A stretch of 64,000 bases of DNA from assembly GCA_000320545.1 (NCBI GenBank), contig ADNK01001797.1, positions 1 through 64,000 on the forward strand. The letters are read 5' to 3'. Numbering within the stretch: the first letter of the stretch is position 1; each line of letters starts with the position of its first letter. The stretch comes from Bigelowiella natans CCMP2755 (Eukaryota; Protista; Cercozoa). Below the pieces are notes generated by a model. It was not told where the DNA came from, did no database searches, and was given only the letters and a program-made list of their open reading frames with translations. This document shows positions 1 to 64,000 of this stretch, piece after piece. A program made the position numbers and the translations under genes.

Positions 1-207
1 TGGGGGGGGGGGGAGTTAGTTAACGAGATGTGGTAACAACAAATTGAATATGTATTTTGGATCATCACCAACTACAACATCATCATCATCATCATCATCA
101 TCATTATCATCTTACAGTGATTAGCTATTGACTGTTTCTGCTGTTGTTGTGCTTCTTCTTTTTCTTGTTGTTATTATTGTTGTTGTGGTGGTGGTGGTGG
201 TGGTGGG

Positions 208-280
208 TGATAGATAACTCGGACAACTGTTTCAATATGTTCGCTAACTTTGCCAATAAGGAGAGGTGCTTCATTCGTAG

Positions 281-311
<31 letters not shown>

Positions 312-912
312 TAGTAGTAATAGTAGCAGCAGCAGCAGCAGTAATAGTAGCAGTAGTGATGATAATGATGTTGTCGTGCTAATATCTTTTGGTTGTCTAC
401 CCAACGACGACGTTTATTCTCATATGCAAACATATGATTCTCGAAAGGCTTTCGGAGCCTTTGATGCTAAGTAAAAATCAGATTTTTCAGCGGAACCACA
501 CCACACCTGTCACCTCGTTCTGGTGAGAAGAAGAAGAAGAAAACCAAGTTTTTCCTCCTTCCTCAACCTTCTCCTCCTCTTCTTCTTTCGATTTTGTGTA
601 GTATTATGAGTTTGCCGTTAAATTTTTGTACGTCGTGATGATGATAGCAAAAGCTTGTAGCATACCGGTCTGGTTTTGTTGCAGTCTTATGCTTGGAATG
701 ATAGTATGATAGTATGATGGTGATGACGACGACGATGATGATGTTATAACGATGATAATGATTCATTTGTTGTCTTATTCAACTATCAACCAGGTACAAA
801 CCCCCAAAGAAATCGGAAGTTTATAATGTGCAGGTAGGTGGTTTCTAACTCTTCTTCCTCCTCTTCTTCCTCCTACCATCGTCAATATAGAATATTTCTT
901 TGACACACACGT

Positions 913-952
<40 letters not shown>

Positions 953-1129
953 GCACATGATGATCGTCAGGCACGGAAGCTTGTCCATGAACTGGCAAAG
1001 TTACCAGATCCCAAGCCATTACATGCAAAAGAAGATAAGAAAGATAAGCCTTCTAGGGAGGAGGACGACGAAAAAAAGACTGACGGAAGTGCTAGTACTA
1101 ATAAAAGCACAGAAGATAATACAGCTTAG
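208..1129 (+). CDS. 3' exons of an unknown multi-exon gene (start outside window)
   Basis: Exons ~795-833 (YKPPKKSEVYNVQ) and ~971-1129 (ARKLVHELAKLPDPKPLHAKEDKKDKPSREEDDEKK...TEDNTA*, TAG 1127-1129) join in phase 0 across a GT-AG intron. Upstream exons uncertain; no family recognised. Confidence 0.5.
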
Positions 1130-1921
1130 AAATAGCCGCGGCGTGTCGTCTGCAGCACGCTCACGTATTGAATTCATCACCTATCAATTGCATCGTGCTT
1201 AGATATCTAGATATATCTGAACTCGTTGTAAATGACTCAGCGCACAAAATATAGCCAGCATGTCTCAGTCTTTATGAGTTTCGCCTATTCTTCATTCGCA
1301 GCAAATACTATGCTCTGCTATTACTAGTATATAATGCGTCATATCCTTCATATATCTATCTATTCCTTATCGTGCATATTCCTCCATAGTATGTACGTTT
1401 AATACTACATATCTGCTGTAGATATATGCTGCGCTAGCATGCATGTCTACATATTAATAATATTATGGTTTAATCGATACGAGAGTACTTATGACGACGC
1501 AATTAACAATGGAAGTCTAGAGGTGGCACTGTGGTACGTGCATGTGAGTAACTGAGTTGTGCCGGGACGCATACACCGCATCGGCGCCCATTATTTATGT
1601 ACCAGCCATAGGCACGGCAAAATAATCACATGTGCAGAAGATTTTTGTGATACTATCATAGCAAAGCTACATTAGGATGACCATCCAGCTTTTGACAGAA
1701 TTCGAACATTCATTACACCCGTCTCATAATTGTGTAATAATGAGTATGTAAATTACAAGTCCTTATGCACATGTGCACCATATAAATAATTAATACGATA
1801 ATATTTCTCGACTTCGTCGCTAGATATGTTATGTCTACTAAAACAGACTTTCTTACTACATTTGGCTAGCAGCAGCACAATATGCATCATTACTATCATG
1901 AGTGGTATTGCAGCAGTGGGT

Positions 1922-2605
1922 TCAGCAGCTGGATGCGGTGCTTGAGCTCGCAACAGATTTGCTCTTACAATCCTTCCTGATCCTTTCTAGCAGCATCCTT
2001 TTGAGCTGAGTAGAATCAGTCTTGAGCATATTTCTAGCCCGATCATTTGTCGGTATTAACACCCCTCGCAATGTTCTTGGTTTGTTGCTATCTATTACTG
2101 GGAGCTCACTTCGAGACATAATCCATCGTTGGTTAGCTGCAAAGTCCATCCATGCACTACCGTCTGTATGGTGTATCCAATCACTTGTGATCGATCGTAT
2201 CGATTTAACCTGGTGCAGTGTGTCGTAGAACTCAGGTGCTATCTCTCTCACCTTGTGCACATCAGTAAAAGGGATTGTTGGAAAGTCGTGATGCTCGACG
2301 TGACGTAAAGCGCCAAGATTAGCCCAATGCCACCAATTGCTTCCCCCATAAGACACGGTAGGCTGGTGTCCGTTGGGGCCTACTGCTAGATGTTGAATCA
2401 ACCAAAAACCGACGTATGGATGACCAAATGCTCCTAATGCGAATCCAGATGCCATCCACAAATAACTGCAAAACAATGTAAGAACAAGATAATAATATTA
2501 ACAATTAGACTAACAAACAAATATCGTGATTTTGGTTGGGATAGTGCCCTCGTTGTGTGATGCCCAGACGAATAAAGGAAAAGGCCAACACTATCAGGGA
2601 GATGG

Positions 2606-2637
<32 letters not shown>

Positions 2638-3971
2638 CGTACGAAAAGCACGGCTACGTGTTACACAATCTCCTCTTGCTACTGAATCATGAGTGATGAT
2701 AATTGAGCATTATTACATGACGCTAGCAGCGCCAAAGATCTTGAAGAAAGCAAACCAGAAACCGATTTTGCACGATATGAGAAGGAACAACGGCCCTTTA
2801 TACTCCATTAAGAAGTTGAGACGATTCACCCCAAAGCAGTGACAAATAAGCACTACAGGTTGCGTGAAAAGTGCAAATATCGTTAACCATGCCACCCTGT
2901 GGAGTAGTAGCAGTAGTAGTAGTAGTAGTAGTAGTAGTAGAAAAATGATGATGATGATGATGCAGATATGGTGATGATGATGATGATGATGATGAGATAG
3001 ATGATTGAAGTATTTCAAGTGTAATAGCAGCTGGCTGCTAATAATAATAATAATAGCTATAATACTTTAAATAATAATAATTGAGTAACAGTGGTAGTAG
3101 TAGTAATAGCACCGTCCTATCCTTGTGGTAGTAAGGCCATGTGGAAGCACAGACCAATACCTGATAATCCAATTAGTCATCTCGATGATCATGGAATACT
3201 GCATCATGATAACATTAAAGTTGGAAGGGGGGTGGGTGGGGGGGGGGAGACGTGCTCTAAGTAGTAACCCTATTGTTACTACTTTTATCATTATTTTGTG
3301 TCGTCTCTCTTTCCAATATCAGTACGTACATTTGGAAGGAAACATCTGGATCATCCATGCTGCCAGCATTGCTATGATGCTGGGAATGAAGTAAAATGTA
3401 GTACGAGTGCCATCTATCCCCCGTTAATCATGATTAAAATTGAACAATAAGAACAAGAAGAAGCAATAAAATTACAAGCCAATCGATTCTTCGTATAGCA
3501 TTTGATGTTCATCCTCCTCCATCACTACTAGCTACTACACGAGAAAGACAACGAGTGCAATATCATATCGATGACTTATGCGAGCACAAGAGTAGTAGTA
3601 GTAGTAGCCATACATCAATCGGTGGTACTTAAACGTCATTAGCTTCCATATTCTTTCTACTGCTTTTTTGCAAGCAATTTATTACCACCACCAAAACGAG
3701 CAGCCTACTAGTCATTCTACTACCCAGGCCAAATATCATACTTACCATAGTCATCGTCATCATCATCATCATCATCATCATCGTTATTGTTCGTACCCAG
3801 GCCCACAGATGCCAAAACTTAAATCTACGATGAACATCAAAGCATGTAGCACGTAAGATGGCCGGAGAACGTTGTGGGATATCTCGTGGGTCAGCTGCTG
3901 CAGGTTGAAGGCACAAGCAGCGCCTGACATTGCTGCAATGGATATAACTGCGGCCTGGGTAATAGAAGGAG

Positions 3972-4013
<42 letters not shown>

Positions 4014-4106
4014 AGAGAGTTTCACATCATATCGATGACGATAGTGATAATGATGATGATAATGGTGACAAAAGATCAAAAATGGCATAGCGTATCTTGT
4101 AGGTAC

Positions 4107-4141
<35 letters not shown>

Positions 4142-4805
4142 TAGTATAGTAATGTATTATTACCAAGGGAACAGCAGCAGGGAGTATGTTCCATCCAAAG
4201 GAATTAAAACTACTGCTGCTACTAGGAATTGTTCTGCCAATATGATCATACAGATATGCACATGCAACGGCTGTTGCGAGATGAATGGCTAGAATTCCCC
4301 CAATCCAAGCCTCATACACTGGTTTTCGGTCTGAAAATGACAATTACGATGATGATCATGATGCTGGTGGTGGTGGTGGTAGTTGTAATATTGATGATGA
4401 TGCACGGTAACTACTACGTAAGTGATGGAAAGCAGTAAGAATCTTGTGGTGAAGAGATTTATTATACTGTATTTAAAAAGTGCTTTCGTATCTAGTGAGC
4501 TGCAGCAGCAGCAACAACAGCATCACAACAGTTATCATCGACTTCATCATTTGGAAATGCTTTTATCACCAGCAATCAATAAATCATCATTACTACAATA
4601 TAATGAAACCCTATCCAGCTATAATAAGAAGATGCGCCCTCAGCGATTGGCTTTGATTATACCATACCGCTATGCATCAGGCGCCGTATTTTGGGGTACT
4701 TGGATAGCATTTTAGCTCGACGTCTATGATGCCACTGGAAGCAGGCTTGAAGACCCCCCTTCATGTTTTCTGGAGGCTTTTCAGCACTGAGCAATTCTAA
4801 GGGGA

Positions 4806-4845
<40 letters not shown>

Positions 4846-5745
4846 ATGCAGACACAGCCAATCTTAGCAAAACTTTTGCACGCATCACATCAACGATAAA
4901 TAGCAACAGCAACTGCTTGAGAAAACTATTCGAAAATGAATTAAAAACACCACCACCTGGATAGAGAAAATATACTTTCTCGTCATATTGTTGTTCCTTT
5001 TGCTCCGGTCCGGTTAGTTGCTCCTTTTGCTCTGATTTGGCCTGTTTCTCTGCGCTTTCACTGCTGGCCCCAAGTTTTGCCTCCTTCTCTTTGATCATCA
5101 AAGACTTTTCTTCCGATCTGCAGCTCTCTGTTCTTTCTACCATCCCCTTCTTCTTCATCATCACCGTGTCGTTTTCGACCTTACTACTTTTGCATCCCTT
5201 AGTGGAGATCTTATCATGTCGCGCTACTGGCTCCATGAGACCATACATTGCTGTACGACTCTTTACGATGCCTACGATCTCGAGCTAAGATTCGATGTAT
5301 TAATTAATATGCTTATTTGACATTACTTTCTAATTCTACTTCATAAAACACCTCTATTCTCCCGCAAGTTATTTGTGTTCGAACAATAATGTAATTATAC
5401 CCTTCGCCAGCGTCCGTCAATCGACGCCCATACGAGTGGATCATCTTCCTTCTCAACTAATTCCTAGAAATAATAAGGTGCAAATAAATGAAAACGTTTT
5501 GATTGAGATTGCGCTCCTACATCTTAAAAAGCACCCTAATGAGTCTTTCATCCTGGGATACTGCATTAAAAGAAGCTGATTTTCCTGATTGTAGTTAGCG
5601 AGATAGTTCCGTTGGCGTTTAGTGAAAGTAGTAGTATCCGGAGAGAGATAGAAGATACACACATACCTGCTGCACTTCTGAGAAAGGAGAAAGTGCTACT
5701 GAGGGCACTCTGGAGGTATGTCCCACCTTGCCGTAGATTCTCCAT
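1922..5745 (-). CDS. DEGS1: Sphingolipid delta-4 desaturase (DEGS/DES1)-like membrane fatty acid desaturase
   Basis: Hand-spliced exons give YDEKWHHRRRAKMLSKYPKIRRLM (cf. DEGS YTDQPHxxRRxEILAKYPEIKSLM) and three His boxes: LTHEISHN (~3860), LLHSQHHSNAG (~3370), RHVEHHDFPTIP...VREIAPEFYDTL (~2240-2300). Probable ATG 5743-5745 (MENLRQGG...); 5' exons join in consistent phase. Confidence 0.9.
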
Positions 5746-5873
5746 ACTCGCGCTCTGACTTCCTTCTTCCCGCTTCTTGCTGTTCTTCTTCCTCGTGGAC
5801 TACTTCGGATGAGTCTAGGCAACCATTAAACAACTACCAGCACAAAGGGCAGCCATACGCCCCATAGCCGAAC

Positions 5874-5995
5874 TACTGACGGTCAATAACGGGGATTAAC
5901 GACTCACCTGATATTTGACGTAATGACTGGTACTGACGGCGGGTAACAACGGGGGGATTTTTGGTTACTCCTGTCAGGAATAATGTCAGGAGTCA
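5874..5995. promoter_or_regulatory. Putative bidirectional promoter element cluster (8 TGAC/GTCA sites, imperfect direct repeat)
   Basis: Lies between divergent ATGs at 5745 and 6280. TGAC/GTCA at 5877, 5882, 5916, 5924, 5934, 5973, 5985, 5992. Repeat TACTGACGG..AAC..GGGG..ATT at ~5874 and 5931. Confidence 0.45.
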
Positions 5996-6279
5996 GATCA
6001 TCACCAAATTCATTTGATTTTCGAAACTCAAATTCTGAGATTTATATTTTCAATTTTGCTGAATAGACGCCATAATTTTGGCATCCTTTTTGATGAATTT
6101 ATTAGGTATATTTTTGTCGCATTGGACCAATGTCGATCCTTTATTGGAGAGTCTGCCTATGCCTATATCTTCTTCCGACTTGCCACACAGGCGTCGGTTC
6201 TGGTTGTGGTTCATCTGCGGCTGTCTGTTACTGGCATCATCAAAATCGGTCAAGGGGTTAGAGCAGATTCCACATCAAC

Positions 6280-7417
6280 ATGTTCCTACGTGGAATTATC
6301 AAACGAGGAGTGCCGGTAATTCGAACAAATTGACGTGCTAAGTAACTAATTACTGCGTTAATAGATCGTCACACTCAAGGTTGGAGCAGGGCTCTCCGCT
6401 GCCACGTGTCTGGGGCTGGGATATTGTTATAGGAACTCCGCCGTCGGCGCAATCGTGCATGCAGAAGAAGAAAGCGATTGCAAGGAGCTACTACGAGGGG
6501 CGGTTGATAAGGATGATCTAGACTTGGTCCAAGTACAGGTGAATAATAATAATCTGTATCTCTACCAATAACCGAAGAGGATTATGTGTACATAAGCAAC
6601 ACGCAAGACCGCACGCGCGCGCGCATACACACACACACACACACACACACAAAATGGCGAGTACGTGCCTGTGTGTGTGTGTGTGTGTGTTTGTCTAGCA
6701 CACATACGCACTCACATGCAAGATGTTTACGTCATGGAGCAGTTGTCTTCTTCGCTGCTAATGTTAATAGTAACATATTCTTAGGTTCTGTTTCGACATG
6801 GTGCAAGGTCCAATTTGTGGGATTATCCAGGGTCTGACAATTAATTTCATCATTACTTTGAATTGATTCACTTCACTCACACATACATGCTACTGCTATT
6901 CTATAGCTCAGAAGGGACAATCTGGAACCAATGCGGAAGGAAGCAAATTCTTCAACCTTTCCCAATCATGGTACTTTTCTCCATAATTTAGCCATTGACT
7001 CTTAGTAAAAACACAAGAATTATTTCAACATGATGTGATTGTCATCTTCACTTCTATTCTTCCTCATTAACTAGGTTCAGAAAGAGGGAGGAGGTCCAGC
7101 TCCTCTTTTGGTAATAATGGCGGTGTTGATGAGTGGTGCCACATGTGACGTTCTTTTGCTCTTATCCTAGCTTTTTCCTGCGAAGTCCAATGTATATCGC
7201 TCATAGTCGGGGTCCACATAAAACAATAACAATGCCATTAAGGAGATTATTGATAACGTCCCCCCCCTCCTCCTTTATGTACAATTTGTTATGATGAATC
7301 AGAGTAAAGTAGTCCAGAGACAAGTTGACACAGTGTATCAGGGTTGGTTGTTGTTGCTATTTCTTATCATCAACACTTCCACTTTCAGAACATCAGAGAG
7401 AAGGAGAGGGAGAGAGG

Positions 7418-7459
<42 letters not shown>

Positions 7460-8844
7460 GGCGAGTAGTCCATCATTATGAGTATTAGCATTATGATCAT
7501 GAGATATCTCATGATATCATTCACTGTTCAACAGGAGGATGTCATGCTGGCCAATTGACGGATTTGGGGAAGCTTCAGGTATGTTCTGTTACATTATTCA
7601 ACGGTTCTTTTAAGGTTGCATCCTACATATTTATCTCTCCTTCCTCCTCCTTGACTACTCCTCCCCTCCCTCCCCCTCGTTCTTTCTCTAGTCAGCGGCT
7701 CTTGGGGTGAAGTTAGGGTCAAGATACCCTTCCATCGTAGCTGCAATGTACTTAACCCTCCTCCATTACTTCTTTTCTCTTACGTTATTACTCTCGTAGT
7801 ACCCTTGATAGCTTCTCTTCCTCCTCCTAACATCGATGGAGAAGAGGAGAAAGAGCTGCCTGCTGCCGTGAAAAATCATCAAACATAATACAGAATAATA
7901 TAAATGAGATTTTATGATCAAAGGCGAGTAAGCATGGCATAACAACTGTGGTATTGTTTGTTACAGATCTTCTGACCCCAGCGGGATATACGTCCGGTAT
8001 ATAGTAAGATATATAGTATTCATTGTCTGTGTTGTTTCTATCAATTTATTAGCATCGATTGTAGTAATATTATCGTTATTAGGTCAACGAACTATCCAAG
8101 AACAATTGAGACTGCACAATATGTATGTGAGAAAGAATGAAAACAGCGCCAGCAGCAGCAGCATCAGCAGCAGCAGCAACAACAACAAGAGAAGAAGAAG
8201 AAGAAGAAGAAGAAGAAGAAGAAGGAGAAGAAGAAGGAGGAGGAGGAGGAAGGAGGAAACTATCACTATAATTACAACGACGAAAAGGAGATCGATCGAG
8301 AGAATGATGCTACTAGTTAAACACTCAAGGCCACAGATTTAATGCATCCACTGCTGCTGCTGCTACCACGACTACTACTACTACTAATACTACTACTACT
8401 TACTACTACTTACTACTACTACTACAGACTACTGCTACTACTAGTACACAGTTCGGTACCAGTATATTTATTCTATCTTACTCCTTTAACACACACACAT
8501 AAACCGTCTTAATCATTCTACGACGAAGGTGTTGCGTGGACTCGCAAACGATAACTGGAGGCAAACAATCACCATCAACACAGGTATAATAGGGTGTATT
8601 ATCACACAATGTTTACTATTCTCTTCTCTCACCATTCTTTGCAATATCTTACTTCTATACCACCTCATTCTGGCATCATCATCATAGTGCTCTTCTTTGC
8701 AAATTGCTGCTTCTGCTTTGACTTCTACTACTACTTCTTACTACCACTCGCATTCAATATCAGTTCCAAGTGCTGAGGAGTTGATGGTTGGTACAAATAA
8801 GAAGGTGAGAGAAAACTAGTAGTGCTTCGAAACATAGAGAGATT

Positions 8845-8876
<32 letters not shown>

Positions 8877-10295
8877 AACGATGATGATAATGTAGAAGAT
8901 GGCGTGCGATAAGAACGGTATTAGTATTGGTAGTAGTAGTGGTAGCATCATCATCGTCATCATCATATTCCACTATCACTTCCACCACCACCACTACTAC
9001 CACTACTACTACTTCCAAACGACATCATAAACGAATAAAACAGGCATGCCCCAACTTGGGAGAGAAATTCAAGGAAGGAAGAGAATACTATGCTCGAAAC
9101 ACACCTGCTCAGGTACAGCGTTAATGCTACGCTATGATATGGTCATGTAAACACCAACCACTACCACCACCACCAGCGCTTGAAAATCTTCAAACTAGCA
9201 AGAAATATCACAGTGTGTTTGTTAACCATATAACGTAATCGTCTACAATGGACACTGCCATGCAGCACAACGAATTTATTGATTGAAACTATGCTTCGCA
9301 ATGCAACGATTATATCTTAATTTCTTCTTCTTCTTCTTCCTTTAATCAATGAATGGTTTTCCTTTTCTAAATAGCACTGTTCTTATCATCCATGTGCTGC
9401 TGCTGCTACTACTACTACTACTACTACTACGAAAGCTACTAAGACAACAACTGGGTCTTTATTACCATTCAACCCCCAGGCCTTGAAGCTACGCTATCAG
9501 TTACAAGACAGCCTCAGTATGTATGTGCGCGTGTGCTTCTATAAAGAGAGACAGAGAGAGGGAGAAAGAGAGAATATCATAAGTCACACTACCACACCAT
9601 CATGACCACCATTAACGCCGTTGTCATCATCACCACCATCATCAGCATCATAATCATTCTTATCATCACACACAAAACTAGGTTCAGCTGCCTGTAGTAC
9701 ATTAAGTGTTGGGAACTCAAAAGACGACTGGAAAGGGTATTATTGTTGATTTACTCAATGTTATGATCACTATTGTGATTTTTGTTTGAAGTTAGTCATT
9801 GGTGCTGCTGCATTCTAAAGAATTGCGAGTTACTTACGTCCTGCTCTCTCTCTCTCTTTCTCTCTGTGTGAGTCCATTTTGGGTTTTTTAAGATGGTAGG
9901 ATGTTGCTTTATGATGTCCTGTTATTATCCCTTTCAGAAATAATCTTATTCCAACAAATGATGCTTTAAAGTGCTTGAGTGCTCACGGTAGTACCTCATT
10001 CATTTTAGATAGATGCACCAGTAATTTCCAACTATCCATGACATTATTCTTCCTTTTCACTAGAACTTTCCAACTATCATTGATATTATTCTTCCTTTTC
10101 ACTACTACTACTACTACTACTATTATTACTATTGCCTTGCTTTGTACAGCCCCCATATTTACGTTTGATTGATTATTGCGTATTTTTTATTATAATTCCT
10201 ATCATCTATAATAATAATGGCTATCTTTAGGAATGCCCCTGCCGTCATGGGCAGATCATCAACTTGCTAAAGACGCACACAGGTGCTTTTTAAGC

Positions 10296-10341
<46 letters not shown>

Positions 10342-10927
10342 GGTGATGGTAGTAACGTTATATGATGGTATGCCAATTTGAGTACTACTAGGATAGTTAT
10401 AACTCATCGTCCTCATGACCATCATCCATGATAATCACTGCCCTTACTACTAACTATCTACAGTTGTGCTGGTACTCAAATAGCATACTTGATGCAAAAG
10501 GACGGGTGAGAAAAGAACAACCAGAACAACCAGAAAAAGAAGGAGAAGAAGAAGAAGAAGAAAAAATGAGGAAAAAACGCACTTACATGCTGCTGCTAAT
10601 AAGTGTGAAAATTATTAGTATCATGATCAATATCTAGGATCTTAAGTTGCTGCTGATGTTCCATATACATTATTATTCCTCTTCCTGTTTTATATTCTGG
10701 TTCTGATTGATAATATTGTTCTCAGAAAGGATTCTTCGTTCCGTACTGAAGTGTCTAGACTGGGAATTGGGTACAAATAGCAATGATAATAATAATAATA
10801 ATAATAATAGTAGTAGTAGTAGTAAAATACAGTTGTAGGAGTAGTAATATCCGAACTGTGCCGTCATCATCGTCATCATCATCATTATCATTATCCTCAC
10901 TACCATCATCATATTATTATTACAGTG

Positions 10928-10966
<39 letters not shown>

Positions 10967-11420
10967 TATTATTATTATTTATAGGCGTTTTTTGGCTTTG
11001 ATATCGTCTTCTATGGAAGACTTCATTACCTGTAAGCCTGAAAGCAAGACTATGAAACTTTATTCAGGTAGTAACAACAACAACAACAACAACAACAATA
11101 ACACACTTATGAAGTAATATTCACGTAGTAATTCTTCTCTGTTGTTTATTGGAAAATTTTCCTTTCCGATCTCCTTTAACTTGTGGTTATCGTTGTTCCC
11201 CTCTGAAGAGTGTTGGCGATGAATAAATCAATGAATAAATAATAGGGCATGATACGACAGTGTTACCGGTTTTGATTTCGTACCAGCTGTTTAATGGTAA
11301 TAAATGAAGAAGAATTAACAACAACAACACAACAAGAAGAAGAAAAAGAGAGAATATTCATAATTAGTAGTGGCTGGTACAGCCTTGATTTTTCTCAATT
11401 CCCTTTACTACAAGAGCTTT

Positions 11421-11481
<61 letters not shown>

Positions 11482-12303
11482 ACTATCATTGAAGGTATTT
11501 AGGAACTCACTTCGCCGTCTTTTCTATAATCATCATCCACTCAATCAATCAATCATCAATCAATCATCATCATCATCATCATCATCATCATTCTACTTCT
11601 CTCATGGCTAGGGACATGGCCAAGTTTTTGCTCTTCGATCGTGTGGGAGCTGCACAGGCATAAGACCACGGGGAATCATTATGTGCGCGTTCTGTACGAT
11701 GTAATCACAATTCATAGAAAAGGAAAAAATATTTTAATAGGCGCCCAAATCACCGACTCTACACACATTCTCGCATCATGGTTTAAGCTACTCTCTATTT
11801 TCTTTAGCTTCCTCACAAATTTTCCCAGTTTAAACCTTGACTCTTTTCTGCTGAGCAAATCATTATATCTCTGAAACATGAATGCATATGCCAGTTTAAA
11901 CCTATGAGTCTGCTGCCTGTGACAACAAGTGGCATTGCTCAAACCGGATCGTCCGCGTTTGTGCCTTTCGATAAATTCAAAGCTCTCACAAATAGGTGGT
12001 TGGGGCGTGGGGGGATGGTGGTCAAATACTAGCGAAAATAGGAATTGTAGTAAGCAGTTAAAAGGCATTGGGGTTGTTACTGTGTTGTTTTAAATCGTCG
12101 CCATTCTCTGAAATACTAATCAATATAGTCTATAGAGTCGCTAAAATTACCTCCATATTCGTAAATTCCTGAGGATGATTCGTTCTATTTTCAGTTTGTC
12201 GCCTACCGACTTCGAGTCAGAATGCTCTGTGTGCTGCAAACCCCATGTGAAGGAAGGCGAGTCAGTTGTACGCCAAAAGGATATTGATCCAGGGAAGTTT
12301 TAA
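6280..12303 (+). CDS. ACP6: Histidine acid phosphatase (branch 2), lysophosphatidic acid phosphatase ACP6-like
   Basis: Spliced LVQVQVLFRHGARS (RHGxRx motif, ~6520-6810), GGCHAGQLTDLGKLQ (~7530), YVRSTNYPRTIETAQ, MKLYSGHDTTVLPVL (HD motif, ~11050-11280), TWPSFCSSIVWELHRH, last exon ...DPGKF* (TAA 12301-12303). N-terminus MFLRGIIKRGVP resembles a mitochondrial presequence. Confidence 0.9.
8145..8270. repeat. Compound microsatellite (AGC)n(AAC)n(AAG)n(AGG)n in an ACP6 intron
   Basis: Directly visible; representative of dozens of intronic SSRs in the window. Confidence 0.95.
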
Positions 12304-13416
12304 GCTCCAAAGTTTACGAGTTTTGTATGGATATTTAGTTGCTGAATTATTGTTCTATCATTGGAAGAACTTTACTTTGAGTCCGCAATGCGTCATATTT
12401 TCTACGTTTGATTTTGGAAAATGTAACACGATGTGGGTTTTGCACACGTGTTTTCCACGCTTAGAACTAGATACTGGAACTTAGGATGCTATAGACTACA
12501 TGGAATTGACAAAACATCGGCAAAGACGATGTCAAAGTTATTACTTGTGAACAATTGTTTGTAAATTGATGGATTGACGGATTGCCACACATTGAATCTA
12601 CGTTCCATTTCGCTGTATGTCACACTTCGTCATTTCCTTGTGCGTTTGTTTCATTGTGACGTTCCGCCGGGCCTAAATTCACGACCAGGCGCATTATTGC
12701 GCAATTTAGGATGCATGCCAGAAACAAGCGTGCATTCATTAGATTAGCAGGTTAACAACAGCTAGTTGTATATGCATGTATAGCAAGTTCGATTTGGCTT
12801 CGCTCTTACACTCTTACAATAACATCACAAACAATGTCTGTCATGTTCGTGACATGCATGATGCCTAGACGAAAACGACTATGCGAGATAAGTCCGTGAA
12901 GATTTTTTTGGGCACAATTTCTATATTGGTTGACGCCACATATATCTATGTACGAAATGTAATATACTAGCATGACAGCAGCATCGTAAGTCTGTTGCGT
13001 GTAACTGTCTAGACTATGAGGGCACTGCACCTATACCAGCTGCTAGCGTGGCATTGCGCTCTTGATCATCATCAGTTGCATACATATTCATCCTACCTGC
13101 TGCATTGGACAGCTAGCACGCACAGAAATCGAAGATCTAGAGTCTAATATATCATTATTATCTGGCTAAACGCAAGGCTAACTGGTCGTGCAATGTTCAT
13201 TTTGATATTTATCATCGATATGATCTAAACTTCAATCCAACTTATGAACTATCCGATATGTGCCAGGGTATTTCTGAAACAGCTTCGATTCCTCACGAAG
13301 ACAAGCTAGAAGCTTGCTACTTTTATCAAGAGATCGTAAAGCATGGTTCGGATATCGCTGCAACAAGAGAACATTTTACTGTTTATGCTGGCCGATATGA
13401 AGCAAAGTAGCTTCCT

Positions 13417-14533
13417 TCACGCCTTTGTAACGGGTAATCCGCCTTGGATTTGCTTATCTCCTTTCTCCTGAAACGTTGGAAGATCTTATCACGAAACAGC
13501 GGCTCATTCACGAAATGCACGAATTACCTTACAGCGAGCCTCATAGTCACTGAACCCTTTTAGTTTATAATACTTTCCATCCTTTGCAATGGGATTGCCG
13601 TCGAGTTCAATGATGAAGAGCTGGAAACAATATGACCAACAACATTGATTACTTGGTTGTAGAAGAATGTATATACATTATAACCTTTGTATCTCTCAGC
13701 AATGCCTCCGGAATACAATCAGGGCCGTCCAAGTTATTATTCAGACACGAAATCTTCCTAATTTCAGCTAAGTTTCCAAGTCCTTGGGGGAGGCTTGTGA
13801 GTAAATTCGAGTCAACCTAAAGAAAGACATTCAATATTCATGGTGGCCGTCTGCTTCACAGCGTTTAGAGTTCCATCAACACTTAGATATTGTCGCTTAA
13901 CCGGAATCTACACGCTTGTGTACTATCAATTCTTATATTGCTGAAGATGTCAGACACCTTGAATGTCTGCAAACTAGATACGTTCCCCAATGTATCCGGA
14001 AGACGTTTAAGCTAAAGATAAAAGGTATTTAGATCAAAGTGTCCAAAACAAGAAAATGGCTGCTGAGTATTCACCCTGTTTTCGCTGAGATTTAGTTCCC
14101 GCAAGTTCGGAGCCAAAGCTGTTGATTTCTCTTTTGATTCCCCTGGTATTCCTAAGTCAATGATCAAATTTGATGAGAGATCGATAAGCTCCAGTCTCTT
14201 TAACGACCACAGCTCCACTGGAACTGCAGCGATGCGATTTCCAGATAGTATAAGCTTTTGCATTCGCTCAAGGTATGAGATCGAGGGAGGAATGGATACT
14301 ATTCGGTTGAAGGATACATCCAGCGCTTTTACTTTCTTAAGAACTTTGATATCATCATCAAGCTTTTCTATTATGTTCTCTCTGAGATTAATAACTCGAA
14401 GCTTCTCTCCAATAAGATACAGCCTCTTAGGAATTCTTTTCAACTTGAGGCCAACAAGATTTACCGAACCAGTCTTTTCGCCCCTATTTAACTTGGCACT
14501 CTTGCTTTCTGTACTAGAGCACACCCCACCCAT
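13417..14533 (-). CDS. LRRC57: Leucine-rich repeat protein, LRRC57-like, predicted N-myristoylated
   Basis: MGGVCSS...GEKTGSVNLVGLKLKRIP (cf. LRRC57 AQKTGVFQL), LxxLxLxxN repeats, spliced exons LKRLPDTLGNVSSLQTFK / VDSNLLTSLPQGLGNL...IPEALLRDTK / LFIIELDGNPI...KGFSDYEARCK / EKGDKQIQGGLPVTKA* (cf. LEGYDKYMER...K). Confidence 0.85.
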
Positions 14534-15058
14534 GATGTAACGGTGCTACTCCTCCAACGTGCGCTTCATTTTCTTCGTTAAAAATGTCTGTTATCAAATG
14601 TGACGATCAATATGAGAGCTTGGCAAGCCCAAAATTGAATGGTAAACTTAGACGGTGACTTCAAATCCGAATGTGCTAGATGTGTGATGTTTTGAGAATG
14701 GGAAGGTGTGGGAGAGGGAGGGAAAAGCAAGCACGATTCACCTTCGACCCGCACGTGTCTTTTCGAATCGCTCCCTTCGGTTAATAAATGAATAAATATA
14801 GTTCCTAATGGCCTACAAAAACTAGGTGCGACATCATCATACACATGTCTTACTGTCTCATGATGAAACATAATGTCGGCAAACGGGATCCGAAGAAGAT
14901 AAAGGAGGGAGAGGAGGAGAGATGTACTGCTTCCCCCCCTCTCGCCAACTATCGACGTGCCTCTTATGATCATCGCTCCTCTTCTTCTATTTCTTCCTAA
15001 CACTCGCAATCTTCCCTGGGAACTGATGCCAAAATGATGGTTAAATCCACATATTACT

Positions 15059-15092
<34 letters not shown>

Positions 15093-15187
15093 AACGAAGC
15101 TTCGGGGAGGCTAACAGCAAGGCGAGCGAGCTGCTCTACGACATGCTCCGAGTGAATCATGTGAAGGGCAGTCATAATCGATTCAGA

Positions 15188-16301
15188 ATGAAGGCCGTTG
15201 CGGTTCTTCTTATATCGTTTGTGAGTTGTTGTCAGCTTCTGTCTGTTGACAATACCGAGGAGAGGCCTCTTGGATCCTTTACAGCCGAAGACCAACGGCA
15301 CACGCCTGAGTAATGTTACCTCAATTCATTCCCATTCCTATGTTCTCCGTATTGTGAAACAGAAGAAGACATCGTGTTCTATGATAATATACTAATCAGC
15401 TTGTTTGATGGCGATTTCCTACTACCTGGAGCTCCGCCAAGAGATCCTGATCTTGACGGGTACTACTCATCTTGAATAAATGACCGACAAATAACGATTA
15501 TCGTGGGAGGAGGATGCTACGCATGGTGGTCCGCACGAAGTGTGTTAGCGAAGAAGGGGGTCAGGGTCCAAATTGACTTATTGTGTTGAATTAAATACAG
15601 AAGCGAATCCATACGCTATCGACATCCATTTGGAAGCACCAGTCAGTAAACAAATGATTGATTCAAGCACCACCATCCCCACCACCATCATTTACATTAG
15701 CAGTATCAGCGGCAACGATGAATCTCTCAATGACTTTGTGAATTGCATATAATGTTGCATGTATGTAGAGAAGGGCGAGAGTAGCGACCCTCGTACTCTA
15801 CCAGCTGCACGTGAGTATAGAGACTATCTACATTGTGAAAAGGTAGATAGAAAGTAAGCAAGTAGCTAAGTTAATAAGAGCAAATTGTATCACAACTGCT
15901 CCCCTTAATAAAATCACTGTCCACGCCTCCCCCCTCCCTCCTCCTCCTCCTCCTCCTCCTTCTCTCGTCATCGCCATCATCGTCATGCGTGTCGTCTTTG
16001 TATCAATCGATTACTTGGAGCATTGTTAGCATAATTATTGAATAAAGTCTTTACAGATGACATTCCTTTGGCCAATTATACGTAGAAATTTATTCCTGAA
16101 ATGGAATACGCTATGGCCTGTAGATGTCGTCTACGGATGAACAAGCATGTGGTAGTAACTAGTTGTTTCATAGCACCGTGTGACTGACTGAATGACTGAC
16201 TCTGTTGTTGAGGAAGAAGAAGAAGAAGAAGAGCCTTGATCCGTTAGATTCGGTGTTGGTTCTTTATATGTAAACCGATCTAATCGTCAATGCGTGCGTG
16301 C

Positions 16302-16332
<31 letters not shown>

Positions 16333-16816
16333 TGTGTGTGTACATTGTGCTGCTCAACGACCTCCTCCTAATCCTCCTCCTCCTCTTCTTCTTCTCCTTT
16401 GTGCACCAACCTTAGATTTACGTCGAGCGCGAGTGGATTGGAGATACAAACACCGCTAATAGGTGAAGGAAAGAGAATATATTAGTATACAAATATAAGA
16501 CTGTCTTTCCTCCTCCTCATTATTATCAACTATTATTATTATTGTTATTGTTATTATTTTTCTAATTATTTTGTGATCTTCTGTGATCATATAGCCTAGG
16601 TGTGCAGGTAGGGACGTGGCGTGATCGGTTCTTTGCTTTTCGAGAATTGAACGATAAGAAGAAACGGTCAGTAGCGATGAGGAAGAGGACAAGAGGCCCC
16701 GAGAAAGCAAATCTGGTCATCATTATCACCATCGTTGTCGTCGTCGTCATCATCATCATCATCATCGTAAGTACTACGACTGATGATTTGATCTACTGTC
16801 ATTACTTAATTCTGTA

Positions 16817-16860
<44 letters not shown>

Positions 16861-17790
16861 AAATATATCATGCGACGATTATTGTCAGGGATTATTCCAT
16901 GAAATTATCATCTTACTTAGTAGAGGGACCGCTCTCTCACATAAAAATAACGGCTGCATTATGTTTTTCTGTCTATAGGATGATACTGCTACGACTCCAA
17001 ACTGTGGTGATGATAATAAATCGAGTTCTCATCAGTATGACTCTTCCTCCTCCTCCTATACATATTACACAACAACCGAAGATGGTGGTGACGATAGTGA
17101 AATGGCTGATAAAGCCGCTGTGACTACGAATAGTGGTGCCGTTGAAGCAAACGATTCATCATCATACCCTCTCAAAGAGTATCACCACCGTAAGCAATCC
17201 GATCTTAACAAGAACATCAGCGATGATGATGATGATGATGATGACAACGACGAAGAGGACTGGAATCACAAGAAAAACGCGAAGAAACAACGTGCTGATA
17301 ATGACATTGGTGATGGTGATAATCACAACAATGGTGGTGCTGATGCTTGTGACTACTACCACTCTAGCTATGGTAGAGGGGGTGGAGGAGGAAAGGACAG
17401 CTACGACGATGATGAAGAAGAAGAAGAAGATGATTATAAGAGAGCGTCAGACAGAAATCAACGACAAAGACACCAAAGAAGAAACCTATATCGTGAATTT
17501 GTATTCCAAGCACCGCTATCATCGTCTGATGATGGTGAAAATCGAGGAGAAGTTGCTGCTGATGATGATGAGCGAGCAGATGCTGCTGCTGCTGCTGCTG
17601 CTGCTGGTGGTGGTACTGATCATGGTTATTCTGAAAAAGTAGTTTCCACTGCTGTATTTGAGGAAGAAGAAGAAGAAAAGCTGGGTTATGAACGAGGAGG
17701 AGGAGAAGGAGGAGGGAGAAATGCTAAAAATTCTTCTTTTCCATCATCATCACCAATTTCCTATTTTTCCTCTCGAGGAGGCTCGAAGGT
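15188..17790 (+). CDS. Unknown multi-exon coding region with hydrophobic N-terminal segment and a long acidic low-complexity exon; may be the 5' part of the downstream methyltransferase gene
   Basis: MKAVAVLLISFVSCCQLLSVDN... at 15188, GT-AG bounded exons (EDIVFYDNILISLFDGDFLLPG; IYVEREWIGDTNT; VQVGTWRDRFFAFREL) and ORF 17102-17899. Full phase chain not resolved. Confidence 0.45.
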
Positions 17791-18310
17791 AGTGACGATG
17801 ATACAGCTAGCAGCAAGAAGAAGAAGAAGAAGACGAAGGGGCATGAAGCTAGTTGTCACCCGTTTTATGATGATGAGATTTTGTGTGTGGATAAGATGAT
17901 CTCGAGCCTACTAATAATGCATCTTTTCCCATAACGACTCAATGATGATAGTGAGGATACCATTGAGCAAGAGAGTGCTGCTGCTGCTGCTAGTCCGCCA
18001 TTAGATTGATGAACAAAAGAGATTTATTGTTCTACTACTACTACTGCTGCTGCTACTGCTACTGATATTCATGCTAAGGTATCAGCAGGAGCTCTCATCA
18101 CATGCTGGTTGGTTGAAAGGCTGTGGGTGAAATAACAAGAGGAGGGAGGGAGAGGGGGGGAGATGATCGATAGAAAGTAATAAGGCTATTGGTGAAGTGA
18201 AAGGGGTAGGTTTGATCAAAAAATGTAGTCCACGTTTGGTTTGACGGTACATTTGATGATGAGTTGCAATCCAGGAAATGAACTTATTCCTCGATGATGA
18301 TATATATTAG

Positions 18311-19269
18311 GTATTTATCACTTCACTCTCAATTGGTGGCAAACAAGTCCCTTCTTGACATTGGAACGTATGTCGTTTATCATAGCTGCAATCATCAGTA
18401 GCATAGACTGCTCTATATTCAAATAATCACTAATGGAATAATGACGACCGTGGCTATTGAGCCTCATTGTTGGATTTCTCACTACATCATTTTAGTAGTT
18501 GTCGTGTATATGTACATGCTCGCACATACGACGTACAACGCGGTAGAAGAAGAGAGAGCAATCAAAGCAGTAGTCCTCCAATTCGCGATGAAGTTGAAAC
18601 AACTTATTTCGGAAAAACGATGTGGATATTATGTGGGTGATCATCTTGTTTTCTCTCTTCTCTCAAGTATACCGCAATCATACTCATTCTGAGTGTGTTG
18701 TTACTGCTAATACTACAACTACTACTACTTGATGTCTTCTCCTTGGTATGTTGGCAGTGGTACAGGTATTGTAGGCATTTTTGCTGCTACTTCTCTAAGG
18801 GCCAAATCGGTCACGTTGAACGATGTAGATACACAGGTTGTGTATGTAAGACAATCGTAGCATGATGATGATGATGATGATGATGACAAGACCTTGCATG
18901 AATTTGCAAGATGAAGTCATTGCAACCCTGCTGCCATCCTTCCTGCTACATCTTTTCTTTATCATCCATTGTGATTCACTAGCGCCATTGGCGGCTCTCG
19001 ATGAACACTATCATCATCATCAAACTGCTATCAGTCAATAATCAGATAACAACCGTGAATGAATAATAAATACTTACATAACTTATACTCATCTATCGTT
19101 ACGTCTCTTCCTCATTGTTCCCCTCGTGTGTTTATCCTGTCTTCTTCTCCATATCTTTTATGTTACTTTCTATAAAGTTATTAGACGTGTTAAGAACAAA
19201 TGTGGGAATAAATACCAACAAATCGCATCAGTTACGAAGAAGTCGAAGTATATCTGAAAGACGTCACAA

Positions 19270-19308
<39 letters not shown>

Positions 19309-20188
19309 TGGTAGTAGTAGTTGTTGTGGCAGTAGTGGCAGTAGTGGCAGTAGTGGCAGTAGTGGCAGTAGTGGAAGTGCGTTGATAAAGAGGGGGGGGA
19401 ACATCACGATCCCTGCTACAAACGAGGTTGTTGCATCTGTTAGGAGAGAGAGCAATATCTTCTTTTGATTCTCCATATTATTCTTAGCTCATATATTATC
19501 TGCATTCATATCTTCAACTACTACTCACCCTAACTAACATGTATGGCTATATGACGGTAGATGCTGATATCAACGGATAACCATTTTGCACTTGGAAACG
19601 AGGAGAGTGACTCATTCAGAGGGGGGAAAGATTACAGAGGAAAACGACAATACGATATTGTAGTCGCATCTGAGCTCACAATCTCAAATGCTGATATGGC
19701 ATCAAGTGTGAGAACAATTCTATCAACGTTGGTCAAACCTGGTAACAACAACAACAACTGTGCTAACCGATGCTGCTTCTGACTAATGCGCACCATATGT
19801 GATTTTTTGAATCAGGAGGAGTATTGCTCTTTGTTATTGGAAAATATGATGGCCTCAACCAAGTACAAGAGGGGGAAACAAACCCACATGAGATATAGCA
19901 ACAATTACCAACAATTTCAGCTCATCATCATCATCATCATCATCATCATGATTATCATCATCGCCGTCGTTTAATAGAGCACTGCCATCCAATTTCGCTA
20001 TCCATTCCTCACAACATCTCTACTACCTCTACAACTACTACTACTACTACCACTGCCACTGATTTACCTTAAAGGATGTCTTTGTTGGATGTAATCGTAT
20101 TCTTAGCAATTCTTTTAGATACCTCACACAGATAATTGTTTATTCTTCAGGCGTTGAGGACGCTGAAGTCAGAAGCAGTCATTTTTAA
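18311..20188 (+). CDS. Class I SAM-dependent methyltransferase, METTL20/METTL21 (Methyltransf_16)-like protein lysine methyltransferase
   Basis: Spliced YLSLHSQLVANKSLLDIGT|GTGIVGIFAATSLRAKSVTLNDVDTQ|LLDVLRTNVGIN (motif I, acidic post-I residue, LxxNVxxN), then YDIVVASELTIS...LSTLVKPG|GVLLFVI. A GSS-repeat insertion is encoded at ~19270-19375. Confidence 0.75.
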
Positions 20189-20431
20189 TGTGTGTGTGTC
20201 AACAATACTAACATTATTTAACAAAATTATTTCCTTCCATGCTTTTGTTTCACGGTGGTATTATTCCAGTTATCGTATTTATCATCCATCATCGTTAGTA
20301 TAGCAGCAGCAGCACATGCACGCCACAACGCAGTACCCAATAGGGGCACATAGGATATGATCCTATCTTTGATTCTCCCTCATTGATTACAATGTATCTA
20401 TACTAGTTACTGGACATTTCTTTGCTGACAG

Positions 20432-21362
20432 CGTGCTCTTCCAAACTACAACATCGATGTCGTGCAGGTGCATGCTGTTCGCCATGCACATGGATGAATT
20501 TATAGTATCAATCACCTTGTTGATAGGAACGAACTCTATATTATCTCTCATTCCGTTATTGATTGAATTCATCTGTGTTCTCATTTGCTTTTGTTACCAA
20601 TAATATATTCTCCCAATCCGTCACGCCAGAAAATATACTCGTTGGCGTTCGAAAGCACGACGAAGCTACTTCAAACAATTCACAGCATCAATACCCTACT
20701 CAGGTAATTTAGAAACAGAGATAATTTTTCCATTTTATTTGCGTGCATCGAAAATTTTAATAATAATCAAACGCCCTCCTGATGATAGTGATATCTCTCT
20801 TGTCCCTACTTTGCTGTTTTCAACAACAATACCAACGATAGGTGCTGCCAGACGCACTGAGGCCTCGTTCTGATCAGGTACTTCCTGTTGCTAGAAGCAT
20901 GATTGTGAAATAGTACAACGACAGAGGCAATATGACTATAAGCACAAAAAATTTGGAAACATATCCTACTTAGAAATGGTAGTACGTACACTTTCACAGC
21001 ACAGAGATATTTCACCATAGCAGGCCAATTTGAAGTTTATTTCGTAGGTTACCAATCCGCCAAGGAATATCCCAGATTTTATCCAACGACTCTGGAGAAT
21101 CGCTTACAAACAAGGTGGTAAAACAACAGTAATTCGCCAATGGATATTGGTTGGAGAGTTGGACAAATGTAACGTTTTATTGTAGTAGAGTTTTAAAAAA
21201 GGATGTATTTTCAAAGGTCCAAATGGAGCAAAGTCGCCAAGTTTGAGGTCGCAGCAACGAGCCAATGGAAAAGCAGGAATAAAGGGAAACAATGCATTAC
21301 TTTCTGAGAAGGACAGGCTCATCGAGGCTGTGAGAGAAGCTTTGTCTACTACAGCAATGTAG
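20432..21362 (+). CDS. Unknown exons: C-terminal extension of the methyltransferase gene or a separate small gene
   Basis: Phase-consistent GT-AG exons VLPDALRPRSDQ | KHDCEIVQRQRQYDYKHKKFGNISYLEM | VTNPPRNIPDFIQRLWRIAYKQGG...GELDK | CPNGAKSP...EALSTTAM* (TAG 21360-21362). Confidence 0.6.
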
Positions 21363-22192
21363 CATCGAGCAATAATAGCACGTTTAGTGTAGTCGTGGCA
21401 CGAAAGTAATATCCGAAACGAGACTACATGTAAGTTATGGCTCAATATGTACAGGGGCTAGTACGTCGATGCCTGCAGCTCAAACTATCCTTGCACATGA
21501 TATATGTACGATGAATCAAGCATGCTATTGAGACTCAGCTTTCTCAAGAGAGTGTTTATATAGCGCTAGCAGCGAGCGCTGCTGAGCGCTGTGCATGCAC
21601 GTAGTGATAGCAGCTGGCCTGTAAATTCAATAAGTCAAATCGAAGCGCGGCATAGTGAGCGCGCATTTACACGTACATGATCGATCATGCCCTGGAGTGC
21701 CAACTAGTCTGCCGCCCAAACTAACGCGACGTGTATAGTTTTATATATTAGCTTCGCCTAACTGTATAAATCCTAGCTCGTAGCACATGCTTGCGCAGCA
21801 ATCTCTGGTAATTATGCTACTTTGAGCGAACAAAGTTGCACGTTTGTCTCATCCTCATTGTGCAAGAAACATCATTACGCGCGACACGCTTGACGTATAT
21901 TGCGTATATTGCTGAACTCAAAGGAATTTGCTGGAAATTGTTGGTTGCATGAAACGTGTCCCTGAACGTACATGTGCACATCTAGCTGCTGCAGTAATCA
22001 TGCTGCAATAGATACCACAGATATATTGTGCAATGTTGTTTTGTGTACATAATGTGAAGATAAATACGTGTGTATACGCAACCGCGTTCGTATACGAAAA
22101 ACCTATCTACGAACACATCGATGTGTAGTGTGCATATATGGTAGACTCATCCTCATGTAACTTGAAATGCAATCTAGCAACACATTAAGATA

Positions 22193-25057
22193 TTATGAAT
22201 CCAATTTTAATCGAATGACAAATTCGCGACTGTTTCTCACATTCTTGGAATTTTCTTTATTAATTCCCAAAGATCCAGATTTAGAGTCACGTAAGCACCA
22301 TTCTTTCACTTCGTTCAACTCGTTAAATCTTCCTGAGAATTGACCTAACACATATGAATCATCAACAATATCATAAAAAGAATTTCACTTGAATGGTAGC
22401 TGGTTTGATTACTTCTCCGTGAGGGTCTAGTCATTGCCCATCTCTTAATCATCTCCATCATGGAGTCAATGTATGAGATAGCAGATTGCTGCTGAATGTT
22501 CTTCGAAAACAGGTCTGGATGATTTTTATTTGCGTCGTCCTTCAATGCAACACAGGAGAATTAACAAATGATGGCACATTCACGAAAATACAAACAATTA
22601 AACCACAAATGAGTCTGTGCAATTTATGTTATTATCTGAAATACTGATGATCACACTACCACCATGAATTCGCATGTAGTCTCTGTTTCAAGCCATCTGA
22701 AGAAGCACCAAAAAACATAGGAAATATTGAGATATTTCTATAACTTAAAGGACCAACATCAACCTTGTAATTTCCTTGAGCAGCTTGACATCGTTGTTGA
22801 GGGAAAGCGCGTCACCGTCAAGTTCGTTCTTCTTCATCTTTAACTCACTGTGTAGAACTTGTTGCAGTCTATTCCCGCTGCTGAAGGTAAAATATCGTGT
22901 TTCATGTCATTGTAAATGATCAAAATCATACTTGAATAAGTGCACTGACCATTTATCATCGTCGTGATCATCCGTATTTTCGGGCATTCTTGCCCCCCCA
23001 TCTTCTTTTGCATCATTCGCCGCTTGTTTCCTTCTCTCCGCTGCTTTATTGTAGTAGCACTGCCTGTTAAGTTTCCATTGCTCTTGGCTGTTCCTCAAAT
23101 CTCGCTGATTATTAGAGGAATGATATTCATTTGAGAACTCAGAATTTCTTCAGTCCAATTTTTTTGAATGTCAGAATCAGCAAAATGCTTGTATTCCAAC
23201 TCGAGAAACAAGTCATGTCCACCTGAAGTTCTTTCAGGAGCTTTTTTTGATTTCGCACGCAACTTGTCATCTAATTTATGATTGAAAGAAACTAATAAGA
23301 AATACAAATATATGTGTATAATGTACCTATAGTCCATCAAATTACTTTTTTAAAGGTGTATTTATAGATATATCGCAGGAATCTTAAGGTATATTAATAG
23401 ATACATCGCAGGAAAATAAAGCATTACCCTCTCCATCAGACTGCCTTTGGAATCAATGTGCTCTTTACCACTGTCCTCCTGAAACAGACTGTAGTTAATA
23501 CGTTGTTCACACAGCAGCAGCAGCTGTGATCTTGTGTAGGGTAAGATTAGGAAAAAATAAACCGACTTCTAGTAAAAAGTCACAAAATGCAATAATAAGA
23601 CTTACGAAAAATCACCTTCGGACGGTGTTGATTTTCATGGTCTCCATTCTCATGAGACTTAGTACAATTTCGTGAACCATACGTGATTTTAGGCGATACA
23701 GCCGTAGGAATATCGTCTTTGTCGCCGTCATCCTTTCTATTTGCTGATGGAGGCAGTTTTTCGTTGCTGTCGTTATCGTCCATCAATTTCATATCCATCT
23801 GTTGTTGCCCTTTTCCCGTTGCCTCTGTGAAATACGTATGTCTCGATGAACAGTTTCTTATTTTTACACTTCACGATTTACAGCTGTCGTTACAATTTTT
23901 GAATGAGAAATGGTTTGTCGTTTGTACGTTTATGAAGCGCCAATATTTGCTGCAATTTATTAACTTCCTCCTGAAGAGCTTCAACCTGCGAATGATTACC
24001 AAAAACTTCAAGGAGATGCTGAGTGCTATTGCTTCTGACTGCAACTCTAGGCGAAGTGACTAGACTGTCTGTTATAATCAACATTTATTTCTTCTAAATC
24101 CAAAACCGATGGATACCTTCAAATCTCTATCATTCTCTGCCTCATTCACTGCTAATTTATATCTCTTGCAATTTTCATTCGCTTCTCGGAGTTCATTCGT
24201 CAGATTGCCCACCTTTTAATTTTCAAGTTAAGGCAGTTAAAGAGGAATTAGGAAGATTAATTTCCAATCTAGGCTTCGTTCTATATGTTTACTTTGGACT
24301 CGAATTCCGCTTTCAATTCGGCTAATGAGGTTGCTTGTTGGGCGTCCCTTTCTTCTGTTCTCTTGTGTTCCTTCATCATTCGTTGTATAGTATTTTGAAG
24401 ATCGGATGCCTTTTTTTGTATATATACATGGTTTATGTTACACTCAAGCAGTGTTACTCCGTTGACAAGTGACACGACATGCCTACAACATACCTGTGAG
24501 GAGTTCGTTTCGAGCTGAGTTTTTGTCTGCTCATACCTTTCCTGCACAATTCTTAATCTCTGCTCCAGCACTTCTTTGTTTCTTTCAGCTTCTAAGCGAA
24601 GAGCTCGCTCGTTGTTGAGACTCTTCACCTTGGGAGGTTCATATTAATGAGAAAAATTTAAGCTGAAGGAAAAATTGAAAATCGAATAGTGGATTTCTAT
24701 CTGGTTGTAAGAGGTGGTGGTGATACTCCCCGATCTATAAAAATGCTTTTCTACAATAAAAAGAGAAGAGACCCATTTTGTTTTCTACAATAAATAAATT
24801 TGATAAAATCCATTGCACCTCTTTTGCCAAAGATTCGCATTCTTTTCCTAAGGCCTTTAATTATTGGAACGAAAATTTTGAATTTTTGAGACCAACGAAC
24901 AGCAATATATCATCTACATGGAATTACCTCAATTTTGTCTTGCATAGATGAAACTTTGTTGTTTCGCTTTGCAATCTTTTTCTATAAAATTCCCCTTCAT
25001 CTTGATGTGACTTCCTAGAAGGTAACGTAAGTTCATGATAATTGAAGATATATATAA

Positions 25058-25093
<36 letters not shown>

Positions 25094-26510
25094 TATATAT
25101 ATAATTAATATATATATATATATATTAATATGAAAATTTTGTGAATAATTACTACTTTATTGATTCCAATTCGTGGTGATGCTCCAATTTTAGATGTTGC
25201 GTGGTTCTCAGAGCCTCGTCTTGCACACCCGCAACTAGAACCTCTTTTTCTCTTGCTACTTGTTTCAGCTTTTGTTGCATACTCTTTATTCGCCGCCTTT
25301 GTGGACACACACGAGCGAAACAAACATTCAGCTTGGGTGACTGAAGAAAAATTGCATCCACAAACGACCCATCACACGCCTCCGACACAAAGGAAAGTAT
25401 GATACGAAACGAAGATCACAAATATGCGCTGGGCTCTCACATGGTTGCAAAATTGGAGACGGGCAAAGCTCGAAGGCTTAACCCCGGAAAGAGATATTTA
25501 ATGTGCAATATTCATATTAAGCAACATTAGCGACGGTTGAAACCATACTAGAAAGTATTGCGTATTTAATTTTCATGTCTCACTAATTAACAACAACTAC
25601 TATATACTCTCACTGACGCTACGCTTATTACCTTGCATCTGCAAGAGCCCCTTTGACCTCTTGAAATTGCTCCAATGTACTCTGTTTTTCTTCTTCCGCA
25701 CGCTCGATAACTTGTCTGAAGTATTCGTGCAAAATGAGTTGAAGGAAAATAGTGAAAGGAAAGGTGGCTACATTAAGATATTTTGAGGAAACATAACGTA
25801 AGTAACCTATATGAAGTTGCCTCCCTTGTTTTGGTTTCCATGAGGGTCCTTTCAAAGAAGAGTATTTTAATCTCAACGCTTTGATACACTCTGCGCACTT
25901 ACATCATTTTTTTCAATTCCAATTCTTTTTGGTTCTCCAGCGTTTTCAGTTGAGAGTTCTCCTCCTCCAGCTATAATAGAAAATGAGTACATCTCTGGTT
26001 TAAGTGGCTCAATGTAAATAAGTGATCGATTAACTCTAACTAAATGTGTCACAAGAAAGGACCTTAAATATGCTGCGCTTGTTTCTCAATGCTAAAGCCT
26101 CTGCTTCAAGTAGCCTAGCAGTATACCAAATCGCAAGAATGTAAGTTGAGGGTATTCCAAAATATATGGGGATTGAACAACAAAACATGAGAGAGGAAGC
26201 AGAGATTTTGTCACGTGCAAGAGTTGAAATAGAACGCCACACTAGCACCTTGCTTTCAACGATGCTTCTGTTAGCTCCCATTTCTTCTTTTCATTTAATA
26301 TTGCGGTTGAACGTTCCAATTCAAGAGATTTCTTTTCTTCACGAAGCTTTTTCCTTGAAGCATCTAGTCGCATTTTGTCCATGAGCAGTCGTTTCTGGTT
26401 CTCATAACTAAGTTAGATTTCAATCGAAGGAATAAAGTTTAGATAAAATAAATATGAAAAGGACTTCATAAAACCAGCACACTCGTTTACACACCCACAC
26501 ACACACACAA

Positions 26511-26572
<62 letters not shown>

Positions 26573-27116
26573 GTACACATACATATACATGATATCTATT
26601 TACAAATTTTGTACAAATACACAAATCAAACAAATGCAACGGATACTAAACGTATTTTATCAAGTCCTGAATATTACAGAGATTGGTTGGATTGTCTAAT
26701 CCTCTCCTCAAGATCTTTCAAAATTTTCCCATGCTCATCAACATCTTGTTTGCACGATTTTAAGCTTTTGTTGCAGGCCTCGAGCTCCTTCTCGTGCTCG
26801 GTTACTTGATCAAGAATGCTCTAAATACGTTGATAGGACAACTACTCATTGAATTGCAAAAGTAAAATGGGGCGGATCTATTTCAATGTTATTACCTTAA
26901 TTTTATTCTCTGCTTCAATCTTCACCATTTGTATCTTTCCCTCAGACTCTTTTCGCAAGCCTTCAATTCTCTCATTTTCATGCTTTTGTATTTCTGCGAC
27001 AGCTTTGTCGGCATTAACACGTGCTTGCTCTATTTTTTCGTCTCCCCGAAGTACGCTACAAAACCAAAATTGATGTTCGAAGTGATGCAGAAGATCATTA
27101 TCATCGGCGTGAGCTT

Positions 27117-27158
<42 letters not shown>

Positions 27159-28777
27159 TAAATAATTTAGATACTACCTTTGATTTATTCTTTCCTGCTC
27201 ATCTCTGGACTCTGTAAGTTTTTCCGTTGCAATCTTCATTTCTTTTCTAGCCTCTACGATCTGTTTCTGGATACTTTTCAGTCTAAAATGAAGGAAATAG
27301 AAACATAGAACGAAATAAGGTGTTGACGTATTTCATTTTATCGTTAAACTTAAGTAGTCCTATGTGGATGTGTTAAAAATGATAGAATTTATCAAGAGAA
27401 AGACAATCTTTGGCATTCACCAGGACGTCATCTCGCATATAATCTTGAAAACAATATTGTTGTACAAATCTCATTGTAAGACACTACTCTGTTTCAGCTT
27501 GGGAAATTTGGGGTCGAAACTCCTCCATGCATTTCTTTTCATATAGAGCGGTTTTTTCTTGAAGCCTTTTCTGGTGCGCAGAACGAACCTCTGGAAATTC
27601 AAATTCGATACTGAATCTTTTAATTACACTTCCTCAAATGGTATTTGTTGCAATTTTTTACTGTTCACTATACCTTCGATATCAATTTCATGCAATTTAT
27701 TCTCTTCTTCGAGCTTCTTTTCATGTAAAGCCCGTCGTTTTTTCATTGCAGCATCCCAAAGACCCTTCATAGATTCCTAGCCAATAATTAGTTCAAATGA
27801 CATTATTGTGTTGTTATTCGTTCATAGTATCTACCAAATCTTTTGATTGTCTCATTTGAAGAGACTGGAGCGATTTTTGGTGCTTTTCTTTCAGAATATC
27901 GATCGCACTTCGATGCTTCGATTCTTCTTTATCTAGTCTGTTCTTCATTTGGTGAGTCTTAACATTTTTATTACGCCGAGTTTTCGGTTTCTGAACAGAG
28001 TCAAAATTAACCAATAGCTTGAAAGAATAGAAGAATGTTTATTACATTTTCCCTTTTCTCTGCCGAAGTAGCCGCTGGTGCTGCTGGTGCAAAGTCCGAG
28101 CTCTAAGGAAGTATTTTGAAATTCATCACGCACAAATAAGTAAATAAGTAAATGCCTGATTGCAGAACTAGATGCATGACTGGAAAAAATACCTTTGGAT
28201 TCTGGAGTTTGGTACTATAAAAAAGAGATTGTGCTGATTTGCGCACTTCTTTTGGTTTCCTTGAATTGGAATTTATTCGCCGATCCTTCTGCAAATTTAA
28301 TTATTAGTGTAGGTCATCTTCTCATTCAAGAATCTCCTCTTACTTGATATTTCTTTGTCTTCTCTCGTTGGTAGAGATCCTTATAATGCTTGTCACAAGG
28401 GTGGTTCCACTCACTCTACGCAAGATTAGATATGGAAGTATGAGAGATCGGAAGAATCATAGAAGTATGGACGTTCAAATACCTCCCCAGTTCGGAAGTT
28501 GAAGTAGTAGATATCGCCTTTTTTAGTTTGACAGGGTCTCCACCCAGGAGGGAGGGGGGCTTTAAGACCTTCTTTTGCAATCCAGAGGAGTTCCTTTCAT
28601 GGGAGATTATTATTTCTTTACATCATAAGTTGAGCAGGTAATTACCTTATCTTCGGTGACATCCATTCCCAGGAATTCACTGTAGTCCTTGATTTCATCG
28701 ATAGTAGGCTCATAATTTGGGTCATATTGTTCATCGAGAACGACTGTATCTTGGTTTTGGGACGGATTTGACGGCAT
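22193..28777 (-). CDS. CEP164: Centrosomal/distal appendage protein CEP164 homolog (N-terminal WW domain, long coiled coil)
   Basis: [39 protein letters not shown]...|[37 protein letters not shown]|[12 protein letters not shown] matches the CEP164 N-terminus. Many E/K/Q-rich coiled-coil exons follow. Probable stop TAA 22193-22195 (3' end less certain). Confidence 0.88.
25047..25131. repeat. Interrupted (AT)n tract with recurring ATAATTAAT/TATTAAT units in a CEP164 intron
   Basis: Directly visible near-palindromic AT tract. Confidence 0.9.
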
Positions 28778-29131
28778 AGCTATGAATCCAAACTCTCTTG
28801 TTCCCCCCCCCAAAAGAGTTCACCCTGTGTCACACTAGTATTACTTTCGGGTCAGGATGACTTCCTCTTCAACTGCTAGCCTACAACACTTGCAACAATA
28901 CAAGTCATATGAAGACGGTTACGATGGATTCCGTTCAAAAAATATTGCCTCTATTCGATCTCACTTGTTTACGTTTCGTTATCAGAGTGTTGGTGATGTC
29001 ATTTATACAATACGGCTTCCCGCCAGATATGACCTCACGAACTTTTAGAAAATGGCCTTTTATTCTGTGTCGCAGTCGCCTGGTTCCCTCTCCCAGCTAG
29101 CAGCCACATCCGATACGAGTGCGAGTTGGTA

Positions 29132-30813
29132 CATGATCATCTCTCGGCGTCTCCAACACATCCTTCACAACTGCTTCATTGTCATCATTTGCTAGTCACA
29201 GTCCTCACTGAAACCAGTTCGAGGCACTGCATTTTGCACGCTGCAAGTGTCTTGCAACACTTTGGAAATGTGGTTTTTCATCATTGTTTCATTGTTGTTT
29301 CATTGTCATCATTTTCAGCTCCGCGTTTCCCACTTTGCAAGTGCCATGTGATGCTTTGGAAATGCACTCGATCAACAATGAATCTTGTTTCTTTCTTGAA
29401 ATGTTTCATTGCATGGTCATTCATTCATTCAGGACGGTGTTCTGAGAACAAGAACAAGTGAACAATTGCAAGTGAGAGAGAGAGAGAGAAGGGTCATCGC
29501 AATGATTCATGTGTTCGCCTGAGGCTGCAGAATGAGTTTTTTGGGTTCTCAGATGTTTCACTTGTGAACGTCTTTCTAGGTGAACAGGAGCAATTCGAGA
29601 AAATGAAAGGTCAACCAAACTCCCTCGTGCCAAGCCACGTGCAGTCATCTCTTGTGGTGGCATGATCGAGTGCAAGCAGATGGGAAGAGATTTTTGCTTG
29701 CTCTTTTGCAAGTGAGCAGAGATGCTCCGTCACTTGTTCGTCGCATGGGTGCAACACTTTGGAAATGTCACTCACTGGATGTCAGTCGATCCCAGGATCA
29801 TCAAGTGAGCTTCTTTCTTTCCTTCTTTCTTCGTGGGTGCCAAAGAATCACCACGCAGCATGGAACTCCAGCACGACACACAATGCCATCATGCACATTG
29901 TGGAGACTCAGAGACTCAAGTCTCCACTGTGACACGTGCACGTGCGTGGTCACGTGTTCACTTGGGCATTGCGATGTTGCGATCAGATCGAGAACAAAGC
30001 CCATGCTGGCATGAGGTGTGGCGCTCAGACAATCAACAAGGACATTGACAGCATGCCAACTCCCACGCAAGCGATGAATGCACAAACCGAAGCTAGCGAA
30101 GGCGCGACAGAGGCACTTCGTTGTCCACGGAATGCGAAGTGCTTGGCTGCGCTTTGGAAACTGCGTGCACGTGCACGTGCAGCCCTTTTGGGCTGCAGAG
30201 CGTGCCAGGGTTCAGAACACACACAAGTTCTCTGGGACACAGTCCAGTGGCAGACGTGTGCTGTGTGCTTGCGCTGCGCACACATCTGTGGCGTGCGCAG
30301 CAGCATGGCAGCACACATGCTTCATGGACACAAGAATCCAAAGTGTGCATCGTGCACAACAATGTGGTCAGCACAGTGAGATTGTTGTTGTCCCACGTTG
30401 TGCAAACATCACGTGTGCGTCATGTCCCAGATGGATGCAGCTGGACAGCAACGTGTGCCATCGGTCGTGCACTGGTTGCTGCGGCTGCAGAGCTGAAATT
30501 CATTTTTGGTCTGCTCTGGCCACACTGGCCATGTCCATCATCATGTGTGCATTGTGTCACGTGTTGTGCACACACAATGCATTGCATGTGCACACATCGC
30601 GTCACGTTGTGTGACAATTCAAACATCTTCTCGTTGTGTGTGGAGCCGCGTGACGTGCTGACTCATTTGGAAGTTGAGTTTGTGGTCTGTTGTGACATGA
30701 ACACCAGAAATGTGATGCAGCTGTGCACTTTGCACTTTCTTCTGTTGCCGAGACACAGCAATGCAAACAAGCCTGTGCACAATTCATGCACATTGATCTG
30801 GAACAGAAAATTC
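29132..30813. other. TpA-free intergenic tract; probable heavily mutated repeat/transposon relic
   Basis: Only 3 TA in ~1680 bp, all within CTAG (29192, 29576, 30093). Internal 19-bp direct repeat TGCAACACTTTGGAAATGT at 29253 and 29750. No recognisable coding product. Confidence 0.7.
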
Positions 30814-31101
30814 TACACGTCTCATGACAACGACACTTCATTGAGAAATTGAAGTGAAATGCAACTGACCAGACCACTTCAAGTGTTCTATTTCAAGGTA
30901 TCTGTCCTAACATTTCTAGGAGCCGTTGAAGCACGTCAGCATCGCTCTTTTCGACTGGGAGAAATCCAAATCTATTTGTGACAGACAATGCCTCAACGCA
31001 ACTAAATACAACTTAAATTCAAATGCATGCCCTCTCAAAATTAAAAAAAAAATGAACAGGAAAAGATGATTTTGTCCGTTTTGTCAGTAAATTTTGTTAT
31101 C

Positions 31102-31979
31102 TTACGTTTGAGTCTTCTTTGCACTCATGGCCTTATGTTGGGAGACGATATTGATACCATCTTCTCTAAACGATTCAACGGATATAATTCTGACAATAGA
31201 AAAATAGATAGCCACAACATCGTAAATACCAACACTATTCAGATGACAGGATAACAACCTAAATTGATCTCTTTGGTTTCTAAACATTTCTTTTAAATTT
31301 CCAAAAATGGAAGCCAAATAATACAATCGAGAATCGGATGATTGATTGCAACAAAAAGGAATGAATTGCGTTAGAGGTGTGGTCCCTACTACATGCGGAA
31401 AGGATTCAATGCTAGATCGTATAAAAACTAACGCTTTTGACATTAATTTGCTGACCATCGTGGCTAATACCTATCTTTTGGAATTATGGTCACATTTGTC
31501 GCCTTGTCCCTCAACTTGCCAGTATTTTTACTAATATTCATGCGCAGTTTCACGAATTTCAAAGTTTCATTGTCTTTGACTTTCGCCTGTTCCTCGCCGT
31601 AGTAGACGTCATTGTCAAAGAGCCTTAAGTAAACTTTATGCACGTTGCCGCCACGATTCTTCCACTTATACACAAAGAGCGAGATCTCCTTCATTTGCTC
31701 CTCAGCCTTTTTTTCCTCTGCACGCTTTGCTATTTTTATCTTGCAACTCTGCACCTTTTCCTCTTTTACTTTAGAAAGGGCGTCTTTTATACTCTCTCTT
31801 TTCTCATTTTTGTCTCCATCATTTTCCGGGCTGTCATCCTCATGAAATACAGCAGGCTTAAAGGAAGCTTTATCGTTTACTTCATCCTCGAATTCCTGGA
31901 CCTTGAAACAATGGCGTATACAGATACAGAGAATGTTCAATTTTTGAACAGAAGTACATACCATAGTATAAATGTGTAC

Positions 31980-32045
<66 letters not shown>

Positions 32046-32246
32046 GGTACAAACAATCGACGTATAAAGTCTTGCATTTTTCTTAATTTTTGCACGTTTA
32101 GAAGTCAATTTGGGAACCTCCTCGCCATCCTGGTAGAATACAACTTTTTTTTGGGGTTCCTTTGGCTTCGAGCTCCTCATTTCGACATCGTTTCCAATAT
32201 TTGACTTAGCATGAGATTTGGACTCTTCGGAGGCACAGCATCCCAT
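31102..32246 (-). CDS. Unknown protein with N-terminal MGCC dual-acylation motif and possible PH-like C-terminal region
   Basis: ORF 31464-32246 starts MGCCASEESKS. After the (TA)/(CA) intron: charged region, then ISLFVYKWKNRGGNVHKVYLRLFDNDVYYGE (beta-strand pattern). 3' end approximate. Confidence 0.65.
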
Positions 32247-32720
32247 TTTCTCTATACAATAAATTTAGTGATCACATTGATTAGACATATAGAAGGCAAT
32301 TAATGGTTATTGGAATCCCCCCCCTACACTGCCGATGAAGTAGGAAAACTCCACAGACCTGCTTCAGCGCGGCGTCTCTGGTTAGGAGCGTTAGACTTGT
32401 CGGCAAGGTCTCAATGAACTGAATGAATGAATAAAATGCATGCCATGTTTGGAAATTTTCAAATCAGTTTGGTTGTCGTAAAGAGAAATCGGAGGTATGA
32501 AAAACGTGACGACTTGTAGGATAAAATAGTTAAATAGACAGATATCCATGTGGATACGAGTCTTCGGAAGAGTGGTGTCGCATTGATAAATGGCTGTGCG
32601 TTTTTCTCTGCCGTTTCCTTTTCTTCGGTTTACTTACGTTATTACTTACTACAAAGGCCGTTCTATACTTGCGACTCAGAACCACAGATGTCTCTGTATT
32701 GAACTCCCGAATAACTCAAC

Positions 32721-33597
32721 ATGGCTTCGGCCGACCCCAAGAAGATGTCACGAAGGTGGTTGTGCTTTGCATTTTTCGTGCTGCTTAATGGGTTGCCCTA
32801 CTCGCCTCACGTGGATAACCATTAACACGATTTCTAATTTTATGTTTCTGCTCCTGTAGTCGTACGATAACTAACTTTCCCTCTCAAAAATATACGTGAA
32901 TGCTTCTTATTTGCATAGGTTTCAAAAGTACCTGAAGCACATAGAGCTTACAGGGAACGTTAAACGGATAGTTGAGGAAATTTTATTTCGACTGAAGGAA
33001 AACCCACAGTTCGATATTTGGAGCTATTTCTCCCTCAGACTCTATGAGGTTGGCGTGGCGCGAGATCAAAAGAAAAAACGCAACAAGAGTCCTTCGGCAA
33101 GTGAAAAGGAAAGTAAACTAACAACAAAGGATGACGCGGAAGGACCGCACGATGGGCCGCGTGAAAATAATGAAATGGATGAGATGAAAGCTGCAAAGTC
33201 TAAACATGATATCTTCCTTAGTAAATGGGAGCTCTTGTCGACTGCATGGAAGGTTTTAGACATCAACGGTGATGGATATATATCCAGAAAGGAATTCGAA
33301 GACGGTTTAGATCGCAGTGGACTAGAATGTCTTGACAAGAAAACACGAGATGAACTATGGGAGGAAGCGGATATTAACCGTGACAATAAAATTGGATATA
33401 AAGAACTAAAGACGGTATTTAACCGATGGATGCAAGCAAAGAAACTTAAAAAGAACCATAGGAAAAAACAGAGCTCCGTCAGGGGCAGCCGGGAAAGAGT
33501 TAAACAACGAAGGGAGGAGGAGGCAGAGAAACTAAGGAAAATCAAGAAGGCTTTGGCCACGGGACATAGTGTTCAGGATGGCGTTATTGTAGAGTAG
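32721..33597 (+). CDS. EF-hand calcium-binding protein with N-terminal dimerisation/docking (RIIa/Dpy-30-like) region
   Basis: Exon 1 MASADPKKMSR joins in phase 2 to FQKYLKHIELTGNVKRIVEEILFRLKENPQFDIWSYFSLRL (D/D-like pattern). Two canonical EF loops, DINGDGYISRKE and DINRDNKIGYKE. Stop at 33597. Confidence 0.85.
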
Positions 33598-34073
33598 AAA
33601 AGTACCATACAACCAGATTATGACAAAGTTGGCTGCTGCACATGCTCTTTCTTTATGTATTCATTTATCTTCTAATGTGTTGATTTGTATCACTGTTCTA
33701 TGTCATTGTAGCGTATGTATCCTATGATTTGACATTCGATTCAGCGCAACGTCTAGACGATGGATGGTGAAAAACATAGCAGCCGTTATGGCCTTTTCGA
33801 GAATGATAGCATGATGCCATGGCATGCGATACTAAGTCAACAGACTGATCACAAAATTTTCACACAATTAATTAAATGTAATCAATTAAAACCACAGACC
33901 TAGTGACGTGAATGAAAACATACATGCACAAGAAACCAATTGAATGCCATCATGAATCGAAACGATGACACGAAACGACTAACTGAAGCTGAAAAAGAGG
34001 CACGGACCGCGCTGCACGCATCGCACCGCACGACATCGACGACAGGATGCAGGTGCTTTTAAATGCATGAAAC

Positions 34074-34137
34074 ACGTGATGGATCCATCACGTTGTGTCC
34101 ATTTGCCTAGCTCGTCCGGACGAGACAAATGGACACA

Positions 34138-34139
<2 letters not shown>
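34074..34139. repeat. Adjacent perfect palindrome and long hairpin
   Basis: ACGTGATGGATCCATCACGT (34074-34093) is a perfect 20-bp palindrome. GTTGTGTCCATTTG (34092-34105) and CAAATGGACACAAC (34126-34139) are 14-bp inverted arms around palindrome CTCGTCCGGACGAG. Confidence 0.9.
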
Positions 34140-34196
<57 letters not shown>

Positions 34197-34225
34197 TGTG
34201 TGTGAGTGTGTGTGTGAGTGTGTGT
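34140..34225. repeat. Compound (CT)n(GT)n microsatellite
   Basis: Directly visible. The same junction type occurs at ~11425-11480 and ~57890-57935. Confidence 0.95.
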
Positions 34226-35147
34226 TTGCGTCCATATCGCCCATTATATAATCGATTCAGGATGGAGCATCCTTTTCATACTTCGACAATTGACAGACAT
34301 CAACATATTGAAAAAGCTTTGTGCCTTCTAAGCTGCTTTGCATGGTCACATTGGGACAACCATTGAAAAATGATAGACATGCAATGTGATATGTGTAATA
34401 TGTACCCTATTGCTGTGTAGGTCACAAAAGATTTCATCACTTCATTGTTGCATCCGTCTCACAAGCTGTGCAGCAGATGCAATGAACACAGCAACATGAT
34501 GCGCACATTGCATGTCCATCACAACAGCTAGACGCAGCAATGTGATGTGCACATCGTGTGCATACGTACACATCACATTGCATGTCCATGCATCATAGAT
34601 GATCTCTTTTCTTTATTTCAAACAAGATCCATTGTCAACATCTGCGCATTCCACGATGTGAAATCATGGGCATGCAAGCTAGCAAGCATATTTCCAAGTC
34701 TCTAGTTCATTGTGTTCACATGTGCCACAGTGCAAAACAAAGCATTGCACACATGAACATGTTTGCTAGAGCTTGCAACACAAACCTTCATTGTATTGCT
34801 CGCATCTCTCCTCGCATTGTGAGAGCAGTCGCGCATTTTTTTTTGCGCAGCATTGCTTTTGTGTGCAATAACAACAACGCGGAACACACACACCCAGAGC
34901 ACAATAATGCAAATATCTCATCATTAATCTGGTCATAGAACTACTCAATAGAGTCTCAAGAAGAATAAAACTTATTAATAATCAAACTAAGAGTTGCAAC
35001 ACTATATAGATTATTATCAATGCAGCCGAGCATCAATTGTGTGACATGAATTAAAAATAATGTAAAGTATCTTCCTTTATTTCTACTTACTATGACCGTA
35101 CCATCTTGTCTTATGCTCTATTATTGTCTAATTTTGTCGCCAAATTT

Positions 35148-38100
35148 TCAAGTTAACAATGTCGTGCTTCGGATAATATCGTACAGAAGTCCTGCCAGAT
35201 CGCCCGGCTCTGTTGCTGCAGCTGTTTCCATAATACTGGTGGTATTACGATTTGCGTGAGCAAATCTAATCAACAAATTTCCAGCGGCAGCAGCAGCTGC
35301 AGCAGCTGAATTTTCGACACCGTTATTTTCTTTCTTCAGTTCCTTTTGCTGTATTGCTGCCGAGTTACTAACCGGCATAATGGCCTTTTTCGCTGCTGTC
35401 GTTAACCTTTCAAGGAATGGCCGCAGTCTATGGCTCTGGGCGATTTTTCTCCAGAAACCGATTGGACTGCGAACCCTGTGAACATAAACATGAGATGACG
35501 AAGACGTCGACGAAAACAACATGAACAATGGAAAGGAAACAATGCTAAAAACAGCAACAAATGCAAATGGCAAGTGGTTCGAATGAAAGAGAACAAGTAA
35601 TCTTGCCCTGACAGGTGGAATGTTGATAGACAAAGTGACTACTGCTACTACTTACCCTTCAAGAAGTGGGTGTATGAAGAGGATGAGGTCTGTGTTTCCC
35701 ATCTGGAGAATCAACAGGAGGACGAGGCAAAACATTACAACACTCAGAAGAATGATCCACAAAATGATCGTTTTGTAGCATTGATTTATTATAATCAATA
35801 TAAATTTTTTTCATCATCAATGTTTATAAAAAAGAAATTACCAGTTCTTCGGCACAGCCTTTCACGTCAAATTCGACAATGTCTTTCTTTAGCGTTTGAG
35901 CCTTAGCAAGCATCTCTTTGAATTCCTTTTTACCCTCAAGCTGCTCCAACTAACCAATATTCATTCATGCCAGCATATATTAGCGATGACGACTAAAAGA
36001 TATGTACGTATTCTAACCATTGTAGTATAAGTAGCAGTTGTTGTGGTTGTAGTTGTTGTTGTTTGTTGTGGTTACTACTCGGATCATTTTCTCGGTCACA
36101 ACTCGAATAGCCTCTTCTTTCAGGTGTCGCACAATCCATACATCACTGGTGCTATTGCCGCTGTCAGCAGCATCTTTCTTTCCTTCATCTTTCTGCTTTG
36201 TTTCTGTGATTCTTGATGATAATGATGATGGCGATGATGATAATACTGCTGTTTCGCTTAAGTCTTCCACTACCGCTTTTCCCTTGGAAAATATTGCTGA
36301 TAGAAATCGAGGTTCTCCCCCTTTTCCTCCTACCCCCCCTTCTCCCACTGCAGCCAGTGATTGTCGTATTGCAGCAGCGGCTGAGGACTTGATGCTCTGG
36401 AGTTCCTCTTCTTTCAAAATGCCTTGAGAAATCTCAGCAATCTTAGATTCGAACAGCTGAGTAATTATAGCGATACCCGAAGCCTGCAAACCCTGGTAGA
36501 TTTTATGAAGACTACTAGGCGTTTTTCCTTCTTCCAAAGTAGGAATATCCCTCTCCTCCCTCTCCTCTATTTCCGAATTCACCGCCTCCTGGTCCACTAC
36601 GAGGGAGGGGGATGCAGGGATTTGGGAGGAAGATGCATCATTTGCCTCTTTTCCCTCCTCATTTCCATTCTCTTTACGACTCGTAGCTTGTTGTTGTTGC
36701 GATGATGATGACGTAGTAACAACATTGCTGTTATCTAATGATGAAGTAGGGGATGACAGGACGGTCTTCTTTCCTTCTCCTCCCTCTTGGCGCTCTTTCC
36801 TTTCCTTGTTGCTGTGCTTCGGTTGCTTCTTTGAGGTTATTCCACCGTACTTCTTCGTCGTCGTCGTAGAAGAAGGACGTTGAAATAAGGATGACGTCGC
36901 CGCATTGAAAGCATCGATAATCTGCTCCTTTTGAAACTATGTAAAGGGGATGAGGAGACAATAAGAAGTACTCGAATGGAAATGCAGATACTATAAACGA
37001 AATAATCATTGGTATTTGCTTCATAAACTGTTTTCTTCTCCTCACGCCAGCACGTTTTTCTTACATATGAATTCTCTTGATAGTCACCTGCATTATTCCA
37101 CCGCTATCAATCTCTATACTATTGAGAGAATCTGTGACAATTTTTTTGCACGTGTGGGCGACGAAGGAAAGGCCCATTTTGGTATCAACGCTAGGACGTT
37201 GAACGATGAACCCTTGAGAGACCATTGCTAATTGTAACCTCATGTCGAGCATCTTCAACCAGTCTGAGCGACGATAATGACGATGGTGGTGGGGGAGAAG
37301 GGGGAGCGAATCAATTTTTTTAGGAAAAAGAGAGTTATTGTGTGATGTCTGTATTCTACGGAGATGGGATAATCATCGCTTTGCATTTTTGTAAGATGTG
37401 TTTGTAGAGTTTCATCACTGTTTATCGTTGCTAGCTGCGGATGTGTATGGCAAAAAGTAGACATTTTTCCTTACATGCCCAAGGATACACACGAACTCCC
37501 ACACACATCATCATCATCATCATCATCATCGTCGTCGTCGTCAACATCATCATCATCATCATCTGCTCCTTCTTTTCCCTCTTTTTCTTCTTCTTCTTCG
37601 TCCATTTCGTTGTCTTTGAATAGAGCCCCCCTCGCCTCTTATCCATCATATGTTGATGCTGGCGAACACGTGTACTACTACTACTACTACTACTACTACT
37701 ATTACTACTACTACCACTACTACTACTGCAACTACTTTCCAACCCTATTATGATCATCATCACTATAATTACCAAGGACGAGAGAAAGAGGCCCCACCCA
37801 CGCGAAACCATGAGAAAGTGCCACCTCTCTTATAGCCTTTATCGAGTTACAGAGATCTGCGACTGATACCGATGATAATACAGAGATTCCTCTTCCCTGC
37901 ACACCCGCTCCCGCATAAAGAAGCGACAATTTTGTCACCAGCTGCATGAAGATACTGCCTTCAAGAGCATCCGAGAAGAACCTACACAAGAACAATAACA
38001 CAGTCATCCGATTTGAAGGAAAGACATGGTCATGATGATGATGATGATGATGATAATGATGATGGTGATGATGATGGTGACGATATTCAGGATGATGGTG

Positions 38101-40664
38101 AAGGACATATCTAAATTAGTTTGGAGTCAGTAATAGTTATATGATTATTGCAGATGAAGAAGAGGAAGAAGAAGAGTAAGAAAATGATAGGCTACCAACG
38201 GTACATTTTTGTGGTAACAAGAAATACTACAACTGCTAGTATAGCGCCTACAACGTTCCTCGGCGTGTGCATAGTACAATTTATCGTAGATCTATGATCA
38301 CGACGACGATATGGGCACTAACTTAGATAAGTCCTGTGGTACTTCCTTGAGAATCTCATCAATATTATAACCGTCGGTATGAAGGTTTTCCTCTGCGCTT
38401 TTCCGTAATTTGATTCCAAAGGACAACGCGACCCCTCGAACCATCTAATGAAGAATATCAATAAAACGAAAACAATTACAATTATTATGGGGAAAACGGA
38501 CATATACACAGATAAGTGGGGGGGGGGGGGGGTCCTAGAAAGCATAACCTGTTTGTTTTGCTTCTTAATGGTCTTTCTCAAGTCTTTAAGTGTTGTACAG
38601 CTCTCGAATTGAAGCCTCTGATCTGCCCTTATATAACCCCTTGAATAGCGCAGGATACGACCCACGAAGGACTCAACTGCATGTAGTTAGTCGGTAGTTG
38701 AATAATGTGTATGGGTGTAACAACAATAATAATAATGATAATAACAACAATAGCATCATGAGGTCATTCAAATGACGTCTTGTTTCCCTTCCTCTTCTTT
38801 TTCTTGTTGCTTTACCAGTGATCTTCTCTGCCATCCTTAAGGCAGATCCAGGAGTCTTACACTGGTCAAACCTCTTGAGAAAGACGCTATTTCTCTTCTC
38901 CATCCCCTCCCCCTGCTCCTCCTCCTTCTTATCCCCGTCACCATCGTGGGCGTGATCAACTGCTCCTCCGTCAAAGAGAGCACCCAACACGGTGTTGCAG
39001 CAGAACACCTGTGCGATGAATTCCGCACACACAACGTCCCATGTTTCCATAAAGCTAAGCTTTTTATTCGTCAGTATAGCGGACATGCGCTTTTCCTTAA
39101 AGACATGCTGCTTTCCTCCAAGCTTATTGATAACCTCCATCACAGTAAAGACGTTCCTAAAGCAGATAAAACGATAGCATAGGGAGAAGAGGATATACAA
39201 AGAAGAAGAGGAAGACCGTAGAGTAGTAAGAGATAGTGGAGGAGATCAGGTGTGGATCTAGCAGAAAAATAAATACGTAGGCGTATTGATTTCGACATAG
39301 GGATAAAAATAACAAATTAGTTTGAATAGTCGTAATAGACCACTCTTAATATGGTTATTATTATCATTATTTTCCATGAACAACTCAGTATTTTTATTAG
39401 CACTGTTTCTTCTTCTTTCCTATTTTCGTACGTACCGACGAAGAATGTGCTTGGCGCATGTCCCTATCATATTCAAGTCCACAGAATTAGCAGCATGTAT
39501 CTTGCGCTTCCTTCGCTTGTTGCGTTTCGTCCCTTCTTTAACTTCCTCCCCCTCCTTTTGATCATTTATGTCGGCAACTTTCCCAATATTAGCTTGATCG
39601 GTGTTACTGTTCGCTGCACTGTCACTATTTTCAGCTTCTTTGGCGGTTTTATTACTTTGATGTTTATGATCATCATCGCTACTTGCAACCATCTGATCGA
39701 GCAAAAAGTGATCTACTTCCCTAATAGAATGAATGAGCCAGTCTAAGGCTTTTATGATGAGAAAGTACTGCGAAGAAGAAGAAGAAGACGTCGAAGATGA
39801 GGGATTTCTCCCCTTATTCTCTGTGTCCGAGCGACTTTTTCCATCATCATCGTTGCCAGTACTGATGTTGTCGTTGTGAAGGTGGTGCTGTTTTCCATCT
39901 CCGGGTTTTTGTTCTCCCTCTTTCTTCTCCCCCCCAACTTCCTCCTCCCCCCTTGTTGTTTGCGCAGCTTGACTACACATTCCCGCCTTCACCATTTTCA
40001 TTAACTCCGCCAAATCGTGTAGCGAGAAAGTTCCTTCCGAAATGCTTTTCCTTGTTGATGTCCACAAACGAAGGACGTTGACATTCATCTTCATAATCCA
40101 GCTCATTGGTAACCCAAGCACGCTATATACGGCCTTCGCCATCCATCCCTGTGAGCGAAACTGACGAAAGCAGGACAATATCATGATTATGATTATGATT
40201 ATGATTATTAATAATATTATTATTGTTGCTATTATCAGTAGCAGTGGTCATCGTCGGGCATATTATGATTATAAGTCAATGATACATGCTATAGATGCAT
40301 CCTGCAAAGTATGGACGGATTAAAGCGACAGCACCAGCAGCAAGATCACCTTTAAATGGTGCTTAATACCGTGCGTGCTACTACAACTGCCTGTGACTCA
40401 TGTACCACAACACCACCTCTACTACTGCTACTACTACTACTACTACTACTACTGCTACTATTGCTGCTACTACCATCTCGCAAATGCCAGTCATCAGCAT
40501 GCCCAAGACTCTTAAGTCTCCCATGGCAAAGATCAACTTCGTAGTGGATGGGAATCTGACAAGACTGATGATGAAAGATGGTGATCAATCACTAGATGAT
40601 TGGATGGATGATGATTAACGAAGTTCGTAGCATATTAACAACAAAAACACAAAACACAAAACAC

Positions 40665-40708
<44 letters not shown>

Positions 40709-41886
40709 GGGTTGCCAAATGATCGAAATTATGTAAAAATGACATAATTCAATTTGGTCTCACTCATGCATTTCCCCGTGGAAATACGCAATGAGCGCAA
40801 GAGGTGCTGTGCCGGTGGCTAGCACATGCTCTTCAATGACATCCGCAACGGATTTAGGAAGCGATAACTTGTGAAATTTCTGCTCAGCCATGAGCACCCT
40901 TTCATCACGTAAGTGCGGTATAATATCTTGACTAGAGAGCTGACGTCGCAGCTCCAAGGGCTCAATGGTGTGATCTACGTGAAAGTCTACCCAAGGAACC
41001 TTGAGAGCGCAGAAAGAAGTACCAGACCCGAATAATGAGGTATTATTCCAAAATAACATCAAAGCAAACGCAACCTATACACACACAGATACACCCACCC
41101 ACCCACCACTGCTGCCAGCATATTTAGCGGCATGGTACTACTACCTTCTCCAATGCCTTTGCCTTTAAAAGATTTTTGACATGCTGATGCAGTTCATCTA
41201 GGGTCGGGCATACCCCCTCTTGAAACACCTCGTCGAGTACCCCCCTCTCCTTCAGATTTCGCACATAGTGAGTTGATAGCTTCTGCTCAATTTCTGTGTT
41301 AAACTTGGTGTGGAAAACATCGTGCACTGGCACGATTTTCTTCTCACGAAGCGCGGAGAACAGAATCTGCTTGGAGAAGTTCTCGGTGAGACGTTCCATG
41401 GATTTGAGGAGCTCTTCTGTTGTGTCTTTTCGTCGTAAATGATGGTCATATCCAAATGATCCATTATGCATCGACTCTACGATTTCTTTACTGGAAAACA
41501 ACGGATCTAATATCTGTAGTAGTTGTTGTAAGAAGAAGTTTTTGTTAAAATAATTATCAGAACTAAATCAACATCTACCACCTCTTGGAATACATATACT
41601 ACAGAAGAAGATATACAACTAATTCTCATCGTCAGCGGGCATAAGATGGTTATTTAAGATCATCATCGTCACCGTTAGCATCACACGTTATATACTACTG
41701 CTGTTATTACCTCTGCCGTCTCAGTGAAAGCAGGCACGAGCACACCCAATGCAAACACTACGAACCGAGAAATGGTGTTTTCCACGCTCTTGTCTGATGG
41801 GACCTGTATAGTATAGTAATAACCACACCAACAATGAACAAGCAGCTCAGGATCAAAAGGAAGGGAGATAGGGAGAGAGGGGAGGA

Positions 41887-41937
<51 letters not shown>

Positions 41938-44900
41938 GAAGAGGTAGGAATGCAACACGAATGATGTGCCAAATTTAGCTAACATAATTCTGGTAGTGGT
42001 GGTGCTACTGACCCTTCCTAATAAAGCCATAATCTCCACTACTTCTGAAAAGCGAATCAATTTCTTCGTGAGTGAAGCGTTGAAGGCCAAGGCTTCTTCG
42101 GGGGAGAAAGAAATCGATTCTTCCTGACACATCGACTTCAACTTAGGGTCTTCCACCTTCTCAGAAGAGCGTTGGTTCATTCCTGTGAATAAATTCAAAT
42201 ATTTGATGGCGCGTTCAAGAGAATTTTTCCGGTTTGGGTTGATGAAGTATGATTTGGCAATGAGCCTTAACAACTTGGATTTTCTCTTGTTGACTGGTGA
42301 ATAAGATGAAGAAGGACGTAGAAGAACAACGAGGACAACAAGAAGCAGAAGAAAGAAGGAGAAGAAGAGGAAGGAAGCTATCAGCATAATGATGATGATG
42401 ACAATGACAATGACAACGATGAGTTGATTGAGAGGTAAGTGCTTCACACATAAGAGCATCAAACAACAAGAAGTATAGCAGCAACAAACTCGTTATCATC
42501 ATAAAAATATCATCATCATATGAATATCATCATCATATGAATATCAGCTGATAAATGCCTCCACCTGCCGTGAGCCACATAGCCCTTGAGAGATTGGGGT
42601 CATCGTGTTGGGTAGTCACAGACCTCAGTAGAAAGTATATCTGAATCACTAATATTTCGATACGGTGCCCGAACTTACGAGCAAACAACGTGTTCATCAA
42701 GATGTCACGAAGGCCTGAAAGATACCTAGTAGTGGAAGGAGGACGATGAGTAGATGAGCAACAGGTGCAACAACATCACGGCAACAACAAAATCAACAAT
42801 CACTCAGGGCTTTCATCAATTGCGTCGTCTAATTCTCAAACGAATCGAATATTTTTCCAATGGCAAAGCAGCAGTAGCAGCAGCAGTAGCAGCCTCCAAA
42901 ATATCTAATTGCTGAACACGTTACTTTTGAGTGCTGCACGAGGCGAAATGTGGGTATCGTAGGTTCCAGAAAGGAGCCATTACGGATAAATACCTAGATA
43001 ATTAGTGCGTAGTACAAAAAAAGAACGAGTGGGAAGCTGCCGTCATTATAAGAGACTGAGGGTCGTCCTTGTAGATGATGACGATGACAATGAGGAGGAT
43101 GAATAGGTTTCTCTCTCTCTTTCTCCTGAGGATATCATGTTTCTTTTCTCCTCTCTACCCACACACTTACTACGCACTACCGATGAAATCTTGTATTCTG
43201 AAACAAACTGGCGATGTTCTCTGGTAGCGTCATCTTAGTGGATTCCATTCTCGCCAGGGTAGATCGAATATCTTGCAAGGAGTTCCTACAAATGATACGA
43301 TAATGCGGATGGAAAAAAAGAAGGAGAAGGAAGAAAGAAAAAGAGAAGAAAAACATTCATTTGTGATGGATGACGAATTATGATGATGATGATGATAATG
43401 ATGGTGATGATGGTGGTAGTGCATAGAGGCAGAGATATTTACTAGAAAAACCTCCTTACAGTTGTTAACATTATTCTTCATGATGTTCAGGAGGTAGTGT
43501 AATAGCATCATCGTCGTCGTCATGACCATCATCACCTGTCTCCCATAAACGTGGGCTTTTCTCGCTTACAATCATCAACATCTTCTTCCTTCTTATCATC
43601 CTTATGAGCTTCTCGCAATAGTCGTTCAATCTCCTCCACGCCTCGTTGACAGAGAAAATCTTGCACCTTTTGCAGTATCTTATCAGGGTCGTCATTCTCT
43701 TTTATGTCCTTCCAAAAATTGCGGTTCTTATCAGCCTTCTTCCTCTCCTCCTGTTTCTCTTTTGAAGAGTGCTTAGAACCATACGGAGCATCGCCGCAGG
43801 CCTCTGAGACTACGAAACGAGTAATGTCTTGGATAATCACGTTGGATACCAAACTTACAACTTTCCACAAGCGAATCTGCGTCATTTTAATTCCCAACAA
43901 AAAGGTAGGTAGATAGATAGCGACAACAACAACGACAGCAATGACGACGAATGGAAGAAGAAGAAGAAGAAGAAGAAGAAGAAGATTATGATGATGATAA
44001 AGTGGTACAAAGAGGAACAGGACGAGCGGATAAGAAGTTCAGATATGAAATAGAAATTTATTAGAGCTGCGGTATATATAAGCAACAACTTGGTTTCGAA
44101 AGTGGTTTGATGGCAATGTTGATTAATCCTGAGATTTATCCACCATTAGAGTTATCATCATCATCATCATCATCATCACCATCATCATCACCTTGACCAA
44201 CAATATAACACCATCAAAAAAATGCTCGCGCTGCCGCATATCTGCAACAACCTTGTCCTTCTTCTCCGGTGATATATTCAAAAGGCTTACGAAGTGTACG
44301 TTGACGCGATCTGTCATGTAGATTTGGATTATCTTCATCTTTATCATATGTCACCATTCATCATTCTTTTATTCATATGTCCATAGGTCTTAAATAATCT
44401 CTCTAACCCCTCCTTTTTCGCCATAGTGGGAGTAGCAGTAGATGCGGGAGAAACAGAACCAAAAAAAGACAAATGAATGATTGCCTAATATATTACTCAT
44501 CGTCCTATCAAGGAAAGTAGCATGTCGCTTCTTTGACTTCATAAGATGAAGGAGGCGTAAAGTCTCTACAGCGACAACAGTAATGAGCTTATCCCTGAAG
44601 GTATTTACGTCCATCGTTTGCAGCTCTGTAGCAAGGCGATTTCTTATTTTCCCCATCTCTTTCTTCAGAACAAAGTAATCGTTCTTCTTTACTGAAGTAC
44701 CAAAAACTTCACAGAAAGTAGCGTTGAATGTTGCCTAGATAGTGGCCATGAAAGGAGCAGGCGCAGGAGGAAGACGAGGAAATCATTGCCATAAATACGG
44801 TTCTACACCGAGAATCAGATTGAGGAAGAAAGAGGGAGGGCACTGGAGGGAGACAGCGGGGAGGGGGGGAGAAGAGGAGCAACCTTTTCCGAACTATTGG

Positions 44901-46701
44901 CTTTTCTTTCGATTCTATTCTCATACACAGAAAGTGTTATAGCGGTAAGATGTCTCAGGTAGTCGCACTGCTGGATTTGATCCAAGACAAACTGGAGAAT
45001 AATGCTACCCAAAGAAGAAATAAGAAAGAGATACGTAACAAGAGAGGGGGGGGTAGGGGGAAGAAGAAGAAGAAGAAGATGGTGATGATGATGAAGTGAT
45101 TGACGCATTGGCAAATGTAGTAAATTAAGGTTGTAGCAAGTGAGCTGCAGGGGTAGAAGGAGAGTAGTAGTAGCTGGTAGTAGTAGCTAGTAGTAGTAGT
45201 AGTAGTAGTAGCAGTAGTAGTGGTAGTGCTGTGCTGGTCATAGTGGAACAATAAGGCATTAGCAGGAAGAAGAGGAAGATTGTACTGGTAGTATTGGAGG
45301 TGGTAGTAGTAGCAGTAGTAATAGTAGTAGTTGTAGCAGAGGAATAGCTATGATGTTAATGTTAATGGCCATTTTCGCGTGTGCAGTGTGGGAGCGAGCT
45401 GCAATGAGCTGATTACGGTTCAGTAAGATTTGATTCCGTTTGCAACTTTTTGATGATGTGATCTCTAAACCTATAAGTGGGAGTAGGAGGAAGAGGAGGA
45501 GGAGAAAGAAAAACTTAGGGATAAAAACACAGCATACATGCTGGCTACCACCACCACTTCCGTGAAGAGACAACTCATCGTCGTAATCAACACTATCATT
45601 GTTATAATTCATGTATCCGTGCGAAGAAAAGGAAGTTGGAAAAAAAAAGGAAGAAAAGGAAAAAAGAGATTCCGACATCATCGTCGTCCATCAGATAATC
45701 ACAGAACAAGACTATGAATATCGCCTATCAAACTCGTATGGTTTTCATCTAATTACATTTAGATGCATAATCTTTTATGGCATCCCCTCTTTCCCCTCGC
45801 TCTTCTTCTTCTTCTTCTTCTTCTTCTTCTTCTTCTTTTCCCCTCCCCCCCCCTCCCAAAAGAACTATAAGATAACAAGCAAAATATTTTTACCAATCCC
45901 AACTGAAGTTTTGCTTTACCAGGCTATTATGAAGGTCATTGCGTATTTTATCCACCTATAGTAGGAGCAGCAGTAGTAGTAGTCGTAGTAGGGCTTTATC
46001 GTCATATTATAATAACAACAGCAACAACGAGAATACCACACTGATCACAATAATAATGGTTATGGTGATAATGCAAAAACACTATCAAGTCAAAAGGACT
46101 AGTAGAGGATCAGTATTTGAAGATTATACTGCATCAGCAGTAGCAACAATAGCACTTAGTAGATAGTGAAATAAGCATTCATACTATTATCAACCCACTC
46201 ACAGAAGATCTCTCATCATCAGTTACTCTTCTTACATGAGTCATAAATCCATTAAACTTTCTCAGGTTTTCGTTCCATCTTCCAGTTTTCACTCCAAAAG
46301 CCTAGATACAGCAGTAGCAGCACTTATTCAAATATTTTCCTTTACTCGTAGATGGATATATATATATTTATTTGTTATACCTTCTCGATATCAACTAGAG
46401 CTGTGCTGATTTGAATCTGCAACTGAGACCATTTTTCGAAAAGAGTGGTGGGAAGGAGCGTGTTCAACATGTGAATGCGGCTTGCCTCAGGATGGGTAAC
46501 AGATGATAAAAGGCCGTTCATCCATTCTGAGATTTGAAATAAGTGCATATTGAAAGAAAGATTATGTTAAGTCCCCTATTCAATAAGCAACAAGCCACTG
46601 CTTTTCTTTTTATCGGCAGAGGATACGCATGAATATGATGAATTGGTTATTTCAATCATACGTCGCTCAATCTTCCTCGTTCCTGTCGTCATTATCATTA
46701 C

Positions 46702-46734
<33 letters not shown>

Positions 46735-47027
46735 GTTCTTCTTCACGACCTTGGTGGTGCTGCTCATCCGTGGGACGTGGATTTATGATGTTGAAGAGGT
46801 TACTAATGAAAGACTTCGATGCTGCCCCTCCTTTGTGCCTTCTTTCTCTTTTACTTCTTCTCTTTTTCTTTTTCCTCTTCTTACTATTAGTCTTATTATC
46901 ATCTTCATTCTGCTCTCCTTTGAAGCTGGAGTCGGGTGGAAGGACGCCGCAGCAAGTTTGTCGTTCACAGCACCGAAGAGTGCAGAAAGAGGAGAGAAGG
47001 GAGGGGGGTGGAGGAGAGAAAGCAATC

Positions 47028-47058
<31 letters not shown>

Positions 47059-48957
47059 GGGGGGGGGAGAGAATATAAGTGCAACCTTCGCCTTAATGGA
47101 CTATATTGTACATAAGTATAACTAATGCCGACTCCAGAATAACATATATATAATAATACTGCTAATAATACATTAGTAATGTAAACCTTTTCCTTCTCCT
47201 TCTCCCTGTCTTAATCTTCTTATAAATATGCTTTTAACTACTTCTACTACCACAAATACTACTACACCTCCACTATTCCTCGTACTACATGACACCTACC
47301 CTTGCTTTGGAATGTCTATCTTGTGGTCATTGATTCTATAACGATGCTTTTTCTCCTCCTTGAAAAGGCCAACCTTTATTCGCAAGTTGCAGCATTAGGG
47401 TTAGCAGGGGAGGGAGGAGAGGGGAAAAGCAGTTGTGAGGAATCAGCCAAGGGAAAAGCAGTTGGTCGAACTGACAGCACTTAGTAGTATAATACACGCC
47501 GTCGTAGCTTATCATTTTACATCATACCCTCTGCATCAACAATCTACTCTGCTACCACTACCACCCCCACTACTACTATTGCTACTACCGGGTTGTCCTG
47601 TTTGTATTCTTCACCTTCTTTATTTTCATCTTCAAAAACCATTTTTGTCATGCCATCGTCGTCGTCGTCGTCGTCGTATCCCGCAGTTTTTCCTCGTGCT
47701 CCTTGCCGTGGTTGGGAGTGGTGTGTATGAAAACGGATGAAGTTGCTCGGAGGATTAAGATGATATTTCTCCTCTTTGCCATCATCGTTATCGTTAACAT
47801 CATCACAATCCTCTTCTTCTTCGACTTCGGAGAGCTCAGAAGGATCTGCAGCAGTAGTCACAATACATTGATTATCTTGCACTGTTCAATACCATAAACT
47901 ATCATCATCAGAAAATAAGATGGAAATACTACGGAGAACAGTGTAGTAGCGGCAAATATGATTGGGCTAAAAAAGCTTGAGCATCTTTAAATATTATTAT
48001 CGTGGCGTTTTGTGCAGTCGTTCGGTGTCGCTGCCGTTGTCGCAGGTTATCTCTAACGTCTACCGTTCAATTTCTTCTTCTTCTTTTCTTCTTCTTGTTC
48101 TCATCGTAAAAACCCACCATTGCTGCCATTGTCATCATCTTCATCACCACCACCACCATCTTTGTTACTGCTGTCCGCAAATAGATCACCAAACAGAACT
48201 TCGAAAGCCCGCTCCACAGACATTTTTATCCGCAGGATTGGCCCAAATATGAGATTTTGAAAGTCGTAGGCGATGAAAGCCATGCCGATAGTGACAATCA
48301 CTGTCAGTGAAAACGTTAATATCAGTCCATTCCGCGCAGTTACTATAACCTGTTGTTTAGTCATTATCATTATTATCATTATTATCATTATCTTATTACT
48401 ACAATCATCCTATTGATTCATCCATAACCCTCATCAAACCCGCTGCTTACGATGTAATCACCACAAACGATTTCCAATCTGTTGCAGGGGAATGCAAGAG
48501 TACCTCTTTTCGCTGGTTAAAGATGGCCGCATCTAGACATGAATCCTGCCTTAAATCTCCCTCTGACACTTTATCACCGCATCCACTCCCGATAGAACTT
48601 TTTTAATGTATTTGTATTATTTTTAAACTATGATAATGTACAGTGATCTGCTCTTTTGGTGTAGGACCCGAAAGCACAATACACGCACACAAATACAAAC
48701 CTGTACGTCATCTCTATGCTTCTTAACTTTTTGAGTTTATCGGAGTCCTTTCGGAAGGAACAACAAGAAAGAAAGAAAGAAAGAAAGATGATGATGATGT
48801 ATCAAGATCATGTAAGTTGAGAGGAGATAGAGTAGTAATTTAGTCTTCGCGAGCTACAGATCTCTCATAACCGAGTGGTGACGTATTAGAATACATGTTG
48901 ACTTCTTTTCTTCTACTTATTTTTCATCGTGATCGCAATATATCTAAGCTCTCCTTG

Positions 48958-48999
<42 letters not shown>

Positions 49000-51580
49000 C
49001 ACACATAGACAGACATACATCGCACCACCTACCACAACAAATTCCGTGCCATTGACTTTGAGGTAGATACAAGGCTTGTTACTATTCCACCGTGTTCCGA
49101 GATGTCTTCCACCAGATAGGTAAACATCCTTCACAGCATTGAATGATGTGCCATTCAACGAATCCATCTGTACACATCAGTTTTGGATGATGATGCTGAT
49201 AATGATGATGATGAAGACAACGATGGATGTCGAGGGTAAAAATCGTTCTAGATTGATAATATCTATAACACGTCAGATCAGAACCAGGAAAAGCCTTCAA
49301 ACATAGAAATGGGGTCGAATAAAAGCTGTATGGCACCACCATCACCACCTACCTCCGCCGTGTCTTTGAGCATTTGAAGTCCCATATCTCTTTGTGTTGC
49401 ACTTTCCCGTTGAAAGCTGGCCAACGTCGTGATCAAAAGCAAGAGGATCAGCATCATCATCATGATTTTTGACGTCAGTACCTGTGGTATACAATTATAA
49501 ATAATGATAGCAATTAATGGCAGTTTTTACAACAACGTACGTATATTACACCACCATTGCTGCGATAAGAATTGCTCTTGACCATCATTCGTGAAGGGGA
49601 CAATGGTGCCACTACTATTCAAAAACTGCCTGCTACATCTATCTACTGTTGAGGAGTACAAAGAAGGACAAATTACCTCTAGCATCATGCCCCCAACCTT
49701 ACTTGGATCAGCTAGAAGCTCATTGGATGAATCTTCCTATAAGATCAATGTGTGTTCAGTATACAGTGTAATTATTTGGTAGTGGTGGTGGTAGTGGTGT
49801 TGGCATGATGATGATCATCATCTTTGATATAATACTACTAGTACCGATTTTTCCAATGTGTTGTCCTTGTCCTGATCATTATCCAAATTCTCGAACAAGT
49901 AAGTTTGAATTCTAGCTTGTGAAGCTATTGAGACTCGTGGTACTTGAAGACCAGATCTTCGTCTTGGTTGTCGTTCTTCCTCTCCTCCTCCTCCTCCTCC
50001 TCTTCCGAGTCTCCCAGAGAGATCATTAGCCGTCATATTCGTCATCTCAATCTGACGATGACGATGAATACTACTGGACTGCTGGCCACTGTTTTTCTTC
50101 TCAACATCGTGCAGGTGCTGCTGATTAGTTTGTGTAGTGGAAATGGTGGACATATTGTTGATTCTTGAAGGTAGGTTTGGACGATTGGAGTGACCAACTA
50201 CTTCCCTCCTAATAGGAGAAGTAGCACTATTAGTAGTAACAGCCTCCGTATGCTGCCCAGCGCTACCACTATCGTTGAGATTACTGCTCTCTTTCCTGTC
50301 CTTGTCCATTCTTTTCTTTTCGGTGCTAAGTTTAGGAGACATTTCTTGGCTCTCTGCAGTATTCTGTCCAGACAGGTGAAGGCAGTACAGTACGGTGGTG
50401 ATAACGCATGACACGGTCTTGCCAAGAAGCTTTGGTATCCTTGTCGCACGTCCAGCACGGGCTGCGATACGGGCAACTCGAGCTGCGCGTGCGAGCTCCG
50501 TTCCGCTAATGAACTCGTTGAAGGTTATTGTAACCCCTTTAATCTCGATGTGCACCAATGTGAGTACACCTACAGCGGCCAACAAGTCGAGGAACCCTGT
50601 AGTTGACCAGTAGTATGAAGATCCCAGCGCCATTGCGGTGATGATCCACTCGAATATGAAGAGCAGAAAGCAGAACACTAATAATGATAATAATAATAAT
50701 TATGATAAAAAACATCATTAACGTTGGTAATCTATAAATAATAACGGCACAAGCAATTGTGGCCATTTATGCGTGTGTGTATTGTGTGTGTGTGTGTGTG
50801 TGTGTGTGATGTATACATGCATCTGTGGTGGGGACGGGGTGGTGATGGGCCATCGTCACCACTACTGAGACATAGAAAGACGAATGGTGGTGTAATAGTA
50901 AATGATGGTGACGAAATGATGGTGAGCAGCATAAGCAGCATCAGCAGCTGCAACCACCTGTAAGCCAGCCTAGGACAGGATCGTATTCCTTTGGTATGTT
51001 ATTCAACATCCAAATGTCGTGCGCGAATAACGCAAATACAGTGAAGAATAACACCGTCCACTCCATCACCGGCGAGTTTTTAATACATGTTGATATTCGC
51101 GATTCCTCATCGTCGATGTAGATCATAATTTCCCTGTTGTTTATTCATATTTTCACTAGTCATAATGATATTCTAACATGTAGGTTTTTGGGATAATCAT
51201 CAGTAATCGTAACATTCTTATATATTCGTCGTTGGGATAATCATTATGATACTACCGCCTGTTTTTTTCATCGAAATCCTCCATTTCAGCCCCCTCCGTT
51301 TCCGCGTGCATCTTGACCAAGAAACGAAGTTCACCATCTTTTCTCGGAGAATTGAAGATATCAATCACAGGAATCTTTGCTTTGGATTGTCCCTCCTTAA
51401 ATTTAACGACCGTGTTCAGATAACTAAAATTTACTCCCGTCTTTGCCGATAAATCCTCCGTATAGATGCGAACTGAAACACTCCCGCGCTTCACTTTACG
51501 CGTAATTGTTAAGCTTAGCTGTCAGGAAAGGAAAGCGTAAAAAGAGTAGAGGAAGATTAAGGAGACGACACGCAGTCATC

Positions 51581-51611
<31 letters not shown>

Positions 51612-52210
51612 TGACGATGAACGACACACACATTTAATCACACACGGAGGAGGAGGAATCACAACAAATATTTCTTCTGTGTCACCGAAGAGCAACAGGA
51701 GATCGACAAGCGAATAACAACCCACGTGATAGAAATAATACTGATTGAGGTCTTTATTGTAGCTGTGATGTTGTGATATCACCAAAACTTGTTATCTCTC
51801 ATATCTTCTTACGAACAATATTGTCGCTACTGTACTACCTTGCCGACGTCTTCCCACACACGCATTACTTTCTGCTCGAATTCGATGTCCATATAGAGGA
51901 GGGGGTCCTTGTGATACGCTCCAAAACGTAATAATCCCAGCGATCTAGTTCGAAAGAAAAGAATAATAGTTATAAATGAAGAACGAGCGATGTGCACGAG
52001 CGCGTATTACTTATGTCTTGCACTACTGTGGAGGCCATCTTTTAAATTCGAAGAATCTGGGAGCGATCCTCCTTCCGTTTTTAAACGGGGTTTCTGGAAA
52101 TCATACAAAGGAGGAAGAGCAGGGTTGGTGTCGTCCTCTGGCATCTCCTCCTTGACTATAAGCTCTAACGCTGCCTTGATTAAAGGGAATGGGAGGATGC
52201 GATGATTCAT
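35148..52210 (-). CDS. Very large membrane protein: Calx-beta domain + ion-transport/voltage-sensor-like TM domain of the ion-channel/adenylyl cyclase type + long uncharacterised helical tail
   Basis: Calx-beta: IEFEQKVMRVWEDVGK|LSLTITRKVKRGSVSVRIYTEDLSAKTGVNF...VKFKEGQSKAKIPVID. TM helices WTVLFFTVFALFAHDIW, FLLFIFEW, GFLDLLAAVG. S4-like ELARAARVARIAARAGRATRIPKL. Then PSKVGGMMLE|VLTSKIMM, AAIFNQRKE|...FIAYDFQNLIFGPILRI. Exons can be chained in phase into the 47.9-35.1 kb region, but a two-gene model is not excluded; 5' start uncertain. Confidence 0.7.
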
Positions 52211-52946
52211 TATATCTTGTCAATGATAGACTATATGAAACGTATAATAGTTTGATTAATGAAGTGATCGAGTCTAATCTATGCAGAGCTGCCCCCCCTT
52301 CTTTTTCTAGATTGTGCTCATGTCTCCGATATACAGTGCAGCTTCTTCCTCGCCCCCACCAATAAAACTAGAAAAGTTACCTATCCAGAATAAGTCGCAA
52401 ACGTTAGAAGAAAGTCTCAAGCGATGACGCTGTAGCCGAAGATGGCGAGATGGCCACCACCATCACCACCACCACCACGACGACGACCACCATGTTCCGA
52501 GATTGATATCATTGGGGGGCAATGGGGTTCTTCGCCACTGTCATCATTATGTTGTCATAAGTGTGTGGTAGCGTCGTTTAATGACTGAAAAAGAGTATGG
52601 ATATCATCGTGAAAATCATGGAAATGTACGGCGTTTATCCTGAAAACAGCCTAAAACTCCCAGATAGGTTCGAAGTAGTCTGATTGGTTTAGTGAACTCT
52701 TGCACGTTACATCTACATTTCAGTGTGGATGTGGTCTCGTAGTCGATGATATCTCGAGATATGTGCGATAAGTGTAGAAAATCATTGGGAACTTTCTAAA
52801 TTTAAATACAAACACTAAAATGGTTCCTGTGGGGTATTCTTTAGAAAACAATTGAAACGATAAACCCACAAGCTAGTCCACACATTTATTCCAGAGAAAT
52901 CTAGGTATATCATCTAATAACAATTGAACAGTACAGACAACATCTT

Positions 52947-52947
52947 C

Positions 52948-53046
<99 letters not shown>

Positions 53047-53055
53047 GACAACAAC
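52947..53055. repeat. Long (AAC)n microsatellite in the divergent spacer
   Basis: About 36 units, directly visible. Confidence 0.95.
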
Positions 53056-53363
53056 TAACACCCGAGCATAAACGCCGACGATGAACTGACCTCTGGCCGA
53101 AGCGTCGCTAACGCCCCACCCCCTCTCCGAACCCTGCTGATTATCTCCTGGCCCTTCTGCCAGAGTCTCCTGCGGCCAGTCTCCGTCAACTCTTCAGGTG
53201 TGGATCGCCCCAGCAGATATTCTTTTGGTAGGAATTTATTGTTTAAAAAACAAGCTGTTCAGAGTGGGTCTGATAGTTGTCTGCGTGCCCCGTCACAGCT
53301 GAAGCATCTTGTTGACATTTTTCGATACTGAAGGTAGTAGCGGTATCCTCGTCTAGGACAGCA

Positions 53364-53626
53364 ATGGATATTGGGAGAGCTCTAGAGTCAAACAGGCAGC
53401 GGGAGCTCATTCCAAGGTTATGAGATCTGATGGTGCATGAAGTCGACGAAATCACTTAACCACTGCTTCTTGAAGACGAATACCATGCCTTGTAAAAGTT
53501 GAAGTGAGGGTTGCTGTGCATGCTTAAGACGCACTGTTGCTTCTCCTCATCCTCTTCCTCCTCCTCCTCCTCCTCCTCCTCCTCCTCCTCCTCCTCCTCC
53601 TCCTCCTCCTCCTCCTCCTCCTCGTC

Positions 53627-53660
<34 letters not shown>

Positions 53661-54051
53661 CACTTCACATCAGGCCAATAAAATTCCACAGGGCCCGTCA
53701 GAGCACCATAAAGCTGCCATTCGACAAGTTCATAGCTGTCAACGGGAAACAACAGATTGATCTAGCCATCGCTGCATCCGAGAAGAAAAAAAAGAAAATT
53801 AAGAATAAGGTATTTTTGATAATTTTATCAACATTGTCGTCAAACAAGCACCACACGCTTTCATTGCATATGAGATAGATATACGACATTCATATTAAGG
53901 AGAAGAAACAATCCGGGGGAGTAGAGTGTGATGAAGAAGACGAGGATGATGGATTCATACGCCCCACGAAATGGCTATTCAAACCGAAAAAGTAAACGCA
54001 TAACTACATTTCTTTTAAGCGCATGTCAGCATCACAAACACATACACACAT

Positions 54052-54143
<92 letters not shown>

Positions 54144-55082
54144 TATTAATATTTCATATGTATTGGAACAGAATCTTGTTGCTATTTTCCGACACGAAGA
54201 TGCTGTGCGGAAGGGTAGGGAGCGGCCTGCGGAATCTAGGTAATAACAACAGCATATGATGCCATACATACAACAAACAACACACGAGGGGTAGCAACGA
54301 CTCCGAAAAAACAAAGAAGATGGTGTCAAGATGATACAGAAAATACTAGTTTGCAGGGACCACTCACAGCTAAAAGAAATAAACGTTTCATCTTTGTTCT
54401 ACTTTATGATTTAATGTTGCGTCGCTTTGTCGTTATTACCGTCGTCATCGTTGTTCTACCTGTTCTACTTCGCCTCCTTCAGGAAACACGTGCTATTTGA
54501 ACTCCATACTGCAAGCCCTCATGTAAGAATAATACTACTACTATTAATAATAATAAGTAATATCTCTCTTCCTTGATCCAGGAGTAGTGCTTATCTGCGA
54601 ACGACATCGATGCATGCAATTAACCCGACGATGCACATATCGATTTGCAAGCAGCAGCAGCATGGTGGTTGTTGTTATAACGACGACCGCCAGTATTCAC
54701 GCATTATGATGGAGTGCTGTTGGTTGTGTATTATGCTACTTTTTCAACCTTCTTCTTCTTCTTCTTCTTCAGTTACACGCAGCCTCTGGTAAACTACACT
54801 TCCATTGCGTTCTCATCCCCATCCGCATCGTCTGGAAAAGGTATTATCACTTCGACTGCTTCTAGTGCTAGAGATGGGGGGTATAATCGGTAGTTTATAA
54901 ATAGTCATTCATTCATTCATTCGTCAGGGCGATTTGACATACTGCGACAGCTGCACCTGCTGAAGCGACACACGGTAGAGAGAAAACTGATGACATAATA
55001 ATACTTCTTTGCTTTCACCTACTTTCATTGATTAGCAGCTTTGTCTTAATTGCTCTCATCGTCCTTTTTTTAGTCTCATCAT

Positions 55083-55118
<36 letters not shown>

Positions 55119-55423
55119 ATGATGATGATGATGATTATGATCGGCAAAAAAGGTAAAGAACGGGCCGAAAAGGGCTTGCACTCCAGGGAAAATAGTTTGT
55201 CATTTGCAAACACTCAATCGTCGGTTTCGAGTAGGCCGACAGCAAGATGCTCACGAGCTGCTCAGATATCTCATGGAAGATCTTCAGAATATGGATTTGA
55301 AGAGAGTACGAGCCTCCTCCTCTCCTCCTTCTCCTCCTACTTCTCTCCCTCAGCAAACACCACTCCCACACAAATGTATCGCACAGCAACAACAGAGTGT
55401 TGGTACGCACAATCATATATTTG

Positions 55424-55457
<34 letters not shown>

Positions 55458-56226
55458 TAGAAATGCCATGCCACATCTTTGTTGAAGTCGTTGTCGTTGT
55501 CGTTTTCTGGTGTTTTTCCTTGTCGTCGTTGCTTGTTTCCGTCCTCCTTCTTTCCTCCAACTCACAGACAGGGGTGGATAGGAATAGGCTGGGGCATGCG
55601 GAGAAGCACACGACAGCAATACATCAGATATTTGGAGGCTATCTTGCTTCTCAAGTTAAATGCCATGTGTAAGTCATTAATTTAGAGTACAATGATCTTT
55701 TACGAAAACACCTCTTATCTACAACTGCTTCTTCTTCTTCTTCTTCTTCTTCTTCTTCTTCTTTGCATGTGTGTCGTTGAGTTTAGGTGTGGGCATATAT
55801 CAAACACCTTCGATGCGTTTCTTGATATCAGCTTGCAGCTCACACAGGCATCCTCGGTAGTGGTAGTAGGTACAAGTAGTAGTAGTAGTAGTTACTCGCT
55901 GCATCACCGACCTCCGCAAACATGATCAAACATTGTTGTTCAGCAGTCACATATGCATGATAACAATGCTATTAACAACATCTCCCCGCCCCCCCCCCTG
56001 TTTCTCACAGATTGTGAAGGCCCTTCGCAATTTCACGAGAGCGGAGGTGTTGGATGGAGGCAATGTTTACAAGTGCTCTAGGTGCAAGAAGAACGTGGCG
56101 GCGTCCAAGCAATTCCGGATATATCGGCCTCCAGGGGTGCTATGCCTTCATCTTAAGCGGTAGCAACAAAGAAGATGATACGATGAGTGAGCATCGAAGC
56201 ACGTCTGTAGTCTTTGGTATAAATAC

Positions 56227-56258
<32 letters not shown>

Positions 56259-56516
56259 AATGATAACATTTTCAATCGGTACACTTGTCCTTAAATTTAC
56301 CTCCCCTCCTAATCCTATTATTGGGATTGCTACTGGTGCTGTGACCACCTACTACTTGATATTCTCTACCAGCTTTCGATTCACTGCCTTTGGCCATCAA
56401 GCGAAGATAAACAAGCATGTCAGGTTCCCAGCGAATGGTCTCTCTCTACAGCCTTACATGTACCACGGTATGATGACTATCATCACCATAATAATGATGA
56501 GGAAGTGGAAGAGGAA

Positions 56517-56576
<60 letters not shown>

Positions 56577-56582
56577 ATATAT

Positions 56583-56625
<43 letters not shown>

Positions 56626-56803
56626 GCATGCGCAACACGTACGTGTGCATGTAGGCATATCACAACCACGTATTTAGGGAAAATATCTCCAAAGTATAGT
56701 CTTACTGCGATGATTGTGCACCACGGAGCATCTGCACACGTCGGCCATTACACCGCATTTGTGAAAGACCTCGACTGGAGTCTGGTGTGGGCCATGATGA
56801 TAG

Positions 56804-56837
<34 letters not shown>

Positions 56838-57290
56838 AACGTGAAGCACAAAGGGCGCAGATATGCAAGCATATGCGTCGTTCTCTACAAACACCTCCCA
56901 CAAATAATCTCCCTCGTTTGCTGGTGCGGGAAGTATAGATGATTATCATATATCTTCTTCTTCTTCAGCATCTGTCATCATCATCAGCATCATGAATAGT
57001 TTTCATCAGAGTAGTAGCAGCAGCAGCAGTAGTAGTACGTTTATGATGAAGATGCTGATGACGATGATATTGTTCCTATAAAAATAATGATTTAATAGTA
57101 TTAATATTAATAATCATACTCAGGTATTTGATGGATGATTCATGCGTAACACGGGTAAGTGGCACCACTATGTGATATCACAAAAACATCGACGACTCGC
57201 AGAGCATATAACCCTCCTTTGCCGGTTTGTTCAATCGTTTGGTGTGTTGCATTGTTTCGCATTTCTTATTGTCGTTTCTTATCATCACGC

Positions 57291-57321
<31 letters not shown>

Positions 57322-57899
57322 AGGTATCAGAAGCTACTGTCTTGAAGCAAGACGCATATATGCTGATCTACACCAAAGTGCCTGCTCTAGCAGCATCAGC
57401 AGCGCCCTCTTCGTTGTCATCGTTATCTCCACCTTTATCAGCCAAGAAGCACCGGCAAGGTATGCTCATATGCACAAGTATGTGCTCTAAAGAGCAAACA
57501 AAAAATAAAGATGTCATTTTTGCCGCCACTCCGCTCCGTTCTTCTTCTTATTATTATTATTGGTTACTATTATTATCATTCGTCTTCTTCTTCTACAGCT
57601 GCTACTACTTTAACGGGCAAAATATATACGTTACTGTTTGTGCGCCATCGTTGATGCAGTATGTATATATTGATACGACTGATGCAGGCCTACAAGCAGC
57701 AATCCAAGAGGACGGCAATAGGCAGATCAAGAACAACAACAACAACAACAACAACAAAGCGGAGGAGCTTAAATCGCAGCAGCAGTATCAAATAGGAAAT
57801 CCCAACAAGTATTTAATCTTTTACTAATATCACTAGCCTCATCCCAGTAGAAGAAGATGATGAAGATAACGGTGATGATGAGTGGGAAATCTCCTCTCT

Positions 57900-57937
<38 letters not shown>

Positions 57938-58552
57938 ATTTGTTTCTAGGCAACGACAGCAGCAGAAACAGCAGCAGCAGCAGCAGCGTGACATGGGGTT
58001 CGCCATATCTCGTGAAAAGGTGCACCAAATGCTAAAGAACTTCAAAAAGTCGAGAGATGAGCAAAAGACCAAGACAACGAAGAAAAAGAAGAAGAAGAAG
58101 AAAAGGAAGAGGGAAAGTCATATAAATGGCCTTCAAAACAACCTCCACACAGCACATACAGATGACTACGAAAAGGGTTATTTGAACGACAACGCAAACA
58201 TCGAAGGAGGAGCAGCTGAGGAAGAAAGAAAGAAGAAAAATACGAGCAACAACAACAACAACAACAACAACAACAAGAAGAAGAAAAGCAGCAGCGACGT
58301 GGAGAAAACTATTCGTACGCCGCTCTCAAATCAAGAGAATGGGGTCACGAGAAGAATACGGCGACCTCTATCCGCACCACCACCAAACTCTAAGACAGCT
58401 AGTCGAGCAGCGGTACTAGAAGATCTTATCGTGTTGATCATGGAGGTGGATGAGTGAACATGAAGTTCTAATTTTAAATAATAGACTATGATCATAAATA
58501 CTAGAGAGGTGTTGGTTTTTGTCATCGATACTACAGATATAATACAGCATGT

Positions 58553-58587
<35 letters not shown>

Positions 58588-60448
58588 AAACAATATCTTC
58601 CTCTACTTTTGGGCCGCCAACAAAGCAGGTTCAACCCGCTTCCTCCATCTCGCTCTCCTCCTCCCCTTTGATGATGATGAAGAAGAAGAAGAAGAAAAAA
58701 AAAAAGAATGGCGACAAATCATCACCACCATCTGCGACCAAATCTTCGTCGTCATCAAGGAAGAGAAGCCGCTCCTCTCTCACTCCAAGTGGCCCTAAGG
58801 CAAGCCGACTTAGGCAAATTTACGCCAATGTTTGCCCGAGGTAATAACATGAAAGGGTCTTTTTTATGGAATCAATCGATTATGGGTGATAATGAGATGG
58901 ATTCTGATGATGATGATGATGATGATGATGAAGGTGAAGCAAATGTGAAGTAGTGGTACTAGCAGCAGTATTTCTCGTTGCAGCAGCGCTTGATAATTAG
59001 ATGATTACTACAATCACGAGGCGTATCTCTTACTTGCTATTTTTCCCTCAGATTCACAAACCGCATTTCAAGCACAAGGATGCGTCGTTCGCCATCTTCT
59101 TCTTCCTATTCTTCTCCTTCATCACGGCTGCAGCAGAAGCAACAAGAACTAACAGATCCAGAGTTTAACTCTTCTTCCGTAGTTTCTCCTCTTTCTCATC
59201 TGAGAAGGGTGAGAGATAAGGATGATGACGGCGATTACAAGAAGACTAAGCCGACTCTTACTTCTTCAGTCGTTTCTACTCCGAATAATGGGCAACGGGG
59301 GAAATCGTTATTCTCCCCATCATCATCATCATCATCACCACCAGCACGGGCACCAGCAGTAGGTGGTGGTGGTGCTGATAATACGACGATGATGACGGTG
59401 GAAAAGGTACTGTGCAAGCGTAACTTCCGATGCTTCTAAAGATTAGTATTTGCACAATATGTAATATCCTCTTGATGCTGGACGATGTGTTCTAATACGG
59501 GAGGGGGGGGGGGGGAGGGGGAGGAAGGGAAGCTCAGAGAATCGACAAATCCAGCACTAGCAGGCAGTATTAGCAAGATAATGTGTCATTAGATTGGTGG
59601 TGATACTTCTCCTGGGTGCTTCTTCTTCTTTCTTTTTCTCCTTCTCTAGGTATTGTTTAAGAACAGAGGGCAGCGGCAACAAACAGCGGGTGTCAATGGT
59701 GGTACGTAGGAACGAGAGAGGGGGGGGGGGAGGGGGGGGGTTCATGAAGGGATACTGTATGTCATTGCAAACCTCTTTGTAAATGTATGTTTGAGTGTGT
59801 GGATTGGTTGATACTTCGTGTAGAGTTTGTTTCGAAATCTTCTTCTTATTCACCATCTTCTTTTCCCTCTTCTGTATGAAATATTCATCGTTACTATCAT
59901 GTGTGGATGATTTCAGTTGGCCATTGGGACTCCGCCTCAGCGAAGAGGGCAAAGAAACGACAAAAGGTGAGTAGAATAAGGGATGATGGTGATGGTGGTG
60001 GTGGTGGTGGTGGTGATGATGATGATGATAGAGCTGCGAGTGTGCATATTGAAGACATATAGAAGACTGTGGTATCTCTGCGGACAATCGAGTTTATTAA
60101 ACTAGATGTGAGTGAATTAAGAGGCGCATCATCAAGTTGATATCACTCCTACTGTATCGTAGAGAATATCATCCCGCAGTTTCTCAACGTCACCAGTGGC
60201 AAAGAGAAAGGACTCTTGGGACGCCGAATTAGATGCGTAATGTGTCATCAAAATCATAAAAAAAAAAAAAAAATCGTACATATTAGAGCTTGTTTGGCAC
60301 GTTTTTGATAGATAACCTTCGTAGTATAAAGAGCTGATTATAAACAATCATTAGGGGCAGGATACCGAAAATTAAACAAAAATTTAAGCGCTTTAACAGT
60401 AAAAGCAATCCATTTACGGCGGCGTACCAGCAGCAGCAGCAGAGATAG
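53364..60448 (+). CDS. USP36: Ubiquitin-specific protease, USP36/USP42 (plant UBP23)-like
   Basis: [18 protein letters not shown]|PIKFHRAR (cf. UBP23 RIEFHPAR); Cys box GSGLRNLG|[10 protein letters not shown]; [12 protein letters not shown]; [14 protein letters not shown]; FLDISL; YKCSRCKK...ASKQF; His box [18 protein letters not shown]; WYLMDD; [11 protein letters not shown]; C-terminal SWDAELDA|GRIPKIK...SNPF...* (TAG 60446-60448). Confidence 0.92.
54036..54141. repeat. (AC)n(AT)n microsatellite in a USP intron
   Basis: Directly visible. Confidence 0.95.
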
Positions 60449-60660
60449 CAGCTCCATACAGTCATCGTATTGGTTAGATAATATTGCGTTATTGCCAGCA
60501 ACCTGCAAAAAAAATAATGTAGTAGCACTTCTGAACGTTAGAACGAAGTCGCCATTTCTCTAAAAGTCGTTTTAATTGATGAAGTATGCTTTGTGTCATT
60601 TGCTGCGATTATTGTGCTGCAGTGGTAATCGCAAGACCTAGAAGGGATGGTCACGTTCTT

Positions 60661-61380
60661 GCACACGCCATTCTGCGTCGCGGAGCTAGCAGCGCCCTTG
60701 CGAGCACAAGCGAAGCAGAACAAACAGCATCATTGCACGTGCACGTACATAGCATTCTAGCATCGCATGTTGTGAGCTAGCTTGCTTGCATTGGTACACG
60801 TAGCAGCACAAGCACATGCACAATCGATGCACGAAAGCTGAAAACCACGGCATGTCTCATTCAGTGATGCATCATGATGCACATTGTCTCATGACAATGT
60901 CTTGTGACTAGCCACATCTCATGGCCTAGTGCCCATGATGGTGCGATCTAGCGATGCCGCCGCGTATGGCTGCATGCAACGTATCGTACGTCAAGTGCGT
61001 GACAACCGAAATTCAGATGATGACTGCCAGACTACGCACGTTGCTGATGATCTAGCAAACTTGGCATGACTAGATCTAGAGATGAGGAGTTGCATGCGCG
61101 ATGTTTCAGTCTCTGCTGCGCTGGCTAGCTGGGGCACATGTTGCAAGTCCTGCAATGACAGACATCGCCACCAATCACCAATGCATGAATGGATGCGATC
61201 GCATCGTTGTCACAACGTCACAGATCATTGACTTCGAAGATCTGGATGAACGACGTGCGCCATTCTAGCTGACACTATTTTCAAATCTCAAAATGTGATG
61301 CACATTGTTTTTCACATGTGAAAATTAAACGATGAACTTGCTCATAAACGCCTGCGAACGCTAGAGCTGCACGTGCAACG
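60661..61380. other. TpA-depleted, CTAG-enriched convergent spacer
   Basis: Hand count: 23 TA in 720 bp, of which 12 are in CTAG. Confidence 0.75.
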
Positions 61381-61485
61381 ACCGAAGTGTTCAATGCATG
61401 GCACACCTACAGACATGCGGAAAATACAACTTCTCCTCTCTCTCGGATACATGCTCCAGCTAAAACAGGTAGATTTTTTGGCACA

Positions 61486-63073
61486 TCAGTTCTTATTCAC
61501 CCTCGTGGCAAACAGCACATCGAAGGGATCGAAGCTTTCCTCCCCTGTTCCATTTCCATTGTTGCTATTTGTATTGCTACCAGGAAAACCACCATTTCCT
61601 CCGTCATTGTTTCTGGAAGTATTAGCGGGCATGGTGATGCTCGCAGCTGTACTAGTCTCTACCCTATTGTTACCCGTCATATTCCTCCCGTTTGTGCTGA
61701 TACTACTACCTCCAAGGCCACCACGGCTGCTGCTACTTTGCTGTTGATCAGCAGGAGTCGAGAAGATGCCGAAGAGGTCTGGCATTGCTTGAGTAGCTGC
61801 TGCACCAGTTGTACTAGTCCCTCTACTGTTACAGGTGCTAGTGCTACCGCGAGATGAAGTGGGATTCGGTATAATGTCTTTTGTATCCGTCCTCCTGTGC
61901 GGCTGTTTTCTTCCCTTTCTATTATCGCTAGTTGTATCGATCGATGTCGTTACGCTTTTGCCCACTGTCATCCCCCCACTAGGATTAGATTGCAAGAATG
62001 GATTCTCGCTGAGATCGATCCCTAGAAACGGATTCAGCCCTGGTTGCTGCTGCAGCTGCTTTTGCTGTTGCTTGGATGATAAGGAAGATGAGGACGACGA
62101 TGATGACGTGGTGGACTCATGCCGGTGTTGGCGTTGATGCTTAAAATCTGAAATCGTTCCCGGCATGACCCTCTTATTTGGGAGGACCTTCTTTCCTACT
62201 TGTTGTTGCCTCTGTTGCGCTTGGTGCTGCACCCGTCGAGTGCCTGCCTTGCTACTTTCATTCCCCGCGGAAGTGTTGGCGGCTAATGGTGCTTGAAAGG
62301 AGGAAGAGGACGAGGAGGGGGAGGACGGGCCGAAAGGGTCAAAGGCTCTATCGAACGAGCTCATTTTCAAAATTTGGGGTGGTTGCGGCGGTGGGTTCTT
62401 CCTCCTCGCAGGATCTGGACGGCGATTGGCTGGCACAGCGGGGGGGGGGGCTGAAGAAGTGACTACAACAGGGGGGTACTTTTTGCTCTCCAAAGGCTCT
62501 AGTCGACTGTGGATGACTGCGAAGGGCGGTATGATCAAGCCTTTTCCATCAATTAACGTTTGCGTGCGGATGTTGCTTATCGATTGCTCTTTCAAGGGAT
62601 AGATTACACGACCGCCTCCCCTTCCCTGTTGTATCCCTTTCCTTTCGCCGCCTCTCGCTGCGGTCACCCCGCCTCCCTCGGCTTTAGGGGCTGACTTGAG
62701 GAGCCATGGGTCGATGGGGGGTGCCATGTAAATCTTGGATGCATCCTCCACGAAACGGTATCGGCGAAGTCTCTTGATGGAGAAGACATTGGAGGAGTAC
62801 CTATAAGCACGTTCGGCAAGCTCTCTTACTAGCCCTTGATATGTCTGGTTCGAATGACGGTACGAGCTCTTCAGCTCTTGTAGCAGCTCATGCTGCTCCA
62901 TTGCGTGGAATAGAATGATATCACCTGTTTGATGGTGACGTGTCAGTCTTAATTACAGTGTGCATCCATTTTCCAATGGTCGGTCTCCGGACCCCCCTCT
63001 CCCTTTTCCATCTCGGATTAGGCAACTGATTTGGAAGAGTAATCTTCTTTCCCTCTCCCCGACCCCAAATGTT

Positions 63074-63139
<66 letters not shown>

Positions 63140-64000
63140 AACTATGTAAAATAGATATAAAGGCGATGCTTTCGCCTCCTACAAGAAATGGAACATTGCA
63201 TTGATAATCTTCTCTAGGCCCTCCTCCTCTAACAGCAAACACTACTAATATCTTAGATACCCCCGAACGCAAGGAGGTGTAGCAAGATCTCCAATGCACG
63301 CGTAGCATGCCGCCAGCTGTGTCTTTTGCAGTCGCGCAGACGCTCGAAGATCACGTCGGCAATGATCTTTGCACCAACCGAGTGTGCGCTGCCCATCGAT
63401 AGCTCTCGCAGCATCTCGCCATCTTTGCGCTTCCCTGCCATCGAATCAAGCACCACCACCACCACCACCATCACTTAGTAGTAGCCGTAATGACGACAAG
63501 AGCGAACGACGAGCTTTCTCAATCGAGGTTCATATCGACCCGAATCCACAGCATAACGACAGAGACATTCGTTGTGGGTTGTGGTGGAGAATCCTACTAT
63601 TATTCGCATCTGCGTCTCTAGCCGCTTGCCTACCTTCAGGGTTGTTGCTGGTAAACTCCATGGCAGTCTCATACAGGTCGGGCATGTGCGTCACCTTAAT
63701 AATGGATGATCAGTGATGATGACGATGCTGCTGCTGCTGCTGATGATGATGATAATGATGACGACGATGGTGATGATGATGGTGGCCGACGTTGGTAATG
63801 ACTGGAAATAGACTGTGTCGTCATGAGTGGCGTCGTTTGTTCAAAATATACAACCGTGCTCCTTACCGACTGCAGCTGCTGTTTTTCGAGGAGAAATCCC
63901 GGCGGTGGGAACCCACGTCTCCTGAGCTCAGTGATCCTAGTGATTGTAACAACAGTAGAAGCCGACGATTACTCTCAGTACCAGCACCAGCATCACCAAA
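61486..64000 (-). CDS. Epsin-like ENTH-domain clathrin adaptor (5' end probably at or beyond the window edge)
   Basis: ETAMEFTSNNPEG, EMLRELSMGSAHSVGAKIIADVIFERLRDCKRHSWRHATRALEILLHLLAFG (ENTH helices, cf. WRHVYKALxLLEYL). The disordered tail has NPF (GLNPFL, ENPFL) and DPF (AFDPFG, SFDPFD) motifs. ORF 61486-62901. Confidence 0.85.

Follow-up and report, generated by a model that had tools for sequence, protein, structure and literature searches.

What removes a single dinucleotide almost completely from a short stretch of a nuclear genome? We met this question in Bigelowiella natans, in a 64-kb stretch of DNA (the window, meaning the whole stretch that was analysed) in which a segment of about 1.7 kb is nearly free of TA. 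The original prediction for this segment had proposed a hypermutation system that turns TA into TG or CA. Below, we describe the segment and its setting, weigh selection, artefact and mutation as its cause, and compare it with hypermutation and editing systems that are already known.

TA is erased from a sharply bounded intergenic tract

The origin of the window could be fixed through an EF-hand ORF at 32896-33597. This ORF is 100% identical to an MMETSP transcript, and the 90%-identity cluster of that transcript includes EukProt EP00466 Bigelowiella_natans, corresponding to JGI Bigna1 76654 (fgenesh1_pg.42_). This places the window in the nuclear genome of B. natans, and the name of the gene model points to scaffold 42. 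The nearest named relative of the EF-hand protein comes from the chlorarachniophyte Amorphochlora. ORFs in the window are broken up, as in an intron-bearing genome.

The TA-poor tract is intergenic and lies between two minus-strand genes that are predicted from ORFs:

28610-28813, minus strand: putative first coding exon of the left gene (MPSNPSQ..., ATG near 28777), from the ORF list
29132-30885, no strand assigned: TpA-erased tract, intergenic, GC 49%, 4 TA among 416 TA/CA/TG sites
31464-32246, minus strand: right gene (starts MGCCAS..., stop at 31464, microsatellite-bearing intron), from the ORF list

The left gene appears to continue as coiled-coil ORFs to about 24281, as judged from ORFs only, and its putative start near 28777 is located ~350 bp from the tract, which lies upstream of it. 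On the other side, the tract lies ~580 bp downstream of the stop of the right gene at 31464. Neither the left-hand nor the right-hand gene has a match in Pfam.

Within 29132-30813 (1682 bp; A 402, C 404, G 422, T 454), base composition predicts 108.5 TA, of which 3 are present (o/e 0.03). The original prediction had counted 3 where roughly 100 were expected, and our recount is identical. Its statements that TG and CA are over-represented and that CG is retained also hold: CA occurs 200 times (o/e 2.07), TG 196 times (o/e 1.72) and CG 66 times (o/e 0.65, compared with 0.80 for the whole 64-kb window). CC and GG reach an o/e of 0.48 and 0.60, respectively, and the GC content is 49% as against ~40% in both flanks.

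Of all TA-free runs in the window, the three longest (384, 517 and 720 bp) adjoin each other within the tract, while the next-longest run in the 64 kb measures 192 bp. For every other dinucleotide, no gap in the window exceeds 360 bp. A maximal-segment scan over TA, CA and TG sites returned 29132-30885 as the best TA-poor segment, with TA at 4 of 416 sites; against the background TA fraction of 0.324, this corresponds to a binomial P of 1.6e-63. To the left, TA sites are spaced normally as far as 29130, and normal spacing resumes at 30889 on the right; both borders are sharp within a few tens of bases. The sharp edges that had been predicted are thus real, although the right one is found ~70 bp past the predicted 30813, at 30885.

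The tract carries no recognisable gene, RNA or mobile element

Open frames run along both strands of the tract, which hold 9-22 stops per frame, nearly all of them TGA. The longest open run spans 239 codons, compared with 156 ± 38 in first-order simulations, and 4% of the simulations reached this length. When ten tract ORFs were searched against Pfam and PHROGs, only sub-threshold matches were obtained, the best being zf-DPOE with 17 bits (cut-off 21; E = 0.007). The longest tract ORF (243 aa) had no matches among 1.84 billion representative proteins, and an exact look-up of a 178-aa tract ORF in public assemblies found nothing. We therefore rejected a protein-coding gene, as no frame is open beyond chance and neither a homologue nor a domain was found. 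Lying between two predicted genes and lacking a coding signal, the tract is non-genic, as had been supposed. Because TAA and TAG have vanished from both strands, long frames without coding meaning stay open, and these are rich in Cys, His and Val. The stack of pseudo-ORFs that the original prediction had traced to this loss is thus real: it occupies both strands, its stops are nearly all TGA and it has no homologues.

RNA searches were carried out across the entire 64-kb window. Rfam covariance models at gathering score gave no match, and a tRNA search found none. A second copy of the tract was not detected above chance in the window, either with purine/pyrimidine-coded 28-mers or with a transition-tolerant alignment to the TA-poor patches. 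Across the tract edges, terminal inverted repeats, LTRs and direct repeats or target-site duplications did not exceed those in shuffles. Degenerate patterns in which CA was read as YA and TG as TR revealed no unedited relatives in viral or metagenome contigs. Taken together, Pfam, PHROGs, the protein search, the viral contigs and the terminal repeats yielded no viral or transposon signature in the tract.

Composition and internal repeats support transitions at TpA

We next compared the tract with ordinary DNA that had been converted in silico. Chunks of ordinary DNA from the window (34 of 1754 bp each) had every TA changed at random to CA or TG, with CTAG spared. The converted chunks had a GC content of 0.48 ± 0.02 (tract, 0.49) and a TA o/e of 0.04 ± 0.03 (tract, 0.03), and 16 of 16 dinucleotide ratios came to lie within ~2.5 sd of the tract. 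The conversion also produced most of the drop in CC, GG and CG seen in the tract, with CC and GG below the simple model at z = -2.5 and -1.5. The composition of the tract is close to that of host-like DNA (~41% GC) plus complete TA conversion, and after reversal of the conversion it does not differ from that of the host. When one third of the replacements were modelled as transversions, the fit deteriorated, with a predicted CA+TG of 1.56 where 1.89 is observed.

CA and TG are balanced in the tract (209 and 203), and their order along it shows no runs (runs test, z = +0.7). The mutations were thus many, single-site events on either strand. Strand-processive editing was rejected on account of the negative runs test.

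A further line of evidence is provided by short repeats within the tract:

29245-29272, plus strand: copy 1 of a four-copy motif of ~25-30 nt (..GCAAGTG..CTTTGGAAA..), from repeat search and alignment
29276-29310, plus strand: 11-bp tandem repeat TTTCATTGTTG, ~3 units, from TRF and the collapse test
30539-30600, no strand assigned: pyrimidine-purine run CATCATGTGTGCAT..TGTGCACACAC.., which collapses to a TA/TAT-type simple repeat

The other copies of the four-copy motif start at 29339, 29742 and 30137, and all four share the same orientation. Its core, RCTTTGGAAAYR, matches three of the four copies and nothing else in the window, with 0.1 chance matches expected. Tandem units of ~400 bp were considered and rejected, as the short motif alone aligns. 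Compared over 20 nt (29253 against 29347), motif copies 1 and 2 show six base differences, which amount to three CA<->TG swaps. Neighbouring units of the tandem repeat, compared over a 24-nt overlap (29276 against 29287), show five, again of the CA/TG kind. Reading CA and TG as TA removes every difference within both pairs. Over the tract as a whole, collapsing CA and TG to TA yielded a gain of 14 repeated 12-mers, low-complexity words excluded, compared with 3.0 ± 2.7 in simulations (z = 4.0); this test is only moderately significant, as 1 of 150 simulations beat the observed gain. The control collapse of AC and GT to AT gave no gain (z = -0.5).

The run at 30539-30600 looks like a fossil (TA)n-like microsatellite, a type of repeat that is common in this genome, and intact (TA)n arrays are found close by, for example at 31982-32000 (TRF). 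Runs of the (CGTGCA)n type at 29932-29950 and 30162-30181 hold CG units. As such units cannot be produced by single TA->CA/TG hits on (TA)n, the fossil reading suits 30539-30600 better.

These observations support a mutational origin of the tract by transitions at TpA only, with the direction of change deduced from the present-day repeats and composition rather than from an ancestral sequence. Judged in the same way, from the tract and not from its ancestor, the replacements are TA->CA/TG transitions on both strands. The A->G transition at TpA on both strands that the original prediction had put forward is hence supported by three features, namely the conversion fit, the CA<->TG swaps between repeats and the strand balance.

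The signature corresponds to a hypermutation process reported for B. natans

A mutation-accumulation experiment on B. natans was described recently by Mettrop et al. (2026, bioRxiv 10.64898/2026.01.13.699255; April 2026 version, not peer reviewed). In this work, 231 of 302 nuclear point mutations fell into two viral inserts, an NCLDV insert of 186 kb on scaffold 10 and a virophage insert of 25 kb on scaffold 146. The mutation rate in both inserts was ~1000x baseline, and only some lines were affected. All but one of the 231 viral-insert mutations (230) were A->G or T->C, located at TpA according to the authors. In our own tally of their Table S2, 226 of the 230 are at TpA, while four, all of them T->C, are listed with an ATG or ATT context. 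[quoted passage not shown] As its role they suggest a defence against foreign DNA, with the ADAT2-like protein Bn78255 as a possible DNA adenine deaminase.

The original prediction knew of no described natural genomic process of this kind. This is out of date, as the bioRxiv study describes it in B. natans itself. A process that converts TA to TG or CA is already reported for this species, in agreement with the prediction as to direction, dinucleotide, symmetry between the strands and family of deaminase. The proposed system is correct in substance, yet not new.

The tract resembles the regions of Mettrop et al. in many respects: the species is the same, TpA is lost and CpA and TpG are gained, both strands are affected, the changes are transitions only and the GC content is raised. 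Like most of their clusters, the tract has no annotation. Furthermore, the mutation-accumulation lines carry scattered single events, matching the single-site pattern of the tract. Differences are seen in scale and in target. The tract is 1.75 kb long and saturated, with a TA o/e of 0.03, whereas the NCLDV insert has a TA o/e of 0.45. The process of Mettrop et al. is tied to foreign DNA, while the tract shows no viral or transposon signature. Moreover, mutation was observed by these authors as it occurred at other loci, whereas the tract is known from its sequence only.

The published clusters were defined by a Rho of TpA <= 0.43 and a Rho of CpA+TpG >= 1.52 in three consecutive 1-kb windows. 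With values of 0.03 and ~1.9, the tract lies well within both Rho thresholds, but only 1-2 consecutive 1-kb windows qualify at every grid offset, which leaves it outside the three-window rule. Short islands thus escape this rule, and the published count probably understates the amount of affected DNA. In the portion of the low-TA gene lists available to us, the only scaffold-42 models are 76602, 76673 and 62810, none of which is next to 76654 in numbering. The accessible part of Table S2 lists one scaffold_42 mutation, an ordinary C->T.

Most surviving TA sites lie in CTAG

The few TA that persist in the tract share their context. Those in its interior, each identified by direct reading of the context and with no strand assigned, are the following:

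29192-29195: surviving TA, CTAG context
29576-29579: surviving TA, CTAG context
30093-30096: surviving TA, CTAG context

Thus, 3 of 3 internal survivors are CTAG; a fourth TA, at the border, is CTAC. In the remainder of the 64-kb window, CTAG accounts for 3.7% of TA contexts. From this background, ~4.6 CTAG are expected in the tract and 3 are left, while of ~117 other TA expected only 1 is left. When the survivors of the tract were pooled with those of two further TA-poor islands (34423-34903 and 61083-61320; microsatellite patches left out), CTAG accounted for 9 of 18.

To see how this compares with mutations caught in the act, we tallied by hand the 3' neighbour of the edited A in the 226 TpA events of Table S2 (Mettrop et al., bioRxiv 10.64898/2026.01.13.699255) and obtained A 71, C 56, G 23 and T 76. 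A 3' G is thus present in 10% of the events, compared with 20% of the TA contexts in the 64-kb window. A 3' G is under-used ~twofold or more in the Table S2 events, where the background is that of the 64-kb window and not of the mutated regions. By strand, the 3'-G events are uneven in this hand tally, with 4 A->G at TAG and 19 T->C at CTA.

The palindrome CTAG presents a 3' G on either strand, and its survival fits the under-use of this context. The survival looks greater than a twofold bias would yield, on small numbers. An absolute rule by which TA followed by G is never edited was rejected, as 23 events in Table S2 carry a 3' G and CCA/TGG is raised in the tract. We therefore keep the avoidance of a 3' G as a bias and not as an absolute rule. 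The main text of the bioRxiv study mentions neither a context wider than TpA nor the sparing of CTAG.

The tract is very probably a saturated product of this process

In light of these data, we consider it very probable that the tract is B. natans intergenic DNA saturated by the TpA-specific hypermutation of this species, and that the same process has acted at this locus. At each TpA, the A of the top or of the bottom strand would be altered by a transition, giving TpG or CpA. The hits would be independent, affect single sites on either strand, stay confined to a sharply bounded segment and go on until only the TA within the palindrome CTAG remain. The chemistry would be adenine deamination by the candidate ADAT2-like enzyme.

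This last step has a competitor, since the thymine of TpA might be the target instead. If it were oxidised or otherwise modified, it could mispair with G and give rise to T->C. TpA is self-complementary, so A->G and T->C on opposite strands look the same in the sequence, and the context bias fits either reading, as a C before the T equals a G after the A. The ADAT2-like adenine deaminase, however, offers a plausible candidate for the adenine route (Mettrop et al.), and we regard the thymine route as unlikely.

Editing might also have preceded integration. Episomal viral DNA or cDNA would then have been edited first and inserted afterwards, with nothing targeted in place. The very sharp edges would follow automatically from the insertion of pre-edited DNA, and the process is linked to viral DNA (Mettrop et al.). 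In the same study, however, long-integrated single-copy DNA mutates in place. Moreover, neither a target-site duplication nor a terminal repeat nor viral homology was found at the tract, and its reverted composition cannot be told apart from that of the host. The tract may stem from a decayed non-coding foreign fragment, while its editing before integration appears rather improbable to us.

Selection against TA would require the tract to be a non-coding element with a function, for instance as promoter or enhancer of the left gene, as structural DNA or as ncRNA. In its favour are the position of the tract ~350 bp upstream of a probable gene start and the four-copy motif that is absent elsewhere in the window. 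Yet no known constraint strips one dinucleotide from 1.75 kb while all else stays at the values of background after conversion, and the replacement has taken place by transitions only. Selection also does not predict that one repeat copy carries CA and the other TG at the same site. As Rfam gave no match and a mutational process with exactly this signature was observed directly in B. natans (Mettrop et al.), selection is very improbable. An artefact of sequencing or assembly, as might arise if a modified base were misread at TpA, had been raised by the original prediction as a formal possibility. It is scarcely credible, as it would neither spare CTAG nor give balanced CA/TG within repeat copies. 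In addition, when Mettrop et al. mapped Illumina reads of the parental line to this reference, 90% of the genome was callable, and intergenic SNPs outside the viral region amounted to only 1.5e-4 per base.

With saturation by the B. natans TpA process as the preferred reading, the tract contributes several details. Among eukaryotes, programmed A:T->G:C hypermutation of DNA at a single dinucleotide is highly unusual, and the original prediction recognised it from the letters alone. The tract is an example of its end state, in which complete action, sharpness of the borders and strand balance can be followed at the grain of single sites. What it adds is the saturated end state, the sharp borders, the fit to pure conversion, the sparing of CTAG together with a 3'-G bias, and a target in which no foreign signature was found. 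It suggests that targets need not look viral, and its details make the search for enzyme and targeting signal a narrower one. As a tentative extension, the process might reach beyond recognisably foreign DNA and erase TA in short, sharply bounded, host-like intergenic segments, leaving CTAG essentially untouched to a degree that exceeds the 3'-G bias; we hold this to be possible, though the less probable outcome. If true, it would call for an agent that reads a duplex tetranucleotide or for a protective modification at CTAG, and for a targeting signal that marks segments with borders at base-pair scale.

Relation to other hypermutation and editing systems

Repeat-induced point mutation (RIP) of fungi resembles the changes in the tract in that it is dinucleotide-specific, consists of transitions only, affects defined segments and is read as a genome defence. 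However, RIP converts CpA to TpA (C->T) and lowers GC, while in the tract TpA is destroyed and GC is raised. RIP also targets duplicated DNA, whereas the tract has no duplicate in the window. The RIP indices of the tract point in the opposite direction, with TpA/ApT at 3/102 = 0.03 and (CpA+TpG)/(ApC+GpT) at 396/235 = 1.69, bearing out the earlier view that RIP runs the other way.

ADAR, APOBEC and AID of animals likewise generate clustered transitions of the deaminase type, directed at nucleic acids of viruses or repeats. A further resemblance is the preference of ADAR for a 5' U (bioRxiv 10.64898/2026.01.13.699255). The substrate of ADAR, however, is RNA, and a 3' G is favoured. The tract, in contrast, is genomic DNA in which both strands were changed equally and a 3' G is disfavoured. 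APOBEC and AID differ from the process seen in the tract as they alter C and not A or T.

The natural target of the tRNA adenosine deaminases TadA and ADAT2-ADAT3 is A34, which is preceded by U33. This U33-A34 step matches the T-A requirement of the TpA process. The 64-kb window itself encodes no such enzyme. Half of the eukaryotic A34 tRNAs have a G at position 35, which suggests, if weakly, that plain ADAT2/3 specificity does not predict the under-use of a 3' G.

Further TA-poor patches in the window and a related locus

We also inspected a locus in Amorphochlora amoebiformis that carries the EF-hand orthologue (GCA_054601695.1, BAAHQB010000021.1, 364413-386114). It is not syntenic with the window, has a GC content of 29% and a TA o/e of 1.6, and its longest TA gap measures 165 bp. 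TA is scarce in one 200-bp window only, where CA is not enriched. In this small sample, there is no sign of the TpA process.

Two patches of the B. natans window, 33923-34234 and 4727-4892, are largely (CT)n/(TG)n microsatellites and call for caution before they are taken as hypermutation islands; their similarity to each other (z = 13) reflects a common (TG)n array only. At 61486-62901, on the minus strand, an ATG-started ORF of 471 aa lies in a GC-rich, moderately TA-poor stretch. Pfam, the protein search and an exact look-up returned nothing for it, and it may be an orphan gene or a low-TA pseudo-ORF.

Two islands of TA depletion were found besides the tract. The smaller one, the third in the window, spans 61083-61320 and has TA at 3 of 58 sites; the context of these survivors is CTAG twice and CTAT once. 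Alignment to the main tract revealed no similarity, even with transitions allowed. The second island, at 34423-34903, lies in the interval that separates the EF-hand gene from the next minus-strand ORF and retains TA at 11 of 136 TA/CA/TG sites (P = 1.5e-11). Four of these 11 surviving TA are CTAG, and the depletion at this site looks partial rather than saturated.
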